The notes beneath the pieces are model-generated. The model was not told the origin of the DNA, did not search any database, and was given only the letters and a program-made list of their open reading frames with translations. Shown piece after piece: positions 1 to 64,000 of a stretch of 64,000 nucleotides of DNA. This DNA comes from an uncultured Candidatus Rokubacteria bacterium (GTDB lineage: Bacteria; Methylomirabilota; Methylomirabilia; Rokubacteriales; CSP1-6). Every line of letters starts with the position of its first letter. Positions within the stretch are counted from its first letter, which is position 1. The stretch spans positions 128,001 to 192,000 of the forward strand of contig CAVVEU010000033.1 in the NCBI GenBank assembly GCA_963747235.1, given 5' to 3'. A program made the translations under genes and the position numbers.

Positions 1-180
1 CATGTAGAAGGAGTCGGAGACCAGCGCGTGCGTCACCCCGCACGCGTCGTGGGCCTCGAGCATGCGGCCGAGCACGCGGCGCTCGGCGGTGACGTAGCGC
101 GGATCGCCGCCATCCGGGAAGCGGGCCAGCGCCCCGTCGGGCAGGACGTGGGCGTGGCACTCGATCAGCGACGTGGCCAG
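1..180 (-). CDS. Amidohydrolase family protein, N-terminal part (runs off window edge; start uncertain)
   Basis: Manual translation of the minus strand gives LATSLIECHAHVLPDG...MLEAHDACGVTHALVSDSFYM, containing the I-x-x-H-x-H metal motif of amidohydrolases; not in ORF track. Confidence 0.6.
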   Translation of the reverse strand, partial: MATSLIECHAHVLPDGALARFPDGGDPRYVTAERRVLGRMLEAHDACGVTHALVSDSFYM

Positions 181-187
181 GGCCGGC

Positions 188-2090
188 TCAGCGCGGGCAG
201 ACGAAGTCCCAGAGCGCGCCCGCGCGCTCCACCACCGCGTCCACGTCCTCGGCGAGGAGCTGCCGGGCCGCGACCATCGCGCCCGCGTCCTGGCGCACCC
301 GCGCGAGATAGGCCTCGCGGCCCGCGTAGCGCTCCTCGATGGAGAGACGCGGGTCGCCCGTCCGCGCCCGCTCCGCCGCGGTGCGCGCGAAGGCCAGCGT
401 CGAGCCCATCATGGACATGATGTCACCCGGCGCGCCCTGCTCCGGATGGCGCGGGTTCCAGCCCATGAAGGTGGCCAGCGGCACCCGCAGCTCGGGCGGG
501 CGGATGCCCGCGCGCTCGTTGCCGTCGCCGTCCACCGCGGAGACGAACGTCACGAAGGGCGCGCCCTGCTTGGGCGGCAGGGTGGCGATCCCGCGCTCGA
601 CCGCGGGCCCGAAGTCGAGCCGCTGCGGTCGCTGGAGCTGATCGGGGAAGCGCGCGCCGGGAATCGCCGCGTAGACGCCGCGGGTCGCCTCGGCGGCCAC
701 CGCGGTGCCGTCGGCCAGGCGCGGGACCGCGCTCGGCGGCGGCTCCACGCCCTCGGTCACCCAGCGGTCGAGATTCACCAGCGCGGCGCGCAGGAGCGGC
801 GAGTAATCCACCACGCTGAACGGGTGGAAGCCCCGGCCCCCGGTATTGGGATCCGCCGCGGGCGGCGGCAGCGCGCCCGGCGTGTGCTGGCTCCCCGCGA
901 AGAGGTACTGGCGCACGTAGGCCGGCGGGGTCACGTCGCGCGTGCCGCCCACGTCGGTGTGCACGAGCGAGCCGTCTCCGCGCCAGTACTCGGCCGAGGT
1001 GTTGATGGTGAAGATGCGCGGCGGCTTCGCGCGCCCGGCCAGGCGCCGGAGCAGCGCGTCGCGCTGGCCGGTGACCGGATCGTCCTGCTCCCCGTCGGTG
1101 AACGGGAACAGGCTGCCGACCGCGTGCACCGCGTTGAGCGACGGCTGGCCGAAGCGGCAGTTGAACTCGCCGCGCCGCGCGCCCGCCACGTGCGGGATCA
1201 CCGCGTCCCAGACGAAGCGGCCGGCCTCGTCCTCGTCGAGGCCCAGGTAGAGCAGGTGCCGCAGGAAGCGGCCGCTCTGCGAGACGCCGAACACGTACGA
1301 CCGCTCGATGGCGCCCGCGCAGGGATTACCCTCGGCGGCGGTGCCCCAGCGCAGGAAGCTCGCGGTGTCGCGCACCGCGGTGAAGCCGAGCCCGACCACC
1401 GGCGGGTCCTCCGCGCGGTAGTAGCAGTCGTAGATGCGGCCGGGCTGAAAGCCGCCGTCGAGCGCGATCGACCCCGAGTCGGGGAAGCGCCAGGCCGAGC
1501 GCGGCACGCGTGGCCGCGGGCGCGTCGCCGTGCTCGCGCACGTGCAGCTCCGCCTCCGGATCGTCGAGGCGCGCCACCGGATGCGGGATGTGGTAGCGGT
1601 CGGCCAGCGGCAGCACGTCCACGCGCGCGTTCGGCCGGAACTCGCAGCGCACGCGCTCGGAGACGCCGGGCACCCGCGGCACCGTCATCGCCATCATGCC
1701 GTCGCGGCGCGGCACGTCGGGCTGCCAGCCGATCCAGGCCACCGTGTAGCCGTGGCGCATCAGGAACCGATTGCCGAAGTCTTCCCTCGAAGTCGGATCG
1801 TTCGAGCGCGGCGTGCTGTTGAACATGCCGAGCGCGATCTTGCGCCCGCGGTTCGGCACGTCGAGGAGCAGCCGGCGGCGCCCGCCGTCGAGCGGCCGCA
1901 GGAGATAGAAGTCGGCGGAGTATTCCACGAGCCCGCGCGCGTTGCGGGGCGCCAGGCCCAGGTCCGCGATCGGCTCGTTCTGCCGGGCCGCCGGATCCGC
2001 GGTGAAATGCAGCACGCCCTCGATCTTCTCGTACGCGCCCCCGGCCGGTACCGGCTCGCGCCGGGTGATGTCGAGCCTGACGACTCCCAT
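188..2090 (-). CDS. Alpha/beta hydrolase domain protein (frameshift near 1505-1510)
   Basis: MGVVRLDITRREP.. (from ORF 1326-2240) joins ORF 188-1507; FGVSQSGRFLR nucleophile elbow, NTSAEYW and D-x-DGNE-x-AGIR motifs. Confidence 0.8.
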
Positions 2091-2106
2091 CGCGTGAGCC
2101 TCCGAT

Positions 2107-2923
2107 CTAGAAGCCGAGGAACGGCTTGAGCGCGGCGAGGACGGCGTCCGGGTTGTCCTCGTGCAGCGTGTGCACCGCGCGGGGGATCTCGACGAAGCGG
2201 CCCTGCGGCAGCTCCTTGGCCATCCGCTCCGCCACGTCACGATCGAGGATCGGGCTCTCCTCGCCGCGGAGCACCAGGGTCGGCACCGGGATCGCGCGCA
2301 GCACCGCCCACCAGTCCACGTCCACCGTCGAGCGCCGCGTCTTCACGCTCGGGTGCCACGCCCACACGATGCGGCCGTCCGGCCGCTGCCGCAGGCTCTG
2401 CGCCGCCACCCAGCGGTAGTAGTGGATGCCGGGATACGGGTTGCCCCGGAGGAGATGCTGGGCCGCCTGCTCGATGCTGTCCCAGAATTCGGGCTCGGGC
2501 GGGCCCGCGCGGGGCCTGCGACGCCCGCGCACTGATCTCGGGTCCGATGTCCACGATCACGAGCTTGCGCACCGACTCGGGGCGCTTGGAGGTGAAGTAC
2601 ATCGCGTTCCGCCCGCCCATGGAGAGCCCCACGACCACGAGCGGAGCCAGGCCGAGCTGGTCGATCACGCCGCTCAGATCGTCGAACGCGGCGATGGGCC
2701 CGTAGACCTCGGCCGGATCGCTGTCGCCGTGGCCGCGCTGATCGAGCGCGTACACGTGGAAGTGCGGCTGCAGCGCGATGGCCAGCGTGTCCCAGGCGTG
2801 CGCGTGCCCGGTGAAGCCGTGCAGGAGGAGCAGCGGGGTGCGGCCCTCCCCGCCCCAGTCGAGCACGTGGAAGCGCAGGCCCTGGACGGTGACGTTCCGG
2901 TCGATCGGCCGTAGCAGGTTCAT
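2107..2923 (-). CDS. Alpha/beta fold hydrolase (frameshift near 2510)
   Basis: LLHGFTG, LDQRGHGDS, GLSMGG in ORF 2237-2923; C-terminal PTLVLRGEES..HTLHEDNP in ORF 2107-2532. Confidence 0.85.
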
Positions 2924-2933
2924 GCCGGCCCGA

Positions 2934-3323
2934 TCAGAGCTGGATGCGGCCGGGGCCCCGCGGGCCGCCGCGGCCGCCCATGTCGGGCGGCATGCGGTCG
3001 GGGATGACGATGTTGGAGGACTGCTCCCGGCGCAGCTCCTGCAGCTCGCGGATCGCGCGCTCGACGCCCACCTTGGCGCCCTCCGAGAACTTCTCGGCCG
3101 CGTCGCCGAGCGAGGTCGCGTCGATCTCGAAGGTGATCGGCAGGGCGCCCACCGGGGAGAGGAGCTGGGCCTCGCCGACGTAAAGGATCTTGCGCGTGAG
3201 GTCGATCGACCCGTCCGTCTTCACCGGCGTCATCACCCGGATGATGCCGATGCGGCGGTCGGTGTAGGTCTCCTCGCGATAGAGGGCAGTCGCATCCATG
3301 CGGAGCTCGAGCTCATCGGCCAT
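2934..3323 (-). CDS. Hypothetical cytoplasmic protein, 129 aa
   Basis: Clean ORF with typical codon usage and GAGAGGA RBS; LYREETYTDRRIG...PITFEIDA..; function unknown. Confidence 0.75.
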   Translation of the reverse strand: MADELELRMDATALYREETYTDRRIGIIRVMTPVKTDGSIDLTRKILYVGEAQLLSPVGALPITFEIDATSLGDAAEKFSEGAKVGVERAIRELQELRREQSSNIVIPDRMPPDMGGRGGPRGPGRIQL

Positions 3324-3362
3324 CGTGGCTAATCCTCTCTTTCATCTTCATCGAATGGTCCG

Positions 3363-4244
3363 TCACGCGAGCTCGGCCCGCGCGCTCATCGCCACCGTGC
3401 CCTCGGGGGTCACGGCCCACATCTCGGCGCCGCGGCCGTCCGCGGTGGGGCGGCCGCGCAGCTCGAAGGGCGCGGTGTCGAAGAGCGGGGCGCGGGCCTG
3501 CGTCTCGTAGCCCGTGAACACGCGGCCCGGGTTGTGGTCGCGCGCGAAGTCGATCAGGAGCGTGGAGGTGAGCGGGCCGTGCACGACCAAGCCCGGGTAG
3601 CCCTCGCGCTCCATGGCCCAGGGCCGGTCGTAGTGGATGCGGTGGCTGTTGAAGGTCAGGGCGGAGAAGCGGAACAGCAGCACCGGGTCCGGCGCGATCC
3701 GCCGGCGCCACGGGGTGTCGTCGGGCGCGGTCTCGCGGCGCGGCGCCTGGTTGCGCTCACCGGCCCGGACCTCCTCGCGGAACACGGTGCGGCGTTCTTC
3801 CTCGATGGCCAGCGCCTCCCCGGTGAAGATGCGCTGGGTCACGGTGGCGAAGACCAGGGTGCCGGTGCCGCCCGTCTTGACCGAGATGTCGGCCAGCTCG
3901 GTCTCGCGGCGCACCGTGTCGCCGATGCGGAGCGGACGGTGGAAGCGGAAGCGCTCGCCCGCGAACATGCGGCGGGGCAGCGGCATCGGCGGGATCACCC
4001 CGGTGTCGAGCGGGCTGCCGTCGGGCCGGAGCGCCTCCGGCGGAAAGCGCGGGAGGAAGTAGAGCGATTGCCAGCCCGGGGGCAGCGGATCGCCCGGCCC
4101 GAGCTCGCGCTCGTCGCGGCCGAAGGTCAGGCGCAGCAGGTTGGCGGGCGCGGCGGTGATCACGTCGGTCGCGCTCTCGCGCCGCCCGACGTGCGCCTTG
4201 AGGTCGTCGAGGGCGACGGCGCCCGGCGCCCCGACGGTCGTCAT
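3363..4244 (-). CDS. MaoC-like double hot-dog acyl-CoA hydratase/dehydratase (itaconyl-/mesaconyl-CoA hydratase-like)
   Basis: PRRMFAG, LFRFSALTFNSHRIHYD, YPGLVVHGPL hydratase motifs. Confidence 0.85.
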   Translation of the reverse strand: MTTVGAPGAVALDDLKAHVGRRESATDVITAAPANLLRLTFGRDERELGPGDPLPPGWQSLYFLPRFPPEALRPDGSPLDTGVIPPMPLPRRMFAGERFRFHRPLRIGDTVRRETELADISVKTGGTGTLVFATVTQRIFTGEALAIEEERRTVFREEVRAGERNQAPRRETAPDDTPWRRRIAPDPVLLFRFSALTFNSHRIHYDRPWAMEREGYPGLVVHGPLTSTLLIDFARDHNPGRVFTGYETQARAPLFDTAPFELRGRPTADGRGAEMWAVTPEGTVAMSARAELA

Positions 4245-5632
4245 GCCCGCACCGGCGGGCGGCGGCGATGCCAGTCCGTCGCCCGCTGATAGGCGTGGCC
4301 CGCGCGCAGCACGGTGGCCTCGTCGAAGGGCCGGCCCGAGATCTGGAACGACAGCGGCAGGCCGGTCGTGGAGAACCCGGTCGGCAGCGCCAGGGTGGGC
4401 AGCCCGGTGATGTTGAACGGCCCCATGTTGCTCTTGGCGAACGGAAAGTCCGGATCGAGCACGACCTTGAACGAGGGCGCCGGGCCGAGCGCGGTGGGCG
4501 TGATCAGCACGTCCACCGACTGCAGCGCGCGCTCCGTGTCCTCCCGGATCTGCGAGCGCAGGCGCTGGGCCTGGATGTACTCGTCCGCCCGGAAGAGCCC
4601 GCCCGCCATCAGCTTCTCGCGCAGCACGTCGCCGTAGAGCTCCGGATGCAGGCGCAGGTCGCGCTCGTGGTAGGCGAAGGCCTCGGTCAGCATGATCACC
4701 ATGAAGGACGGCGTGGCATGAATGCTCGGGATCGTCACGTCCCGCACGGTGGCGCCGAGCCGTCCCAGCTCGCCCACCGCCTGCTCGAAGGCGGCCACCG
4801 TCTCCGGCTCCACCTGGTCGAAGAAGTAGTCGCGCACCACCCCGATCCGGAGGCCCTTGACGCCGCCCTCGAGCGTCGCCAGGTAGTCCGCCACCGGCTC
4901 ACGAGCGGACGCCGGATCGGCCGGATCGTGGCCGGCCAGCGCCTGTAGCATGTACGCGCAATCCTCCGCCGAGCGCGCCATGGGGCCGGTGTGGTCGAGC
5001 GTCCACGAGAGCGTCACCACGCCCGCGCGGCTCACGCGCCCGTAGGTCGGCTTGAGCCCGGCGATCCCGCAGAAGGCAGCCGGGCCCCGGATGGACCCGC
5101 CGGTATCGGAGCCGAGCGCGCCCACCGCCATGCCGGCGGCCAGCGCCGCGCCGGACCCGCTGCTCGAGCCGCCCGGGATGTGATCGACGTTCCACGGGTT
5201 GCGCGCGGGCGGAAAGCGGTGGCCCGGGAACTGGATGCCGAACGCGAACTCGTGGGTGATCAGCTTGCCGAGCATGACCATGCCCGCCTGCTGCAGCCGC
5301 GTCACGCACGTGCAATCGAAGTCGGGCACCCAGTCGCCCAGCACCGCCGAGCCCGCGGTGGTGAGGATCCCCTTGGTCGCGTAGAGATCCTTGTACGCGA
5401 TCGGGATGCCGGTGAGCGGTCCCGCGTCGCCCCGCTTGAGCGCAGCCTCCGCGGCGCGGGCATCGGCGAGCGCGCGCTCGGCGGTGACCGTCACGTAGGC
5501 GTTCAGGCTCTTGTCGAGCGTCTCGATGCGGCGAAGCTGATCGGTGGCGTAGTCCACCGGGGAGAGCGCGCGGCTCCGGAAGAGGCCGCCCAGCTCCCGG
5601 ATGCCCGCGTAGCAGAGCTCGTCGGCGCTCAT
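4241..5632 (-). CDS. Amidase signature family enzyme (GatA/AtzE-like)
   Basis: GIPIAYKD, GGSSSGS, GSDTGGSIRGPAAFCG (Ser-Ser-Lys triad); likely start MSADELCY at 5632. Confidence 0.9.
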   Translation of the reverse strand: MSADELCYAGIRELGGLFRSRALSPVDYATDQLRRIETLDKSLNAYVTVTAERALADARAAEAALKRGDAGPLTGIPIAYKDLYATKGILTTAGSAVLGDWVPDFDCTCVTRLQQAGMVMLGKLITHEFAFGIQFPGHRFPPARNPWNVDHIPGGSSSGSGAALAAGMAVGALGSDTGGSIRGPAAFCGIAGLKPTYGRVSRAGVVTLSWTLDHTGPMARSAEDCAYMLQALAGHDPADPASAREPVADYLATLEGGVKGLRIGVVRDYFFDQVEPETVAAFEQAVGELGRLGATVRDVTIPSIHATPSFMVIMLTEAFAYHERDLRLHPELYGDVLREKLMAGGLFRADEYIQAQRLRSQIREDTERALQSVDVLITPTALGPAPSFKVVLDPDFPFAKSNMGPFNITGLPTLALPTGFSTTGLPLSFQISGRPFDEATVLRAGHAYQRATDWHRRRPPVRA

Positions 5633-5836
5633 GAGCCGCTCCCGCCCTTGGCGTCGAAAGATCACCGCGGGCTCCACCGTCCGGATCGCCCGGCAGTCCA
5701 GGGCGCGGATGGGCCGCAGCGCGTTGACCAGGAAGCCGCGCACCAGGGACAGGCGGTTGGCGGGGATGGAGAGGCCGGCGAGGCGGGCGCGCTCCTTCAC
5801 CTCGTCCAGCGTGACGTCAGGGGGCATCTCGGGCAT
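5629..5836 (-). CDS. Small GatC/AtzG-like amidase partner (appears fused to amidase by a 1-nt insertion near 5658)
   Basis: MPEMPPDVTLDEVKERARLAGLSI...EPAVIF; removing one T gives ..IFDAKGGSGS-TGA overlapping the amidase ATG (ATGA); GAGGAG RBS upstream. Confidence 0.6.
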
Positions 5837-5928
5837 AGTGGTCTCCTCGTTGGCGACGCGCCATAGAGTAGACGTGTCCGCGGCCGAGGGCAAGGCGGAG
5901 GCCGCACACCGTGGAAAGGAATGCGCTC

Positions 5929-7194
5929 ATGCCGGAGACCACGAGCCCCTTCACGCTGATCACCGCGGACCGCCTCATCGACGGAAGCGCGGCGGCGCCC
6001 GTCGAGCGGGCCGCGATCCTGATCCAGGGGGAGCGTATCGTCGCCCTGGGTCCGGAAGGCACGGTGCGCGCGCCCGAGGGCGCCGCCGTCACCCGGAAGG
6101 CCTACGGGGCCGCCACCATCCTGCCCGGCCTCGTGGACGCCCACACCCACCTGGTGGCGCCGGGCGACGGGACGCTGGGCGACGACATCGCCAAGGAAGA
6201 CGACGACATCCTCCTGCTCCAGGCCGCGCAGAACGCGCGCACCCTGCTGCACTCGGGCGTGACCACGCTCCGGGAGAACGGCGCGAAGGGCAAGGTCGCC
6301 TTCTCTCTGCGCGAGGGCATTCGCCGGCGACTCGCCCCCGGGCCCCGCATGGTGATCTGCGGCCGTCCGATCGCGATCACCGGCGGGCACATGGGCTACT
6401 TCGGCTCCGAGGCGGACGGGGAGGTGGCGGTGCGCGCGGAGGTGCGCAAGCTCCTGAAGGAAGGCGCCGACTACATCAAGATCGTGGCGAGCGGCGGCTC
6501 GACCCGCACCTCGGATCCGAACCGCGCCTCGTACAGCGTGGCGGAGCTGGCGGCCATGACCGACGAAGCGCGGCGACACGGCAAGCTCACCGCGGCCCAC
6601 TGCACCTCGGCCGAGTCCATCCAGAACTGCCTCGACGCCGGCGTCGACATGATCATCCACTGCATCTTCACCGAACCCGACGGGACCTTTCGCTTCCGCC
6701 CCGACCTGGTCGAGCGGCTCGCCGCCGCCAAGGCCTGGGTGAATCCCACCCTCTACGTGATGAAGGCGGGCATCGAGCGGCTGCGAGAGGCGCGCGAGCG
6801 CGAGGGTCGGCTCACCCCGGAGCTGATCGCGCAGCTCGAGCAGTCACGGCGCGCCCTCGACGTCCGCGTGGATGCGGTCCGACGGATGAGCGAGGCCGGC
6901 GTGCGGATGACCGCCGGATCCGACTCGCCCTGGGGCTGGTACGCGCCGGGCGAATTCGTTCACGAGATCCACATGATGGCCCAGGCCGGCCTCTCGTACA
7001 CCGACGCCATCGTCACCGGCACCGCGGGGGCCGCCGACTCCATCGGGGTGGGCGGGCTGAGCGGCCGCCTCCTCCCCGGGCGCCAGGCCGACGTGCTCGT
7101 GGTGCGCGGCGACCCCACCCGTGAGATCACCGCCCTCTGGGACGTCCTCGACGTCTATCAAGCCGGCCGCCGCATCGCCCGCGATTTGATCTGA
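5929..7194 (+). CDS. Metal-dependent amidohydrolase (Xaa-Pro dipeptidase-like subgroup)
   Basis: [33 protein letters not shown] motifs; GAAAGGA RBS before ATG 5929. Confidence 0.88.
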
Positions 7195-7284
7195 ACCGAA
7201 GCCGGCCGACTGCCGGGCGCAAGGTTGGCCGGCGCAGGAAGCGGTGGGGGGGCGTGGGGGAGGAGCGGCGCTCGCTCCCCCCAC
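7195..7284. repeat. GC-rich palindromic intergenic element between convergent genes
   Basis: GTGGGGGAGGAGCGGCGCTCGCTCCCCCCAC hairpin plus extra G-run and a GCCGGCC..GGCCGGC stem; architecture similar to the elements at 36391 and 40783. Confidence 0.5.
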
Positions 7285-8254
7285 TTAGATCAGATGACAC
7301 GCGGCCTGATGCCCAGCACCCGACCTCGCGCAGCGCGGGAGCTTCGACCCGGCAGCGGTCGATGACGAAGGGACAGCGCGGGTGGAAGCGGCAGCCCGAC
7401 GGCATCGCGAGCGGGCTCGCCATCTCGCCCGCCGGCACGAGGCGCTCGCGACGCAGGGCGGGATCCACGACGGGCACCGCGGAGAGCAGCACGCGCGTGT
7501 AGGGATGCTTCGGCGCGTGGTGAATCGCGTCGCGCGGTCCGAGCTCCACGATCTCGCCCAGGTACATGACGGCCACCCGATCCGACATGTGAAGCACGAC
7601 GTGGAGATCGTGCGAGATGAAGAGATAGGTCAAGCCGAACCGCCGCTTCAGGTCCATCAGCAGATTCAGCACCTGGGCCTGGACCGACACGTCGAGCGCC
7701 GAGACCGGCTCGTCGGCCACGATCAGCGCGGGGTGGAGCGCGAGCGCCGCCGCGATGCCGATGCGCTGCCGCTGGCCGCCCGAGAGCTCGTGCGGATACC
7801 GGAGCGCGAAGGCGGGATCGAGTCCCACCAGCTCGAGCAGCTCGCCGACCCGCCGACGGCGTTCCGCGGCGTCGGCCAGCCCGTAGATCGCGAGCGGCTC
7901 GGCGATGATCTGGCCGACCCGCATCCGCGGATTCAACGAGCCGTACGGATCCTGGAAGACGATCTGCATGCGGCGGCGCGCGGCCCAGAGCTCCCGCGCC
8001 GGGAGCTCGAGCAGGTCACGACCCTCCAGCCGGATCTGTCCCGCGCTGGGCTCGATCAGTCGCAGGATCAGGCGGCCGGTGGTGGACTTGCCGCAGCCGG
8101 ACTCGCCGACGAGCCCCAGCGTCTCCCCCGGCGTGAGCGTGAAGCTCACCCCGTCCACCGCCCGGATCACGCGTCGATGCCGGCCGAGCCAGCTCCCGCC
8201 CACCTCGAACCGCTTGGCGAGGTCCTGGACCTCGAGCAGCGGGCCGGACGTCAC
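7285..8254 (-). CDS. Oligopeptide/dipeptide ABC ATP-binding protein, DppF/OppF type (frameshift near 7320)
   Basis: [35 protein letters not shown]; removing one G restores the typical end [17 protein letters not shown] at 7285. Confidence 0.9.
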
Positions 8255-9213
8255 GTGGTCACCGGGCAGGCCACCAGATGGCCGGGCTCCCGTGCCTCGA
8301 GCGGGGGCTCGTCGCGCCGGCAGCTCTCCACGACGTGGGGGCAGCGGGGTGCGAACCGGCACCCCACGCTCGGCCGGCGTGGATCGGGAGGCGCGCCGTC
8401 AATGGAGAAGAGCGGCTGGCCGAAGCGGCTCGGATGCGGCAGGCAGCGGAGGAGCCCGCGCGTGTAGGGATGCAGCGGGCGGGCGAAGATGCGCTCCACC
8501 GGCGCCAGCTCCACGATGCGCCCGGCGTAGATCACCGCGACCCGGTGGCACAGCTCGGCGACGACGCCGAGATCGTGGGTGATCATGAGCACCGCCATGC
8601 CGCGCTCGGCCTGCAGACGCCGGAGCAGGTCGAGGATCTGGGCCTGGATCGTCACGTCGAGGGCCGTGGTCGGCTCGTCCGCGATCAGGAGCCGCGGGCC
8701 CGAGACAAGGGCGAGCGCCAGCATCGCGCGCTGGCGTAGGCCACCCGAGAGCTGGTGCGGATAGTCGCGGACGCGCTCGGCCGGCGCGGGCACCTGGACC
8801 TGGTGCAGCATCTCCACCGCCCGCTCCCAGGCCGCCGCGCGGCCGAGGCCCGAGTGGGCGAGCGCGGCGGAGGCGATCTGATCGCCGATCGAGAAGACCG
8901 GGTTGAGCGACGTCATCGGCTCCTGGAACACCATGCCGATGCGGCCGCCGCGCACCTGGCGCATGGCCTCCGCGTCCTTGCCCAGCAGATCCTCGCCGTC
9001 GAGCAGGATGCGCCCGGCCGCGATGCGCCCCGGCGGGGGCACGAGCCGCATGATGGAGAGCGAGGTGACGCTCTTCCCGCACCCGGACTCCCCGACCAGC
9101 CCCAGCACCTCGCCGCGCTCGACGGTGAAGCTCACGCCGTCCACCGCGCGCAGGGGACCGGTGCCGGTGCTGAACTCGGTCACGAGGCCTTCGACCTGGA
9201 GCAGCGGGGGCAC
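8251..9213 (-). CDS. Oligopeptide/dipeptide ABC ATP-binding protein, DppD/OppD type
   Basis: [36 protein letters not shown]. Confidence 0.93.
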
Positions 9214-9216
9214 GGG

Positions 9217-10101
9217 TTAGATCTTCAACCGCGGGTCGAGGGTGTCCCGCAGCCAGTCGCCGAGAAGATTCACCGCGAGCACGGTCAGCATGATCGCGAG
9301 GCCGGGAAACGTGGCGAGCCACCAGGCGGTCGCGATGTAGTTGCGGCCGTCCGCGAGCATCCAGCCCCAGGTCGGGGTGGGCGGCTGGACTCCCAGGCCG
9401 AGGAAGGACAGGGCGGACTCGTAGATGATCATGAACGCCAGCTCGAGCGTGGCCACCACGATGATCGGGGTGAGCGCGTTGGGGAGCACGTGGCGAAGCA
9501 GGAGCCGCCCGGAGCGGTTGCCGCGCGCGCGGGCCCCGGTGACGAACTCCCGCTCGCGGATCGAGAGCACGTCGGCCCGGACGATCCGCGCGAACTGTAC
9601 CCACCGGGTGGCGCCCATGACGAGGATGACGTTGAGCAGGCTCGGCCCCAGCGCGAACACCACCCCCATGGCGAGCAGGATGTAGGGAATGGCGAGGAAG
9701 ACGTCGACGATCCGCATGATGATCGCGTCCGCGCGGCCGCCGAAGAATCCCGCGCACAGGCCGAGCGTGACCCCGAGGCCGGCGGCGAGCGCCACCGCGG
9801 AGAGGCCCACCAGCAGCGAGATCCGCCCGCCGTAGAGAATTCGGCTCAGGATGTCCCGCCCCAGGTGATCGGTCCCGAGCGGGTGCTCGCGCAGCCCGCG
9901 CGCCTCCCACACGGGCGGGCGGAGGCGCTTGAGCAGCATCTGCCGCGCCGGATCCCACGGCGCGAGCTGCGGGGCGAGCAGGGCGGAGCCGCCCATGGCG
10001 AGCAGCACCGTGATCCCGAACACGGCGCGAAAGCTGACGCGCCGGCGGCGCGCGCGGGCGACGGCGGGAAGCGCGCCCGCGACCGTGGCCGCCTCGGTCA
10101 C
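9217..10101 (-). CDS. ABC permease, DppC/OppC type
   Basis: HPLGTDHLGRD, REFVTGARARG (EAA-like), LLGDWLRDTLDPR; GTG start overlaps the upstream TGA. Confidence 0.9.
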   Translation of the reverse strand: MTEAATVAGALPAVARARRRRVSFRAVFGITVLLAMGGSALLAPQLAPWDPARQMLLKRLRPPVWEARGLREHPLGTDHLGRDILSRILYGGRISLLVGLSAVALAAGLGVTLGLCAGFFGGRADAIIMRIVDVFLAIPYILLAMGVVFALGPSLLNVILVMGATRWVQFARIVRADVLSIREREFVTGARARGNRSGRLLLRHVLPNALTPIIVVATLELAFMIIYESALSFLGLGVQPPTPTWGWMLADGRNYIATAWWLATFPGLAIMLTVLAVNLLGDWLRDTLDPRLKI

Positions 10102-11028
10102 CGGGCGCTCCGCACGTAGACGATCCGCGGATCGAGGTAGGTGTAGACCAGATCCACCGCCAGGTTGATGAGCACGAAGAGCGTCGCGAGCACCGCCACG
10201 ATGGCCTGCACGAGCGGGTAGTCGCGGCTGAAGATCGCGTCCACCGCCAGCCGGCCGACCCCGGGCCAGGCGAAGATCGTCTCGGTGATGACCGCGCCCC
10301 CGAGCAGGATGCCGAACTCGAGGCCGATGACGGTGACGAGCGGGAATCGCCGCGTTCTTCAGCGCGTACTTGTAGGTCACCACGAAGGTGCGGATCCCGG
10401 CGGAGCGGGCGGTGCGCACGTAGTCCTGGGCCAGCACCTCCAGCATTCCCGAGCGCGCCAGGCGCGCGATGCGGGCCATGGAGAAGGCGCCGAGGGCGCA
10501 GGCGGGCAGCACGAACGAGCGGAGACCGTCGCGGCCGGCGGCGGGAAACCAGCCGAGCCACACCGCGAAGACGAGGATGAGCAGGAGCCCGAGCCAGTAG
10601 ACCGGCATGGCCTGGCCCATCAGCACGCCGACCGAGCAGATCGCGTCGAGGAGCGAGTTGCGGCGGAGCGCGGCCAGGATGCCGACCGGCACCGCCACGA
10701 GGAGGGCGAGCGAGAGGCCCGCGACGGTGAGCTGGAGCGTCGCGGGCAGCGTGCTCAGGATGAGGCCGAGGGCGGGCACCTGATGCTTGAACGAGAGCCC
10801 GAAATCGCCCCGCACCGCGCGGGACAGGAACCGCACGTACTGCAGCCACAGCGGGTCGTCGAGCCCGAGCAGGGTGCGGAGCTGCCGGACGTCCTCCTCA
10901 CGCGCCTCGAGCGGCAGGAGCAGCCGGGTCGGATCGCCGGTCAGATGCAGGAGCCCGAACACGATCACGGAGACCCCCAGCAGGACGAACACGCTCTGCA
11001 GGAGCCGCCGCGCGAGGAAGGCGAGCAT
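10098..11028 (-). CDS. ABC permease, DppB/OppB type (frameshift near 10342)
   Basis: GDFGLS, QDYVRTARSAG, LKNAAIP then +1 frame ITETIFAWPGVG..YLDPRI. Confidence 0.88.
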
Positions 11029-11035
11029 CAGCGGA

Positions 11036-11070
11036 GGGGAGAGGGGGAGACGACCGCGCCCCCTCTCCCC
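11036..11070 (-). terminator. 12-bp perfect intercistronic hairpin between binding-protein and permease genes (mRNA stabiliser or partial terminator)
   Basis: GGGGAGAGGGGG (11036-11047) pairs with CCCCCTCTCCCC (11059-11070); no U-tract. Confidence 0.55.
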
Positions 11071-11076
11071 GGAGGC

Positions 11077-12600
11077 CTAGAAGCCGATCTCGGTGAGGCG
11101 GATGGACTCGTCCCCGCGCGGCGTCCACTTGAGCCGCGTGTTCACGCCGTAGATGTCCATCTGCTGGTAGCCGAAGATCCACGGCGCGTCGTCGCGGATG
11201 AGGCGGAGCAGCTGAGAGTAGAGCTGCTTCCGCTTCTCCACGTTCATCTCGGCCCGGGCCGCCTCCATGAGCTTGTCGACCTCGGGATTCGAGTACTGTG
11301 ACACCGGCTCCCCGGTGTGGAGATTCGGGGTCACCCAGTGGTCGGGCTCGAGGCTCGGTAGGCACCAGCCGTTCATGAAGATGTCCTCGGTCTTGTGGTC
11401 GAGGACCGAGCGGACGTAGCTCCCCCACTCGCCGATGATCTTGACGCTGGTCTTGATGCCGTTCTCGGTGAGCTGACCCGCGATGGCCTGCGCGATGTCC
11501 TTGTCCATGGCCCAGCGGCCGTTCGGGGCCTGCAGGGTCAGGGTGAGATTCGTCTGGCCCGCCGCGGCCAGCAGCTCCTTGGCCTTCTGCGGATTGTAGT
11601 CGTAGAGCGGGATCGACGGGTCATAGCCCCACACGTTCGGGGGCATGGACGAGTTGATCCGCTTGCCGTTGCCGAGCAGCACCGCGTCGAGGATGCCCTG
11701 GACGTCCACCGCGTGGTTGATGGCCTGGCGCACCCGGCGGTCGGCCAGAGCGCCGCCCTTGATCTGGGCGATGCCGAAGTAGATGATCCGGCAGCTCGGG
11801 ATCTTCTCGACGCGCACGGTCTTGGTCGCGGCGAGCGTCGGGAGCTGGTCGGGGGGCACGTTGACGATCAGATCGGCCTGGCCGGTCTGGAGCGCGGCGA
11901 TGCGCGCGCCCAGCTCCGGAATGGGCCGCCAGGTCGCCCGCCGCACCGCGGGCTTGCCCGTCCAGTGCTCGTCGTTGGCCTCCACCACGATGCGCTCGTT
12001 CTTGGACCACTCCACGAACTTGAAGGGCCCGGTGCCGACCGGCTTCAGGTTGGCCTGCACGTCGCCGACCTGCGCGACGTACTTGGGGGCGAGCTGGTAC
12101 ATGAGGGTCATGCGCGCGGGCATGGCCGGATCGGGGACCTTGGTGTGGAAGCGCACCGTGGTCGGATCGACGACCTCCACCCGATCGATGGTGCTGAACC
12201 AGCCCTTCTGGGGCGACTTGAAGTCGGCCCGGTAGATGCGCTCGAACGAGAACTTGACCGCGCTGGCGTCGAACGGCTCCCCGTTGTGGAACTTCACGCC
12301 GGAGCGCAGCTTGACCTCCCACACCTTCTCGCTCACCAGCTTGTAGCTGGTGGCGAGGCGGGGGGTGATCTGGAGCTGCTTGTCGCGGGTGAGCAGGGTG
12401 TCGTAGATCGAGCCGTTGATGATCAGGGTGACGATGTTGTTGGTCATCTGCACGTCGAGGAACTCGGCGTCGATGCCCTGGGCGATGGTGACGTCCCGCT
12501 CGCCCGCCGCCCGCGCGGCGTTCCGTTCCGCGGGGCCGACCGCCACCAGGAGCACCGCCAGCGTGAGCAGCGGGACGATCGATCGGAATCCTCGTCTCAT
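11077..12600 (-). CDS. ABC family-5 substrate-binding protein
   Basis: Signal peptide, LRSGVKFHNGEPF, PVGTGPFK, VRQAINHAVD; GGAGGG RBS before ATG 12600. Confidence 0.92.
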   Translation of the reverse strand: MRRGFRSIVPLLTLAVLLVAVGPAERNAARAAGERDVTIAQGIDAEFLDVQMTNNIVTLIINGSIYDTLLTRDKQLQITPRLATSYKLVSEKVWEVKLRSGVKFHNGEPFDASAVKFSFERIYRADFKSPQKGWFSTIDRVEVVDPTTVRFHTKVPDPAMPARMTLMYQLAPKYVAQVGDVQANLKPVGTGPFKFVEWSKNERIVVEANDEHWTGKPAVRRATWRPIPELGARIAALQTGQADLIVNVPPDQLPTLAATKTVRVEKIPSCRIIYFGIAQIKGGALADRRVRQAINHAVDVQGILDAVLLGNGKRINSSMPPNVWGYDPSIPLYDYNPQKAKELLAAAGQTNLTLTLQAPNGRWAMDKDIAQAIAGQLTENGIKTSVKIIGEWGSYVRSVLDHKTEDIFMNGWCLPSLEPDHWVTPNLHTGEPVSQYSNPEVDKLMEAARAEMNVEKRKQLYSQLLRLIRDDAPWIFGYQQMDIYGVNTRLKWTPRGDESIRLTEIGF

Positions 12601-12672
12601 GGAGCCCTCCCTCACTGAGTGATCTGCGCGTCGTGTCGGCGGTGACGGTCGTCGAGCCGGATGAGCGCCCCG

Positions 12673-12701
12673 ATCCTATGTCCGACGCCCGAGGGTGTCA
12701 A
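12673..12701 (-). promoter_or_regulatory. Sigma70-type promoter for the leftward ABC operon
   Basis: Minus strand TTGACA-17 nt-TAGGAT. Confidence 0.6.
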
Positions 12702-12719
12702 CCCGCCGCGGCTCCGGCC

Positions 12720-12748
12720 TTGACAGCGCGCCGGGCATGGCATACACC
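12720..12748 (+). promoter_or_regulatory. Sigma70-type promoter for the rightward ABC operon
   Basis: TTGACA-17 nt-TACACC, back-to-back with the leftward promoter. Confidence 0.45.
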
Positions 12749-12771
12749 CAGCCTCCAGGAGGAGACTCCCC

Positions 12772-14304
12772 ATGCGCGAAAGACACGCAGCATCCCGGCC
12801 GGTAGGCCGACGGCAGTTCCTGACCCTGAGCGCGGCCGGCCTGGCCGCGGCCGGGCTTCCGCGCGCCGCCCGCGCGCAGGGCAAGCGGAGCGGTGAGCTG
12901 GTCGCCGGGCTGTCCGAGCGCATGCTGACGCTCGATCCGGCCAATCACTACTCGATCTCGTCCACCTCGGTGCACCGGCACATGTTCGATCCGCTGGTGG
13001 ACGTCACCAACGACTCGAAGTTCGTGCCCGCCCTGGCCGAGTCCTGGCGCGCGGTCAACAACACCACGTGGCGCTTCCAGCTCCGGAAGGGCGTCACCTT
13101 CCACGACGGCACCCCGTTCAACGCGGACAGCGTGCTCTACACGCTCCGGCGCGTGAAGGACAACACCAAGCTCATCAAGTCCTTCGTCTACCAGGACATC
13201 GAATCGGTGGAGAAGGACGGGGACTACGCGGTACTGGTGACGTCGAAGCGGCCGTTCGGCTCGCTGCCCGCGCATCTCACCATGCTCGGCATGCTGCCCG
13301 CGCACGCGGCGAAGAACGAGGACGCGTTCTTCCAGAAGCCGATCGGCACCGGGCCGTTCCGCTTCGTGTCGTGGACGCACGGCGATCACATCATCCTCTC
13401 GGCCAACCCGAGCTACTGGAAGCCCGCCCAGCCGCGGGTCGAGAAGGTCACCTTCCGCTTCATCCCCGAGCTGTCCACCCGGGCCGCGGGCCTGCGCGCG
13501 GGCGAGATCCACGTGGTCGACCGCATCACCCCCGACCTGGTCGAGACGCTCAAGAGCAGCCGCGGCGTGAAGGTGTTCGACGTGCCCGCGGTCGAGGCGC
13601 AGCGCTGGATCTTCCAGCTCGCCAAGGAGCCGGTGAAGGACGCGCGGCTCCGGCAGGCGATCTCGCTGGCCATCGACCGGAACGTGATCATCAAGGACCT
13701 GCTGCTGGGCTACGGGCGGCCGGTGGACAGCCCCGTCCCGCCCGGGCTGATCGGCCACACCAGCCTGCCCGCCAAGGTCTACGATCCCGAGAAGGCGCGC
13801 CAGATCCTGAAGCAGGCGGGCTACACCAACGTGTCGCTCGACTTCGTGCTCATGAAGGATCTCTACCCGAAGCAGCTCGAGATCACCCAGGCGGTGGCCG
13901 CGATGCTGGGCGAGGTCGGCATCAAGGTCAACATCAAGAACCTCGAGATCGCGACCGCGCGGGAGCACCGGAGCGCGGGAACGTACGACATGTTCTTCTC
14001 GGGCTGGGCCCACATGCCGCACGATCCGGACTGGTACTTCGGCCAGTGGTTCACCCGGGCGGGCGCCGAGAAGCTCACCCGCTACAACAACCCGCGCGTG
14101 GAGCAGCTCATCGCGGAGGGCCGGGTGCCGGATCCGAAGGTGCGGCAGGCCAAGTACGAGGAGCTCGAGCGCATCCTGTGGGACGAGGACGCCGAGATCT
14201 GGCCCTACTACAGCGTGGCGATCTACGGAGTCAGCGATCGGCTGCGCAACTTCGAGCCGCGCCGGGACTACTACGTCCTGCTGAGTGACGTCGCGATCGC
14301 GTAG
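12772..14304 (+). CDS. ABC family-5 substrate-binding protein with Tat signal
   Basis: GRRQFL twin-arginine signal; LRKGVTFHDG, PIGTGPF; AGGAGGAG RBS. Confidence 0.92.
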   Translation: MRERHAASRPVGRRQFLTLSAAGLAAAGLPRAARAQGKRSGELVAGLSERMLTLDPANHYSISSTSVHRHMFDPLVDVTNDSKFVPALAESWRAVNNTTWRFQLRKGVTFHDGTPFNADSVLYTLRRVKDNTKLIKSFVYQDIESVEKDGDYAVLVTSKRPFGSLPAHLTMLGMLPAHAAKNEDAFFQKPIGTGPFRFVSWTHGDHIILSANPSYWKPAQPRVEKVTFRFIPELSTRAAGLRAGEIHVVDRITPDLVETLKSSRGVKVFDVPAVEAQRWIFQLAKEPVKDARLRQAISLAIDRNVIIKDLLLGYGRPVDSPVPPGLIGHTSLPAKVYDPEKARQILKQAGYTNVSLDFVLMKDLYPKQLEITQAVAAMLGEVGIKVNIKNLEIATAREHRSAGTYDMFFSGWAHMPHDPDWYFGQWFTRAGAEKLTRYNNPRVEQLIAEGRVPDPKVRQAKYEELERILWDEDAEIWPYYSVAIYGVSDRLRNFEPRRDYYVLLSDVAIA

Positions 14305-14364
14305 CCGGGGGCCGGGCTTCGCGCGGGCCGGCGGGCAACCGCGTGCGGCCCGGGACCCCTCGAA

Positions 14365-15286
14365 ATGAGGGCGTATGCCCTCCGCCGGCTCGGCCAGGCG
14401 GCCCTGACGCTCCTCGGCGTCTCGGTCCTGGTCTTCGTCGTCCTCCGCGTCCTGCCCGGCGACCCGGCCAAGATGCTGCTCCCGGAGGGCGCGCCGCAGT
14501 CCGCGGTGGACGAGCTGAACCGGCATCTCGGGCTGCACGAGCCGCTCCACGTGCAGTACGCCATCTTCATCCGGAGCGTCTTCCGCGGCGACTTCGGCCA
14601 GTCCTTCCAGTACCGGGCGCCCGCGCTGCAGGTCGTCACCGAGCGGCTCGCCGCCACCGTCCAGCTCGCGCTGGCCGCCATGTTCCTCACCGGCGCGGTC
14701 GGCGTCTCGCTCGGCATCGTGGCCGCGGTCCGGCGGGGCACGCGCTACGACTATCGCGAGCACGCTCCTCGCGGTGCTCGGCCAGTCGCTGCCGAACTTC
14801 TGGCTCGGCATCATGCTGATCCTGCTCTTCGGGGTCGCGCTGCGCTGGCTGCCCACCTCCGGCTTCGAGAGCTGGCGCCACCTCATCCTGCCCGCGGTGA
14901 CCCTGGCCGCGTTCCCGATGGCCCTGGTGGCCCGCCTCACCCGCTCCAGCATGCTGGAGATCCTCGGGCGCGACTACATCCGCACCGGCCGCGCCAAGGG
15001 CCTGGCCGAGCGGGCGGTGGTGCTCCGGCACGCGCTGCGGAACGCGGCGGTGCCGGTGCTCACGGTGCTCGGGCTGCAGATCGGCACCCTGCTGGGCGGC
15101 GCGGTCATCACCGAGTCGGTGTTCGCGTGGCCCGGCATGGGCAAGCTGGTGGTGGACGCGATCTTCTTCCGCGACTTCCCGGTGGTGCAGACCGTGCTGA
15201 TCTTCTCGGCCACCATCTTCGTGCTGATCAACCTGCTGGTGGACCTGCTCTACACCGTGATCGATCCGCGGATCCGCTACTCGTGA
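14365..15286 (+). CDS. ABC permease, DppB type (frameshift near 14755)
   Basis: GDFGQS then ORF 14774-15286 with DYIRTGRAKGL, HALRNA, IDPRIRY. Confidence 0.88.
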
Positions 15287-16143
15287 GCGACCTCGCGGCC
15301 GCGCCCGCGACGTTTCACCCGCGCCGCTTCAACGCGACCACGGTGATCGGCGGGCTCCTGCTCGCGCTCACCGTCCTCGCCAGCGCCTTTGCCCCGGTGC
15401 TCACGCCCGCCGACCCGGTGAAGCCGCAGTTCAGCCGGCGGCTCGCCCCGCCCTGGGGGCTCGGGGGCACGCCGGCGCACGTCCTGGGCACCGACAACCT
15501 CGGCCGCGACATCCTCGCGCGCCTGCTGCACGGCGGCCGGATCTCGCTCGCCCTCGCCGCGATCTCGGTCCTCATCGCGGCCGCGGTGGGCATCGTGGTC
15601 GGGCTCGTGGCGGGCTCCGGCGGCGAGCGCGTCGACGCGCTGTTCATGCGCCTGGCCGACGTCCAGCTCGCGCTGCCCGTCATCATGCTGGCGATCGCGA
15701 TCGTGGCGGTGGTGGGCACGAGCCCGGCCGCGCTGGTCGGCGTGCTCGCGCTGAGCGGCTGGGTGCTCTACGCGCGGACGGTCCGCGCCAACGTCCTCTC
15801 GATCCGCCGCCTCGAGTACGTGGAGGCCGCCTACACCCTCGGCGCCAGCGACCTCCGGATCATCGCCCGGCACATCCTGCCCAACACCCTCGCCCCGATC
15901 CTCGTGATCGGCTCGAGCCAGTTCGCCACGATGGTCCTGCTCGAGTCGGGTCTGAGCTTTCTCGGGATGGGGATCCAGGCGCCGCAGCCGTCCTGGGGGC
16001 TCATGCTCTCGGAGGGCCGCGACTATCTCTCGAACGCGTGGTGGCTCGCGACGGTGCCCGGGCTGACGATCTCGCTCGTCGTCCTGGGGGCCAACCTGCT
16101 GGGCGACGGGCTGCGGGATCTGCTCGACCCGCGGCTCGGCTAG
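15283..16143 (+). CDS. ABC permease, DppC type
   Basis: HVLGTDNLGRD, YVEAAYTLG, LLGDGLRDLLDPR; GTGA overlap with the upstream gene. Confidence 0.9.
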   Translation: MSDLAAAPATFHPRRFNATTVIGGLLLALTVLASAFAPVLTPADPVKPQFSRRLAPPWGLGGTPAHVLGTDNLGRDILARLLHGGRISLALAAISVLIAAAVGIVVGLVAGSGGERVDALFMRLADVQLALPVIMLAIAIVAVVGTSPAALVGVLALSGWVLYARTVRANVLSIRRLEYVEAAYTLGASDLRIIARHILPNTLAPILVIGSSQFATMVLLESGLSFLGMGIQAPQPSWGLMLSEGRDYLSNAWWLATVPGLTISLVVLGANLLGDGLRDLLDPRLG

Positions 16144-16144
16144 C

Positions 16145-17083
16145 CTAGGGCCGGCGGATCAGGGGGGCGAAGCGCTCCATGCGCTCGAGGCTCTCGGCGA
16201 GGCTCTCGCTGCGGAAGTCGAAGATCAGCTCGCTCACCCCGAGCCCGGCGAAGGTGCCGATGTCGTCGGCGATGGCCTGCTGGCTCCCCGAGAACGGCCG
16301 CCGCTCCGCGCCCCCGTCCACCCCCTGCCCCGGGTCGTAGATCGGCGCCTTGTAGGAGATGGTGAGCGTCGAGAAATCGCGCCGCTCCGCGTCCGTGAGG
16401 CGACGCAGATCGTCGAGCGACGCGCGCAGCTCGGGCGGGCGCAGCGGGACGGCCGGGTTGGCCCCGACCGGATGCCAGCCGTCGCCGAGGCGGGCGACGC
16501 GGCGCAGCGCGGCCTTGCTGTGGCCGCCCACCCAGATCGGCGGGTGCGGCTTCTGCGCGGGATGCGGCAGGCACCGCACGGAGTCGAAGCGGTAGAACTC
16601 GCCGTGATACGACGCCGGGTCCTGCGTCCACAGCGCCTTGAAGATGCGCAGGTACTCGTCGCTCACCGCGCCGCGGCGGTCGAAGTCGGGCGCGCCGAGC
16701 GCCTCGAACTCCTCGCGCAGCCAGCCGACGCCGACGCCCACCGTGACGCGCCCGCGGGAGAGCACGTCGATGGTGGCGAGCATCTTGGCGGTCACCACCG
16801 GGTTGCGGTGCGGCAGGATCATCACGCTGCTGATGAGCCGCAGGGTGCGCGACTTGCCCGCGACGAAGGCCATCAGCGAGAGCTGCTCGAGCGCGTCGCC
16901 CTGCCCGGGGAAGGCGCCGCTCACCGTGTACGGATACTTCGACTTGATCGTGACCGGGAACACGATGTGGTCCGCGATCACCACCGAGGAGAACCCGAGC
17001 GCCTCCGCGCGCGCGACCAGGGTCTCGAGCGACTCCGGCGAGGCGGTCTGGCCGCGCGTGGGGAGGTAGAAGCCGTATCGCAT
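16145..17083 (-). CDS. LLM-class (luciferase-like) probable F420-dependent oxidoreductase
   Basis: ADHIVFP, ATIDVLSRGRVTVGVGVGWLREEF, PHPPIWVGG, GDGWHP. Confidence 0.9.
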   Translation of the reverse strand: MRYGFYLPTRGQTASPESLETLVARAEALGFSSVVIADHIVFPVTIKSKYPYTVSGAFPGQGDALEQLSLMAFVAGKSRTLRLISSVMILPHRNPVVTAKMLATIDVLSRGRVTVGVGVGWLREEFEALGAPDFDRRGAVSDEYLRIFKALWTQDPASYHGEFYRFDSVRCLPHPAQKPHPPIWVGGHSKAALRRVARLGDGWHPVGANPAVPLRPPELRASLDDLRRLTDAERRDFSTLTISYKAPIYDPGQGVDGGAERRPFSGSQQAIADDIGTFAGLGVSELIFDFRSESLAESLERMERFAPLIRRP

Positions 17084-17096
17084 GGGGTGGCCGCCT

Positions 17097-18092
17097 CTAC
17101 TTGAAGTGCGGCATCACCTTCTTGGCCATGAGGTCGATCTGGGCCGGATCGTCCGTCACCGGCCCCAGCACGAGGTACTTGAGCCCCGCCTTCACCAGGT
17201 CGTCGATGCGCGTGTTGATGTGATCGATCGACCCGATCATGTACGACTCCTGCAGGTGCTCGTAGGTCCGGTGCGTGCCCATCGTCTTGATGAAGGGCGC
17301 CCTGGAGGCGGCCACCGCCTTGGCGTGGCTCGGCGTGTCCACCAGGTGGATGAAGTTGCAGTGCCCGAAGGTGAGCTTCTTCGGATCGCGGCCGAGCGTC
17401 TTCGCGTGCTGCTGCAGCAGCCCCCAGTCCCGCTTCACCCAGTCCTGCGTGCCCGAGCAGCGCGAGAGCCAGTTGCCCGCCTTCACGATGCGGTCCATCA
17501 CGGTGGTCGCGATGACCGGCACGTCGTGCTCGCCCGGATCCGGCACGCGCGAGCCGCCGGAGACCCAGATCTTCGGCATCTTCGGGGGCCGCGGGTCGAT
17601 GGTGACGTCGTCGAAGTGGTAGTACTTGCCGTGGTAGCTCGCGTTCGGCTTCGTCAGCAGCAGGGTCACCGCCTCGATGATCTCGTCGGTCCGCTTGCCG
17701 CGCTCCTGGATGCGGGAGCCGGTCACCTCGTACTCGCGCGCGTACCAGCCGGGGCCCACCCCGAACACGTAGCGGTTGTTCGAGAGGTGGCAGAGGGTCG
17801 AGATCTCCTTGGCCAGCAGCACCGGGTGGCGCACCGGCAGCACCAGGATGCCGGTGGCGATGTCCACCTTCGAGGTCAGCGCCGCCGCGTAGGCGAGCGA
17901 GGAGAGCGGCTCGAGCCAGGCATTGCCGTAGAGGCCGGGCGCGGACAGCAGGTGGTCGATCACCCACACGTCGATGCCGTACTTCTCGCACTTCACGATG
18001 GACTCGCGGATCCGCTGCATGTTCTTCGGATCCGTCTTCTTGCCGCTCCACGCGTAGGTGGGGATCCACGCCCCGAACTTGAGCTTGGCCAT
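17097..18092 (-). CDS. LLM-class flavin-dependent oxidoreductase
   Basis: WVIDHLL, HPVLLAKEISTL, GVGPGWYAREY; AAGGAGG RBS before MAKLKFG. Confidence 0.88.
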   Translation of the reverse strand: MAKLKFGAWIPTYAWSGKKTDPKNMQRIRESIVKCEKYGIDVWVIDHLLSAPGLYGNAWLEPLSSLAYAAALTSKVDIATGILVLPVRHPVLLAKEISTLCHLSNNRYVFGVGPGWYAREYEVTGSRIQERGKRTDEIIEAVTLLLTKPNASYHGKYYHFDDVTIDPRPPKMPKIWVSGGSRVPDPGEHDVPVIATTVMDRIVKAGNWLSRCSGTQDWVKRDWGLLQQHAKTLGRDPKKLTFGHCNFIHLVDTPSHAKAVAASRAPFIKTMGTHRTYEHLQESYMIGSIDHINTRIDDLVKAGLKYLVLGPVTDDPAQIDLMAKKVMPHFK

Positions 18093-18117
18093 GAGGCCTC
18101 CTTTCGAGTCGGGCATC

Positions 18118-18170
18118 ACCCTAGGTGCGCGCGCGGGCGATGTCAAGGCCGCGGCGCGCGGTGCTATACT
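18118..18170. promoter_or_regulatory. Divergent promoters
   Basis: Minus strand TTGACA (18146-18141)-17 nt-TAGGGT; plus strand extended -10 TGcTATACT (18162-18170). Confidence 0.55.
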
Positions 18171-18232
18171 CGGCGCGCTCCGGCCGCCATCCAGGCGGCC
18201 GGCTGCTCGGGAGCCCGTTGTTCCAGGAGGAC

Positions 18233-19805
18233 ATGGCGATGAGACGGAGACGATTCTGGTCGGGTTTGGCCCTGGCGCTTCTCGTGGTGCTGACCGCCGG
18301 GGCGCCGACCGCGCCCGCGCAGTCGGCGAACACGCTGGTGGTCGGGCTGGTGGCGGAGCCGGTGGCGCTCGACCCGGCCCAGGTCACCGACCTCAACTCC
18401 AACCGCGTGGGCCGGCGGGTCGTGGAGACCCTGGTCGCCTTCGCGGACGAGTCCACCCAGATCGTGCCCGGGCTCGCCGAGTCCTGGACGATCTCGAAGG
18501 ACGGGCTCACCTACACCTTCAAGCTCCGCAAGGGGATCGCCTTCCACGACGGCACCCCGTTCAACGCCGCGGCGGTCAAGTTCTCCATCGAGCGGCAGAT
18601 CAACCCGGAGCATCCGGCCAACAAGCTCGGCAAGTATCCCTTCGCCGCCTACTTCTTCGGCAACGTCAAGGCGGTCGAGGCGATGGACGACAGCACGGTG
18701 CGCTTCGTCTTGAAGGAGCCGCGCGCGTCGTTCCTCGCGGTCATGACCGCGGGGGCCGCGTCCATCGTGAGCCCGACCGCGGCGATGAAGTCCGGCCAGG
18801 ACTACGCGGTGACCCCGGTCGGCACCGGCCCCTTCAAGTTCGCGTCCTGGGACCGCGGCCAGCGCGTGGTGCTGGAGAAGAACCCGAGCTACTGGCGCTA
18901 CCCGGTCAAGGTGGACCGGGTCATCTTCCGGCCCGTCACCGAGGACCAGGCGCGGCTCACCGAATTGCTCACCGGCGGGCTCGACCTGATCGTGGGCACG
19001 CCGCCCGACTTCGTGGCCCAGCTCGAGAACCATCCGAAGGTGACGCTCCAGAAGCAGGTGGGCGCGCACGTCTGGTACCTCGGGCTCAACAACACCAAGA
19101 AGCCCTTCGACGACAAGCGTGTCCGCCAGGCGCTGAACTACGCGGTCAACAAGGACGCGATCGTCCGCGACGTGCTGAAGGGCACCGGCTCGATCTCCAA
19201 GGGCCCGGTGCTGCCCGGCACCTGGGGCGACGAGGCGCGGGCTCAAGCCGTTCCCCTACGATCCCGAGAAGGCGAAGAAGCTCCTGGCCGAGGCCGGGCT
19301 GCCGAGCGGCTTCTCCACCACGCTCTGGGTGCCGGAGTCGGGCTCGGGCATGCAGTCGCCGGTGGCCATGAGCACGATCATCCAGTCGAACCTGAAGGCG
19401 GTGGGCGTGAACGTGACGCTCCAGACCATGGAGTGGGGCACGTTCCTCGCCAAGCTCCGCACCAAGGAGCAGGACATGTTCGCCCTGTCCTGGATGGCGG
19501 GCTCGGAGGATCCGGATCTCGTGATGTACCCGCTGCTGCACTCGAGCCAGTGGACGCCGGTGGGCCCGAACCGCGCCATGTACAAGAACACGCGCCTCGA
19601 CGAGGTGCTCGCCCAGGCGCGCCTGGTGACCGACCAGGCCAAGCGGGCCGAGCTCTACCGCGAGGCGCAGCGCCTGCTCCACGACGATCCGCCGTGGATC
19701 TTCATCGACCACGAGGTGCAGACCGCGGCCTTCGCCAAGCGGGTGCAGGGCTTCAAGCTGCACCCGAGCTTCGACCTGCGCGTGGAGACGATCTCGCTGA
19801 AGTAG
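18233..19805 (+). CDS. ABC family-5 substrate-binding protein, DppA-like (frameshift near 19240)
   Basis: LRKGIAFHDG, PVGTGPFK, VRQALNYAVNK; continues YDPEKAKKLLAEAG into ORF 19329-19805. Confidence 0.9.
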
Positions 19806-19824
19806 CCGGTAGCCGGAACCCCCG

Positions 19825-20775
19825 GTGAGCCGCTACCTCCTCCGTCGCCTGCTCCTGCTGGTGCCGGTGCTGCTCGGCGTCTCGGTGGTGGTCTTCCTCG
19901 TCCTGCATCTCTCGCCGGGCGATCCGGCCGAGATCATGCTGGGCTCGCAGGCCACCCAGGAGGACGTCGCCCGCCTGCGCGCCTCGCTCGGCCTCGACGA
20001 GCCGCTGCCGATGCAGTACGTGCGCTGGATGGGCCACGTGCTGCAGGGCGATCTCGGCCGCTCGATCCGGATGCGGCAGCCGGTGCTGGGCGAGGTGCTG
20101 ATCCGCTTCCGGGCCACCCTGCTGCTCACCGCCACCGCGCTCCTGCTCTCCACGGTGGGCGGCGTCACCCTCGGCGTGCTCTCCGCCTCGCGCCCGCACT
20201 CGCTGGTGGACCGGCTCAGCACGGTCGGCTCGATCTTCGGCGCGAGCATGCCGAGCTTCTGGCTGGGCCTCGTCCTGATGGTGTGCTTCTCGCTCTGGCT
20301 CGGCTGGCTGCCCGCCTCCGGCATGTACTCGGCCCACGGCGGCGGCGGGCTGGGCGACCTGCTCGCCCACCTGGCCCTGCCCGCGATCACCCTGGCCGCC
20401 GCGTCCATGACGATCATCGCGCGGCTCACCCGCTCCACCCTGCTCGACATCCTCCGCCAGGACTTCGTGCGCACCGCGCGGGCCAAGGGGCTGGTCGAGC
20501 GCGCGGTGATCCTGCGCCACGCCCTCCGCAACGCGCTGATCCCGACCGTGACCGTGGTCGGGGTGCAGGCGGGCTACCTGCTGGGCGGCGCCATCTTCAC
20601 CGAGACCGTCTTCGCGTGGCCGGGCGTGGGGACGCTGATGATCCAGGGCATCCTCGCGCGCGACTTCCCGCTCGTGCAGGGCTGCGTGCTGGTCATCGCG
20701 CTCGTCTTCGTCTTCTTCAACCTCGCGGTGGATCTGCTCTACGCGGTGCTCGATCCGCGCATCCGGTACGAATGA
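19825..20775 (+). CDS. ABC permease, DppB type
   Basis: GDLGRS, QDFVRTARAKGL, LDPRIRY. Confidence 0.92.
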   Translation: MSRYLLRRLLLLVPVLLGVSVVVFLVLHLSPGDPAEIMLGSQATQEDVARLRASLGLDEPLPMQYVRWMGHVLQGDLGRSIRMRQPVLGEVLIRFRATLLLTATALLLSTVGGVTLGVLSASRPHSLVDRLSTVGSIFGASMPSFWLGLVLMVCFSLWLGWLPASGMYSAHGGGGLGDLLAHLALPAITLAAASMTIIARLTRSTLLDILRQDFVRTARAKGLVERAVILRHALRNALIPTVTVVGVQAGYLLGGAIFTETVFAWPGVGTLMIQGILARDFPLVQGCVLVIALVFVFFNLAVDLLYAVLDPRIRYE

Positions 20776-21629
20776 TCGCGCGCGCGGCGCTCGGCGGCAC
20801 GCAGGCACGGCGCGCGCCCCGCAATCGCCTCGCGTGGGCCGCCGCCGCCGTCATGGCCGCCGCGGTGCTGGCCGCCCTGCTCGCGCCCGTCCTGCCCCTG
20901 ATCGATCCCGACGCGGTGGACACCCCGAACCGGCTCCGGCCGCCCGGCGCCGCCGGGCACTGGCTCGGCACCGACGAGTTCGGCCGCGACATGCTGGCCC
21001 GCCTGGTGTGGGGCGCGCGCATCTCGCTGCTGGCCGGCGTGGGCACCGCCACCGCCTCGATGCTGATCGGGGTGCTGCTGGGCGTGCACGCGGGCTACTG
21101 GGGCGGGCGGGTGGACACGGTGGTGATGCGCCTGACCGACATCCTGATGGCCTTCCCCTACATCCTGCTCGCCATCGCCATCGTGGCCGGCCTCGGGCCC
21201 GGCCTCACCAACGCGATGGTGGCCATCGCGATCGTGGGCTTCCCGATCTACGCGCGACTCGCGCGCGGCGTCGTGCTCTCGCTGCGCGAGCGCGAGTTCG
21301 TGGAGGCGGCGCGCGCGCTCGGCAGCACCGACCGCCTGATCCTGCGCCGCCACCTGCTCCCCCACCTGCTGGCCCCCGTGGTGGTGGCGTTCAGCCTCGA
21401 CGTCGGCGCGAAGATCCTCGCCACCGCGGGGCTGTCGTTCCTCGGGCTCGGCACCCAGCCGCCGACCGCGGACTGGGGGAGCATGCTCGCGACCGCGCGC
21501 ACCTTCGTGATCCTGAGCCCGCACGTGGCGCTGCTGCCGGGGCTGGCCATCTTCCTGGTGGTGCTGTCGCTGAACATCCTCGGCGACGCGCTGCAGGACT
21601 ACCTCGACCCGCGCATGCGGCACGGGTGA
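20772..21629 (+). CDS. ABC permease, DppC type
   Basis: HWLGTDEFGRD, EFVEAARALG, ILGDALQDYLDPR; ATGA overlap. Confidence 0.9.
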   Translation: MIARAALGGTQARRAPRNRLAWAAAAVMAAAVLAALLAPVLPLIDPDAVDTPNRLRPPGAAGHWLGTDEFGRDMLARLVWGARISLLAGVGTATASMLIGVLLGVHAGYWGGRVDTVVMRLTDILMAFPYILLAIAIVAGLGPGLTNAMVAIAIVGFPIYARLARGVVLSLREREFVEAARALGSTDRLILRRHLLPHLLAPVVVAFSLDVGAKILATAGLSFLGLGTQPPTADWGSMLATARTFVILSPHVALLPGLAIFLVVLSLNILGDALQDYLDPRMRHG

Positions 21630-21647
21630 GATCGGGCGGGCGGGGCG

Positions 21648-23037
21648 CTAGAAGGAGACGACCTTGAGGCGCACGAGGCCGAAGACGCCGCGCGCGGAGC
21701 CGTCGCGGTACACCGAATCGTCGTACCGCTCGTAGCCGGCCTGGAAGGACAGGCTGGTCGGCCCGCCCAGGAGCCGGCCGAGCCCGCACGAGAGCCCCCC
21801 GCTCAGGCTCATCGTCCGCCCGTCCACGGTGCCGTCGCTGGCCTGCGAGGCGGTGTAGGCGCCGAGGGTCCACAGCTTCCACCAGCTCGCGGGCGGTCCG
21901 TAGGACAGCAGCAGCGAGGCCGAGGTGGTATTGGCTGCGCGTGTCCGACCATTCATAGCGATCGAGGCCGGTGCTCACGGCCGGCGCGATCACCAGGGAC
22001 TCGAGCGGCCGCAGCGTGAGGCGCAGATCGTGGTACAGCATGGTCATCGTGTGATCGGGCTGCGCCACGTCGCGGCTCGTGATGTAGGTGGAGGAGCCCG
22101 AGACGTCCCAGCGCGGCGCGCCATAGTAGATGCTGCCGGACATGCTGTCGAAGGTCTGCTCCTCGGTGGACCGCGGAAGACCGTCGCCGTTCAGCCACAC
22201 CCGCTCCGAATCGCCGTTGGCATAGGTCAGCCCGAGGATCGGCCAGCCCCGCGGCGCGAGCTGCGCGCTGATCGCGGTCTGGGCGCGGGTGGTGCGGGGC
22301 AGCGCCGGGTTGCGGTCCACGTTGTCGGCCAGCTCGGACTGCGACAGGCGCAGGCGCACGAGGCCCAGGCGCTGCGCGACCCAGAGCTCGGTGCCCTCCC
22401 GGTCTCGCTGCGACGCCGGCCCGGTCACCAGGCGCTCGAACCGCTTGCCGACCGAGCGGTACTCGGCGCCGCCCTCGAAGTCGCTGACCGAGCCCTTGAG
22501 GCCCAGGGAGATCGGCTCCTCCTGCTCCTCGAGCCCGAGGCCGAAGGCCGCGCCGGGCGACACCACCGGCCCATAGCCGAGGCCGCCCTCCGGGCGAGAG
22601 GCCGCGAGGCTCGGCGGAACGTAGGCGACCGCGCCGTAGGCGGTGACCTTGGCCTCCTGCGGCCGGGACGCGGCGGCGGCGCCGAAGCGCATCAGGTGCC
22701 AGCGCTCGCCCTTGCCCAGCAGCACGCGGAGGTCGCTCGAGTCGTCCTCGCCGGTGGACCGCAGCGTGAGCGGATCGGACTGGACCGCGGCGGTGGGCGC
22801 GTCGCGGAGCAGCACCGCGCTCATGTCGCTCAGGCCCGAGTCGTCGCGCGGGCGATCCTCCAGCGGCCGGCCCAGGCGCGAGGCGAAGAGCCACGGGGGC
22901 AGGTCGCGCGGACGCTCCTCGATCCGGGGCTCCTCGGAGCGAGCGTCCTCGAGCCACTGCGATTCGCCGGCCGCAACGGAGGGCAGCGCGATCGCGATCA
23001 AGGTGGCCAGAGCGAGCAACGGGCGGGTGATGATCAT
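21648..23037 (-). CDS. Hypothetical exported protein, probable outer-membrane beta-barrel (frameshift near 21928)
   Basis: N-terminal signal peptide, many alternating amphipathic segments, joined C-terminus GVFGLVRLKVVSF ending in Phe. Confidence 0.6.
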
Positions 23038-23186
23038 GCGGGTTCCTGCGTCGTCGTACTTCCAAGTCTACGACCGCGGGTAATTTCCCACCAAGCTTTG
23101 CCGCGCCCGCGCGGCGCACTGCGTAATGTTCGTGTATAGTCCAGCCGATCTCACCGCCGTCATGAACGAAATCGAGGAGGACGACG

Positions 23187-24185
23187 ATGTCCAGGGTCTT
23201 GATGATCGCCGCGTGCCTGCTGCGGCCCATTCCCGCGTGGGCCGCCGATACCGTCAACGTCTACACCGCCTGGCCCGAGTCGCTGTCGCAGCCGATCTTC
23301 AAGGCCTACACCGCCAAGACCGGCGTGCAGATCAACTTCATCCGCCTCTCCACCGGAGAGCTGGTGGCGCGCGCCACCGCCGAGAAGAACAACCCCCGCG
23401 CCGACGTGATCTGGGGCGCTCCGGGCGACGGCTTCGCGGCGGCCAAGGCGGCGGGCATCATCGAGCCCTACAAGGCGGCGGGCTGGGGCAAGATCGCCCC
23501 CGAGCTGAAGGATCCGGAGGGTTATTACACGGCGGTGAGCAAGAACACGCTGCTGTTCATGTCCAACGCCAAGCTCCTCAAGGAAAAAGGACTCAAGCCC
23601 CCCACCTCCTGGAACGATCTGCTCGATCCGGCCTACAAGGGACAGATCCAGACCGCGGATGCCCGCACCTCGGGCACCGCGCTGACGCGCATCCTCTCCA
23701 TCTACTACGCGTTCGGGAAGGACGAGGAGAAGACGATCGACTACCAGAAGAAGCTCCACGCGAACGTGCAGGTCTACACCAAGAGCGGCGGCGGCTGCAC
23801 CATCCCGGCCGCGATGGGCCAGGCCATGGTGTGCATCGCCCACATGCCCGACGCGATGGAGGCCAAGAAGAAGGGCTACGACATGGTGACCACGTTCCCC
23901 CGTGAGGGCGTGGCCGCGGTCATCGAGGCGGTGGCCCTGGTCAAGGGGGCCAAGAACCGCGAGGCCGCCACGAAGTTCATCGACTGGACGTTCACCAAGG
24001 ACATGCAGGACCTCCTCGACAAGAACGAGGTCTACATGCTGCCGACCCTGCCCGAGGGAAGCGTCAACCCGGCGGTCCAGGCCCTGATGAAGGAGGCCAA
24101 GCTCCTCCCGGTGGACCTCGAGTGGGTGGGCAAGAACCGCAAGCGCCTGGTGGACCGCTGGGTCAACGAGGTCATCAAGGACTGA
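23187..24185 (+). CDS. ABC substrate-binding protein, AfuA/FbpA/PotD-type (Fe3+, phosphonate or sugar-phosphate class)
   Basis: AEKNNPRADVIWG, PTSWNDLLDPAYKG, DARTSGT, AATKFIDW; GAGGAGG RBS. Confidence 0.88.
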   Translation: MSRVLMIAACLLRPIPAWAADTVNVYTAWPESLSQPIFKAYTAKTGVQINFIRLSTGELVARATAEKNNPRADVIWGAPGDGFAAAKAAGIIEPYKAAGWGKIAPELKDPEGYYTAVSKNTLLFMSNAKLLKEKGLKPPTSWNDLLDPAYKGQIQTADARTSGTALTRILSIYYAFGKDEEKTIDYQKKLHANVQVYTKSGGGCTIPAAMGQAMVCIAHMPDAMEAKKKGYDMVTTFPREGVAAVIEAVALVKGAKNREAATKFIDWTFTKDMQDLLDKNEVYMLPTLPEGSVNPAVQALMKEAKLLPVDLEWVGKNRKRLVDRWVNEVIKD

Positions 24186-24186
24186 C

Positions 24187-25889
24187 GTGAGCCCGGCCCC
24201 CGCCCCGGCGGGCTCGTCGCGGGCGGCGCTGCGGGATCCGGTCCTGGCCCCGGTGGTCCTGCTGCTCTGGGCGGCCGTCGCGCTCTTCGTTCTCTACCCG
24301 GTCACCCGGCTGCTCGCGCTGACGTTCTGGGACGACGGCCCGACGCTCGGCGCGGTACGCGAGCTCGTCGGGAGCTGGCAGCATCGCCGGGCGCTCTGGA
24401 ACAGCCTGGTCCTGGCCGGCCTGGTGGGCGCGGCGGGCACCGCGCTCGGCTTCGCCTTCGCGCTCCTGGCCGTCCGGGCGAACCTGCCGCGCTGGGTGGG
24501 CACGGTTCTCGATACCATCGTCCTGCTGCCGCTGATCTCCCCGCCCTTCACCGCCGCCATCGCCCTCATCTTCGCCCTGGGCCCGCGGGGGCTCATCTCC
24601 TATCACGTGTTCGGCATCACCGGCCTCAACATCTACGGCCTCGGCGGCACGCTCCTGTCGGAGACGCTCACCTACTTCCCGATCGCCTATCTCACGCTCA
24701 AGGGCGTGCTCGCCAACATCGACCCGAACCTGGAAGACGGCGGCTTCAGCCTCGGGCGCGCGGCGCTTGCGCGTGTTCCGCACCATCACCGTGCCGCTCG
24801 CGGCGCCGGGGATCGCCAACGCGTTCCTGCTCCTCACCGCGGCGTCGCTGGCCGACTTCGCCACCCCGCTGATCCTGGGCGGCACCAAGTTCCCGGTGCT
24901 CCCCACCCAGGCCTTTCTCCAGATCACCGGGCTCTACGACATGCGGGGCGGCGCCGCGCTCTCGTTCCTGCTGCTGGTCCCCGCGCTGGCCGTCTTCGTG
25001 GCCCAGCGCTGGTGGACGGAGCGCCGCTCGGTGGTCACGGTGACCGGCAAGGTGGGCGCGGCCACGCGCGTGAAGAGCCTCTCGCCCGGGGCGGTGGCGG
25101 CGCTGGCCCTGGTGTGCGCGCTCACCGTGACGCTGGTGCTGACCTTCTACCTGCTGATCGTGTTCGCCTCGCTGGTGCGGGCCCTGGGCGCGGACAACAG
25201 CTTCTCCACCGCCCACTACGCCCACGTGTTCAGCGGCGGGCTCAAGGCCATCCGCGACACCCTCGTCATCGCGGCGGTGTGCATGCCGGCGGGCGGGCTC
25301 TTCGCGGTGGTGCTGGGCTACGTGGTGGCGCGCACCCAGTTTCCCGGGACGCCGGGCCCTGGAGTTCGCGGCCATGATCAACTACGCGCTGCCCGGGACC
25401 ATCGTGGGCATCGCGTACCTGGTGGCGTTCAACGATCCGCCCCTGGCGCTGACCGGCACCGCGTTCATCCTGGTGATCTGCTACGTGTTCCGCTACAGCC
25501 TGGCCGGCACCCGCGCCACCACCGCGCTGCTCGCGCAGGTGGACCCGTCGATCGAGGAGGCCTCGGCGAGCCTCGGGGCGCGAAGGGACGTGACGTTTCG
25601 CCGGATCGTGCTCCCGCTGATCCGGCCCGCGCTGCTCGCGGGCATGACCGTGCTCTTCATCCGGGCCATGACCGCGATCAGCGCCACCATCTTCCTGGTC
25701 TCGCTGAGCTGGTCGCTGGTGACGGTGCGCATCCTCGAGGGCATCACCAATCTCGAGCTGGGGCAGGCCTCGGCCTTCTCGGTGCTGGTCATCCTGCTCG
25801 TCTACGCCGCGGTCATCCTCTCCAGCCTGGTCATGCGCCGGCTCAACGCGGGCAGCCTCGGCCAGGCGGGCACGCTGCTGGGCGGATGA
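24187..25889 (+). CDS. Duplicated-domain ABC permease, FbpB/AfuB type (frameshifts near 24760 and 25345)
   Basis: LPLISPPF, IDPNLED, SLADFATPLILGG, ALPGTIVG, VDPSIEEAS spread over three frames. Confidence 0.85.
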
Positions 25890-26986
25890 GCGCGGCGGGC
25901 GCGCGGCTCCGGCTCGTCTCCGTCTCCAAGCGCTTCGTCCGCGCCGAGCAGGGCGTGGCCGCGGTGGACGACGTGAGCCTCACCGTGGAGCCGGGCGAGC
26001 TGCTGACCCTGCTCGGGCCCTCCGGCTGCGGCAAGACCACGACCTTGCGAATGGTCGCGGGCTTCGAGCAGCCGGACTCGGGGCGGGTCCTGATCGACGA
26101 GCAGGACGTCACCGGCCTCATGGTCTACCGCCGGAGCATCGGCTTCGTGTTCCAGAACTACGCGCTCTTCCCGCACCTCACCGTGTTCGAGAACGTGGCC
26201 TACGGCCTGCGCGTGAAGCGGCTCGCCGCGGGCGCGATCCGCGAGCGGGTGGAGCGCGTGCTCGCCCTGGTGGGGCTCCCCGGCTACGAGCGCCGCTTCC
26301 CGAACCAGCTCTCGGGCGGCGAGCAGCAGCGGGTCGCGGTGGCGCGCGCGGTGGTGGTGGAGCCGCGGCTGCTCCTCTTCGACGAGCCGCTCAGCAACCT
26401 GGACGCCAAGCTGCGGGTGCAGATGCGCGAGGAGCTCTCGCGGCTGCAGCGCCAGCTCGCCATCACCACGATCTACGTGACCCACGACCAGGAAGAGGCG
26501 ATGGCCATCTCCGACCGCATCGCGGTGATGCACGCGGGCCGCGTGGCCCAGGTCGGCACCGCGCACGATCTCTACCGCGCGCCGCGCTCCGTGTTCGTCG
26601 CCCAGTTCATCGGCCGCGTCAACCTCCTGCCCGCCCGCGTGGTGCGCGCGGACCCCGGCGCCGCGGTGGTGGCCCTCTGGGGGCGCGAGATCCCGGTGCC
26701 CGCCGAGGAGCCGGCCGCGGCCGGGCAGACCGTGTCCCTGGTGCTGCGGCCCGAATCGGTGGCGCTCCTGCCCGAGGGCGCGGCCGCGCCGGCGGGGGAG
26801 GTCGCCGTCGCGGGCGTGGTGCGGAGCCGGACGTTCCTGGGCGAGAAGGTCGAGTACGCGGTGGAGGTCGCGGGCGTGCTGCTCCAGGCCGTCTCCTACG
26901 ATCCGCTCCGCCACGGCCTCTTCGACCTGGGCGCCCGCGTCCAGATCGCCTGCGCGCCCGCCTCCCTCCGCGTCCTCCGCGCCTGA
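25886..26986 (+). CDS. ABC ATP-binding protein, FbpC/PotA type with TOBE domain
   Basis: GPSGCGKTT, FQNYALFPH, LSGGEQQR, DEPLSNLD, VTHDQEEA. Confidence 0.93.
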   Translation: MSAAGARLRLVSVSKRFVRAEQGVAAVDDVSLTVEPGELLTLLGPSGCGKTTTLRMVAGFEQPDSGRVLIDEQDVTGLMVYRRSIGFVFQNYALFPHLTVFENVAYGLRVKRLAAGAIRERVERVLALVGLPGYERRFPNQLSGGEQQRVAVARAVVVEPRLLLFDEPLSNLDAKLRVQMREELSRLQRQLAITTIYVTHDQEEAMAISDRIAVMHAGRVAQVGTAHDLYRAPRSVFVAQFIGRVNLLPARVVRADPGAAVVALWGREIPVPAEEPAAAGQTVSLVLRPESVALLPEGAAAPAGEVAVAGVVRSRTFLGEKVEYAVEVAGVLLQAVSYDPLRHGLFDLGARVQIACAPASLRVLRA

Positions 26987-26992
26987 CCCCAG

Positions 26993-28306
26993 CTACCGCG
27001 CCATCATCTGGCGGGGGAGCCAGAGGGCGAGCTCGGGGAAGAGGAAGAGCAGGATCACCATGAGGATCATCAGCAGCACGTAGGGCGTGGTGCCCACCGT
27101 GACCTCGCGGGCGGTGCTGCCCGGCATCAGGCCCTGGATGACGAAGAGGTTCAGCCCCACCGGCGGCGTGATGAAGCCGATCTCGAGCCACACCACCATG
27201 ATGATGCCGAACCACACCGGGTCGAAGCCCAGGCCGGTGATGAGGGGGAAGAGGATCGGCAGCAGGATGATCATCACCGACAGCTCCTCGAGCGCGTAGG
27301 CGATCACGAGGAGGAACGAGAACACCGCGGTGAAGAAGGCCCACTTGGGCAGCCCGAGCGAGACCACGTAGGCGAGCAGGGCCTTGGGCGCGCCGATCAG
27401 GGCGATGACGTGGGAGAAGATGGCCGCGAAGATGATGATGGCCATCACCATCGAGGTGGTGCGCACCGTCTCCTCGAAGGCGCGCCGCATCGCCACCCAG
27501 GTGAGGGTCCCCGCCCACCAGGCGAGCAGCAGGCTCACCATGGTGCCCAGCGCCGCGGCCTCGGTGGGCGTGACGATGCCCAGGTACATCGAGCCCAGCA
27601 CCACCACGATCAGGATCGCGACCGGCAGCACCTCGCGCAGGGCCTCGAGCTTGGAGGCGAAGGAGCCGCGGTCCTCGGCCGCGCGCGGCGCCGCCTCCGG
27701 CCAGATCATCGCGTAGACGATCACGTAGGCCGCGAAGATCAGCGACAGCAGGATGCCCGGGATGATGCCCGCCATGTAGAGATGGCCCACCGAGGTCTCG
27801 GTCATCACCCCGTAGATGATCATCGGGATCGACGGCGGGATCAGGATGCCCAGCGTGCCCCCCGCGGCGAGCGAGCCGATGATCACGCTGCGGCGATAGC
27901 CGCGGCGCTCCATCTCGGGAATCGCGATCATGCCGATGGTGGCCGCGGTGGCCACGCTCGAGCCCGACACCGCCGCGAACACCGCGCAGGAGAAGATGCT
28001 CGCCACCGCGAGGCCGCCGGGCAGGAAGCCGACCCAGCGCGCCATCGCCCGGAAGAGGCCGCGGCCGATGCCCGAGTGCAGCAGGATGCCGCTCATGAAC
28101 ACGAAGAGCGGCACCGCGATGAACGAGAAGCTGGTGGCGTTGGACCAGGCGATGGACCCGATGACGCCCAGGCCCACCGTGAAGCCCTTGAGGTAGAGCA
28201 GCCCGAGCAGGCCGACCAGCCCGAGCGCGATGGACACCTCGAGCCCGAGGGCCAGCAGGAGGAACATGAGCCCGATCAGCAGGCTCCCGAGCAGGGCGTC
28301 GGTCAA
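26993..28306 (-). CDS. dctM: TRAP transporter large permease
   Basis: AVPLFVFM, FAAVSGSSVATAATIG, GGTLGILIPPS, ITPPVGLNLFV; TTG start overlaps the dctQ stop. Confidence 0.92.
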   Translation of the reverse strand: MTDALLGSLLIGLMFLLLALGLEVSIALGLVGLLGLLYLKGFTVGLGVIGSIAWSNATSFSFIAVPLFVFMSGILLHSGIGRGLFRAMARWVGFLPGGLAVASIFSCAVFAAVSGSSVATAATIGMIAIPEMERRGYRRSVIIGSLAAGGTLGILIPPSIPMIIYGVMTETSVGHLYMAGIIPGILLSLIFAAYVIVYAMIWPEAAPRAAEDRGSFASKLEALREVLPVAILIVVVLGSMYLGIVTPTEAAALGTMVSLLLAWWAGTLTWVAMRRAFEETVRTTSMVMAIIIFAAIFSHVIALIGAPKALLAYVVSLGLPKWAFFTAVFSFLLVIAYALEELSVMIILLPILFPLITGLGFDPVWFGIIMVVWLEIGFITPPVGLNLFVIQGLMPGSTAREVTVGTTPYVLLMILMVILLFLFPELALWLPRQMMAR

Positions 28307-28815
28307 CGGGGCTCCGTGGACGGCGGCACCTCGTCGCGCCCGGCGGGCGGCCCCAGCGCGGCGCGGAGCTGGCGGCGGAGGGCGCCGAGCATGACCGCGC
28401 TCATCAGGAGGAGGCCGGCCGGGATGAGCAGCATGGGCGCCCAGAGCGGGTACAGCATGACGGTGGACACGCGCCCGTACCGGTAGGCGGTGAGCGCGGA
28501 CTGCAGCGTGGTCCACGACACCACGAGGATGAACGCGATGCCCAGCGCCAGGCCGGCGGCCCGCAGCCAGGCGCGCAGCGCGGGCGGCAGGTGCGTGGTG
28601 ATCAGGTCCACCCGCACGTGCCCGCCGCTCAGGAAGGTGTAGGCGAGGCCGCCGAAGATCACCAGCACCAGGAGGAAGCTCGCCACCTCGTCCACGAAGA
28701 GCAGCGGCGAGTTGAGGAAGTAGCGGAGCAGGACGTCGGCGGAGATGAACACCGCGATGGCCAGCGTGGCGATGCCGGCCAGCAGCGCGGCGACCCAGGA
28801 GAGCCGCGCGATCAC
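28303..28815 (-). CDS. dctQ: TRAP transporter small permease
   Basis: DVLLRYFLNSPL, DEVA, GGHVRVD; four hydrophobic segments. Confidence 0.9.
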   Translation of the reverse strand: MIARLSWVAALLAGIATLAIAVFISADVLLRYFLNSPLLFVDEVASFLLVLVIFGGLAYTFLSGGHVRVDLITTHLPPALRAWLRAAGLALGIAFILVVSWTTLQSALTAYRYGRVSTVMLYPLWAPMLLIPAGLLLMSAVMLGALRRQLRAALGPPAGRDEVPPSTEPR

Positions 28816-28940
28816 AGCCCGAGCATCCGCAGCGCCTGCTCCACGACCTCCGCGAGCGCGGGCTCCGCCGAGCCCCCGAGGCTGCCCGACGCGATGGCGA
28901 GGGCCGCCGCCGCGGTCATGATCCAGGCGAGCCGGTTCAC
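28812..28940 (-). pseudogene. 42-aa ORF, probable internally deleted TRAP DctP (signal peptide plus C-terminal tail)
   Basis: GTG..TGA, MNRLAWIMTAAAALAIASGSLGGSAEPALA-EVVEQALRMLGL; GTGA overlaps at both ends; sits where dctP is expected. Confidence 0.5.
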
Positions 28941-29446
28941 CGGAGCAGCCCCGCGACGATGTCGGCGAGCGCGGCTTCGGCCTTGCGCCGCTGATCCTCC
29001 GCGGTCTCCCCGCCCTTCCGATGCGGGATCACCACCAGGGCCAGGTCCGGCACGTTCTGCAGCCGCGCCTGCATGCGCGCCGCGTTCTCGAAATTATCCC
29101 AGACGATCGTCACGGTATGGATCCCCCGCTTCTCCAGCGCGGCGGCGTCGAGCACACTGCCCGACGTGCACGAGCCTCAGAGCCCGATGCCCACCACCGC
29201 CGCGCTCGCGGCGGCCGCGGCCTCGTCGATGAGGGCGCGCGGCGAGGGCGCGGTGCCGGACGGCTTCACCAGCCGCCGCACGGTGGCCCCGTGCTCGCGG
29301 CCCAGCAGCGCCTCGAGATGGGTGGTGAACGGGATGTCGAGATTGTCGTCCACCAGGGCGATGGTGGCGCCCGCGAGCGCGCGCGGCCGCGCCGCCGCGG
29401 ATCCGCCGCCGCCGAGCTCGGGCCAGACCGGGCTCAGGATCTCCAT
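28937..29446 (-). CDS. UGSC-family selenoprotein (169 aa, Sec at TGA 29179-29177)
   Basis: ORFs 29177-29446 and 28937-29155 are in the same frame; read-through gives ..VVGIGL-U-GSCTSGSVLDAAALEKRGIHTV..; SECIS-like hairpin follows. Confidence 0.85.
29146..29166 (-). promoter_or_regulatory. Putative bacterial SECIS element
   Basis: CGUCGGGCA-GUG-UGCUCGACG, 9-bp stem with one G-U pair; starts 10 nt after the UGA; G-led apical loop about 20 nt from the UGA. Confidence 0.65.
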
Positions 29447-29449
29447 CGC

Positions 29450-30520
29450 TCAGGCCCTCCGGATCGCGCGGGTGACCGCGAAGCCCCCGAAGCCGCCCCA
29501 GCCGGGCAGCACCGCCGCGAAGTAGCTGCGCCCGCCCGCCACCGCGATGTGGATGTCGTCCGGCTCCGCGGAGACCGGGACGCGGGTGGTCGGGTTGTCG
29601 AGGTCGTAGCGGAGCGGGTAGCGGCCGGCGTCGCGCTCCATCTTCCGGAACTGCTCGTGCACCACCCCGCACGCCCGCACCTCGGCGATCGGCCGGCGCG
29701 CGTGCTCCCAGAGGTAGCGGCGCACGTCGGTCTTGGACCAGCCGCGCTTGGCGAACTCCTCGGCGTTGAGCGGGTTCAGCACCACCAGCATCTGCCCCAT
29801 CACGTGCATGTTGTTGTTGCCGAGCCCGCACATGGAGTCGGTCAGCACGTGGAGCATCTCCTCCGGCGTGCCGTAGCAGAAGACGCTGTGCGGCCCCTCG
29901 CAGGCGAAGACGGTCACCGCGTCGGACCCCGGCGGGCAGCCGCGCTCCACGTGCAGCGGCGCCCACGGGTTGTCTTCCTCCTCTTCCGCGATGCAGAACG
30001 CGTACTCGCCCGGGTGGGAGAGCGTGGCCTTGTCGGTGTCCCACGGCACCGCGCCGCCCAGGTTCCACAGCGCCAGCCGCACCGCGCGCCCCACCGCCGC
30101 GTTGGCCCGGTAGCCGTTGCCGAAGACCCCGTCGCGCGAGTTGAAGCCGAGCTCGCGCGCGATGGGGCCGTTGACGATGACCAGGGGCACGCACATGTGG
30201 GTGGTCTGGCTCACCCCGTTGAGATTGTGGGCGGGGTCGAGCAGCGCCTCCAGCGCGGCCAGCACCACCGGGAAGTGCGCGGGCAGGCAGCCGCCCATCA
30301 CCGCGTTGATGGCCAGCTTCTCGACCGTCGCGGGGCCGCCCTTGGGCGGCACCGGGCCCAGGCTCTCCTGCGGGTCGCGGCCCGCTCCCGCGATCATCGC
30401 CTCCACGCGCCGCCGCGTGGGCAGCACGACCGGGAGACCGTCGGTCCAGTTCCGCTGGTAGAAGAGCTCCACCGCCTCGTCGTAGTCGTCGATGTCGAGG
30501 CGTTCCGAGACGAGATACAT
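29450..30520 (-). CDS. Uncharacterised protein of the 'WTDGLPV' family (UGSC partner)
   Basis: WTDGLPVVLPT, ATVEKLAINAVMGGC, NGP, RANAAVGRA, AEEEEDNPWAPLHVERG, DIHIAVAGG; AGGAG RBS before ATG 30520. Confidence 0.8.
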   Translation of the reverse strand: MYLVSERLDIDDYDEAVELFYQRNWTDGLPVVLPTRRRVEAMIAGAGRDPQESLGPVPPKGGPATVEKLAINAVMGGCLPAHFPVVLAALEALLDPAHNLNGVSQTTHMCVPLVIVNGPIARELGFNSRDGVFGNGYRANAAVGRAVRLALWNLGGAVPWDTDKATLSHPGEYAFCIAEEEEDNPWAPLHVERGCPPGSDAVTVFACEGPHSVFCYGTPEEMLHVLTDSMCGLGNNNMHVMGQMLVVLNPLNAEEFAKRGWSKTDVRRYLWEHARRPIAEVRACGVVHEQFRKMERDAGRYPLRYDLDNPTTRVPVSAEPDDIHIAVAGGRSYFAAVLPGWGGFGGFAVTRAIRRA

Positions 30521-30599
30521 GGGCGGTCGATCTCCTGGGCCGGATGGGCGGCGCCGTATTGTCCCCGATTCCTCCCGGCGCGACAAGCGGCTTGAGCCC

Positions 30600-30628
30600 T
30601 TGACTTCTCCGGCGCCTCGCGCTATCGG
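30600..30628 (+). promoter_or_regulatory. Sigma70-type promoter
   Basis: TTGACT-17 nt-TATCGG, 23 nt upstream of ATG 30652. Confidence 0.4.
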
Positions 30629-30651
30629 TGTCGGACCCCCCACCGGGATCC

Positions 30652-32440
30652 ATGGACGAAGCGGCCCTTCGGGAGATGCTCGCGCAGGTGAAGCACGGCG
30701 GTCTCACGCGCCGGCGCTTCGTGCAGGCGCTCGCCGCGCGCCGGCCTCGGCGCCCCGGTGGCCGGCGGCCTCCTGGGCGCGGCGGGCGTGGCCACCGCGC
30801 AGCCGCGCGAGGCCGACTTCACACCCACCCGGCGCGGCGGCGGCGGCACCCTCCGCATGCTGATGTGGGACGCGCCCACCCTGCTGCACCCGCACTTCGG
30901 CCGCGGCCTCCGCGACTTCACGGTCCAGCGGATCTTCTACGAGCCGCTCGCCGCCCCCGCCGCCGACGGCACCTTCGTGCCGGTCCTGGCCGAGGAGCTG
31001 CCCAACCGCAAGGCGGGCACGCTGGCCAAGGACGGGCAATGGGTGACGTGGCGGCTCAAGCGCAACGTGCTCTGGCACGACGGCGCTCCGTTCACCGCCG
31101 ACGACGTGATCTTCAACTGGGAGTTCGCGATCGACCCCGCCACCGCCGCGGGCACCCGCGCGGCGTACGACGACATCACGCGGATCGAGAAGATCGACTC
31201 GCACACCGTGAAGCTCGTCTTCAAGAAGCCGCAGCCCTTCTGGGCCTCCGCGTTCACCGGCGGCGGGCTGCTCCCGCGCCACCTCTTCGAGCGGGCGAAG
31301 GGCGCGGGCGCCCGCGAGGCGATCGGCATGCTGCCCGCGGTCGGCACCGGGCCCTACCGGCTCGCCGAGTTCCGGCCGGGCGACTTCATCCGCGCGGAGA
31401 TCAACAAGCACTACCACGTGCCGAACCGGCCGTTCTTCGACCAGCTCGAGATCAAGTGCGGCGGCGACGCGGTGGGGGCGGCCCGCGCGGTGCTGCAGAC
31501 CGGCGAGTACGACTTCGCCTACTACGTGCTGGTGGAAGAAGAGGTCCTGCGGCGGATCGAGCAGGGCGGCAAGGGCCGCGTCCTCTCCATCCCGAGCAGC
31601 GGGGTGAGCTTCATCCAGTGCAACCAGACGGATCCCTGGCGCGAGGTGGACGGCGAGCGCTCGAGCCTCAAGGCCCCCCACCCGCAGCTCAGCGAGCAGC
31701 CGGTGCGCACCGCGCTGAGCCTGCTGGTGGACCGCGTGGCCATCCAGGAGCACCTGGTGGGGCGGATCGGCCAGATCACGGCCAACTTCCTGACCTCCCC
31801 GGAGCGCTTCCGCTCGAGGAGCAGCACCTGGGAGTTCAACGTCGAGAAGGCCAACGATCTCCTGGACCAGGCGGGTTACGCGCGCGGCCCCGACGGAGTC
31901 CGCGCCAAGGACGGCCGGCGCCTGCGCTTACTGTTCCAGGCCGCGGCCAACAGCACGGTGCAGAAGATCCAGATGGTGGTCAAGCAGACGGCCGCGCGCG
32001 CGGGCGTGGAGATGGAAGTGAAGGCGATTCCGGCCTCGGTGTTCTTCGCCGCCGACGTCAACAACGTCGACACCAACGTCCGCTTCCTCGCGGATCTCCA
32101 GACCTACACCGTGTTCACCGGCCTCGACCCCCAGCTCTTCATGGCCCAGTTCGTGTCCTGGGAGGTGCCCACCAAGGAGAACGGCTGGACCGGGCGGAAC
32201 ATCGCGCGGTGGCGGAACGCGGACTACGACCGGCTGTGGCGCAAGGCGGACGTGGAGATGGACCCGGTCAAGCGGGCCGCCCTGTTCATCAAGATGAACG
32301 ACCTCGTGGTGCAGAAGGCGGTCGTGATTCCGGTGACGTGGCGCAACGTGCTCCACGCCGCCGCCAACAACCTGGCCGGCGTGGAGCTCAACTCGTGGGA
32401 CTCCATCTTCGGCCGGATCGCGTACTGGTACCGGGCCTAG
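30652..32440 (+). CDS. Orphan ABC family-5 substrate-binding protein with extended Tat signal (frameshift near 30738)
   Basis: MDEAALREMLAQVKHGGLTRRRFVQAL joins ORF 30758-32440 (LKRNVLWHDG, VGTGPY). Confidence 0.88.
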
Positions 32441-32445
32441 GACCA

Positions 32446-32498
32446 CCCCTCACCCTCGACCCTCCTCACCCTGCCCTCTCCCCTGAGGGGAGAGGGGG
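32446..32498. repeat. REP-like palindrome between convergent genes
   Basis: CCTCACCCTGCCCTCTCCCC-TGA-GGGGAGAGGG, perfect 10-bp stem 32474-32496, preceded by a partial CCCTCACCCT duplicate. Confidence 0.65.
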
Positions 32499-32512
32499 TA
32501 GGGCCGAGGTCC

Positions 32513-33557
32513 TTACAGGTCCTTGACGTCGACGGTCTGGCCGGTGGTGGCGCTGCGGGTCACCGCGTCCGTGAACTCCATGTAGCGCACGCCGTCCTCG
32601 AAGGTGGTGCGCGCGATCTTCTCGCGGCCCCGGATCGCGTTGACGAACTCCTCCTCCACCCGCCAGCCGATGCGCGTCTTGGGCGGCACCGGGATCTCCC
32701 GCAGCGCCGACTCCCCCCGCCGGGCCCCGGTGAGCCGGAGCGCGTCGGCTTCCAGTTTCAACGTCCCCTCGCTCCCGTAGATCCACGCCTCGGAGGCGGG
32801 GGCCAGCGCGGTCACCGAGCTGAAGCGCAGGTGGGCCACCGCGCCGCGCCGGAGCTGGGCCAGGATGTCCACGTGGTCCGGGACCTTGATCTCGTGGGTC
32901 GCGCCCGCCGCGTCCTTCCGCTTCGGCACCGCGACCTTGGTCATCGAGGTCACCCGCTGCGCGGGGCCGAGCCAGCGCATCATCGCCTCGTACCAGATCC
33001 CCATGTTGAGGATGTTGTGGCCGCTGAGCGCCATGTCGTGCCGCCAGTGCAGCGGGGCGTCCGGCTCGACGAAGCGGCCCGACGAGGACTGCAGCTCGAC
33101 CGCGAGCACCTCGCCCAGGAAGCCCTCGGCGAGCAGCGCCTGGACGGTGGCGTCCAGCTCGAGGGTGTGGGGCGCGGGCACGAGCTGGGCGATCAGGCTC
33201 GGCGCCTTGCGCGAGGCCTCGAGCATGCGCCGGCCCTCGGTGGCGTTCATGGCCATGCGCGCCTCGCAGAGCACGTGCTTGCCCGCGCCGAGCACCGCGG
33301 TCGTCATCTCGCAGTGCATGTAGGGCCAGGTGCCGATGCACACCGCGTCGATGTCGGGCGCGTTGACGATCTCCTGCCAGCTCGCGTGCACCCGGCCGAT
33401 GCCGAACTCGCGCGCCACCTTCTCGCCCGACTCCTTCGACCGGTTCGCGACCGCGACCAGCTCGACGCCGGGCTGGGCCTTGAGCTTGGGGATGTGATGC
33501 TTGCGCGTGTTGGCGCCGGCGCCGATGAAGCCGACGCGGATCTTCGCAGTCGGTCAT
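32513..33557 (-). CDS. Gfo/Idh/MocA family oxidoreductase (frameshift near 33548)
   Basis: KIRVGFIGAGANTRKHH, DIDAVCIGTWPYMH, GKHVLCEARMA; ATG 33557 is out of frame by 1 nt. Confidence 0.88.
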
Positions 33558-34054
33558 GATTTCTCTCCCGCTTGTTGGAGGCAGGTGTCGAGCAGCTCGA
33601 GCGCGGCCCGGGTGAAGGCCCACATGTTGGCTTCGCGGTCGCTCCGCCCCGTCTCGAGGGTGCGGGCCGCTTCCACCGCGCCCGCGACCGCGAAGCACGA
33701 GTGGCCGGCCGCGTCGCCGTAGCGATTGCCGGTGGGACCCGCCGCGCCGGTCTCGGCGAGCGCCCACGTGGTGCCGAGCCGCTCGCGCATCGTCTTGGCG
33801 TTGATCCGGGCGGCCGCCTCGGTGCTGGAGCGGATGCCGCGCACCGCATCGTCGGGCAGCCGGAGCAGATCGCGGCGCGCGGTCTGGGTGTAGATCACGC
33901 CGCCGCCCACGAAGTACGCGGAGGCGCCCGGGATCGACAGCAGCGCGGCCGAGATCAGGCCGCCCGTCGAGGACTCGGAGATCGCGATCGTCTCCTTGCG
34001 CGCGATGAGGCGCGCGGCGACGGAGGCGGCGAGGGCGGAGAGCAGCTCGGGCAC
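33554..34054 (-). CDS. CinA C-terminal / PncC-like protein
   Basis: ISESSTGGLI, PGASAYFVGGGVIYT, AETGAAGP; GTG start at 34054. Confidence 0.85.
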   Translation of the reverse strand: MPELLSALAASVAARLIARKETIAISESSTGGLISAALLSIPGASAYFVGGGVIYTQTARRDLLRLPDDAVRGIRSSTEAAARINAKTMRERLGTTWALAETGAAGPTGNRYGDAAGHSCFAVAGAVEAARTLETGRSDREANMWAFTRAALELLDTCLQQAGEKS

Positions 34055-34123
34055 GGGGTAGTGGTACCCCGGCCGGGGCCGGAGCGCAACCGGGTTTTCT
34101 CCGTGATAGACTCGGCCGCGCCG

Positions 34124-35014
34124 ATGACGACGATGACTCCGCTGTCCGTCTACCTCCCCTTCAACATGGACTGCCTCCGCGGCGAGTTCGCGCCCGCCAA
34201 GCGCGGGGGCGGCGGGCCGCCCGCCGGCGCCGGCCGCTGGCTGATCGTCCAGGACCAGAAGCTCCTGGTGGTACCCGAGGGCGACGGCTTCCGGCTGCCC
34301 GCCGGCGCCACGCCGGAGGCGCCGCCGCGCGGCGTCGACGGCCTGGGCCCGCGCCACTGGCTCGGCACGTGGGCGGGCGAGCCCTGCTGGGTCGCCGCGC
34401 TCCCGAAGGGCGCGCCGGTGCCGGAGGGGCTCCAGCCGGAAACGCTCGTGCCCATGCAGGGCACGCGGCTGCCGGACGATCTGCTGACGGTGGGCGGCAT
34501 GGCGATGCAGCTCCTCTACTGGGAGTCCACGAGCGGCCACTGCCCGCGCTGCGGCGCGCCCACCGGCCGCGTCGAGGGCGAGTGGGGCAAGCGCTGCGGG
34601 GCCTGCGGCTACGAGCACTACCCGCATCTCCATCCCGCGGTCATCGTGCTGGTGCGCGACGGCGACCGCGTGCTGCTCGCGCGCAAGGCGATCTGGGCGC
34701 CGGGCCGCTACGCGCTGGTCGCGGGCTTCGTGGACAACGGCGAGTCGCTCGAGGGCTGCGTGGCGCGCGAGGTGAAGGAAGAGGTCGGGGTGGACGTCAA
34801 GGACATCCAGTACGTGGGCAGCCAGAACTGGCCCTTCCCGAGCCAGATCATGATCGGCTTCATCGCGAGCTACGCGGGCGGCGAGATCACCATCGACCGC
34901 GAGGAGCTCGAGGACGCGCGGTGGTTTCCGCGCACCGAGATGCCGGTGGGCCCGGCCCGTCATTCCATCGCGGGCTGGATCATCCGGAACTTCTCGGGCA
35001 ATGTCGGAACGTAA
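34124..35014 (+). CDS. nudC: NAD(H) diphosphatase NudC
   Basis: Zn ribbon CPRCG..CGACG, Nudix box AGFVDNGESLEGCVAREVKEEVG, SQNWPFPS signature. Confidence 0.92.
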   Translation: MTTMTPLSVYLPFNMDCLRGEFAPAKRGGGGPPAGAGRWLIVQDQKLLVVPEGDGFRLPAGATPEAPPRGVDGLGPRHWLGTWAGEPCWVAALPKGAPVPEGLQPETLVPMQGTRLPDDLLTVGGMAMQLLYWESTSGHCPRCGAPTGRVEGEWGKRCGACGYEHYPHLHPAVIVLVRDGDRVLLARKAIWAPGRYALVAGFVDNGESLEGCVAREVKEEVGVDVKDIQYVGSQNWPFPSQIMIGFIASYAGGEITIDREELEDARWFPRTEMPVGPARHSIAGWIIRNFSGNVGT

Positions 35015-35042
35015 GACCTGACCCAGCCGAATCGAGGACCCC

Positions 35043-36386
35043 ATGACAGACGAGCAGAGCATCGAGACCGAGGCGACCGAGCTGCTGCGCACCATGATCC
35101 GCAACGCGTGCGTCAACGACGGCACCGCGGCCTCCGGCCAGGAGACGCGGAGCTGCGCGGCGCTCGAGGACTACTTCGCGGGCGCGGGGGTGGCGTGCGA
35201 GCGCTACACCTCCGAGCCGGGGCGCGAGAGCCTCATCGCGCGCATCGAGGGCTCGGACCCCAAGGCGCCGCGCCTGCTCCTGATGGGCCACACCGACGTG
35301 GTGCCGGTGAGCCCGGACGGCTGGCAGCGCGATCCCTTCGGCGGCGAGCTGGTGGACGGCGTGGTCTGGGGCCGCGGCGCGATCGACATGCTGAACCTCA
35401 CCAGCACGATGGCGGTGGCCACGCGGCGCCTGGCCAAGAGCGGCTTCCGCCCGCGCGGCACCCTGATCTACCTGGCGGTGGCGGACGAGGAGGCGGGCGG
35501 CAATCTCGGCGCGGGCCATCTGGTCGAGCGGCGGCCCGACGCGGTGAAGGCGGACTACGTCATCACCGAGAGCGGCGGCGTGCCGATCCCGACCAGCAAG
35601 GGCCACGTGCTGGGCGTCACGGTGGGCGAGAAGGGGGCCAACTGGCGGCGGCTCACGGTGGCGGGCACGCCCGGCCACGGCTCGCGCCCGTTCCGCACCG
35701 ACAACGCCCTGGTGACCGCCGCGGAAGTCGTGCGGCGCATCGCGGCCTATCAGCCGAAGGCGCGCATCCTCGACGTGTGGCGCGAGTACGTGAAGGCCAT
35801 GGATCTGGGGCCCGAGCTGACCGCCGGGCTCACCGATCCCGCCCGCGTGCTGGAGACGGTGCGCGGGATGGACAACCTGGCGCTGGCGCGCGAGGCCCAC
35901 GCCTGCACGCACACCACCTTCTCGCCGAACGTCATGCACGGCGGCGTGAAGACCAACGTCATCCCCGACCGCGTGGAGATCGACGTGGACATCCGCGCGC
36001 TGCCCGGGGTGACGAGCGAAGAAGTGGACGTGATGCTGCGGGAGGCGATCGGCGATCTGGCCCCGCGGGTGACGGTCCGCACCGGACGCGGCCAGGAGGG
36101 CTCGCTCAGCACCCACGACACCCCGCTGGTGGCCGCGATGGAGCGCGTGACGTCCCGCCTGATGCCGGGCAGCCGCGTGGTGCCCAAGATGACCACCGGC
36201 GGCACCGACGCCAAGTTCTTCCGCTGGCAGGGCGTGCCCGCCTACGGCTTCGGCCTGCAGTCGCTCCGCATCCCCTACACCGACTACCCGCTCATGTTCC
36301 ACGGCCACAACGAGCGGGTGGACACCGAGAGCCTCAAGCTCTCCGCGATGATGTGGGAGACGCTGGCGCGCGAGTTCCTCGGCTAA
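35043..36386 (+). CDS. M20/M25/M40 metallopeptidase/deacylase
   Basis: GHTDVVP, WGRGAIDM, ADEEAGG, GGTDAKFF, HGHNERV. Confidence 0.92.
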   Translation: MTDEQSIETEATELLRTMIRNACVNDGTAASGQETRSCAALEDYFAGAGVACERYTSEPGRESLIARIEGSDPKAPRLLLMGHTDVVPVSPDGWQRDPFGGELVDGVVWGRGAIDMLNLTSTMAVATRRLAKSGFRPRGTLIYLAVADEEAGGNLGAGHLVERRPDAVKADYVITESGGVPIPTSKGHVLGVTVGEKGANWRRLTVAGTPGHGSRPFRTDNALVTAAEVVRRIAAYQPKARILDVWREYVKAMDLGPELTAGLTDPARVLETVRGMDNLALAREAHACTHTTFSPNVMHGGVKTNVIPDRVEIDVDIRALPGVTSEEVDVMLREAIGDLAPRVTVRTGRGQEGSLSTHDTPLVAAMERVTSRLMPGSRVVPKMTTGGTDAKFFRWQGVPAYGFGLQSLRIPYTDYPLMFHGHNERVDTESLKLSAMMWETLAREFLG

Positions 36387-36390
36387 GAAC

Positions 36391-36457
36391 TCGGAGGGGG
36401 GCTATGCCCCCCTTCCGAGCCTCCCCCCAGGAGGCGCGGGCAAAGCCCGCGCTCGAA
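36391..36457 (+). repeat. Dispersed palindromic repeat (MITE/REPIN-like), copy 1
   Basis: TCGGAGGGGGGCTATGCCCCCCTTCCGAGCCTCCCCCCAG..GCGCGGGCAAAGCCCGCGCTCGAA; near-identical to 40783-40855; flanked by a 17-bp direct repeat at 36366-36382 and 36497-36513. Confidence 0.8.
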
Positions 36458-36520
36458 CGTGGACCAGCAACCGACGCGTCGCCGGCACAAGCCCGAGCGC
36501 GCGAGTTCCTCGGTAAGGCG

Positions 36521-37873
36521 CTAGCCGGCCGCCGCGACGTCGCGCTGGAGCGAGTCGACGCAGTCGGCGACGACGGCCACCAGCTCGTCCACCTCGGCCG
36601 CGGTGATGCAGAGCGGCGGCGCCAGGCGCAGCACGGTCCCGCGGGCGTAGATGATGGCGCCGCGGTCCCAGGCCTTGCGGTCGAGCTCGGCGACCAGCTT
36701 CTGATCGAGCGGCTTGCCCGAGCCGTCGGGCTGCACGAAGTCCACGCAGACCAGGAGGCCGCGCCCGCGGACCTCGCCCACGATCGGGTGCTTGCCCACC
36801 GCGCTCCGCAGCCCCTCGAGCAGCCGCGTGCCCATCGTCTCCGCGTTCGCCACCAGCTTGTCCTGCTCCATGATGCGCAGGTTGGCGAGCGCGGCCGCGC
36901 AGGCCACCGGATGGGCCGCGTAGGTATTGGGGTGCACGTTCTCCTGGGTGGTGGTGTCGGAGAAGGCGTCCGCGAGCCGGCCGCGCGCGATGCTGGCCGA
37001 GAGCGGGATGTAGCCCGAGGTGATGCCCTTGGCCACCGACATGAGGTCGGGCACGACCTGGTCGTGCTCGACCGCGAACCACCGGCCGGTGCGGCCGAAG
37101 CCGGTGATGACCTCGTCGGCGATCATCAGCACGTCCAGCTCGTCGCAGAGCGCGCGCACCGCGCGGAGCCAGCCGATGGGCGGCATGATGAAGCCGCCCG
37201 AGGAGAGCACCGGCTCCAGGATCACCGCCGACACCGTGTCCGGCCCCTCGCGCACGATGGCCTCCCGCATCTCGGCGATCCGGCGCGCGATCAGCTCCGC
37301 CTCGGTCCCGCCCGCGAGATCGCGGAAGGGATGCGGCGGCGCCACCTTGGCGAAGCCGGGCACCTCGAGCGGCGCGTAGGCCTGCGAGAGATTGGGCAGG
37401 CCGCAGACCGCGAAGGTCCCCATGGTGGCGCCGTGGTAGCCACCCTTGAGCGAGATGACCTTGTGCTTGCCGGGCTTGCCGGTGGCGAGCCAGTACTGCC
37501 GCGCGATCTGCATCGAGCGCTCGTTGGCCTCGGAGCCGCTCACCGCGAACATCGTGTAGCGCAGGTCGCCGGGCGTGAGCGACGCGAGCTTCGCGGCCAG
37601 CTCCGCCGCGGGGCGATTGGAGAACTGCCGCGTGGTCGGGTAGTAGGCCAGCCGCACCGTCTGCTCCGCGATCGCCTCCGCGATCTCCCGGCGGCCGTGG
37701 CCCACGTTGACCACCGCGAGCCCGGCGAAGCCGTCGAGGAGCTTCTTGCCCTGCTCGGTCCACACCCAGACGCCTTCCGCGTGATCGATCACCAGCTCCT
37801 CGTCGGACAGGAACGGATGGTCCTGCGTCTTGTGCGTCCACAGGTGATTGATCATCTTCGCGTCGGTCGTCAT
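36521..37873 (-). CDS. Class III PLP-dependent aminotransferase
   Basis: SGSEANE, GYHG, IADEVITGFGRTG, VAKGITSGYIP; start MTTDAK with GGGAGA RBS. Confidence 0.93.
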   Translation of the reverse strand: MTTDAKMINHLWTHKTQDHPFLSDEELVIDHAEGVWVWTEQGKKLLDGFAGLAVVNVGHGRREIAEAIAEQTVRLAYYPTTRQFSNRPAAELAAKLASLTPGDLRYTMFAVSGSEANERSMQIARQYWLATGKPGKHKVISLKGGYHGATMGTFAVCGLPNLSQAYAPLEVPGFAKVAPPHPFRDLAGGTEAELIARRIAEMREAIVREGPDTVSAVILEPVLSSGGFIMPPIGWLRAVRALCDELDVLMIADEVITGFGRTGRWFAVEHDQVVPDLMSVAKGITSGYIPLSASIARGRLADAFSDTTTQENVHPNTYAAHPVACAAALANLRIMEQDKLVANAETMGTRLLEGLRSAVGKHPIVGEVRGRGLLVCVDFVQPDGSGKPLDQKLVAELDRKAWDRGAIIYARGTVLRLAPPLCITAAEVDELVAVVADCVDSLQRDVAAAG

Positions 37874-37971
37874 GTCGGCGAGTCTCCCGGCTGAGGTTGA
37901 GCGGCTGGCGACGGTGAGCGGATCGTAGCAGAGCGCCCGGGGCCCTGTCCCCGTCGGGGTGCTCATTTTCA

Positions 37972-38052
37972 GTCGCAGACTGACAGTTTGCGACCGCCAA
38001 GGCTCAGGATCACCCAATATTTCAAGCAGTTGCCCGTGGCGTGGTCCTTGCT
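37972..38052 (+). promoter_or_regulatory. Sigma54 (-24/-12) promoter with IHF-like site and upstream palindrome
   Basis: TGGCGT-N5-TTGCT at 38037-38052; TTTCAAGCAGTTG at 38020-38032; GTCGCAGACTG-A-CAGTTTGCGAC at 37972-37994. Confidence 0.6.
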
Positions 38053-38098
38053 GCCCTACAGGCGGATGCCACCGATGAGCCCCCACGGCCGCGCGGAC

Positions 38099-40778
38099 AT
38101 GGAGGACGAGACGGCGCTCCACGCCCGCCTGCGCGAGCTCGAGCAGGAGAACGCGCGCCTGCTCGAGGAGCAGTGGACGCGCCTGCAGGAGACCCGGGCC
38201 CTCACCGGCATCGGCCGCCTGCTGTCCGAGCGGCTCGACCCCGACGTGGTCGGCGAGCGCATCGCCGAGAGCCTCCGCTCCCTGCTCGGCGGCGGCTCCG
38301 CGGTCGTCTACCGGCTCGACGACGACTCCGCGAACCTGCTCGCGATGGCGGTGGCGCACGGGCCCGCGGCGCCGACCGCGGGCTGGCGCGCGGTGCGCGA
38401 GATCGGATCGGGCGCGGTCGGTCTCGCCATGCGCGAGCGCCGCACCATCACGAGCCCGGACATCCTCGTCGACGCGCGGATGGACATTCCCCCGGCGCTG
38501 CGCGCGCACATGGACGCGGGCCCCGACCGCGCCATCCTCGCGGTGCCGCTGCTCACGCAGGACCGGCTCATCGGCGTGCTCGCGGTGCGGACCGCGACCG
38601 GGACCGTCTTCGACGCGCGCGCGGTGCAGCTCGCGGAGGCCCTGGCCGACCAGGCCGCGATCACCCTCGAGCACGCGCGGCTCTTCGCGGAGGAGGAGCG
38701 GCGCCGGCGCGAGGCGGAGGTGCTGGCCGACCTGGCCCGCACGATCGGCGCCGCGCCCGAGCTCGCCACCGTGCTCCGCCGGGTCACCGAGGCCGCGCAG
38801 GAGCTCTGCCGCAGCGACGGCGCGGTGATCGGCCTGCGCATCCCCGAGTCCGACGCGGTGCTGCTGCGCTACTGGACGGCCCCGTGGTACACCGACCTCG
38901 CCCGCGTCCGGGTCGAGCCCGGCAAGGGGCTCGGCGGCCTCGCGCTCGACGAGGGCCGGCCGGCGCGGACGGATCACTACCTCCACGATCCCCGGATCAG
39001 CCGCGACTACGCGGGGCAGATCGGCGCGCTCGGGATCACCGCCAAGATGGTGGTGCCGATCCTGATCGACGACCGGGTCGAGGGCCTGCTCTACGTGGAC
39101 AACCGCTCGGCCCGCGCGTTCACCGACCAGAACGAGTCGGTCCTGGTGCGGCTGGCCGCGCACGCCGCCATCGCGATCCGCAACGCCCAGATCCTCGAGG
39201 CCGAGCAGATCGCCCGCGGCACCGCGGAGCGGCTGGTCCGCGCGCTGCGGGAGAGCCAGGACCGCTTCCAGTTCGTGGCCCGCGCCACCAACGACGCGGT
39301 GTGGGACTGGGATCTGGTGAGCCACGCGCTGTGGTGGAACGAGGGCGTCAACACGCTCTTCGGCTACACGCCGGAGCAGGTCGGCCCGGACGTCACGTGG
39401 TGGCACGAGACGATCCACCCGGACGATCGGCGACCGCGTGAAGCGCGACATCGACGCGGCGGTGGAGCGCGGCGCCGAGAGCTGGAGCGCGGAGTATCGG
39501 TTTCGTCGCGCCGACGGGACGTACGCCAACGTCTACGACCGGGGCTACGTGCTGCACGACGCGGACGGCCGGCCCACCCGCATGATCGGCGCGATGATGG
39601 ACATCACCCAGCGCTTCGAGCTCGAGGAAGAGCTCCGGCAGGCCCAGAAGATGGAGGCGGTGGGCCGCCTCGCGGGCGGCGTCGCGCACGACTTCAACAA
39701 CCTGCTCACGATCATCACCGGCCGCGCCCACCTGGTCCTCGGCAAGCTCAAGGCCGACGACCCGGTGCGCCGCAGCATCGAGGTGATCCAGAAGACGGCC
39801 GACCGCGCCGCCGCCCTCACGCGCCAGCTCCTGGCCTTCAGCCGCAAGCAGGTGCTCCAGCGGAAGGTCCTCGATCTCAACGCCATGGTCGCGGATGTGA
39901 GCACGATGCTCCGGCGGCTCATCGGCGAGGACGTGGACCTGCTGCTGACGCTGGGGCCGAGCGCCGGGCGGGTGAACGCCGATCCGGCCCAGCTCGAGCA
40001 GGCGCTGATGAACCTGGCCGTGAACGCGCGCGACGCGATGCCGCAGGGCGGCACGCTCGGCCTCGAGACCGACCACGTGCGACTCGGGGCGGTCCCGCCC
40101 GATCGGCCGGACGCGCTCCCGCCCGGTCCGTACGCGGTGCTCCGCGTGATGGACACCGGCACCGGCATGGACGCGGCGACCCAGGCCCGTATCTTCGAAC
40201 CGTTCTTCACGACCAAGGAGCCGGGCAAGGGCACCGGGCTCGGGCTCTCGATGGTGCACGGGATCGTGCGCCAGCACGGCGGCGCGATCCATGTGCGCAG
40301 CGTGGTGGGCGGCGGCACGACCTTCGAGATCTACCTGCCCCAGGTCGAGACCGCGGCCGACACCGGCGCCGCCGACGAGGCCGCGGCGCCCCTGCCGGCC
40401 ACCGGTCAGGAAACCATCCTGCTGGTGGAGGACGAAGGCGACGTGCGCGCGCTCGCCCGCGAGGTGCTGGAGCGCCAGGGCTACACGGTGCTGGAGGCGA
40501 GCGACGGCGCCCAGGCGGTTCAGGTCTACGAGAAGGAAGGCAAGCGAATCGACCTGATCCTCACCGACGTGGTGATGCCGCGCATGAGCGGGCGCGAGAT
40601 GGTGGATCGCGTGCGGGCGACCCGGCCCGACATGCGCGTGCTGTACATGTCGGGCTACACCGGCGACGCCATCGTTCGCCACGGCGTGCTCGACGCGAGC
40701 CTGTTCCTGCTCGGCAAGCCGTTCACGCCCGTCGCCCTGATCGCCAAGGTCCGCGAAGTCCTCGACCGCCCCCGCTAA
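38099..40778 (+). CDS. Hybrid sensor histidine kinase GAF-GAF-PAS-HisKA-HATPase-REC (frameshift near 39429; alternative start 38075)
   Basis: Two GAF-like repeats, PAS (VWDWDL..IHPDD), AHDFNNLL, NARDAM, GTGLGL, LLVEDE..TDVVMP receiver. Confidence 0.9.
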
Positions 40779-40782
40779 ATCC

Positions 40783-40855
40783 TCGGAGGGGGGCTACGCC
40801 CCCGTTCCGGGCCTCCCCCCAGAAACAGGCTGCGCGGGCAAAGCCCGCGCTCGAA
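40783..40855 (+). repeat. Dispersed palindromic repeat (MITE/REPIN-like), copy 2
   Basis: TCGGAGGGGGGCTACGCCCCCGTTCCGGGCCTCCCCCCAG..GCGCGGGCAAAGCCCGCGCTCGAA, just after a TAA stop between convergent genes. Confidence 0.8.
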
Positions 40856-40864
40856 GCGGTCGGC

Positions 40865-42256
40865 TCATCGCATGGTGGCCAGCGGTTCTCCGATCAAGGC
40901 CCAGTACGGAATCGCGACGGCGAGAACGACTACTGCGGCGAGCGCGGTCATCAGGAGGCCGAAGCCGAAGATCTCGCCCGCGGTGAGGTGCCCGCGCTCG
41001 TAGACCACCAGCGACGAGGCGGCCTGCGCCGGATAGTAGAGAACCGCGTCGCCCGCGATCGTGACGATGAGCCCGCAGAGGATGGGGTTCAGGCCGGCGG
41101 TGGTGCCCACCGACATCGCCACCGGGATCGTGGTCGCGAGGAAGCCGGTGATGTTCGGGATCAGGAGCCGCACCACCGCGGAGGCGACGAGCAGCACCCC
41201 CACCACCATCCAGGGCGAGTCGGCCACCGAGCGGGCCGTCCCGACCACGCCGCCGGCCAGCCACGCGCTCGCGCCGGAGCGCGAGAGCGCCGTGGCCAGG
41301 GACAGCGACGACGCGAGGACGAAGAAGTTCGCCCAGCCGACTTCCTGCTCGAACTGCCGCCAGGTCATCACGCCCACGACGGGCATCAGGAAGAACACCC
41401 ACGCCAGCAGGGCGGGCAGCGTGGGATGCCAGTGGTGGATGGAGTCGGTCAGCCAGAGCAGCCCCGCGCCCGCGGTGATCAGCGCGGTGCGCCACTCGAC
41501 GGCGGAGAGCGGGCGCGGCTCGGACCGGGGCGGCACCTGCACCAGGGTCTGGAAGCCGTGGCGGTAGCGCAGGTAGATCGCGGCGGCGGCGAGGCTGATC
41601 AGGGCCAGGTACGGCACGCTCATCAGCACGAACCAGCGCGTCCACGAGATCGTGCCGATCAGGCCGGCGGCCACGATGGGCGTGATGCCGCCGGTCAACA
41701 ATATCGTGGACGACAGGCGGTTCACCGAGTTCAGCACCAGCATGATGGCGCGGGCGAGCGGCGCGCCGGGCGGCACGCGGCCGAGCGTGAAGGCCTGGTC
41801 GTAGACGTGGACGAGGATGCCGGTGCGCGTGGTCGCCGACGGGAGCAGCAGCGTGAGCACGGGCAGCGCGAGCAGCAGGTGCGCGTAGAGCGCGCCGGCC
41901 CGACCCCGCCCGCGCGCGAGCAGCAGATGCGCCACCCGCTCGGCGAGGCCGCTCCGCGCCACCGCCACGCCCAGGGTCAGCACGCCGATCAGGAAGTAGG
42001 CGATGGGATCCGCGAAGCCCACCAGGCCCTCGCGGATGCTCGGCACCGCGTGGGTGAAGACGAGCGCCATGATCGCCACCATGCCGGTGACGCCGGGGGG
42101 GAGCGTCTCGAAGCCCCAGAGCCCGATGGCGAGCACGATCACGGAGAGAACGCGCTGGCCCTCCAGGCTCAAGCCTTCGGGCGAGGGCGCCGCCAGCACC
42201 GCCAGGCTTCCGAGGAGCGGAATCAGCCAGCGGAAGGCGAACAGTGGGCGGCGCAC
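40865..42256 (-). CDS. SLC13/DASS family anion transporter
   Basis: Highly hydrophobic; LLPSATTR, LLTGGITP, GEIFGFG motifs. Confidence 0.85.
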   Translation of the reverse strand: MRRPLFAFRWLIPLLGSLAVLAAPSPEGLSLEGQRVLSVIVLAIGLWGFETLPPGVTGMVAIMALVFTHAVPSIREGLVGFADPIAYFLIGVLTLGVAVARSGLAERVAHLLLARGRGRAGALYAHLLLALPVLTLLLPSATTRTGILVHVYDQAFTLGRVPPGAPLARAIMLVLNSVNRLSSTILLTGGITPIVAAGLIGTISWTRWFVLMSVPYLALISLAAAAIYLRYRHGFQTLVQVPPRSEPRPLSAVEWRTALITAGAGLLWLTDSIHHWHPTLPALLAWVFFLMPVVGVMTWRQFEQEVGWANFFVLASSLSLATALSRSGASAWLAGGVVGTARSVADSPWMVVGVLLVASAVVRLLIPNITGFLATTIPVAMSVGTTAGLNPILCGLIVTIAGDAVLYYPAQAASSLVVYERGHLTAGEIFGFGLLMTALAAVVVLAVAIPYWALIGEPLATMR

Positions 42257-42272
42257 CCGCCGAGAATACTAC

Positions 42273-42446
42273 CTACCAGCGGCCGCGGTCGTAGTAGCGC
42301 GGCGCGTACGGGTAGGCCGGATAGCCGGGGTAGCTGTAGGTGTAGCGCGGCCGCGGAGGCGGCGGCGCGTAGCCGAACGGGACGAGCGGCACGATGGCAC
42401 AGCCGGCCAGCAGCAGCGCGGCCAGTGGAATCCAGAACAGTCGCAT
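42273..42446 (-). CDS. Small Tyr/Pro-rich lipoprotein (57 aa)
   Basis: MRLFWIPLAALLLAG-CAIVPLVPFGYAPPPPRPRYTYSYPGYPAYPYAPRYYDRGRW; LAGC lipobox; GAGGAGGA RBS; below the ORF-track cutoff. Confidence 0.8.
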   Translation of the reverse strand: MRLFWIPLAALLLAGCAIVPLVPFGYAPPPPRPRYTYSYPGYPAYPYAPRYYDRGRW

Positions 42447-42546
42447 GACGGTGTCCTCCTCGCCCGATCAGACGAAGGAGGCCGTCGCGAATATTCCTTT
42501 GTTTGCGTGTACACGCGCGGCCGGGCGGCCGCGTCTAACGAGATCG

Positions 42547-43737
42547 CTAGGGCTGCTCGCCGAGCACGATGACGCCGGCCGCGGCCAGGCGATCGATCTC
42601 CTCGCGCGCGAGCCCGAGCTCGCCGAGCACCTCGGCGGTGTGCTGGCCGAGCAGCGGCGCGGGACGATCGATGCGCGGCGGCGTGCCGGAGGCGCGGCCC
42701 GGGAACGTGAGCATCTTCACCTTGCCCGCGCCGGGCTGCTCCACCTCGGCCACGAGCCCCAGGTGGCGCACCTGCGGGTCCTCGAAGACCTCGTGGAACT
42801 CGTAGATGGGGCCCGCCGCGATGCCGCCCGCCTCGAGGCGCGCGACCCACTCGGTGGCGGAGCCCGTGCCCAGGATCGCCTCCACGCGCGCCTTGAACGC
42901 CGGATGATTGGCAAGCCGTGCCTGGTTATCGGCGAAGCGCGGATCGGTCTCCATGCCGGGATCGCCCAGCGCCTGGCAGAAGCGGCCCCACTGCTCGGGG
43001 TTCAGCAACACCACGTTGACGAAGCCGTCCTTGGCCTGGAACGCCTCGGCGGGCGAGAGGTTCAGGTTGCGGTTGCCTGCGCGCTTGGGCCGCTCGCCGG
43101 TGTCGAAGTAGATCGCGGTCGGGTCGGGCAGGAGCCCGAGGCTCGCCCCGACCAGGCTCACGTCCACGTGCTGGCCTTCCCCGGTGCGGAAGCGATGCAC
43201 GAGCGCGGCGTTGACCATGCCGAAGGTCATGTAGGACGCGGCCACGTCGGAGACCGAGCCGCCCACGCGCGTCGGCGGATCGCCGGGCATGCCGGTGAGC
43301 GCCATGAGCCCGCTCATGCCCTGCGCGATCGTGTTGTAGCCGGGCTTGCGCGCGAGCGGGCCGGTCTGGCCGAAGCCGGTCACCGAGGCGTAGACCACCG
43401 CCGGATTCGCCGCGCGCACCGCCGCGTAGCCCAGGCCGAGCTTCTCGGCCACGCCGGTCAGGAAGTTCTCGATGACCACGTCCGCGCGCCGCGCGAGGTC
43501 GAAGGCGAGCCGGGCGCCCTCGGGCTTCTGCAGGTCCACCGCGATCCCGCGCTTGTTGCGATTGACCGCGGCGAACGACGCGCTCATCCGGCCGCTGCCG
43601 CGGAGCGCGCGCAGGTCGTCGCCGCGGCCGGGCCGCTCCAGCTTGATGACGTCGGCGCCCAGGTCGCCCAGCAGGGCCGCGCAGTAGGGGCCGGCGATGA
43701 CGCGGGAGAGGTCGAGGACGCGGATGCCCTGGAGCAT
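42547..43737 (-). CDS. CoA-transferase family III (CaiB/BaiF)
   Basis: GIRVLDLSRVIAGP, LGADVIKLE, NRNKRG, ADVVIENF, PAPLLGQHT. Confidence 0.93.
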   Translation of the reverse strand: MLQGIRVLDLSRVIAGPYCAALLGDLGADVIKLERPGRGDDLRALRGSGRMSASFAAVNRNKRGIAVDLQKPEGARLAFDLARRADVVIENFLTGVAEKLGLGYAAVRAANPAVVYASVTGFGQTGPLARKPGYNTIAQGMSGLMALTGMPGDPPTRVGGSVSDVAASYMTFGMVNAALVHRFRTGEGQHVDVSLVGASLGLLPDPTAIYFDTGERPKRAGNRNLNLSPAEAFQAKDGFVNVVLLNPEQWGRFCQALGDPGMETDPRFADNQARLANHPAFKARVEAILGTGSATEWVARLEAGGIAAGPIYEFHEVFEDPQVRHLGLVAEVEQPGAGKVKMLTFPGRASGTPPRIDRPAPLLGQHTAEVLGELGLAREEIDRLAAAGVIVLGEQP

Positions 43738-43793
43738 GGCGGCCCGGGCATGGTGCCGCGTCCGGAGGCCCGGAGTCAAGGCGCGGGCATAGG

Positions 43794-43822
43794 TTGACGT
43801 GAGGCCCGCCGGTGGCTAGGCT
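43794..43822 (+). promoter_or_regulatory. Sigma70-type promoter
   Basis: TTGACG-17 nt-TAGGCT upstream of ATG 43869. Confidence 0.5.
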
Positions 43823-43868
43823 CTGTCCACACGCGAGTAGTGACCCGGTACCGGCCAAAGGGGGCGTC

Positions 43869-45011
43869 ATGCGCTACCAACGGATCTCCGCCGACTGCCA
43901 CATCGACCTGCCCTGGATCCCGCCCGATCTGTTCACCGCGAACGCCTCGGCGGTGCTGAAGGACCGCATGCCCTTCGTGAAGGACGGCCCCGACGGCCCG
44001 TTCTGGACCGCCCGGAACGGCACCAACTTCGGCCTCTGGGGCGGCGTGGGCCCGGCCGGATCCAAGTACGAGGCCGGCAAGCATCACCGGGTGGACGTCA
44101 TGGCGGCTACCGGTCTTTACGATGACGGCCGGAAGGGGATCGCCCGTCCGACCACTCCGGCGCTGCGGGCGAAGGACATGGACCGCGACGGCGTGCAGGC
44201 GGAGGTCATCTACGGCATCCTGGGCGCGGCCACGCGGCTGAACGACCACGAGGCCGCCACCGAGATGTTCCACATCTACAACGACTGGCTCGTGGACTTC
44301 TGCGGCCACGACCCGGACCGCTTCATCGGTCTGGCCTGCCTGCCCTACGGCGACATCGACGCCGCGGTGCAGGAGGTCTACCGCGTGGCCAAGCTCGGCC
44401 TGCGCGGCATGGAGCTCTCCTGCTCCTGGGACATGGAGCCGATGTGGCACCCGTCGTGGGAGCCGCTCTGGAAGGCGGTCAACGACGTGAACCTCCCGCT
44501 GCACTTCCACACCTTCCCGGCCCTGGCGCCCTCGGTGCTGGAGAAGCAGACCGGCCTCACGCGGCGCGCCGCCTTCTTCACGGTGGTCTCCGCGTTCCAG
44601 ATGAACCTGGTCAACATCCTGGCCGCGATCATCGGCGCCGCGGTGCTCGAGCGCTATCCGAACGTGCGCATCGCGTTCGGCGAGAGCGGCATCGGCTGGG
44701 TCCCCTACGCGCTCGACCGCATGGACTTCGAGTGGGAGGACCGCTTCCACGATCTCGGCCTCAAGATGAAGCCGAGCGACTACTGGCGGCGCCAGTGCAA
44801 GGCCACCTTCCAGTTCGACCGCATCGGCACCAAGCTGATCGACGACATGGGCGTGGAGACGCTGATGTGGGGCTCCGACTACCCGCACGGCGACGGCGTG
44901 TGGCCCGACTCCTCCAAGTACATCGCCGAGCAGTTCGGCCACCTGCCCGCCGACGTCATGCACAAGATGACCTGCGAGAACGCGGGGAGGTTCTACGGCC
45001 TGATCAAGTGA
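43869..45011 (+). CDS. Amidohydrolase_2 family protein
   Basis: ISADCH, DMDRDGV, LHFH, ESGIGW, MWGSDYPH. Confidence 0.92.
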   Translation: MRYQRISADCHIDLPWIPPDLFTANASAVLKDRMPFVKDGPDGPFWTARNGTNFGLWGGVGPAGSKYEAGKHHRVDVMAATGLYDDGRKGIARPTTPALRAKDMDRDGVQAEVIYGILGAATRLNDHEAATEMFHIYNDWLVDFCGHDPDRFIGLACLPYGDIDAAVQEVYRVAKLGLRGMELSCSWDMEPMWHPSWEPLWKAVNDVNLPLHFHTFPALAPSVLEKQTGLTRRAAFFTVVSAFQMNLVNILAAIIGAAVLERYPNVRIAFGESGIGWVPYALDRMDFEWEDRFHDLGLKMKPSDYWRRQCKATFQFDRIGTKLIDDMGVETLMWGSDYPHGDGVWPDSSKYIAEQFGHLPADVMHKMTCENAGRFYGLIK

Positions 45012-45739
45012 AGTTCTCGAGGACCTCCTGTCACTCCGCGAGTGGCAGACGCACGCGGAGGTGTACGGCAACGCCCTCGCGGAGTGCCGGCTCGCCGACG
45101 AGCTGGGCTTTCACACGATCTGGCTGGCCGAGCACCACTTCTCGCCCTACGGCATCGTCCCCTCGCTGGCCCCGCTCGCGGGCGCGCTCGCGCGGGAGAC
45201 GCGGAGGGCCCGCATCGGCACCGCGGTGGTCATCGCGCCCTTCGAGCACCCGCTGCGGATCGCGGAGGAGTGGGCCGAGATCGACATCCTCTCGGGGGCC
45301 GCCTCGAGTTCGGCCTCGGCCGCGGGTACCAGCCGAACGAGTTCCACGGCCTCGGCGCCTCGATGGTGGACACCCGCCAGCGCTTCGACGAGGAGCTCGA
45401 GATCATCCGCCGCGCCTGGACCCAGGACGAGATGACCTTCGACGGCGCCTTCTACACGGTGCCGCGGGTGCGGGTCAACCCGAAGCCGGTCCAGAAGCCG
45501 CACCCGCCGCTCTGGACCGCGGCGGTCTCGCCGGATACGTACACGCTGGCCGCGAAGCGCGGGCTCAGGCCGCCATCGCGGGCGACGCCGAGGAAGTCGC
45601 CGACAAGGTCCGCCTGCACAACGAGGCGCTCGGCATCACCCACTACATGGGCGCCTTCTCCCGCGGCGGCCTCGCCCACGAGAAGGTCACGCGCTCGATG
45701 CGCCTGTTCGCCGAAAAGGTGATGCCTCGCTTCGCCTAG
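45008..45739 (+). pseudogene. Degenerate LLM-class oxidoreductase (frameshifts and apparent internal deletion)
   Basis: WLAEHHFSPY, DILSG/GRLEFGLGRGY, PHPPLWTA, SMRLFAEKVMP in three frames; about 240 codons in total, jumps from AKRGL directly to AIAGDAEEV. Confidence 0.65.
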
Positions 45740-46629
45740 GCTTTCTCCACCGCCGGGCGGATGGTGCCTGTCACCAGCTCCAGGAGCTCTAGCATCTTCG
45801 GCAAGTCGTCGCGGCGGAAGTCGATCATGACGTGGCTCAGGCCGAGCCGCTTGTAGCCGGCGAGCTCGTCGATGGCCTGCTGGGGCCCGCCCGCGATCAG
45901 GGTGTCGGGCAGGCTGTAGCGCACCGAGATGTCGATCGTCTTCATGTCGCGCTTGTGCTGCTCCGCGACCTTGGCCAGGCGGCCCAGGCCCTCGCGGAGC
46001 TGGGCCGGGTCCTTGGACGTGGCGTGCCAGCCGTCGCCCAGCGTGACCACGCGGCGGAACGCGCCCGGGCTGTCGCCGCCCACCCAGATCGGCGGGTGCG
46101 GCTTCTGCACCGGCTTGGGCGCGAAGCCCAGCTCGCGGAAGCGGAAGAACTCGCCGTCGAGGCGCGGGTTGTCCTCGGTCCAGAGCGCCTTGAACGCGCG
46201 GAGGATCTCATCGCCGTGGCGGCCGCGGGCGTGGAAGGGCACGCCGAGGATCTCGAGCTCCTCCTTCCACCAGCCGACGCCCACGCCGCAGATCAGCCGG
46301 CCATTGGAGAGCGCGTCGATGCTGGTGAGCATCTTGGCCATCACCACCGGGTGGCGGTGGCCGAGGATGAAGACCGAGGCGCCGAGGCGCGCGCGGCTCG
46401 TGAGGACCGCGGCGGCGGCCAGCACGGTCACCGGCTCGAGATAGGGCTTGTCGGGCGGATGCGGGAAGCGCCCGCCCGGATAGCTGCCGGTGGCGGAGCG
46501 CGGGAAGATGACGTGATCGCTCACCCACAGCGAGGCGACGTGGCGCTGCTCGGCCTCGCGGCAGAAGCGCTGAAGGGCCTCGCCGGTGGCCAGGGGCCCC
46601 TGGTTGGGAAGATGGCAGCCGATGTCCAT
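45736..46629 (-). CDS. LLM-class probable F420-dependent oxidoreductase
   Basis: WVSDHVIFP, GVGVGWWKEE, PHPPIWVGG, GDGWH; paralog of 16145-17083. Confidence 0.9.
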   Translation of the reverse strand: MDIGCHLPNQGPLATGEALQRFCREAEQRHVASLWVSDHVIFPRSATGSYPGGRFPHPPDKPYLEPVTVLAAAAVLTSRARLGASVFILGHRHPVVMAKMLTSIDALSNGRLICGVGVGWWKEELEILGVPFHARGRHGDEILRAFKALWTEDNPRLDGEFFRFRELGFAPKPVQKPHPPIWVGGDSPGAFRRVVTLGDGWHATSKDPAQLREGLGRLAKVAEQHKRDMKTIDISVRYSLPDTLIAGGPQQAIDELAGYKRLGLSHVMIDFRRDDLPKMLELLELVTGTIRPAVEKA

Positions 46630-46657
46630 GAATCGCTCCTCTTGAACGCACCGGTCC

Positions 46658-46686
46658 TTGAACCGGCGGGCGGGTCCTACTATTCT
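46658..46686 (+). promoter_or_regulatory. Sigma70-type promoter
   Basis: TTGAAC-17 nt-TATTCT upstream of the VOC gene. Confidence 0.45.
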
Positions 46687-46746
46687 CTAGCGCGGCACCG
46701 AGCGCGGCAGCGACACCGACGATACCTCAGCCGAAAGGACACCGCC

Positions 46747-47140
46747 ATGCCCTACCGGATCAATCACATCCATCTGAAGGCCTCCGACCCCCGCAAGACC
46801 GCCGACTGGTACGTGAAGGCCTTCGCGTTCAAGATCCTGTCCGACGAGACGCGGGTCTTCGGCGACCGCTTCGTGCGCTGTCAGAGCGAGGACGGCACCC
46901 CGGTGAACATCTCGGGCGCGCGCTCCAACGAGACGCTCGGAGCGGGCGACGCCAAGGCTCATCACGGCCTCGAGCACTTCGGCTTCGACTCCGAGAACCT
47001 CGAGGCCGACATCAAGCGGCTGGAAGGCCTGGGCGCGAAGCTGCTGGAAGGGCCGATCCAGAACCCCGGCGGCGCCTCGTATCTGCTTCGTGCAGGCGCC
47101 GGACGACGTGCGCGTCGAGCTGGTCGAGCGGAAGAAGGCA
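46747..47140 (+). CDS. VOC/glyoxalase family protein (frameshift near 47075; 3' end uncertain)
   Basis: INHIHLK, GLEHFGF, then other frame ICFVQAPDDVRVELVE; GAAAGGA RBS. Confidence 0.8.
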
Positions 47141-47179
47141 ACATCGCCGGCGGCTGTTGCTGAGATGGATGGCATCCAG

Positions 47180-47959
47180 ATGGAGCTTCAAGGTCAGGCC
47201 GCGATCGTCACCGGCGCGGGGCGCAATATCGGCCGCGCCATCGCGCTGGAGCTGGCGGGCATGGGGGCCGACATCGTGGTCGCCGAGATGGACGAAGCCA
47301 CCGGCAAGCGCACCGCGGATGAGGTGCGCAAGCTCGGGCGGCGGGCCCTCGCCCTCCGCACCGACGTCACCCGCATGGCCGATCTGCAGGCGATGGCCGA
47401 TCGCACGGTGGGCGAGTTCGGACGCATCGACATCCTGGTCAACAACGCGGGCATCCACCGCTCCGCCCACACCGCGGACGTGACCGAGGACGACTGGGAC
47501 CGCCTGCTCGCGGTCAACGCCAAGGGGGTCTTCTTCGCGAGCCAGGCGGTGCTACGCCACATGGTCAAGGCAAGGCGCGGCAACATCATCAGCCTGGCCT
47601 CGATGGCGGGCAAGATCGGGCTCAAGACCTCGCTGGTCTACGGCATCACCAAGGCCGCGGTGATCAGCATGACCAAGAGCCTGGCCCTGGCCCACGCCGC
47701 CGACGGCATCCGCGCCAACTGCGTGTGCCCCGGCATCGTGGAGACGGACATGATCTTCCAGATCGACCGGGAAGCCGGCGAGAAGCTCTTCGGCCTCAAG
47801 CCCGGCGAGTACCTCAAGCAGCGCGTGGAGCAGATCCCGCTGGGCCGCATCGAGACCGCGGAGGACGTGGCCAACCTCGTGGGCTTCCTCGCCTCCGGCA
47901 AGTCGTCCTACATGACCGGCCAGGCCATCAATGTCACCGGTGGCCTCGTGATGCACTAG
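47180..47959 (+). CDS. Short-chain dehydrogenase/reductase
   Basis: TGAGRNIG, LVNNAG, YGITK, PLGRI, MTGQAINVTGG. Confidence 0.92.
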   Translation: MELQGQAAIVTGAGRNIGRAIALELAGMGADIVVAEMDEATGKRTADEVRKLGRRALALRTDVTRMADLQAMADRTVGEFGRIDILVNNAGIHRSAHTADVTEDDWDRLLAVNAKGVFFASQAVLRHMVKARRGNIISLASMAGKIGLKTSLVYGITKAAVISMTKSLALAHAADGIRANCVCPGIVETDMIFQIDREAGEKLFGLKPGEYLKQRVEQIPLGRIETAEDVANLVGFLASGKSSYMTGQAINVTGGLVMH

Positions 47960-47980
47960 CCCTTGCCACCGGAGACCCTC

Positions 47981-49597
47981 ATGACCCGACGCTCTCTGCC
48001 GTCCGTGATCCTCGCGATCCTGATCCTGGTCACGGCGGCTCTCTTCGCCACGCCCGCGAGCGCCCAGAGCGGCAAGCCCAAGCGCGGGGGGATCCTCAAC
48101 TCGGTGCTGACCGAGGACCCGCCGGGACTGCTCGTCCACGAGTCGGCCACCATCTCCAACGTCTGGCCGATGTCGCCGTGCTACTCGAACCTCGTCATCT
48201 TCGACCCGCTCAAGCCGCTCGACAGCGCGGAGACGGTCATCCCCGAGCTCGCCGAGCGGTGGTCGTGGCAGGACAACTTCCGGAACCTCGTCTTCTTCCT
48301 CCGGAAGAACGTGACGTGGCACGACGGCAAGCCGTTCACCGCCCGCGACGTCAAGCACACCTTCGACATGGTCCGCGAGGCGCCGGACAGCGCAGCCAAG
48401 ATGCGCACGAGTCCGCGCAAGGACTGGTACGCGAACGTGGAGGCCATCGAGACCCCGGAGCCGCACACGGTGGTGTTCCGGCTCAAGCGGCCGCAGCCGT
48501 CCCTGCTCCTGATGTTCGCCTCGGGCTACTCCCCGGTGTATCCGGCCCACGTGCCGATCGCCGATCTCCGTCAGCGCTGCGTCGGCACCGGGCCCTTCCG
48601 CCACAAGGAGTACCTCCGCGGCCAGCTCATCGAGCTGGAGCGCAACCCGAGCTACTTCGTGCCCGACCGGCCCTATCTCGACGGCATCCGCTACACCATC
48701 ATCCGGGAGCGGGGGACGCGCCTGGCCGCGCTCCAGGCGGGGCGCATCGACGCCTTCATGCCGCTCGAGATGACGAAGGCGATGGCCGACGCGGCCAAGG
48801 CGCAGGCCCCGTCGCTCGTCATCACCGAGGTCGGGCAGAACGGTAGCGACAACGTGATCCTGAACCACAAGCGCGCCCCGTTCGACAATCCGGCGGTGCG
48901 CCAGGCCGTCAACCTCGCGCTCGACCGCAACGCCTACGTGCGGGGCGTCCGCCAGAACGGCGCGGTCACCGGCGCCGCCCTCATGCCCAGGCCGCTCGGC
49001 TTCTGGGGGTTGCCCGACGCGGAGCTCCGCACGCTGGCCGGCTACCGGGACCCCGCCAAAGACAAGGCGGAGGCCAAGCAGCTCCTCGCGAAAGCCGGCT
49101 ACGGGCCCGACAAGCCGCTCCGGGTGGACCTCGTGACCCGGACGCTGCCGATCTACCTCGACCTGGCGTCCTTCGTGGTGGACCAGCTCCGCCTGATCGG
49201 GATGGAGGCGACGATCAAGCAGCTCGACACCGCGGCCTGGTTCCCGGCCCTCTCCCGGCGCGACTTCCAGATCGGAGCCAACCTCACCGCGGGCGGCTTC
49301 GACGATCCGGACGCCTACCTCTTCGAGAACTACAAGTGCGGCTCGCCGCGGAACTACACCGACTACTGCAGCGAGGAGATGGAGCGGCTGATCGACCAGC
49401 AGTCGCAGGAGCTCGACCGCGCCAAGCGGCTCAAGCTCGTGGCCGACATCCAGCGCAAGCTCGAGGCCGACGTGGCGCGCCCCATGCTCGGCTGGCGCAA
49501 GGAGTACTTCGCGCGGTGGCCGCACGTGAAGAACCTGGTGCCTCACAACGCGCTCTACAACTACGGCCGCATGCAGGAGGTCTGGCTCGACAAGTAG
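47981..49597 (+). CDS. Orphan ABC family-5 substrate-binding protein
   Basis: Signal peptide, PKRGGIL, LRKNVTWHDG, VGTGPF, VRQAVNLALDR. Confidence 0.92.
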   Translation: MTRRSLPSVILAILILVTAALFATPASAQSGKPKRGGILNSVLTEDPPGLLVHESATISNVWPMSPCYSNLVIFDPLKPLDSAETVIPELAERWSWQDNFRNLVFFLRKNVTWHDGKPFTARDVKHTFDMVREAPDSAAKMRTSPRKDWYANVEAIETPEPHTVVFRLKRPQPSLLLMFASGYSPVYPAHVPIADLRQRCVGTGPFRHKEYLRGQLIELERNPSYFVPDRPYLDGIRYTIIRERGTRLAALQAGRIDAFMPLEMTKAMADAAKAQAPSLVITEVGQNGSDNVILNHKRAPFDNPAVRQAVNLALDRNAYVRGVRQNGAVTGAALMPRPLGFWGLPDAELRTLAGYRDPAKDKAEAKQLLAKAGYGPDKPLRVDLVTRTLPIYLDLASFVVDQLRLIGMEATIKQLDTAAWFPALSRRDFQIGANLTAGGFDDPDAYLFENYKCGSPRNYTDYCSEEMERLIDQQSQELDRAKRLKLVADIQRKLEADVARPMLGWRKEYFARWPHVKNLVPHNALYNYGRMQEVWLDK

Positions 49598-49619
49598 CCC
49601 GTCGACGCCATCGCGAGCC

Positions 49620-50681
49620 ATGGACTTCGGCATCGTTCACGCCAAGATCGACGAGATCGGCTACATCACCCACGCCGAGAACCTCGGCTTCTCGCACTGC
49701 TGGGTCACCGACAGCCAGATGATCCGGTCCAACTGCTGGGCGGTGCTGGCCCTGGCCGCCCAGCAGACGCGCCGGATGCGCCTCGGCACCGGCGTGAACG
49801 TGCCGGGGCTGCGGCTCGCGCCGGTCGCGGCCAACGGCATCGCCACCATCAACCGTCTGGCGCCCGGCCGCTGCTTCATCGGGCTCGGCACCGGCCACAC
49901 CGCGATGCGCACGCTCGGCCAGAAGCCGATGCGCCTCGGCCCGTTCAAGGAGTACGTGCAGACCGTCCGCGCCCTGCTCCGCGGCGAAGAGGTCGACTAC
50001 ACGTTGAACGGCGAGACGCACCCGATCCGCTTCCAGATGCGCGAGCACCGCTTCATCGACCTCGACCACCCGATCCCGGTCTACATCGCGGGGTTCGGCC
50101 CGAAGGCGCAGGCCCTCGCCGGCGAGCTGGGCGACGGGCTCATCTCCGGCATGCCGCGCGGCGGGACGGTGCCGGAGATGCTCGCCAACGCGCGCCGCGG
50201 CGCCCAGAAGGCCGGGCGCGCGCTGCCCAGGGATTTCCACACCTCGGCCATGGTGAACGTCGCCCTGCTGCAGCCGGGCGAGACGGCCAACTCCGAGCGG
50301 ATCATCGCGGAGTGCGGCGCGGCGGTGATCACGGGGTTGCACTACCTGGTCGCGCACCACCTGGAGACCGGCGCGGAGCCGCCCGCCTACGCGCGGCCGG
50401 TGTGGAAGGGCTATCTCGACTGGCTCAACCAGGCGCCGCCCGAGGTCCGGCACCAGCGCCTGCACGGCAGCCACTACAGCTTCGTGGACCCGGAGGAGGC
50501 CCGCTTCCTCACCCCGGAGCTGATCGAGGCCACGTGCCTCACCGGCGCGCCCGAGCGCATCGTGGAGCGGTTGAAGGAGCTCGAGAGCCAGGGGCTGAGC
50601 CAGATCATGCTCTACCCGCCGCTCAACCGGCAGTACCGCGTGATCGAGGACTTCGCGGATCGGGTGATGGCGAAGCTGTAG
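49620..50681 (+). CDS. LLM-class oxidoreductase (Mer-like subgroup)
   Basis: AENLGFSHCWVTDSQ, LGTGV, GLGTG, IPVYIAGFGPK..AGELGDG. Confidence 0.9.
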   Translation: MDFGIVHAKIDEIGYITHAENLGFSHCWVTDSQMIRSNCWAVLALAAQQTRRMRLGTGVNVPGLRLAPVAANGIATINRLAPGRCFIGLGTGHTAMRTLGQKPMRLGPFKEYVQTVRALLRGEEVDYTLNGETHPIRFQMREHRFIDLDHPIPVYIAGFGPKAQALAGELGDGLISGMPRGGTVPEMLANARRGAQKAGRALPRDFHTSAMVNVALLQPGETANSERIIAECGAAVITGLHYLVAHHLETGAEPPAYARPVWKGYLDWLNQAPPEVRHQRLHGSHYSFVDPEEARFLTPELIEATCLTGAPERIVERLKELESQGLSQIMLYPPLNRQYRVIEDFADRVMAKL

Positions 50682-50788
50682 GCGGATCGCCCCTCGGCGC
50701 CCGGGCTCCCAGGGCACATCTGGTACCATCGATCTCGTCGTCCAACGATCACATACGTTCGAGGCGCGCGTGCGCCGGGAGGATGGGC

Positions 50789-51364
50789 ATGGCTGAGAAT
50801 CCGGGGATCCTGGGTGACCGGGGCAAGAGCCTCGAGGACGAGTTCTTCCGGAAGGAAAACGAGCGGGCCATCGCGCGCCTCCGCGAGCTGAAGGACCGGA
50901 CCACCTCCCGCGAGAGCCTGGCCAAGGCCATCGGGATCACGAACGAGAAGATCATCGACCGGCTGATCGAGCTCGGCATCCGGCCCGAGATCGTGAGCGC
51001 GCTCGCGATCGTCCCGCTCGTGGAGGTGGCCTGGGCCGACGGCTCGCTGGACGCGAAGGAGCGTCAGACCGTCCTCGAGCGGGCGGAGAAGTCCGGCATC
51101 GCCGCCGGCACGGCCGACCACGACCTCCTGCGGAGCTGGCTCGAGAAGAAGCCCGAGCCGCGACTGCTCGCCGCGTGGACCGAGATGGTCCGCGGCCTCT
51201 CCGAGCGCATGCCTCCCCAGGAGCTCGCGGCCCTCAAGGCGGGGCTCATGGAGCGCGCCAAGGCCGTCGCCCGCGCGAGCGGGGGCTTTCTCGGGGTAGG
51301 CGCCGTCTCGGCCGCCGAGCAGGACGTGATCGACCGACTCGAGTCCGCGTTCCGGCGCGCCTAG
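50789..51364 (+). CDS. TerB-like hypothetical protein
   Basis: VEVAWADGSLDAKERQ and VARASGGFLG..VSAAEQDVI resemble the two TerB helical motifs; GGAGG RBS. Confidence 0.7.
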   Translation: MAENPGILGDRGKSLEDEFFRKENERAIARLRELKDRTTSRESLAKAIGITNEKIIDRLIELGIRPEIVSALAIVPLVEVAWADGSLDAKERQTVLERAEKSGIAAGTADHDLLRSWLEKKPEPRLLAAWTEMVRGLSERMPPQELAALKAGLMERAKAVARASGGFLGVGAVSAAEQDVIDRLESAFRRA

Positions 51365-51374
51365 CGCTCAGGCG

Positions 51375-52439
51375 CTACCTCGCGAGGCGCTTGATCGCCG
51401 CGTCGGCTCGCCTGGCGAGCGGACTGGCCGCCTCCGGCTGATTCGCGCGCACCGCGCGCCACGTCTTGAGCGCGCCTGCCGGCTGACCGCCGGCTTCTTC
51501 CAGCAGCGCCTTCGTCACGTCCAGCGAATCGTCCGACCCCGTCGCCGGGGAGGAGCCGGCCTTCACCATGTCGACGATCACCAGATGCTCCGGCGCCGGC
51601 AGCGCCGCGATCAGACGCTCCGTGAGAGGCTCGTCCCTCAGGGCGGCCTGGTAGATCCCCCGGATCTCCCGCAGCAATCGGCCGTCGATGGCCTCGTCGT
51701 TCTTGTGCATCTCGCTGGCAATCTTGACGAGCTCCACGCGCGCGTCGGTGCTGCCCCGGTTCAGCAATGCCGAGATCTGCATGCCGCGCACATACGGGCG
51801 CTCTCGATTGCTGGCCACCGCCTTGGCGAATTCGCCCATCGCGGAGTCGACCGGTTCGTTGCTCCACATCTTCCAGTGACCCCGGAAGGCATGGGCATAG
51901 GGATTGGCGGGATCGGCCTCGAGCGCCTTGACGTACCACGGCGCGGGATCCAGCGCGGACTGCCCATCGCGCCGCTTCAGGAAGTAGCCCCAGCCGACGT
52001 GCGCATACAGGTCGCCGACTCGCGCGCCGGATGATTCGAGGGCGCCCCGATGCAAGACGGGCAGCACCTTGTCGACCACGCTCGTGAATGTCTGCCCCTG
52101 CGGCACGGAGACGTTCTCCAGCCACTGCATCGCCAGGCTTTCCTGCGCGGCTCTCACCTGTTGCCGCCGCTCGCCCGGACGGCGCGTCAGCTTGGCGAGG
52201 AGATTGCCCTGCTCCGCCTGCGTCAGCGCCGTCTCGAAGGTCGTCCACGCCTGCGGATAATCCCGGGCCGACTGCTGGGCCGCGCCGGTCGCCAGCAATT
52301 CGCTGATACGCCGCTCGCGTTCGGCGGACTCGGCGGTCATGGTCAGAAACTGCCGCGCCCCGGCAATGAGCGACAGCACGGCCGCGACGATGCCGACCCA
52401 CTTCATGAACGATTTCAGCGGCGAGGATGTCTCGTCCAC
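51375..52439 (-). CDS. Membrane-anchored TPR-like hypothetical protein (start 52439 or 52460)
   Basis: N-terminal hydrophobic segment WVGIVAAVLSLIAGA; KALEADPANPYAHAFRG TPR-like repeat; visibly lower GC than neighbours. Confidence 0.7.
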   Translation of the reverse strand: MDETSSPLKSFMKWVGIVAAVLSLIAGARQFLTMTAESAERERRISELLATGAAQQSARDYPQAWTTFETALTQAEQGNLLAKLTRRPGERRQQVRAAQESLAMQWLENVSVPQGQTFTSVVDKVLPVLHRGALESSGARVGDLYAHVGWGYFLKRRDGQSALDPAPWYVKALEADPANPYAHAFRGHWKMWSNEPVDSAMGEFAKAVASNRERPYVRGMQISALLNRGSTDARVELVKIASEMHKNDEAIDGRLLREIRGIYQAALRDEPLTERLIAALPAPEHLVIVDMVKAGSSPATGSDDSLDVTKALLEEAGGQPAGALKTWRAVRANQPEAASPLARRADAAIKRLAR

Positions 52440-52519
52440 GTTCTCTCCGGCGCAGTCCATCCTGCCATGCTCGACGTGCCCGGCCACGGAAAATCGCGGC
52501 GCGCGGCGGCCGGCGCGCT

Positions 52520-53283
52520 TCAGCTCAGCAGGAGACGGAGCGCACCGGCGAGGGCGATGGCCACCAGCGTCAGCGCGAATGCCCGTCGCGGCAACCGGGC
52601 GTTGAGCCGGTATCCGAGCCAGCTCCCGAGGTAGAGGAACGGCGTCGCCGCCACGGTGGCGAGCAGGAGCGGCGGGGTCACCCAGCCGATCGCGGCGTAC
52701 GTGCCGACCTTCACCACGTCGGACATGGCGTAGGCCAGGGTGCCCGTGGCCACCACGCCGGCGCTGCTGAGCGGCCGGCCGACCAGGTAGAGCCCGAGCA
52801 CCACGCCGCCCGAATGCGCCACCGTCGAGGCCACACCCGCCGCGAGCCCGACGCCCATCGCCACCGGCCGCGAGGAGGGCGCCGCGGTCGGGGTCCCGCC
52901 GCGCAGCATGACCGCGAGCTGCACCGACCCGAAGAGCAGCGCGGCCCCGCCGATGGTCTGGCGCAGCGCGGTCGCCGAGAGGCCGGCCACCAGCCAGCCG
53001 CCCAGCACGATGCCGACGAGCATCGCGGGCACGAGCCGGCGCGCCTCCTCGCGATCCCAGCGCCGCCAGTAGAGCCAGAGCGAGATGGGGTCGCTCAGGA
53101 GCAGGAGCAGGCCGATCATCGCGAGCACCGGCTGGGGCGGCAGGACGATCGTCAGGACCGGCGTGAGGGCGAGCCCGATGCCGCCGCCCACCGCGTTGCG
53201 CAGGAAGCCGGTCACGAGGGCGGCCGCGCACGCGATGCCGACGAGGAGCGGGCCGAGGTCCGGGGGGCCGATCAGCGTCTCAT
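52520..53283 (-). CDS. TauE/SafE (TSUP) family transporter (probable 1-nt deletion just after ATG 53283)
   Basis: GGGIGL, AHSGG, GSWLG; about eight hydrophobic segments; frame extends 5' of the called start to ETLIGPPDLG. Confidence 0.8.
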
Positions 53284-53316
53284 TCCGCTACCCGCCGGCG
53301 GTAGGGTTCCGGGGCT

Positions 53317-55302
53317 TCATGTCTCCCCGAGCGCGCGCGCCAGGCGGGCCCGGATGTCGGCCCAGGCCACGTCCACGTCGGCCGTGGTGGGCGGGCGGGT
53401 GCCCGCGATCTCGCGAATCCGCTCGTAGATCTGGTGCTTGCCCCAGTCGCGCACGGCCGGCGGCACACTTCCGAGGACCCGGTGGGCGGCATCCTGGATC
53501 GTCGGCGGCCAGTGTCGCTCCATCTCGGCGCGCCGCTCGCCGAAGTCGAACGTCCCAGTGGGTGGGGCGGGCATGGCCGCGCGCCGCCGCGCAGTCGCCT
53601 CCGCATCGACCCGACCGTCGGCCAGCACGACACCGTACGCCTCGCGCGCCCGGCCGACGCTGAGGAACCCCGCGCGCACGTCCGCCCGCACCGCCTCGGG
53701 GTCCCGGCCGCGCGGATCGCCGTGGCCGCCCCCGCTCGGCGAGAAGAAGCTCACCACGTCACCGGGCTCGAGGTGCAGCACGTCGACCTTGCCGATGTCG
53801 CGCGCTCGCGACGTCCCGCGGTTGACCACGCAGCTTCCCATCGTGCCCGCGCGGCCGCCGGCCACGCCCCAGGGCTCCAGGCGGCATCGCTCCATCCCGC
53901 GCGCCGTCACGATGGCGTGCGGGTGAAACACCTGGAAGTCGAGGCGGACCGCGAGGCCGCCGCGGTACTCGCCCGCCCCGCCCGTGTCGGGAATCAGGTG
54001 ATACCGGCGCATGACGATCGGCACCTCGGCCTCGATGGACTCGACCGGCGTGTTCCGGAGGAAGCCCGCGGTCGAATCGGCGCCGCTGATCCCGTCCATC
54101 TCGGGGCGGCCCCCGCCGCCGCCCAGCATGGGCTCGACGACCTGGACCTGACGCTGGCCGGTCATGAGATCCAGGACCGAGGCCACCACGGGCGAGATCC
54201 CGCCCGCCGGCGCGGCGGGCACGCGGCCGGGCAGCGCCTGGGCGAGCGCGCCGAGGACCGCGTCGAAGACTCTCAGCACCGTTCCGTAGCGCACGCCGAC
54301 CGGCGACGGGAAGAGCGCGTTGACGAGACAGCCGGGCGGCGCCGTCACCCGCACCGGCCGGAGAATGCTGGAGGCCTTGGGGATTCCCGGATCCTCGGTG
54401 ACGAGGTAGGCGTTGATCGCCTGGCACAGGAACGGATGCGTCACCCCATGGCTCGCGATGTTGAGCGCCGAGCCCACCTGGGGATCGGTGCCCGTGAAAT
54501 CGAGATGGATCGCGTCGCCCGCGATCGTCAGGGCGACCTGGATGCGGACCGGCACCTCCGAACGGAGGTCGTCCTCCATGTACTCGGTGAACCGATAGGT
54601 GCCGTCGGGGATCTTCCGGATCGCCACCCGCGCCCGCTGCTCGGCGTAGTCGAGAACCGCGTCGATCCCCTCCACCACCGTGGCGAGGCCGAACTTGCCG
54701 ATCATCTCCTGGACGCGCCGGTCGCACGAGCTGACCGCGGCCACCATCGCCTTGATGTCGCCCCAGTTGACCTCGGGGATGCGGCAGTTGTCCCCGATCA
54801 GGTTCTTGACGTCTTCCTGGAGCACGCCACGCCGGTAGAGCTTGGTCGGTCGAAGCCGCAGCCCTTCCTGGAAGATCTCGGTCGCCCGGGGCCACACGCT
54901 CGCCGGCACCGCGCCCCCGATGTCGGAGGAGTGGACGAACGCGTAGCCCCAGCAGATGACGCGCCCCGCGTGAAAGATCGGGCGGAGAATGTGGATGTCC
55001 GGCAGATGGGTGCACAGCGGGCCCGACAGGTACGCGTCGTTGCAGATGACGATGTCGCCCTCGTCGTAGTGATCGAAGTAGCCGAGGGTCTGGGCCATGT
55101 TGAGCCCGAGATACGACGAGGCGCCCAGGTTCCAGGGATAGGCGACGTACTCCCCGCCCGTCGACACGAGCCCCGTCGAGAAGTCCGCGGTCTCCTTCAC
55201 GAAGGTCGTGTAGGCGGTGCGCTCCATGATCCGCGCCATGTCCTCCACCACCGCCTGGTAGTGATTGCGCAGGATCTCGAGCGTGACCCGGTCGATGGCC
55301 AT
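53317..55302 (-). CDS. Hydantoinase B / oxoprolinase family protein
   Basis: DFSTG, NDAY..THLPD, HSSDIGG, EIFQEG, NTPVE..E, GAGEYRGG, GGGHGDP. Confidence 0.93.
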   Translation of the reverse strand: MAIDRVTLEILRNHYQAVVEDMARIMERTAYTTFVKETADFSTGLVSTGGEYVAYPWNLGASSYLGLNMAQTLGYFDHYDEGDIVICNDAYLSGPLCTHLPDIHILRPIFHAGRVICWGYAFVHSSDIGGAVPASVWPRATEIFQEGLRLRPTKLYRRGVLQEDVKNLIGDNCRIPEVNWGDIKAMVAAVSSCDRRVQEMIGKFGLATVVEGIDAVLDYAEQRARVAIRKIPDGTYRFTEYMEDDLRSEVPVRIQVALTIAGDAIHLDFTGTDPQVGSALNIASHGVTHPFLCQAINAYLVTEDPGIPKASSILRPVRVTAPPGCLVNALFPSPVGVRYGTVLRVFDAVLGALAQALPGRVPAAPAGGISPVVASVLDLMTGQRQVQVVEPMLGGGGGRPEMDGISGADSTAGFLRNTPVESIEAEVPIVMRRYHLIPDTGGAGEYRGGLAVRLDFQVFHPHAIVTARGMERCRLEPWGVAGGRAGTMGSCVVNRGTSRARDIGKVDVLHLEPGDVVSFFSPSGGGHGDPRGRDPEAVRADVRAGFLSVGRAREAYGVVLADGRVDAEATARRRAAMPAPPTGTFDFGERRAEMERHWPPTIQDAAHRVLGSVPPAVRDWGKHQIYERIREIAGTRPPTTADVDVAWADIRARLARALGET

Positions 55303-55304
55303 GG

Positions 55305-57369
55305 CTACGTGCCCTCGATCACGAGGTTGCCGAACGCGTCCACGGATGCGCGGAAGCCAGCCGGCACCAGCGTGGTCGTATCTTCCTGTTCGATGACGGC
55401 CGGCCCGTCGAGGTGCTGGCCGGCCATGAGATCGCGCCGGTGGTACACCGCGGCGTCGTGGCGCTGCTTGCGGTAGTGGATGGGCCGCCGCCCCGCCGGG
55501 GTGGCCGGACCCTGTCCCGTCGGGACGGCCCTGAGCGCCGGCTTCGGAGTGTCGCCGGTGATGGTTGCGCGTAGATCAATGAGCTCGACGTCGGCGGCGC
55601 GGTCGGCGTGGGCGTACAGGCGCTCGTGGCGATCGTGAAACGCGGCCTGCAGGCGCTCGGTGCCGGCCTCCTCGAGCCACGCGGGATCGATCGGCACCTC
55701 GATCTGGAAGGCCTGCCCGACGTACCGGAGGTCGGCGCTGTGGGCGATCGTGCTCTCCGAGACGGCGGGCGCCTCCTCGCGGAGCCAGCGCGTGCGCGCG
55801 CTCGGACAGCTCCGCGCACTCGGCGGCGAGCAGCTTGCCCCCCACGCTCCCCCGGTTCGAGGTCGCGGAGAGCTTCCGGTGAATCGTCTTCACGTAGTCG
55901 CTCTTGACGTCGGCCATCATGGCGCCCTGGGCGCAGAGCGTGCCCGGGGACGGCGGCACGATGACGCGCGGGATGTGGAACTCCTCGGCCAGGAAGCACG
56001 CCTCGACGGGGCCGGCGCCGCCGAAGGCGACCAGGGCGAAGTCGCGCGGGTCGAGCCCGTGCCGGGCGAGCACGTTCGAGAAGGCCGCGTACATGTTCGC
56101 GGTGGCCACCTCGATCACCGCCTCGGCGGTCTCGTGCACGTCGAGGCCGAGCGCCTCGCCGAGCGGCCGCATGGCCAGGGCGGCCTTGTCGGGATGCAGG
56201 CGCAGCCGCCCCCCGACGAAGTTGTCGGGGTTGAGGAAGCCGCACAGGAGGAAGGCGTCGGACAGCGCCGGCTCGGTCCCGCCGTGGCCGTAGCAGGCCG
56301 GCCCGGGATCGGCGCCCGCGCTGCGCGGGCCGACCTTCAAGACCCCGACCGCGTCGAGCCACGCGATGGAGCCCCCGCCCGCCCCGATCGACGACACGCC
56401 GACCACCGGCATGACGATCGGAAAGTCGCCCACCGTCTCGCTGGTCGAGTACACCGGCCGACCATCTCGCACCAGCGCGATGTCGGCGCTCGTGCCGCCC
56501 ATGTCGAAGGTGATCAGGTCGCGGTAGCCGGCTCGCACGCAGACGTACGTCGCCCCGATGACGCCCGAGGCCGGGCCCGAGAGCATCGTCTCCGCGGTGG
56601 CCTGTCGCGCGTCGCGGGCGGTCGTCACGCCGCCGTTCGACTTCGTGATGTACAGGGGCACGCGCACCCCGACCCCGCCCAGCTCCCGCTCGAGCTGCCC
56701 CAGGTACTGGTCCACGCGAGGCCGCACGTAGGCGCTCAGGATCGCCACCATCGTGCGCTCGTACTCGCGGATCTGCGGCCACACCTCGTGCGAGCAGGTG
56801 ACGTGGAGACCGGGGAAGCGCTCGGCCAGCACCTTGCGGGCTTCCGCCTCGTGCGCGGGCGTGCGGTAGGCATTGACGAACGAGACGACGAGGGCCTCGG
56901 CGCCCTCCCGCTCGACGAGCCGCGTCGCCTCGCGGAGGAGCTCCTCGCGGTCGAGCGGGGTGTCGACGGTGCCGTCGGTCAGGATGCGCTCGGTCACCTC
57001 GCCCACGCGGTAGCGCGGGATGAGCGGCAGCGGGCGCGTGGCCGTGAAGTTCACCGGGCTCGCGAGCCGGAGCCGCTGGATCTCGAGCAGGTCGCCGAAG
57101 CCCGCGGTGACCAGGAGCCCCAGCGAGGCGCCGTTGCGCTGGATGACGGTATTGATGGCGATCGTCGCGCCGTGGACCAGGTAGTCGAGCGCCCCCGGGT
57201 CGAACGCCCGCTCGGCCACGAGGGCACGAAATCCGTCGAGGACCCCGCGGCCGGGATCGCCCGGCACGGTCGGCGACTTGAAGCTGGCGAGCTCGCCGGT
57301 GCTCTCGTCGAGGAGGCTGAAGTCGGTGAACGTCCCGCCGATGTCGATGCCGAGCCGGTAGCGTCCCAC
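55305..57369 (-). CDS. Hydantoinase A / oxoprolinase family ATP-binding subunit (frameshift near 55793)
   Basis: GIDIGGTFTD, REYER, SGPASG, DMGGTS, IGAGGGS, GPACYG; C-terminus ADLRYVGQ..GPAVIEQEDTT in ORF 55305-55697. Confidence 0.9.
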
Positions 57370-57395
57370 CGCGTGATCTCCGGGGAGAAGGAGCG

Positions 57396-57788
57396 CTACC
57401 TGGGGGTGAACATGGGCACCGGCGGGCCGCCGTCGGTGGGCGTCCACACCACGCGCACCGGCTGGCCGATGCGGAGCGCGTCGAAGTCGCAGTCCACCAG
57501 GTTGGTCATCATGGTGGGCCCCTCGTCCAGCGTCACGTAGGCGATGACGTAGGGCGGGGTCGCGCGCCGCATCACGCTGTAGGAGTAGATGACGCCGCGG
57601 CCCGCGGAGTCCTTCCACTCGGTGCGGTCGCTGCCGCAGAGGGGGCAGTTCGGGCGCGGGTAGTGATGCGCCCGCCCGCAGGCGGTGCAGCTCTTCACGA
57701 GCAGCTTGCCCTTGGCCGCCGCCTCCCAGAAGGGCGCGGTCTCGGGCGTCGAGTTCGGAGCCGGGATCTTCGGCGCGCTCGCGGCCAT
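57396..57788 (-). CDS. DUF35 Zn-ribbon/OB-fold protein
   Basis: PFWEAA, CTACG..PRPNCPLCGS, GVIYSYS, LDEGPTMMTNLV. Confidence 0.92.
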   Translation of the reverse strand: MAASAPKIPAPNSTPETAPFWEAAAKGKLLVKSCTACGRAHHYPRPNCPLCGSDRTEWKDSAGRGVIYSYSVMRRATPPYVIAYVTLDEGPTMMTNLVDCDFDALRIGQPVRVVWTPTDGGPPVPMFTPR

Positions 57789-57790
57789 GG

Positions 57791-58960
57791 CTATCTCGCC
57801 TCCAGGATCAGGGTGGCGCTGGCGTGGCGCGTGGCGAGGGAGCCGCCGGTGCCGTGGGCCAGGGCCAGGTCGCAGTTCTTCACCTGCACCTTCGGATGCG
57901 CCTCGCCGCGGAGCTGGCGCACCGCCTCGATCACCTTGGTCATGCCGCCGCGGTTGGCGGGGTGGTTGTTGCAGAGGCCGCCGCCGTCGGTATTGAACGG
58001 CAGCTTGCCCACCCCCGCGATCAGGTTGCCGTCGGAGACGAAGCGCCCGCCCTGCCCCTTGGGGCAGAAGCCCAGATCCTCGAGCGTGATCAGCACCGTG
58101 ATCGTGAAGCTGTCGTAGATCGAGGCGTACTTGATGTCGGCCGGGGAAACCCCCGCGCTCTCGAAGGCGGCCGGGCCGGACCAGCGCGCGCCGGTGTAGG
58201 TGAGATCGATCTGCCCGCCCATCTGGTGCTTCACCGCCTCGCCCGCCCCGCGCACCGTGACCGGCGGGCGCTTGAGCCGCTTCGCCACCTCGGGCCGCGC
58301 CACGATCACCGCGCCGCCGCCGTCGCTGATCACGCAGCAGTCCAGGCGATGCAGCGGATCCGAGATCATGGGCGAGCCGACCACGTCCGCCACCGTCACC
58401 ACCTCGCGCAGCATCGCGTGGGGATTGTGCTGGGCGTGCTGGGAGGCCGCGACCTTGATCCACGCGAGCTGCTCGCTGGTGGTCCCGAACTCGTGCATGT
58501 GGCGCATCGCCGCCATCGCGTACTGGTTCACCACCGTGGGCGAGAACGGCGCCTCGAACGCCACGTCGGGCGCGGTGGAGCCGTAGTTGCGCGGGGCGGT
58601 GCCGGTGGCCATGCCCTCCGCACGCGGCCGCCCGGCCAGCGTGATCAGGGCCACGTCGCAGCGCCCCGCCGCGATCGCTTCCGCGGCGTGGGCCACGTGC
58701 ACCACGTAGGAGGACCCGCCGGTCTCGGTGGTGTCGATGTGCCGCAGCCGCAGGCCCATGTAGTCGGCCATGGAGAGCCCGCCCAGGCCCGGCGCGTCGC
58801 CCGCGCAGAAGTAGCCGTCGACGTCGTCCTTGGTGAGGCCCGCGTCCGTCAGCGCGCCGTGCGCCACTTCCGCGTGGAGCTGGGCGAGCGAGATATTGTC
58901 CGCCTTGCGGGTCGGATGCTCGAAGACGCCGACGATGTACGCGCGGTCTCGGATGCTCAT
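57791..58960 (-). CDS. SCP-x/Ltp2-type thiolase-like protein
   Basis: HAQHNPHA, LDCCVISDGG, IYDSFT, NTDGGGL, EAVRQLRG; GGSS at the usual nucleophilic Cys position. Confidence 0.9.
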   Translation of the reverse strand: MSIRDRAYIVGVFEHPTRKADNISLAQLHAEVAHGALTDAGLTKDDVDGYFCAGDAPGLGGLSMADYMGLRLRHIDTTETGGSSYVVHVAHAAEAIAAGRCDVALITLAGRPRAEGMATGTAPRNYGSTAPDVAFEAPFSPTVVNQYAMAAMRHMHEFGTTSEQLAWIKVAASQHAQHNPHAMLREVVTVADVVGSPMISDPLHRLDCCVISDGGGAVIVARPEVAKRLKRPPVTVRGAGEAVKHQMGGQIDLTYTGARWSGPAAFESAGVSPADIKYASIYDSFTITVLITLEDLGFCPKGQGGRFVSDGNLIAGVGKLPFNTDGGGLCNNHPANRGGMTKVIEAVRQLRGEAHPKVQVKNCDLALAHGTGGSLATRHASATLILEAR

Positions 58961-59943
58961 GACTTGGCGGTCGCCGCGGCCTCCGGATTCAGCACGTTGA
59001 TCGGCTTGCCGGCACCGTAGGCCAGCACCTGGTCGAAGATCGTGTCGTACATGTGCTCGAGCCCGTCCAGCTCGACGTAGCCCAGATGCGGCACGCAGAT
59101 CGCGTTGTCCATGGCGAGCAGCGGATGCTTGGCGCCCATCACCGGCTCGTCCTCGTAGACGTCCACCGCGGCCATGCCGGGCCGGCCCTTGGCGAGCGCG
59201 GCCTCGAGCGCGCCCGGCACCACCAGCCCGGCGCGGCTCGTGTTGACGAACACCGCCGAGGGCTTCATGCGCGCGAAATCGTCGGCGGTCACCATGCCGC
59301 GGGTCGCGTCGATCAGCCGCACGTGGATCGAGACCACGTCCGACTCCGCGAAGAAGGCCTCGCGGCTCGCCGCGGGCGTGTAGCCGTCGGCCTTCGCCTT
59401 CTCGAGCGTGCTCTCGCGGCCCCACGCCAGCACGTTCATGCCGAAGGCGCGCCCGTAGCCCGCCACCACCGCGCCGATCTTGCCGTAGCCCAGGATGCCG
59501 AGGGTCTTGCCGCGGAGGCCGGTGCCGATCGGGAAGGCCTGCCACTTGCCCGCGCGCATCGCGATCATCTCCTGGGGAATGCGCCGCACCGCCGCGATCA
59601 CGAGGCCCCACGTCAGCTCCGCGGTCGCGTAGGAGGGCCGGCCCGGCATCTGGCTCGAGGAGACGATGACGCCGCGCCGCGTGCACGCGGGGACGTCGAT
59701 GTTCGGGACCACGCCGACCTGGGTGATCATGCGCAGCCGGTCGAGACGATCGAGCAGCGGGCCGCGGATCGGGGTGCGCTCGCGCAAGAGCACCAGCACC
59801 TCGGTATCTGTAAGCCGCGCGGCCAGCGTGTCCACGTCCTTGGTGTGATCCTTCCAGATCGTGACGTCCTGGCCCGCCATCTTCTTGAAGGCGTTGAGCG
59901 TGCGGATCGTGTCCTGGTAGTCGTCGAGGATCGCAATCTTCAT
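58957..59943 (-). CDS. D-2-hydroxyacid dehydrogenase family protein
   Basis: MKIAILDDY, RERT, GYGKIG, VNTSRA, DVYEDEP, PHLGY. Confidence 0.92.
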   Translation of the reverse strand: MKIAILDDYQDTIRTLNAFKKMAGQDVTIWKDHTKDVDTLAARLTDTEVLVLLRERTPIRGPLLDRLDRLRMITQVGVVPNIDVPACTRRGVIVSSSQMPGRPSYATAELTWGLVIAAVRRIPQEMIAMRAGKWQAFPIGTGLRGKTLGILGYGKIGAVVAGYGRAFGMNVLAWGRESTLEKAKADGYTPAASREAFFAESDVVSIHVRLIDATRGMVTADDFARMKPSAVFVNTSRAGLVVPGALEAALAKGRPGMAAVDVYEDEPVMGAKHPLLAMDNAICVPHLGYVELDGLEHMYDTIFDQVLAYGAGKPINVLNPEAAATAKS

Positions 59944-59990
59944 GGCTTGGCCCTCCCGGGCGCCACGTAGCCTACCATACTCACCGCCGC

Positions 59991-60521
59991 TCACGGCTCG
60001 CAGATCGCTCTTCTTTTTTCGCACTCCTCGAAATGTCGTCGTTGAGCCAGCTCTCCGTGTTCTCTCGAAGTCACGTTCGCGGTTGTGCTCGACATGTACG
60101 CTTCGGTGGCCGGGCCAGACCACCACGTATCGAATGTCGGCCTGGCCGCACAACACGCCACGATAGGCCGGCCTTCGCCCTCGTACTCAGCCCTCAGGGC
60201 CTCGCGGATCCGTGGCGCGTCTGCTTCCGAGAAACGCAGTATGACCGTCGTCAAGATTCGGGCCGGGCCCCCAGCCTCCAAGAACCTGTACTCGACCTGG
60301 ACCGGCACTGCCGCCCATGTCAAATCGGCAATGCAGCGCGTGTAGGGCAGCATGCCCCCCCACCTCTCGGCGCATCGAGCGTCGAGCCGCTTGCTCAGCA
60401 GTTGCTTCACCTCGACGCCGAACACGATGTCGCCGAACGCGCGTGGCTCCGCCGATGCGAGGAACGGTAAGAGGAACAAGAGAGTAAGAGCTGCGATGCC
60501 GGCCCGCCCGACGTTCGCCAT
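59991..60521 (-). CDS. Hypothetical secreted protein
   Basis: GGAGG RBS, signal peptide ..LPFLASA, several Cys; atypical lower-GC codon usage. Confidence 0.55.
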   Translation of the reverse strand: MANVGRAGIAALTLLFLLPFLASAEPRAFGDIVFGVEVKQLLSKRLDARCAERWGGMLPYTRCIADLTWAAVPVQVEYRFLEAGGPARILTTVILRFSEADAPRIREALRAEYEGEGRPIVACCAARPTFDTWWSGPATEAYMSSTTANVTSREHGELAQRRHFEECEKRRAICEP

Positions 60522-60719
60522 GAGCCAACCTCCATCAGGCGATAAACGCCTGAACCAGGATGGGCCTATTGGGTTGGTTCCAAGAGTACAGCGCGCGCAC
60601 CTCGATCTCCACCACCTCGGGCGTAGGAACCTCGCGTCACGTGTGCCGTATCGGGCGCGAGAGCTCGATGGGCTACCATGCTAGACTCCGCCCGTCGTCC
60701 ATCATCTGAGGAGGGGCTC

Positions 60720-61832
60720 ATGGCGGAAACGGCGAGGATGGCGGTGTTCCACGGCGCGGGCAAACCGTTCGAGATCCGCGAGTATCCGGTGCCCGATCCC
60801 GAGCCCGGCGCGATCCTGGTCAAGGTGGCGATGGCCAACGTGTGCGGCTCCGATCTCCACTACTGGCGGGGCGAGCTCGACTACGTGAAGATGGGCCGGC
60901 CGCTGCCGCTCAACACCGGGCACGAGCACGTGGGACGCGTGGCCAAGCTCGGCGCCGGCGTCACCACCGACTCGGCGGGCCGGCCGCTCGCGGTGGGCGA
61001 CCGCGTGGCCTACCGCTTCTTCTTCCCCTGCGGACGCTGCCGCATGTGCCTCAAGGGCAAGACCAAGTCCTGCCCGGTGCGCCAGGCCAACTTCCTCGTC
61101 TCCTGCGAAGTCTGGCCGCACTTCCAGGGCGGCTTCGGCGAGTACTTCTACCTGCGCCCGAATCACGCGGTCTTCAAGCTGGCCGACGACATCACCGACG
61201 ACATGGCCGCGGGCGTCAACTGCGCGTTCAGCCAGGTCTACGCGGGCCTCGACATCGCGGCGGTGCGCGCGGGGCAGACCGTGGTCATCCAGGGCGCGGG
61301 CGGCCTCGGTGTGTACGCGTGCGCGGTGGCGAAGGAGATGGGGGCGGCGCGCGTCATCATCATCGACGGCGTGGAGGAGCGACTGACCCTGGCGCGCTCC
61401 TTCGGGGCCACCGACGTGGTGGACATGCGCGAGCACAAGACGCCGGACGATCGCATCCAAGCGGTGAAGAAGCTCACCGACGACTGGGGCGGCGACGTGG
61501 TCATGGAGCTGGTGGGCAACCCCAAGGTGGTGGACGAGGGGCTGCGGATGACCGCGCCGGAAGGCACGTATCTCGAGATCGGCAACATCAACGTGGGCTG
61601 GAAGGCCGAGTTCGATCCGGCCTGGATCATCTTCGGCAACCGCCGCATCATCGGCCTCTCCCACTACGAGGCCGAGCACCTGCGCGGCGCGCTCGACATG
61701 ATGACGCGCACTCGCACGCGGTATCCGTGGAACAAGATCATCTCGCACAAGTTCCCGCTCGAAGCGATCGAGGAGGCCTTCGTCCAGCAGGACAAGGGCC
61801 ACGTCACCCGCGCCGCGATCGTTCCCAACTGA
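60720..61832 (+). CDS. Zinc-binding alcohol dehydrogenase (MDR)
   Basis: VCGSDLH, GHE, CGRCRMC..C structural Zn site, GAGGLG. Confidence 0.93.
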   Translation: MAETARMAVFHGAGKPFEIREYPVPDPEPGAILVKVAMANVCGSDLHYWRGELDYVKMGRPLPLNTGHEHVGRVAKLGAGVTTDSAGRPLAVGDRVAYRFFFPCGRCRMCLKGKTKSCPVRQANFLVSCEVWPHFQGGFGEYFYLRPNHAVFKLADDITDDMAAGVNCAFSQVYAGLDIAAVRAGQTVVIQGAGGLGVYACAVAKEMGAARVIIIDGVEERLTLARSFGATDVVDMREHKTPDDRIQAVKKLTDDWGGDVVMELVGNPKVVDEGLRMTAPEGTYLEIGNINVGWKAEFDPAWIIFGNRRIIGLSHYEAEHLRGALDMMTRTRTRYPWNKIISHKFPLEAIEEAFVQQDKGHVTRAAIVPN

Positions 61833-61857
61833 GACCCCGACCAGGAGAGATCCCGCA

Positions 61858-62373
61858 ATGTCCGAGCAGAGCTGGGCCAAGCACGTCGCGGACGTGCTGC
61901 GCCGCAACGGTATCCGCCTGTACGCGACCGTTCCCGACTACATCGTGAGCCACGTGCTGGACGAGCTGTGGGCCGACCCCGAGTGCCGCGTGATCACGAC
62001 GACCAGAGAAGAAGAGGCGGTGGGTTTGCTCTCCGGAGCCTGGCTCGCGGGGCACCGCGGCGCGCTGCTGATGCAGAACAGCGGCCTCGGCAACTGCACC
62101 AATGCGCTCGCCTCGCTCAACATGGCGAGCATGATCCCGATGGTCCTGGTCATGAGCCATCGCGGCGACCTGGGCGAGTTCAACCCGGCCCAGGTGCCGA
62201 TGGGCCGGGCGGTCACGCACATCCTGGACGCGCTCGGCATCCGCTGGATCCGGCCGATGTCGATCGAGGAGCTGGAGCACCAGACCGACGGGCTGGTGAA
62301 ACTCTGCTACGTGAGCTCGCAGCCGGTGGCCATCGTGCTGCCGTCGGAGTTGACCGGAGGCAAGCGAGGATGA
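61858..62373 (+). CDS. ThDP decarboxylase alpha subunit (sulfopyruvate/phosphonopyruvate decarboxylase, ComD-like)
   Basis: TVPD, TREEEAVGLLSG, LMQNSGLGN, SHRG..E..PAQVPMG. Confidence 0.88.
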   Translation: MSEQSWAKHVADVLRRNGIRLYATVPDYIVSHVLDELWADPECRVITTTREEEAVGLLSGAWLAGHRGALLMQNSGLGNCTNALASLNMASMIPMVLVMSHRGDLGEFNPAQVPMGRAVTHILDALGIRWIRPMSIEELEHQTDGLVKLCYVSSQPVAIVLPSELTGGKRG

Positions 62374-62948
62374 GCCCGCTCACCCGCGCCGGCGCCACGA
62401 AGTACCTCGCCTCCCGGCTGACCAACGAGGTCGTGGTCTCGAACCTGGGCCAGGCCTCGCTCGACCTGCTCCAGATCGCGGACCGCCCGCTCAACTGCTA
62501 CACCTTCGGGGCGATGGGCCAGTGCTCCTCGATCGGCCTCGGCATCGCGATCGGCCGACCCGACGTCCGCGTGATCTGCCTGGACGGCGACGGCTCGCTG
62601 CTCATGAACCTGGGCTCGCTCTGCACCATCGCCGCGGAAGCCCCGAAGAACTACGTCTTGATGGTCTGGGACAACGAGGTCCACCAGACCACCGGCGGCC
62701 AGGCCACCGCGACCGCCCGCAAGGCGAGCCTGGTCGGCATCGCGCGCGGCGCCGGCATCGAGAAGGGCATCGAGGTGCGCACCCAGGAGGAGCTCGAGCG
62801 CGCGACGGGCCGGATCCTCACGGAGGACGGGCCCTTCATCGTGGTGGTGAAGATCGACAAGGGCCCGTCCACTGCCCCCTTCGACCAGGACCTCATCGGC
62901 CAGGCCTCCCGTTTCCGCAAGGCCCTCGCGGCCCTGCCCGCCGCCTGA
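62370..62948 (+). CDS. ThDP decarboxylase beta subunit (ComE-like)
   Basis: GAMG, DGDGSLLMNLG, DNE..TTGGQ ThDP motif; ATGA overlap. Confidence 0.88.
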   Translation: MSPLTRAGATKYLASRLTNEVVVSNLGQASLDLLQIADRPLNCYTFGAMGQCSSIGLGIAIGRPDVRVICLDGDGSLLMNLGSLCTIAAEAPKNYVLMVWDNEVHQTTGGQATATARKASLVGIARGAGIEKGIEVRTQEELERATGRILTEDGPFIVVVKIDKGPSTAPFDQDLIGQASRFRKALAALPAA

Positions 62949-62964
62949 CCAGAAGGAGCACGCC

Positions 62965-63456
62965 ATGGCAGGAATCTACGATTTCACGGTGAAGACGATC
63001 GATGGCAAGGAGCAGTCGCTCGCGGACTATCGCGGCAAGGCGCTGCTGGTGGTGAACGTGGCGTCGAAGTGCGGGCTCACGCCGCAGTACGAAGCGTTGC
63101 AGGCGCTGCAGGCCGAGTACGGCCCGCGAGGCTTCGCGGTGCTGGGTTTCCCCTGCAACCAGTTCGCGGGGCAGGAGCCGGGGAGCGACGCGTACGTCCA
63201 GGCCTTCTGCTCGACGAACTATGGCGTGACGTTCCCGATGTTCTCGAAGGTCGAGGTGAACGGCGGCGGCCGCGCCCCGCTCTACACCTGGCTCACCGGC
63301 CAGGCGACCAAGCCCGATGGCGCCGGCGACATCAAGTGGAACTTCGCCAAGTTCCTGGTGGACAAGACCGGCCAGGTCGCCGCGCGCTTCGAGCCCAAGA
63401 CCGCGCCCAGCGCGCCCGAGGTGAAGCAGGCCGTCGAGAAAGTCGTCGGCGCCTGA
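62965..63456 (+). CDS. Glutathione peroxidase family protein (Cys-type)
   Basis: NVASKCGLTPQY, GFPCNQF, IKWNFAKFLV. Confidence 0.95.
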   Translation: MAGIYDFTVKTIDGKEQSLADYRGKALLVVNVASKCGLTPQYEALQALQAEYGPRGFAVLGFPCNQFAGQEPGSDAYVQAFCSTNYGVTFPMFSKVEVNGGGRAPLYTWLTGQATKPDGAGDIKWNFAKFLVDKTGQVAARFEPKTAPSAPEVKQAVEKVVGA

Positions 63457-63485
63457 CGCCGGCGGGTCTGCCCGTCCTCTCGCCC

Positions 63486-64000
63486 GTGCGTTTTCACAGC
63501 ATCGAAGCGATCGCGCTCGACATCCCGCTCTCGCGCAACTTCGGCGGGAGCACCTACGCGGTCCTCAAGCGCTCCACCGTGGTTACCCGGCTGCGCACGG
63601 ACGACGGGCTCGTCAGCGAGGTCTACAACGGCGACAACCGTGAGCACGGCCTCGAGATCGTCCGGCTGATCCACGAGGACCTCGCCCCGCTCCTGCGCGG
63701 CCAGGACCTGCTCGATGGCGAGCGCATCTGGGACCGCCTCTTCGCCTTCACCCACAGCAGCCGCGATCGCAAGACCCTGATGGAGGCCATCGCCTGCGTG
63801 GACTGCGCCATCTGGGACCTCGTCGGTAGGGCGCGCGGCCAGAGCGTGTGCGCGCTGCTCGGCGGACGCCCGCCCCGGCGTTTGCCCATCATCTCGATCG
63901 GCGGCTACTACCGAGAGGGCAAGACCCTGGCGGACATCGGCCGCGAGATGGAGAGCTACCGCGAGGCCGGCATGGCGGGCTGCAAGTTCAAGGTGGGCGG
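63486..64000 (+). CDS. Mandelate racemase/muconate lactonizing enzyme family, N-terminal part
   Basis: Manual translation MRFHSIEAIALDIPL..RLRTDDG..AIACVDCAIWDLVG..LLGG..GCKFKVG; runs off the window. Confidence 0.85.
   Translation, partial: MRFHSIEAIALDIPLSRNFGGSTYAVLKRSTVVTRLRTDDGLVSEVYNGDNREHGLEIVRLIHEDLAPLLRGQDLLDGERIWDRLFAFTHSSRDRKTLMEAIACVDCAIWDLVGRARGQSVCALLGGRPPRRLPIISIGGYYREGKTLADIGREMESYREAGMAGCKFKVG

What the first reader, a model, noticed from the sequence alone, without database searches (positions are those of the whole stretch)
26993..30520. Uncharacterised selenium-dependent redox module translationally coupled to a TRAP transporter
Seen: five minus-strand genes with 3-nt gaps or 4-nt overlaps: 356-aa WTDGLPV protein, UGSC selenoprotein, 42-aa ORF, dctQ, dctM. 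Known: WTDGLPV-type proteins commonly occur next to or fused with UGSC/CGSC domains, and I know of no assigned reaction for them. Inference: a two-subunit Sec enzyme (large Cys-containing subunit plus UxxC subunit) acting on an organic acid imported by the TRAP system. The transporter link gives a handle on the substrate. This is the best candidate for an undescribed system in the window.
Basis: partly seen in the sequence, partly recalled or inferred. Interest (0 to 1): 0.8.

Follow-up and report, generated by a model that had tools for sequence, protein, structure and literature searches.

The report
UGSC selenoprotein pair with TRAP importer
A selenium-containing protein of long-unknown function (UGSC) and its constant unnamed partner lie here in one gene string with the membrane half of an organic-acid importer, which gives a practical way to find out what this widespread enzyme pair acts on.

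Summary
The five minus-strand genes are real and packed as described. The selenoprotein belongs to the published but uncharacterised UGSC family. Its in-frame UGA is backed by a covarying hairpin and by selA, selB and tRNA-Sec in the genome.

The 356-aa partner matches no Pfam or NCBIfam model and no clear solved fold. It sits beside UGSC in 24 of 25 orthologous loci and 62 of 76 distant metagenome loci. Elsewhere it is fused to UGSC, to a thioredoxin reductase or to a ferredoxin-thioredoxin-reductase domain. A selenol/thiol-driven two-part reductase is the best reading.

The TRAP link holds only for this orthologue clade: 23 of 31 rows against 2 of 113 outside it. The 42-aa ORF is the relic of the binding-protein gene dctP. 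The intact orthologue (78% identical) now lies on another contig, and dctQM stay under purifying selection.

The nearest solved relatives of that DctP are the pyroglutamate-binding DctP6/7 of Bordetella. The UGSC/partner pairing was printed as a fusion in 2008, and this scan has met the pair before on other DNA. Substrate and reaction remain unknown.

The parts
29450..30520 (-). Gene of the 356-aa partner protein (WTDGLPV motif; large unnamed family)
   Evidence: ORF and translation. No Pfam or NCBIfam hit even at E<=10. 5385 cluster representatives at E<=1e-3. AF2 model pLDDT 88.7, pTM 0.90. dN/dS 0.06-0.10.
28937..29446 (-). UGSC-family selenoprotein gene (169 aa, Sec at codon 90)
   Evidence: Translation with TGA=U. 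PF24696 E 6e-33, 114.8 bits; NF041046 84.2 bits, below its cut-off of 125. dN/dS 0.13-0.20. AF2 model pLDDT 86.0.
29177..29179 (-). In-frame UGA read as selenocysteine
   Evidence: 21 of 22 aligned UGSC genes carry TGA here and one (L025) carries TGC. tRNA-Sec, selA and selB are in the genome.
29146..29166 (-). SECIS-like hairpin: 9-bp stem, 3-nt loop, starting 13 nt after the U of UGA
   Evidence: Fold. Across 21 genes 92.1% of cells pair, 4 of 9 pairs have changes on both sides, and 0 of 500 shuffles reach the covariation score. No Rfam family matched.
28812..28940 (-). 42-codon relic of dctP (leader-like start plus a C-terminal end)
   Evidence: No family. Relatives have a ~1.05-kb dctP at this place. 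Identity to L001-L003 is 68-86%, against 88-97% for the flanking genes. dN/dS 0.79. The same short form is in L001-L003 and L075.
28303..28815 (-). dctQ, small membrane subunit of a TRAP transporter
   Evidence: PF04290 E 1.8e-26 over 131 of 132 profile positions. dN/dS 0.25-0.43.
26993..28306 (-). dctM, large membrane subunit of a TRAP transporter
   Evidence: PF06808 E 1.2e-89 over 413 of 413 positions; TIGR00786 338 bits against a cut-off of 268. dN/dS 0.12-0.15.
30521..30757 (.). Divergent intergenic region between the partner gene and an SBP_bac_5 gene; presumed promoter region (inferred)
   Evidence: Gene positions. No sigma-70-like site was found, and the only terminator-like hit lies inside dctM.

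Best explanation
The partner protein and the UGSC selenoprotein are the two subunits of one cytoplasmic, selenol/thiol-dependent reductase.

- UGSC is predicted to be a flavodoxin-like alpha/beta domain. Its U-G-S-C motif sits at the start of a helix. I take it to be the redox-active part, oxidised to a selenenyl-sulfide in each turnover and re-reduced by a thioredoxin-type system.
- The 356-aa partner binds the substrate. R145, E179 and D27 are kept in 143 to 144 of 144 rows, and C78 and C176 are usually kept.
- In this orthologue clade the substrate is a small carboxylate taken up by the TRAP transporter. DctQM are encoded in the operon. The binding protein DctP is now encoded on another contig.
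- The nearest solved relatives of that DctP bind pyroglutamate, so a pyroglutamate-like (cyclic or amide-bearing) monocarboxylate is the first candidate.

Shown here: gene order, Sec decoding signals, fusions, the clade-specific transporter link, relocation of dctP, and purifying selection. Inferred: the redox cycle, the direction of electron flow, the substrate class and the reaction.
For: Unit:
- UGSC is adjacent in 24/25 orthologous loci, in 9/9 loci from other families of the class and in 62/76 distant metagenome loci.
- 9 of 11 partner-gene places in this genome have a UGSC gene within 140 nt, each with one in-frame TGA.
- Fusions occur in both orders, including a Cys form, P0162.

Redox supply:
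- The partner is fused to a thioredoxin reductase with a CAVC motif (P0222) and to the FeThRed_B domain (P0147, P0136).
- A TrxR-like gene overlaps the partner gene start in L018 and lies beside the second UGSC gene in L021.
- TrxR-like genes lie within 5 kb in 4/76 distant loci.

Sec decoding. selB lies directly upstream of the partner gene in L019 and L021.

Transporter link:
- The window's partner lies in a 100%-supported clade of 31 rows, of which 23 have TRAP genes within 5 kb, one has a LIV-type ABC system at the same place and one has TctC. Outside the clade the figure is 2 of 113.
- TRAP systems of different subfamilies occupy the place after UGSC. DctM of L020 and L077 is 37-44% identical to the window's.

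Transporter still in use:
- Each of 5 related genomes has exactly one DctP of this type. It is in cis where the operon is whole and elsewhere where it is deleted.
- This genome's copy is intact and keeps the carboxylate-binding Arg.
- dctM dN/dS is 0.12-0.15.

Ligand lead:
- DctP of L007 hits 2pfy/2pfz at 1.5e-35 and 6e-34. These are DctP7 and DctP6, crystallised with pyroglutamic acid (PMC3454389 passage; PMC5812351 passage).
- In TRAP binding proteins the Arg-carboxylate contact restricts substrates to carboxylates (abstract of PMC4646407 in the listing).
Against: - No assay exists. Neither protein has a characterised relative.
- Five of 25 orthologous loci with enough flank lack the window-type DctQM (L004, L016, L018, L021, L025). 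L016 keeps only dctP fragments. The link is therefore dispensable.
- The cis dctP is lost here. That the trans copy serves this DctQM is inferred.
- C78 and C176 are each missing in part of the family, and both are missing in 2 of 144 rows, so a fixed Cys relay in the partner is not universal.
- Neighbours of the 10 other partner-gene places in this genome are heterogeneous.
- DctP identity to DctP6/7 is only about one third (my estimate from the alignment printed), too low to transfer a ligand.
- CoA-transferase, PrpD-like, enoyl-CoA hydratase and SDR neighbours belong to families that I recall as very common in such genomes. I ran no background control for them.
- NF041046 scores below its curated cut-off.
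- RNA-library contigs cover and bridge the genes, but DNA carry-over is not excluded. One contig also bridges the divergent promoter region.
Confidence: 0.55

Rival explanations
1. The pair is a general thiol/selenol redox or repair system (peroxide, sulfoxide or disulfide reduction) with no tie to an imported solute. On this reading the TRAP genes are neighbours by inherited gene order within one clade.
For: - Most known prokaryotic selenoproteins are thiol-oxidoreductase-like (PMC2398784 and PMC13188914 passages).
- The transporter link is absent in 75 of 76 distant loci and at the other 10 partner-gene places of this genome.
- The rows inside the clade are kin, so the tree counts overstate independence.
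Against: - There are 3 to 14 partner matches per genome in 32 of 32 genomes of this bacterial family. Each UGSC gene in this genome sits beside a partner gene. That pattern suits substrate-specific enzymes better than one housekeeping system.
- Different TRAP subfamilies and a LIV-type ABC system occupy the same place after UGSC.
- The invariant Arg, Glu and Asp in the partner suggest a defined small-molecule site.
Confidence: 0.2
2. The partner is a non-redox enzyme (hydro-lyase, isomerase/racemase or cyclic-amide hydrolase type). UGSC only keeps a catalytic Cys reduced or activates the enzyme.
For: - Weak fold resemblance to class I fumarate hydratase (Foldseek E 7e-5, TM 0.22; 7xky_A Z 4.9, 184 aligned, rmsd 5.2).
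- Weak resemblance to Toblerone-fold cyclic amide hydrolases (5hy4 E 6e-4; 5hy2_B Z 4.2).
- Two mostly conserved Cys recall two-Cys racemases (from general knowledge).
- In four loci with two partner paralogues, each paralogue has lost a different one of the two Cys.
Against: - All Z scores are below 8, the range the tool itself calls a common arrangement.
- Only two Cys are conserved, not the three needed for a fumarase-type Fe-S site.
- A dedicated Sec subunit per enzyme, and fusions to thioredoxin reductase, are costly for mere upkeep.
Confidence: 0.15
3. In this genome the transporter half is a decaying remnant. After loss of cis dctP the DctQM no longer work, and the pair acts on an internal metabolite.
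For: - dctP is reduced to a 42-codon relic.
- L016 and L004 show further erosion of the TRAP genes.
- dctQ dN/dS is raised, at 0.25-0.43.
Against: - dctQ and dctM are full length against their profiles.
- dctM dN/dS is 0.12-0.15 among genomes that share the deletion.
- Exactly one intact DctP orthologue is kept elsewhere in each of the two other deletion-bearing genomes searched and in this one.
- The 4-nt overlaps are preserved.
Confidence: 0.1

Closest known systems
UGSC-containing (seleno)protein family (Pfam PF24696; NCBIfam NF041046; Zhang and Gladyshev 2008, PMC2398784)
   Same: U-G-S-C motif, length, and a Pfam score far over the cut-off. The family is among the most abundant selenoproteins in GOS samples, and its function is unknown (passages).
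   Different: The score is below NCBIfam's curated cut-off (84.2 against 125). The model is flavodoxin-like alpha/beta, and no thioredoxin-fold chain appears among the 43 rows shown (ranks up to 50). The 2008 paper calls the fold 'likely Trx-like'.
'Unknown_1' domain fused to UGSC (Figure S1A of PMC2398784)
   Same: A conserved domain of unknown function fused to UGSC. I found such fusions in both orders.
   Different: Identity with the partner family is inferred, because the figure is a PDF I could not read. Here the two are separate genes with a 3-nt gap, and they are tied to a transporter.
Protein B of glycine/sarcosine/betaine reductases and D-proline reductase (GrdB/PrdB with GrdE/PrdA); recalled from general knowledge, apart from PrdB's UxxC motif in Table 2 of PMC2398784
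   Same: The working logic is alike: a UxxC selenoprotein paired with a larger substrate-binding protein, with reducing power from a thioredoxin system, acting on a small amino or organic acid.
   Different: No sequence match of UGSC or the partner to any other Pfam family, at E up to 10. No Grd or Prd chain appears among the fold matches shown. No sign of a pyruvoyl proprotein was tested or seen.
Bordetella pertussis DctP6/DctP7 (PDB 2PFZ/2PFY), pyroglutamate-binding TRAP binding proteins
   Same: They are the best solved relatives of the DctP that belongs to this operon type (E 1.5e-35 and 6e-34). The conserved Arg is kept.
   Different: About one third identity (my estimate from the alignment), and the ligand contacts were not compared. 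The DctP after UGSC in L020 is nearer to 4n4u (3e-45), whose ligand I could not establish.
Class I (Fe-S) fumarate hydratase and Toblerone-fold cyclic amide hydrolases
   Same: They are the only solved folds that align over most of the partner model (7xky_A, 184 residues, Z 4.9; 5hy2_B, 163 residues, Z 4.2).
   Different: Z is below 8 and TM 0.2-0.25. Only two Cys are conserved, so there is no three-Cys cluster site. The resemblance may be only a common alpha/beta module.

Membership tests
UGSC family (PF24696 / NF041046) | Profile score over the curated cut-off | tested here: met
   PF24696 114.8 bits against a cut-off of 25. NF041046, however, scores 84.2 bits against a cut-off of 125 and is not met.
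UGSC family (PF24696 / NF041046) | U/C-G-S-C motif with Sec encoded by in-frame UGA | tested here: met
   L-U-G-S-C at codons 89-93. TGA at this column in 21 of 22 aligned genes and TGC in one.
Bacterial selenoprotein gene | SECIS-type hairpin just downstream of UGA, and Sec machinery in the genome | tested here: met
   Hairpin with 92.1% of cells paired, 4 of 9 pairs compensatory, 0 of 500 shuffles. tRNA-Sec, selB and selA on contig C14. The single-sequence fold z-score is only -0.65.
TRAP transporter (DctPQM) | DctQ and DctM membrane subunits | tested here: met
   PF04290 and PF06808 full length; TIGR00786 over its cut-off.
TRAP transporter (DctPQM) | DctP binding protein encoded with the membrane genes | tested here: not met
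   Only a 42-codon relic in cis. One intact orthologue lies in trans at G000:C4:84172-85191.
Glycine/D-proline reductase selenoprotein B type (GRDB, PF07355) with pyruvoyl proprotein (PF09338); accession numbers recalled | Sequence membership of the two Pfam families | tested here: not met
   hmmscan at E<=10 gives only PF24696 for UGSC and nothing for the partner. HMMER filters drop most weak matches.
Glycine/D-proline reductase type | Pyruvoyl group formed by self-cleavage of the large subunit | not testable with these tools
   Needs protein chemistry.
Thioredoxin-fold oxidoreductases | Thioredoxin fold around the UxxC motif | tested here: inconclusive
   The model has five beta-alpha units, with Sec90 just before helix 91-106. 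The best Foldseek matches are FtsZ N-domain, flavodoxin, TIR and AzoR, TM 0.4-0.58. The model rests on a 10-row alignment.
Class I fumarate hydratase / Fe-S hydro-lyases | Three Cys ligands of a [4Fe-4S] cluster | tested here: not met
   Only C78 (67/68; 48/54) and C176 (65/68; 48/54) are conserved.
Class I fumarate hydratase / Fe-S hydro-lyases | Shared fold | tested here: inconclusive
   7xky_A Z 4.9, rmsd 5.2, 184 aligned; 6mso Z 4.0. Foldseek E 7e-5 but TM 0.22.

The most novel reading that the evidence does not exclude
This clade of the UGSC/partner pair is a selenocysteine-dependent reductase that opens or reduces a pyroglutamate-like cyclic or amide-bearing carboxylate brought in by its TRAP system. 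The product would pass to the CoA-transferase / enoyl-CoA hydratase type genes seen beside several orthologues. That would be an ATP-independent, Stickland-like route in aerobic soil and freshwater bacteria. It would also give the first reaction for one of the most abundant environmental selenoprotein families.
Probability: 0.12. Interest if true: 0.85.

Novelty: new variant of a known kind. Interest (0 to 1): 0.6.

Why it matters
UGSC is among the most abundant selenoproteins in aquatic metagenomes (PMC2398784). Passages of a 2026 review still list it among selenoproteins whose functions remain largely uncharacterised.

This locus type ties the UGSC/partner pair to a binding-protein-dependent importer. 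A binding protein can be expressed alone and screened for ligands. That turns the question of what UGSC does into a short list of bench experiments.

The family is also strongly expanded in this soil lineage, with 3 to 14 partner matches per genome in 32 of 32 genomes of the bacterial family. Selenium supply may therefore shape how these uncultured bacteria use organic acids.

Tried and rejected
- **Complex prediction.** The later job with the two halves of the natural fusion P0162 was never accepted because the queue was full. No docking result exists.
- **Structure jobs.** They were not accepted.
- **Sequence searches of solved structures.** The partner profile's best hit was E 0.27 and the UGSC profile's was 0.066, to FtsZ. 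I treat both as chance.
- **Rfam.** No family matched in 26500-31500 at E<=1.
- **Protein atlas.** The nearest clusters have no common Pfam family, and no structure search was possible.
- **Promoter and terminator scan.** There was no sigma-70-like site, and the only terminator-like hit lies inside dctM.
- **Literature.** Searches for 'UGSC' with 'TRAP transporter' found 0 papers. 'selenoprotein' with 'TRAP transporter' and 'operon' found one soil-selenium review, which I did not read. '4N4U' found no relevant paper.
- **Fe-S hydro-lyase idea.** Rejected because only two Cys are conserved.
- **The 42-aa ORF as a small gene.** Rejected.
- **Maximum-likelihood tree.** The mixture-model run did not finish in time, so the tree is FastTree only.
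- **RNA-library contigs.** They cover all 30 bins in X15 and X16 and bridge the junctions. They cannot show a single transcript or exclude DNA, so I do not count them as proof of co-transcription.


Full report
**1. The observation**

The window is 70.8% G+C. On the minus strand lie five reading frames:
- a 356-aa protein with the motif WTDGLPV, 30520..29450
- a 169-aa protein whose codon 90 is TGA inside L-U-G-S-C, 29446..28937
- a 42-codon ORF, 28940..28812
- dctQ, 28815..28303
- dctM, 28306..26993

The junctions are a 3-nt gap followed by GTGA, GTGA and TTGA overlaps.

Pfam gives UGSC (PF24696, 6e-33), DctQ (1.8e-26) and DctM (1.2e-89). It gives nothing for the 356-aa protein or the 42-aa ORF. 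NCBIfam agrees. UGSC_fam scores 84.2 bits, below its cut-off of 125, and dctM scores 338 against 268.

**2. The UGA is selenocysteine**

- The genome holds tRNA-Sec (C14:45384-45481), selB and selA.
- A 9-bp hairpin starts 13 nt after the U of UGA.
- Over 21 UGSC genes from this genome and relatives, 92.1% of cells pair and 4 of 9 pairs have changes on both sides. None of 500 shuffles reaches the covariation score, and slid controls pair at 23-49%.
- Of 22 aligned UGSC genes, 21 have TGA at this column and one (L025) has TGC.
- The hairpin overlaps coding sequence, and its single-sequence z-score is only -0.65. The covariation is therefore the stronger argument.

**3. The pair is one unit**

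The 356-aa protein belongs to a very large unnamed family.
- 4203 of 8000 scored candidates have E<=0.001. The best 120 carry no Pfam domain, and where a source names them they are 'hypothetical'.
- 5385 cluster representatives have E<=1e-3.

UGSC lies next to the partner gene in:
- 24 of 25 genome loci of close relatives; the 25th contig ends at the partner gene
- 9 of 9 loci taken from other families of the same class
- 62 of 76 distant metagenome loci, 38-49% identical, of which only 48 have 3 kb of flank on a side

Natural fusions exist in both orders.
- Some keep a complete UGSC domain (P0146, P0148, P0157, P0162 and others).
- Others are gene calls cut at the Sec codon (P0139, P0134, P0129, P0159).
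- The partner is also fused to a thioredoxin reductase carrying CAVC (P0222) and to the catalytic domain of ferredoxin-thioredoxin reductase (P0147, P0136).

In print, Zhang and Gladyshev (PMC2398784, passages read) describe the UGSC-containing family and a fusion with a conserved domain they call 'Unknown_1'. I take that domain to be this partner, but the supplementary figure is a PDF I could not read. Passages of a 2026 review (PMC13188914) still list UGSC among selenoproteins whose functions remain largely uncharacterised. This scan has also noted the pair on other DNA many times.

**4. Expansion in this lineage**

- This genome has 11 places with a partner gene. Four of them are split into pieces, probably by indel errors of the assembly.
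- It has 9 UGSC genes, each with one in-frame TGA and each within 140 nt of a partner gene.
- In a sample of the phylum, 45 of 61 genomes have the partner.
- In the window's own family, 32 of 32 genomes have 3 to 14 matches each, while one other family has 0 of 9. That tally includes two genomes flagged unpublished.
- The neighbours of the other ten places in this genome are heterogeneous: MFS, TTT with a molybdopterin enzyme, EamA, IclR, SDR, an NDH2-like flavoprotein and an ABC binding protein. None has TRAP genes.

**5. The transporter link is clade-specific**

DctQ and/or DctM follow the pair in 18 of the 25 related loci.

A FastTree of 144 partner sequences places the window in a clade of 31 rows with 100% local support. 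It holds Rokubacteria-type and betaproteobacterial sequences.
- 23 rows have TRAP genes within 5 kb.
- One (L021) has a LIV-type ABC system directly after UGSC.
- One (L025) has a TctC gene.
- Six have none; four of these are short contigs.
- Outside the clade, TRAP genes are near 2 of 113 rows.

Kin share labels, so these counts show clustering rather than independent events.

More telling, the place after UGSC is filled by different TRAP subfamilies. DctM of L020 and L077 is 37-44% identical to the window's. In L019 the window-type TRAP (DctM 75% identical) lies upstream on the other strand. A second partner clade has its own TRAP type (L143 and the first TRAP of L020).

With about 11 dctM places in 5.57 Mb, chance adjacency is about 2%.

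**6. The 42-aa ORF and the missing DctP**

- In 14 of the 25 loci the space between UGSC and dctQ is about 1.05-1.2 kb.
- It holds a DctP gene in the four loci I read (L005, L007, L008, L020).
- In the window, L001-L003 and L075 the space is about 125 nt.
- The ORF there has a leader-like start and an end resembling the DctP C-terminus.
- It is 68-86% identical among these genomes, against 88-97% for its neighbours. Its dN/dS is 0.79 in the one comparison made.

The gene was moved, not lost.
- tblastn finds one 78%-identical orthologue on contig C4 (84172-85191). It is intact, has a leader and the conserved Arg, sits between two LIV-type binding-protein genes, and has no DctQM nearby.
- In five related genomes there is exactly one such gene each. 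It is in cis where the operon is whole. It lies elsewhere, 92-94% identical to this genome's copy, where the deletion is present.
- dctM (dN/dS 0.12-0.15) and dctQ (0.25-0.43) remain under purifying selection among deletion carriers.

Erosion does occur elsewhere. L016 keeps only two dctP fragments, and L004 has no TRAP genes.

**7. What the transporter says about the substrate**

The DctP of this operon type is a DctP-family protein (NF037995). Its best solved relatives are 2pfy and 2pfz (1.5e-35 and 6e-34). These are B. pertussis DctP7 and DctP6, crystallised with pyroglutamic acid (PMC3454389 passage; PMC5812351 passage).

The DctP after UGSC in L020 is nearest to 4n4u (3e-45), then to 2pfy/2pfz. 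I could not find 4n4u's ligand.

Identity is only about one third by my estimate from the printed alignment, so this is a lead and not an assignment.

Recurrent neighbours in the clade fit organic-acid catabolism:
- family III CoA-transferase (L007, L013, L020)
- MmgE/PrpD (L021, L024, L025)
- enoyl-CoA hydratase (L019, L020, L021)
- SDR, HIBADH-like and TctC

I recall these families as very common in such genomes, and I ran no background control.

**8. Structures**

The partner model is confident (pLDDT 88.7, pTM 0.90; 54-row alignment made only from the window and fetched loci).
- Foldseek's best matches are class I fumarate hydratases (E 7e-5, TM 0.22) and Toblerone-fold cyclic amide hydrolases (E 6e-4, TM 0.20).
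- VIA-align gives no Z of 8 or more.
- The top rows (Z 5.5) cover only a chorismate-mutase/Rid-like sub-domain, residues 208-345.
- The longest alignment is the M. jannaschii fumarate hydratase, 7xky_A (Z 4.9, 184 residues, rmsd 5.2).
- I read this as no clear solved relative.
- Conserved residues are D27, N140, G144-R145, E179, W186 and G329-G330. C78 and C176 are kept in 67 and 65 of 68 rows, and each in 48 of 54.

The UGSC model (pLDDT 86.0, 10-row alignment) has five beta-alpha units, with Sec90 just before helix 91-106. It matches generic flavodoxin-like folds (TM 0.4-0.58) and not thioredoxin.

**9. Expression**

Contigs of four metatranscriptome libraries from two studies cover the locus at 92% identity or more and bridge three junctions:
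- dctM/dctQ: X15 record 4
- dctQ/relic/UGSC: X15 record 5 and X16 record 12
- UGSC/partner: X15 record 6, X16 records 13 and 14, X17 record 22

DNA carry-over is not excluded. One contig also spans the divergent promoter region. This is weak support only.

**10. Verdict**

The claim needs three corrections:
- The pair is a published but uncharacterised association.
- The TRAP link does not hold for the whole family.
- The 42-aa ORF is a dctP relic whose intact orthologue now works, if at all, in trans.

The reaction remains unknown. The practical value lies in the DctP handle.

Noticed in passing
L026:7269-8246 and L026:11484-12500 (own genome, contig C8); also L057, L106, L116: Four loci hold two partner paralogues. 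In each, one copy has Ala at the C78 position but keeps C176, and the other has Val at the C176 position but keeps C78. The two kinds form separate well-supported clades. This suggests a hetero-oligomer with one Cys from each subunit at a shared site.
   Followed up: partly
G000:C4:84172-85191 (L065:9170-10222, minus strand): The relocated DctP orthologue sits as an orphan between two LIV-type (Peripla_BP_6) binding-protein genes, near a MetE-like Meth_synt_2 gene. A Meth_synt_2 gene also follows dctM in L008.
   Followed up: partly
window 24187-25889 (+): An ABC-transporter permease can be read only by changing frame twice, while the ATPase gene after it (25880-26986) is intact. Several partner paralogues elsewhere in the genome are also split. 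The assembly probably carries indel errors.
   Followed up: no
L019:5111-7012 and L021:5714-7963: In two betaproteobacterial genomes selB lies directly upstream of the partner-UGSC pair. SelB-like hits also lie beside the pair in metagenome loci L143 and L152. The pair may be a main client of the Sec machinery there.
   Followed up: no
L066:9588-10850 and L068:9400-10731: In the lineage with a single partner copy per genome, a LarA-like gene (weak Lar_N hit in L066 only) is divergent from the pair, and a LIV-type ABC transporter follows about 1 kb further on.
   Followed up: no
window 30758-32440 (+) and 32513-33418 (-): A divergent SBP_bac_5 binding-protein gene and a GFO/IDH/MocA oxidoreductase gene flank the operon. 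They are kept only in the closest relatives (L001, L003, L004; SBP5 also in L002 and L075).
   Followed up: partly

What the first reader, a model, noticed from the sequence alone, without database searches (positions are those of the whole stretch)
28937..29446. Hidden UGSC selenoprotein with SECIS-like hairpin
Seen: two short same-frame ORFs (89 and 72 aa) are separated by a single TGA, and read-through gives ..VVGIGL-U-G-S-C-TSG.., a UxxC redox motif. Ten nt downstream is a 9-bp hairpin with a GUG loop (29146-29166). That hairpin uses an AGT Ser codon, which is uncommon in this GC-rich sequence. Known: bacterial SECIS elements lie immediately 3' of the Sec UGA with a G-containing apical loop, and 'UGSC-containing' proteins are a recognised selenoprotein family of unknown function. 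Inference: this is one 169-aa Sec protein, and the organism decodes Sec. Unlike the indel artefacts elsewhere, this break is an in-frame stop at a redox motif.
Basis: partly seen in the sequence, partly recalled or inferred. Interest (0 to 1): 0.85.

Follow-up and report, generated by a model that had tools for sequence, protein, structure and literature searches.

The report
UGSC selenoprotein gene with partner enzyme
The two short reading frames are one real selenocysteine-containing gene of the known but functionally unsolved UGSC family, and it sits beside an unnamed partner gene with which it probably forms a selenium-dependent reductase.

Summary
Minus-strand 28937-29446 is one 169-codon gene. 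Its in-frame TGA (29177-29179) encodes selenocysteine in a U-G-S-C motif.

- **Family:** the read-through product matches Pfam PF24696 (UGSC) end to end.
- **Homologues:** all 9 full-length homologues have Cys at the TGA column, and closer ones stop exactly there.
- **Decoding genes:** the genome has tRNA-Sec, selA, selB and selD.
- **SECIS:** the 9-bp hairpin at 29146-29166 is real. It shows compensatory changes across paralogues. It is kept in 11 of 11 distinct TGA forms and lost in 2 of 2 TGC forms.

New context found here:
- The genome, a relative of Candidatus Rokuibacteriota, has nine UGSC genes, each with one TGA. Each lies next to a paralogue of the 356-aa upstream gene.
- That partner belongs to a very large family with no Pfam model and no clear solved fold. 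Elsewhere it is often fused to UGSC or to thiol-redox modules.
- The Sec region is distantly homologous to GrdB/PrdB.

The family is already described and its function is unknown. This scan has reported the same pairing on other DNA. I class it as a new member of a known kind, of moderate to low interest.

The parts
28937..29446 (-). UGSC-family selenoprotein gene: 169 codons plus terminal TGA, ATG at 29446, GGAGG 9 nt upstream of the ATG
   Evidence: sequence. Pfam PF24696 at 6e-33 over residues 3-167. Orthologues at 73-95% identity each have one TGA.
29177..29179 (-). Sec codon UGA (residue 90) of the U-G-S-C motif; the resolving Cys is residue 93
   Evidence: Cys in 9 of 9 full-length homologues at this column. 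U/C90 and C93 are two of only four invariant columns in a 29-sequence alignment. The TGA is kept in independent contigs.
29146..29166 (-). SECIS hairpin: 9-bp stem, GUG loop, starting 10 nt after the UGA and lying within codons T-S-G-S-V-L-D
   Evidence: Covariation counts. Present in 11 of 11 distinct TGA forms (8-9 of 9 pairs) and absent in 2 of 2 TGC forms (3 and 6 of 9 pairs).
29450..30520 (-). Partner gene, 356 aa, of a large unnamed family. Its TGA stop lies 3 nt before the UGSC start codon and in the same frame. The ATG at 30520 is inferred from where homologues begin to align; the ORF is open up to a GTG at 30643.
   Evidence: No Pfam or NCBIfam hit. 5385 representatives at E<=1e-3. 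Adjacent to UGSC in 9 of 9 own and 31 of 31 relatives' loci. Fused to UGSC in other organisms.
28812..28940 (-). 42-codon ORF between UGSC and dctQ. It occupies the place where more distant orthologous loci carry dctP.
   Evidence: Conserved at 68-86% identity in 3 same-genus loci. No similarity to DctP. I am not sure it is a real gene.
28303..28815 (-). TRAP transporter small permease (DctQ), downstream in the same direction
   Evidence: Pfam PF04290 at 1.8e-26. Synteny in 7 of 8 orthologous loci.
26993..28516 (-). TRAP transporter large permease (DctM). The ORF is as listed; the family match starts at residue 81-91, so the true start is probably near 28270.
   Evidence: TIGR00786 at 337 bits. 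PF06808 at 2e-89.

Best explanation
**Shown.** 28937-29446 (minus strand) is a single gene for a 169-residue selenoprotein of the UGSC family. The UGA at 29177-29179 is read as selenocysteine by the genome's own SelB and tRNA-Sec. A SECIS hairpin that starts 10 nt downstream directs this. Elsewhere in the genome TGA is the commonest ordinary stop.

**Strongly supported.** The protein works together with the product of the upstream gene (29450-30520), as a complex. That gene is a 356-aa protein of a very large family with no name. The two genes are adjacent in every copy examined and are fused into one polypeptide in many other organisms.

**Inferred.**
- The UGSC subunit is a flavodoxin-like (beta-alpha)5 domain with Sec90 at the N-terminus of a helix and Cys93 one turn later. 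This region is a distant homologue of the Sec-bearing C-terminal core of the GrdB/PrdB reductase selenoproteins.
- I propose that the selenolate attacks a small organic substrate held by the partner, or a partner-bound intermediate.
- Cys93 would then resolve the adduct to a selenenyl-sulfide.
- A thioredoxin-type system would re-reduce that bond.
- The substrate would be an organic acid imported by the co-transcribed TRAP transporter.

**My odds.** Real Sec protein with SECIS: 0.97. Functional unit with the partner: 0.85. GrdB/PrdB-like reductive chemistry recycled by thiol reductases: about 0.35.
For: **Family and Sec/Cys pairing**
- PF24696 matches end to end.
- 9 of 9 full-length homologues have C-G-S-C. 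Six closer ones are cut exactly at ...VGIGL (16 of the 31 hits were aligned).

**Decoding machinery**
- tRNA-Sec at 69.3 bits against a cut-off of 47, with ARAGORN calling SeC (tca).
- selA at 578 bits, selB at 365 bits and selD at 228 bits, all over their cut-offs.
- TGA ends 392 of 704 long ORFs, so the recoding is site-specific.

**SECIS**
- 97.3% of cells paired, and 3 pairs with changes on both sides (GU<->UA in 10 sequences, CG<->GC in 8, GC<->AU in 1).
- The first two loop bases, G and U (from the AGT codon), are invariant in 29 of 29.
- Slid controls give 23-49%.
- TGA forms keep 8-9 of 9 pairs (11 of 11). TGC forms keep 3 and 6 of 9 (2 of 2).

**Lineage pattern**
- Nine PF24696 genes in this genome, each with one TGA.
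- 61 of 61 related genomes have matches. All 150 listed rows, of 319 matches, carry one TGA.

**Partner**
- Adjacent in 9 of 9 own loci and 31 of 31 relatives' loci.
- Of 62 partner-family representatives over 400 aa, 41 carry UGSC or a piece of it cut at the Sec position in the same ORF.
- 2 carry the ferredoxin:thioredoxin reductase catalytic chain, 1 a peroxiredoxin/redoxin domain and 1 a thioredoxin-reductase-like flavoprotein domain.

**GrdB/PrdB link**
- hhalign of UGSC against GRDB-like cores gives probability 95.7%, E 8.7e-9 over 59 columns, with Sec aligned to Sec.
- Against four full-length GRDB proteins it gives 85%, E 6e-6.
- Full-length GRDB genes of relatives read U-G-S/T-C-x-R-C.

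**Transporter link**
- The operon reads partner-UGSC-dctQ-dctM here, with dctP as well in a more distant orthologous locus.
- Other paralogues sit by MFS, TctC/TctA, EamA or ABC transporter genes.
Against: - There is no experimental evidence of Se incorporation, of a complex, or of any substrate.
- The NCBIfam equivalog model is matched only at 84 bits against a cut-off of 125. This is therefore a divergent branch (G-L-U instead of G/A-D-U).
- The hairpin's energy is not unusual for this GC content.
- The covariation comes from related coding sequences, so part of it could reflect coupled amino-acid changes.
- The GrdB/PrdB similarity covers only 59-71 columns. It partly rests on the shared U/C-x-x-C, and the third Cys of GrdB's UxxCxxC is absent.
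- The partner shows no similarity to GrdB (probability 0.2%) and matches no Pfam family, so none of the pyruvoyl proproteins GrdE/PrdA either.
- 5 of 16 complete UGSC-partner fusions have neither Sec nor Cys at the Sec column. In some members the UGSC domain is therefore not redox-active.
- dctP is missing from this locus.
Confidence: 0.85

Rival explanations
1. UGSC is a free-standing thiol/selenol oxidoreductase, a thioredoxin-like general antioxidant. Its closeness to the upstream gene would then have no mechanistic meaning.
For: It has a UxxC redox motif. The 2008 GOS paper calls it likely Trx-like (PMC2398784, passages seen). It is a separate ORF here.
Against: Adjacency holds in 9 of 9 own and 31 of 31 relatives' loci. 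UGSC is fused to the partner in 41 of 62 long partner representatives. The model is a (beta-alpha)5 flavodoxin/CheY-like domain, and none of the 50 best VIA rows is a thioredoxin-fold protein. Nine paralogues, each beside a different transporter, look like substrate-specific enzymes rather than a housekeeping antioxidant.
Confidence: 0.1
2. The TGA is a true stop caused by a nonsense mutation, pseudogene decay or an assembly error. The locus would then give an 89-aa fragment, or two small proteins.
For: This assembly does carry apparent frameshifts elsewhere, for example both selD copies. The folding z-score of the hairpin is only -1.0.
Against: The same TGA is present in 6 orthologous genomes, in 11 distinct metagenome sequences, and in contigs of two DNA runs and one RNA-library run. 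The frame downstream stays conserved at 73-95% amino-acid identity. Cys replaces it in homologues. All nine paralogues have a TGA at the same column.
Confidence: 0.02
3. The organism reads UGA generally as an amino acid under an alternative genetic code, so no Sec-specific mechanism is involved.
For: None beyond the open frame.
Against: TGA terminates 392 of 704 long high-GC3 ORFs, including the partner gene and the UGSC gene itself. A dedicated tRNA-Sec with selA and selB next to it is present. The hairpin accompanies TGA forms and not TGC forms.
Confidence: 0.01

Closest known systems
UGSC-containing (seleno)protein family: Pfam PF24696, NCBIfam NF041046, the 'UGSC-containing protein' of the GOS selenoproteome study (PMC2398784)
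   Same: Full-length Pfam match. U-G-S-C motif at the conserved column. The family is dominated by Sec forms: 255 Sec against 21 Cys in GOS (passage seen), and every listed row in this lineage has a TGA. A fusion to an unknown domain ('Unknown_1') was already noted in that paper.
   Different: This is a divergent branch, at 84 bits against the 125-bit NCBIfam cut-off, with G-L-U rather than G/A-D-U. It occurs here in a soil Rokuibacteriota-like genome with nine paralogues. I could not see Figure S1 (a PDF) of that paper, so I could not confirm that 'Unknown_1' is the partner family described here.
GrdB / PrdB selenoproteins of glycine and D-proline reductase (Pfam PF07355, GRDB)
   Same: Sec sits after a beta-strand at the start of a helix, in U-x-x-C followed by ...LE..GIPTV... 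Profile-profile probability is 95.7% and 85%, with Sec aligned to Sec. Relatives' full-length GRDB genes literally read U-G-S-C. A thioredoxin-system link is suggested by the fusions and parallels the thioredoxin dependence of glycine reductase (review PMC13188914, passages seen).
   Different: There is no PF07355 match. The roughly 350-residue N-terminal body of GrdB is absent, and so is the third Cys of UxxCxxC. The partner is unrelated to GrdB and matches no Pfam family. No grdA, grdC or grdD context was seen in the window region scanned.
Bacterial SECIS elements, with E. coli fdhF as the type. The bSECISearch-style criteria are recalled from memory, not taken from a call.
   Same: A hairpin immediately 3' of the UGA inside the coding region. 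The apical loop starts with G-U. The loop begins 19 nt after the UGA.
   Different: The loop is very short (3 nt) and no bulged U was seen. No Rfam family matches. The stem sequence is shared almost unchanged by many paralogues.

Membership tests
UGSC family (Pfam PF24696) | Profile match above the gathering score over the whole domain | tested here: met
   114.8 bits against a cut-off of 25; residues 3-167 on profile positions 2-170 of 172.
UGSC family (Pfam PF24696) | U/C-G-S-C motif at the conserved column, with Cys in non-Sec homologues | tested here: met
   GL-U-GSC. 9 of 9 full-length homologues have CGSC. U/C90 and C93 are invariant in 29 sequences.
UGSC family (seleno)protein, NCBIfam NF041046 (equivalog model) | Score at or above the curated cut-off of 125 bits | tested here: not met
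   84.2 bits, E 9e-24. This is a divergent branch. Six of the genome's other eight paralogues score far higher than this gene on the Pfam model and two score lower. They were not scanned against NCBIfam.
Bacterial selenoprotein gene | Sec-decoding machinery in the same genome (tRNA-Sec, SelA, SelB, SelD) | tested here: met
   Both selD copies look frameshifted in this assembly.
Bacterial selenoprotein gene | SECIS hairpin directly downstream of the UGA, conserved with Sec forms and absent from Cys forms | tested here: met
   97.3% paired, 3 compensatory pairs; 11 of 11 TGA forms against 2 of 2 TGC forms.
Bacterial selenoprotein gene | Selenium actually incorporated into the protein | not testable with these tools
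   Needs 75Se labelling or mass spectrometry.
GrdB/PrdB (Pfam PF07355 GRDB) | Match to the GRDB profile | tested here: not met
   Only PF24696 is reported at E<=10.
GrdB/PrdB (Pfam PF07355 GRDB) | Homology of the Sec-bearing core | tested here: met
   hhalign probability 95.7%, E 8.7e-9 over 59 columns, and 85.2% against full-length GRDB. The region is short, so this shows relatedness and not membership.
GrdB/PrdB (Pfam PF07355 GRDB) | Pyruvoyl-forming partner (GrdE/PrdA type) encoded alongside | tested here: not met
   The adjacent partner matches no Pfam family and is unrelated to GRDB. Only the neighbouring genes were examined.
Thioredoxin-fold oxidoreductases | Thioredoxin fold around the UxxC motif | tested here: inconclusive
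   The AF2 model (pLDDT 90) is a (beta-alpha)5 parallel sheet. The top 50 VIA rows (Z 9.5-11.5) are receiver, Rossmann and flavodoxin-like domains, with no thioredoxin among them.

The most novel reading that the evidence does not exclude
UGSC and its unnamed partner (about 5400 representative clusters, no Pfam model, no clear solved fold) form a new and very widespread class of selenium-dependent small-molecule reductases. It would be mechanistically akin to glycine and proline reductase but built on a different catalytic subunit. It would have diversified into about nine transporter-linked, substrate-specific paralogues per genome in soil Rokuibacteriota. If so, one of the most abundant 'function unknown' selenoprotein families would become testable through its partner and its cognate solute-binding proteins.
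Probability: 0.3. Interest if true: 0.7.

Novelty: new member of a known kind. Interest (0 to 1): 0.3.

Why it matters
For annotation, gene callers split or truncate this gene at the UGA. The closest database entries end at ...VGIGL. All nine copies in this genome, and hundreds in its relatives, are affected in the same way.

For biology, UGSC is one of the most abundant selenoprotein families in environmental data and has no known function (PMC2398784 and PMC13188914, passages seen). Four observations together give a concrete and testable route to a function:
- the strict pairing with a large unnamed partner family;
- fusions of that partner to thiol-redox modules;
- the distant GrdB/PrdB relationship;
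- the transporter context.

None of this is new in kind. The family, its Sec usage, a fusion to an unknown domain and the selenoprotein richness of Methylomirabilota are all in print. This scan has also reported the same pairing on other genomes.

Tried and rejected
**Searches that gave nothing useful**
- Sequence search of solved structures found nothing significant for UGSC (best E 1.3) or for the partner (best E 0.083, a thioredoxin reductase that I treat as chance).
- The Foldseek PDB search with the partner model found no match at E<=0.001. The best rows were class I fumarate hydratase and Toblerone-fold hydrolases at TM 0.19-0.26.
- The VIA wide search with the partner model gave a best Z of 5.8 over 83 residues, with 0 chains at Z>=8. 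I read this as no assignable fold, not as proof of a new one.
- The ESM Atlas returned only unnamed clusters.
- An Rfam scan of 28900-29500 gave only three chance-level rows at E>6.
- Our-findings look-up by place found nothing for this genome.

**Complex prediction**
It therefore says nothing either way.

**Smaller tests**
- orf42 against DctP gave no similarity.
- hmmsearch of the UGSC profile against the genome's two own GRDB-like genes gave only 17.8 and 4.8 bits. This is suggestive only, and the profile-profile test carries the claim.

**Read laying**
- One search used assembled contigs only. It cannot show expression level, strand or transcript ends.
- The coverage of an RNA-library contig over the TGA may come from DNA carry-over.
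- The depth peak in bin 29136-29202 probably comes from paralogues and other organisms that share the conserved motif. It is not evidence of expression.

**Readings rejected**
- Alternative genetic code, pseudogene and sequencing error (see rival explanations).

**Not done**
- A covariance-model search for more copies of this SECIS type.

Full report
**Observation**

On the minus strand, one search lists an 89-aa ORF (29177..29446, ATG) and a 72-aa ORF (28937..29155, GTG) in one frame. Reading the stretch through with TGA=U gives a 169-residue product with a single internal UGA at 29177-29179, in the context ...AAVVGIGL-U-GSC-TSGSVLDAAALEKRGIHTV... A GGAGG lies 9 nt before the ATG. The upstream gene's TGA stop lies 3 nt before the ATG.

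folds a 9-bp stem with a GUG loop at 29146-29166, starting 10 nt after the UGA. Taken alone, this fold is not unusual for DNA of 71% GC (z = -1.0; 30 of 200 shuffles fold at least as well). The AGT serine codon in the stem and loop is rare here. It accounts for 365 of 20,496 Ser codons (1.8%) in 704 long high-GC3 ORFs.

**Family**

The read-through protein matches Pfam PF24696 (UGSC family) over residues 3-167 at 114.8 bits, E 6e-33. It matches the NCBIfam equivalog NF041046, 'UGSC family (seleno)protein', at 84.2 bits. That is below its 125-bit cut-off, so this gene is a divergent branch of the family.

The word-index search found 31 proteins.
- Nine are full length (169-187 aa, 52-58% identity). 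All nine have Cys at the UGA column (CGSC).
- Six closer relatives (66-76% identity) end exactly at ...VGIGL. Gene callers produce that ending when they stop at a Sec codon (I aligned 16 of the 31 hits and left out short fragments).

In a 29-sequence alignment that adds paralogues and orthologues read with TGA=C, only four columns are invariant: G26, U/C90, C93 and F119.

**Decoding machinery**

The window's genome is G000 (5.57 Mb, 42 contigs, 88% complete). It holds the following.
- A tRNA-Sec at 69.3 bits against a gathering score of 47, which ARAGORN calls SeC with anticodon tca.
- selA at 578 bits and selB at 365 bits, next to the tRNA-Sec on contig C14.
- selD at 228 bits on C27.

TGA is nevertheless the commonest ordinary stop, ending 392 of 704 long ORFs. 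The recoding is therefore site-specific.

**The hairpin is a SECIS element**

The stem sequence is almost unchanged in the six orthologues from other genomes (L027-L032, 73-95% amino-acid identity). One of them has a single base change near the base of the stem. Flanking synonymous sites vary.

Across paralogues the stem changes while pairing is kept:
- CGUCGGGCA/UGCUCGACG (S-G-S-V-L-D);
- CGUCGUGGA/UCCACGACG (S-W-S-I-H-D);
- CGUCGUGCA/UGCACGACG (S-C-S-L-H-D);
- one CAUCG.../...CGAUG variant.

I aligned 29 distinct sequences. I left out the two U-S-T-C and U-G-T-C paralogues, whose hairpins have a different geometry. On this alignment:
- 97.3% of cells form standard pairs, against 87.6% on average in shuffles (0 of 500 shuffles reach the observed value);
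- 3 of 9 pairs have changes on both sides (GU<->UA in 10 sequences, CG<->GC in 8, GC<->AU in 1);
- registers slid by 1-3 columns give only 23-49% pairing.

The AGU that supplies the first two loop bases (G, U) is invariant in 29 of 29.

The classical control also holds. The metagenome scan returned 23 loci of this subfamily, which reduce to 13 distinct 48-nt stretches, plus one locus where no motif was found. The 11 TGA forms keep 8-9 of the 9 pairs in the fixed register. One of them has a compensatory G-C to A-U change. The 2 TGC (Cys) forms keep 3 and 6 of 9.

One caveat applies. These are related coding sequences, so the covariation is not fully independent of protein constraints. No Rfam family matches the region.

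**Not an error**

Contigs from two soil DNA runs span the UGA: X1 record 1 (1408 nt) and X2 record 27, which is identical over 162 nt. So does one contig from an RNA library (X15 record 10, 505 nt). No difference at 29177-29179 appears among the 40 best-supported differences shown; 198 more were not shown. All of these are assembled contigs. They show that the TGA is present, not that the gene is expressed, and DNA may be present in the RNA library.

**Lineage pattern**

PF24696 finds nine genes in this genome, each with exactly one in-frame TGA, and none in 14 control genomes. The motifs are U-G-S-C seven times, U-S-T-C once and U-G-T-C once.

In 61 of 61 related genomes (same genus, family and order) the protein finds 319 matches. 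All 150 listed rows carry one TGA. This tally includes G029, which is flagged as unpublished.

The nearest named relative is a 'Candidatus Rokuibacteriota' MAG. A 2026 review notes a Methylomirabilota MAG with 63 predicted selenoprotein genes (PMC13188914, passage seen).

**The partner**

The upstream gene (29450-30520, 356 aa from the ATG at which homologues begin to align) has no Pfam or NCBIfam match, even at E<=10 for Pfam. Its family is nonetheless very large. In the 50%-clustered library it has 5385 representatives at E<=1e-3 and 1304 at E<=1e-30.

tblastn places a paralogue directly beside each of the nine UGSC genes, in either gene order. Two further paralogues have no UGSC detected nearby. 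In 31 of 31 loci from relatives the partner is again adjacent.

I scanned 62 of the 150 listed representatives, namely those longer than 400 aa.
- 16 have a complete UGSC domain fused at the N-terminus.
- 21 begin with the post-Sec part of UGSC. These are UGSC(Sec)-partner fusions cut at the UGA.
- 4 end with the pre-Sec part. These are partner-UGSC(Sec) fusions.
- 2 carry the ferredoxin:thioredoxin reductase catalytic chain. One of these is also among the 21.
- 1 carries an AhpC/redoxin domain.
- 1 carries a thioredoxin-reductase-like Pyr_redox_2 domain.
- 18 have no Pfam hit. Several of these are tandem partner duplications of about 710 aa.

Among the 16 complete fusions, the Sec column holds Cys in 11, and 8 of those also have the second Cys. 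It holds Ser, Ile or Ala in the other 5. Some members are therefore not redox-active.

In this genome two pairs (C8:271193-272776 and C14:220771-222396) have no stop between the Sec codon and the end of the partner.

The GOS paper already mentions a 'UGSC/Unknown_1 fusion' (PMC2398784). Its Figure S1 is a PDF that I could not read, so the identity of Unknown_1 with this partner is likely but unverified.

**Structures**

The partner model is confident (pLDDT 94.5, pTM 0.93) but has no convincing solved relative.
- Foldseek gives a best E of 1.4e-3 at TM 0.26.
- VIA wide gives a best Z of 5.8 over 83 residues, with none at Z>=8.
- Fe-S-type hydro-lyases (fumarate hydratase class I, L-serine dehydratase, CyuA) recur weakly at Z 3.4-4.5. 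I note this only as a lead.

The UGSC model (pLDDT 90.0) is a five-stranded (beta-alpha)5 domain. Sec90 lies at the end of strand 82-88 and the start of helix 91-106. Its best structural matches are generic receiver, flavodoxin and Rossmann-like domains (Z 9.5-11.5; mixed Foldseek hits). No thioredoxin-fold protein is among the top 50. I read this as 'not obviously Trx-like', not as excluding that fold.

**Link to GrdB/PrdB**

PF07355 (GRDB) matches two genes in this genome, and both matches stop just before a TGA. The continuations read ...DAVLITPT-U-PFC... and ...DAVVLVPS-U-PVC-HQTVGLAARHLEANGIPTV.... Full-length GRDB genes in relatives read ...T/G-U-GSC-N/H-RCG...ELER.GIP....

- Profile-profile comparison of the UGSC alignment with these GRDB-like cores gives probability 95.7%, E 8.7e-9 over 59 columns, with Sec aligned to Sec.
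- Against four full-length GRDB proteins it gives 85.2%, E 6.1e-6 over 71 columns.
- The partner shows no similarity to GRDB (probability 0.2%).

UGSC is therefore a relative of the Sec-bearing core of GrdB/PrdB. It is not a member of that family.

**Context and proposed mechanism**

The operon reads partner, UGSC, a 42-codon ORF, dctQ and dctM. DctQ follows in 7 of 8 orthologous loci. In the more distant orthologous locus L074 a dctP lies between UGSC and dctQ. That gene is missing here. A 78%-identical dctP lies on contig C4.

Other paralogous pairs sit beside MFS, TctC/TctA, EamA and ABC transporter genes and assorted dehydrogenases.

From these facts I infer a two-subunit, thioredoxin-recycled reductase for imported small organic molecules.
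- The partner binds the substrate.
- Sec90 attacks it.
- Cys93 resolves the adduct to a selenenyl-sulfide.
- A thiol reductase regenerates the pair.

Only the gene, the Sec codon, the SECIS and the genetic linkage are shown. The chemistry is inference (about 0.35).

**Comparison and verdict**

The family, its UxxC motif, its dominance by Sec forms and a fusion to an unknown domain are all published (PMC2398784). Reviews still list its function as unknown (PMC9312934 and PMC13188914; passages seen).

Other follow-ups in this scan have reached the same reading on other DNA: a real UGSC selenoprotein, an unnamed partner, thioredoxin-type modules and a distant GrdB/PrdB relation. 243 findings hold the search words. 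I reached these points from my own calls before that look-up.

This gene is a correctly spotted, probably mis-annotated, new member of a known kind.

Noticed in passing
G000 contigs C8:271193-272776, C8:275984-277536, C19:7655-9103, C24:625677-627244, C33:207833-209387 (outside the window), C40:390370-391759, C14:220771-222333, C13:49273-50842: Eight further UGSC genes, each with one in-frame TGA and each beside a paralogue of the partner gene, in either order. In two of them (C8:271193-272776 and C14:220771-222396) no stop separates the Sec codon from the end of the partner, so they are Sec-containing fusion proteins.
   Followed up: partly
G000:C29:143316-143717 and G000:C8:471097-471339, each followed by a TGA: Two short GRDB/PrdB-like genes (PF07355) continue through a TGA as T-U-PFC and S-U-PVC. 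They are probably further selenoproteins of this genome.
   Followed up: partly
G000:C27:46033-46945 and G000:C8:303000-304000: Two selD genes. The C27 copy is a Cys type (LCGGCAAK). The C8 copy is a Sec type (ACAG-U-ASK). Both change reading frame within the gene in this assembly, once and several times respectively. This indicates either indel errors in the assembly or decayed copies.
   Followed up: partly
window 28812-28940 (-); L074:3527-4549; G000:C4:84172-85191: The TRAP solute-binding gene dctP lies between UGSC and dctQ in the more distant orthologous locus L074. It is missing here and in same-genus loci, where a conserved 42-codon ORF unrelated to DctP takes its place. A 78%-identical dctP lies on another contig.
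   Followed up: partly
G000:C13:286203-287180 and G000:C14:138020-139068: Two partner-family paralogues with no UGSC gene detected beside them. The first is directly preceded by a response-regulator receiver gene (C13:285722-286183).
   Followed up: no
window 29136-29202 and 30275-30341: In all four runs laid, summed contig depth is several-fold higher in these two 67-nt bins (the Sec codon plus SECIS, and a conserved block of the partner) than in the bins around them. The likely cause is that paralogues and other organisms share these stretches at 90% identity or more.
   Followed up: no
window 29450-29452 (-): The partner gene's TGA stop lies 3 nt before the UGSC start codon and in the same frame. 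In orthologue L030 the gap is 39 nt, so I take it as a true stop and not a second recoding site.
   Followed up: no
window 23166-26986 (+) and 30758-32440 (+): An ABC transporter (SBP_bac_6/1, permease, ATPase with TOBE domain) lies convergent to the TRAP genes. A family-5 solute-binding protein gene lies divergent from the partner gene.
   Followed up: no
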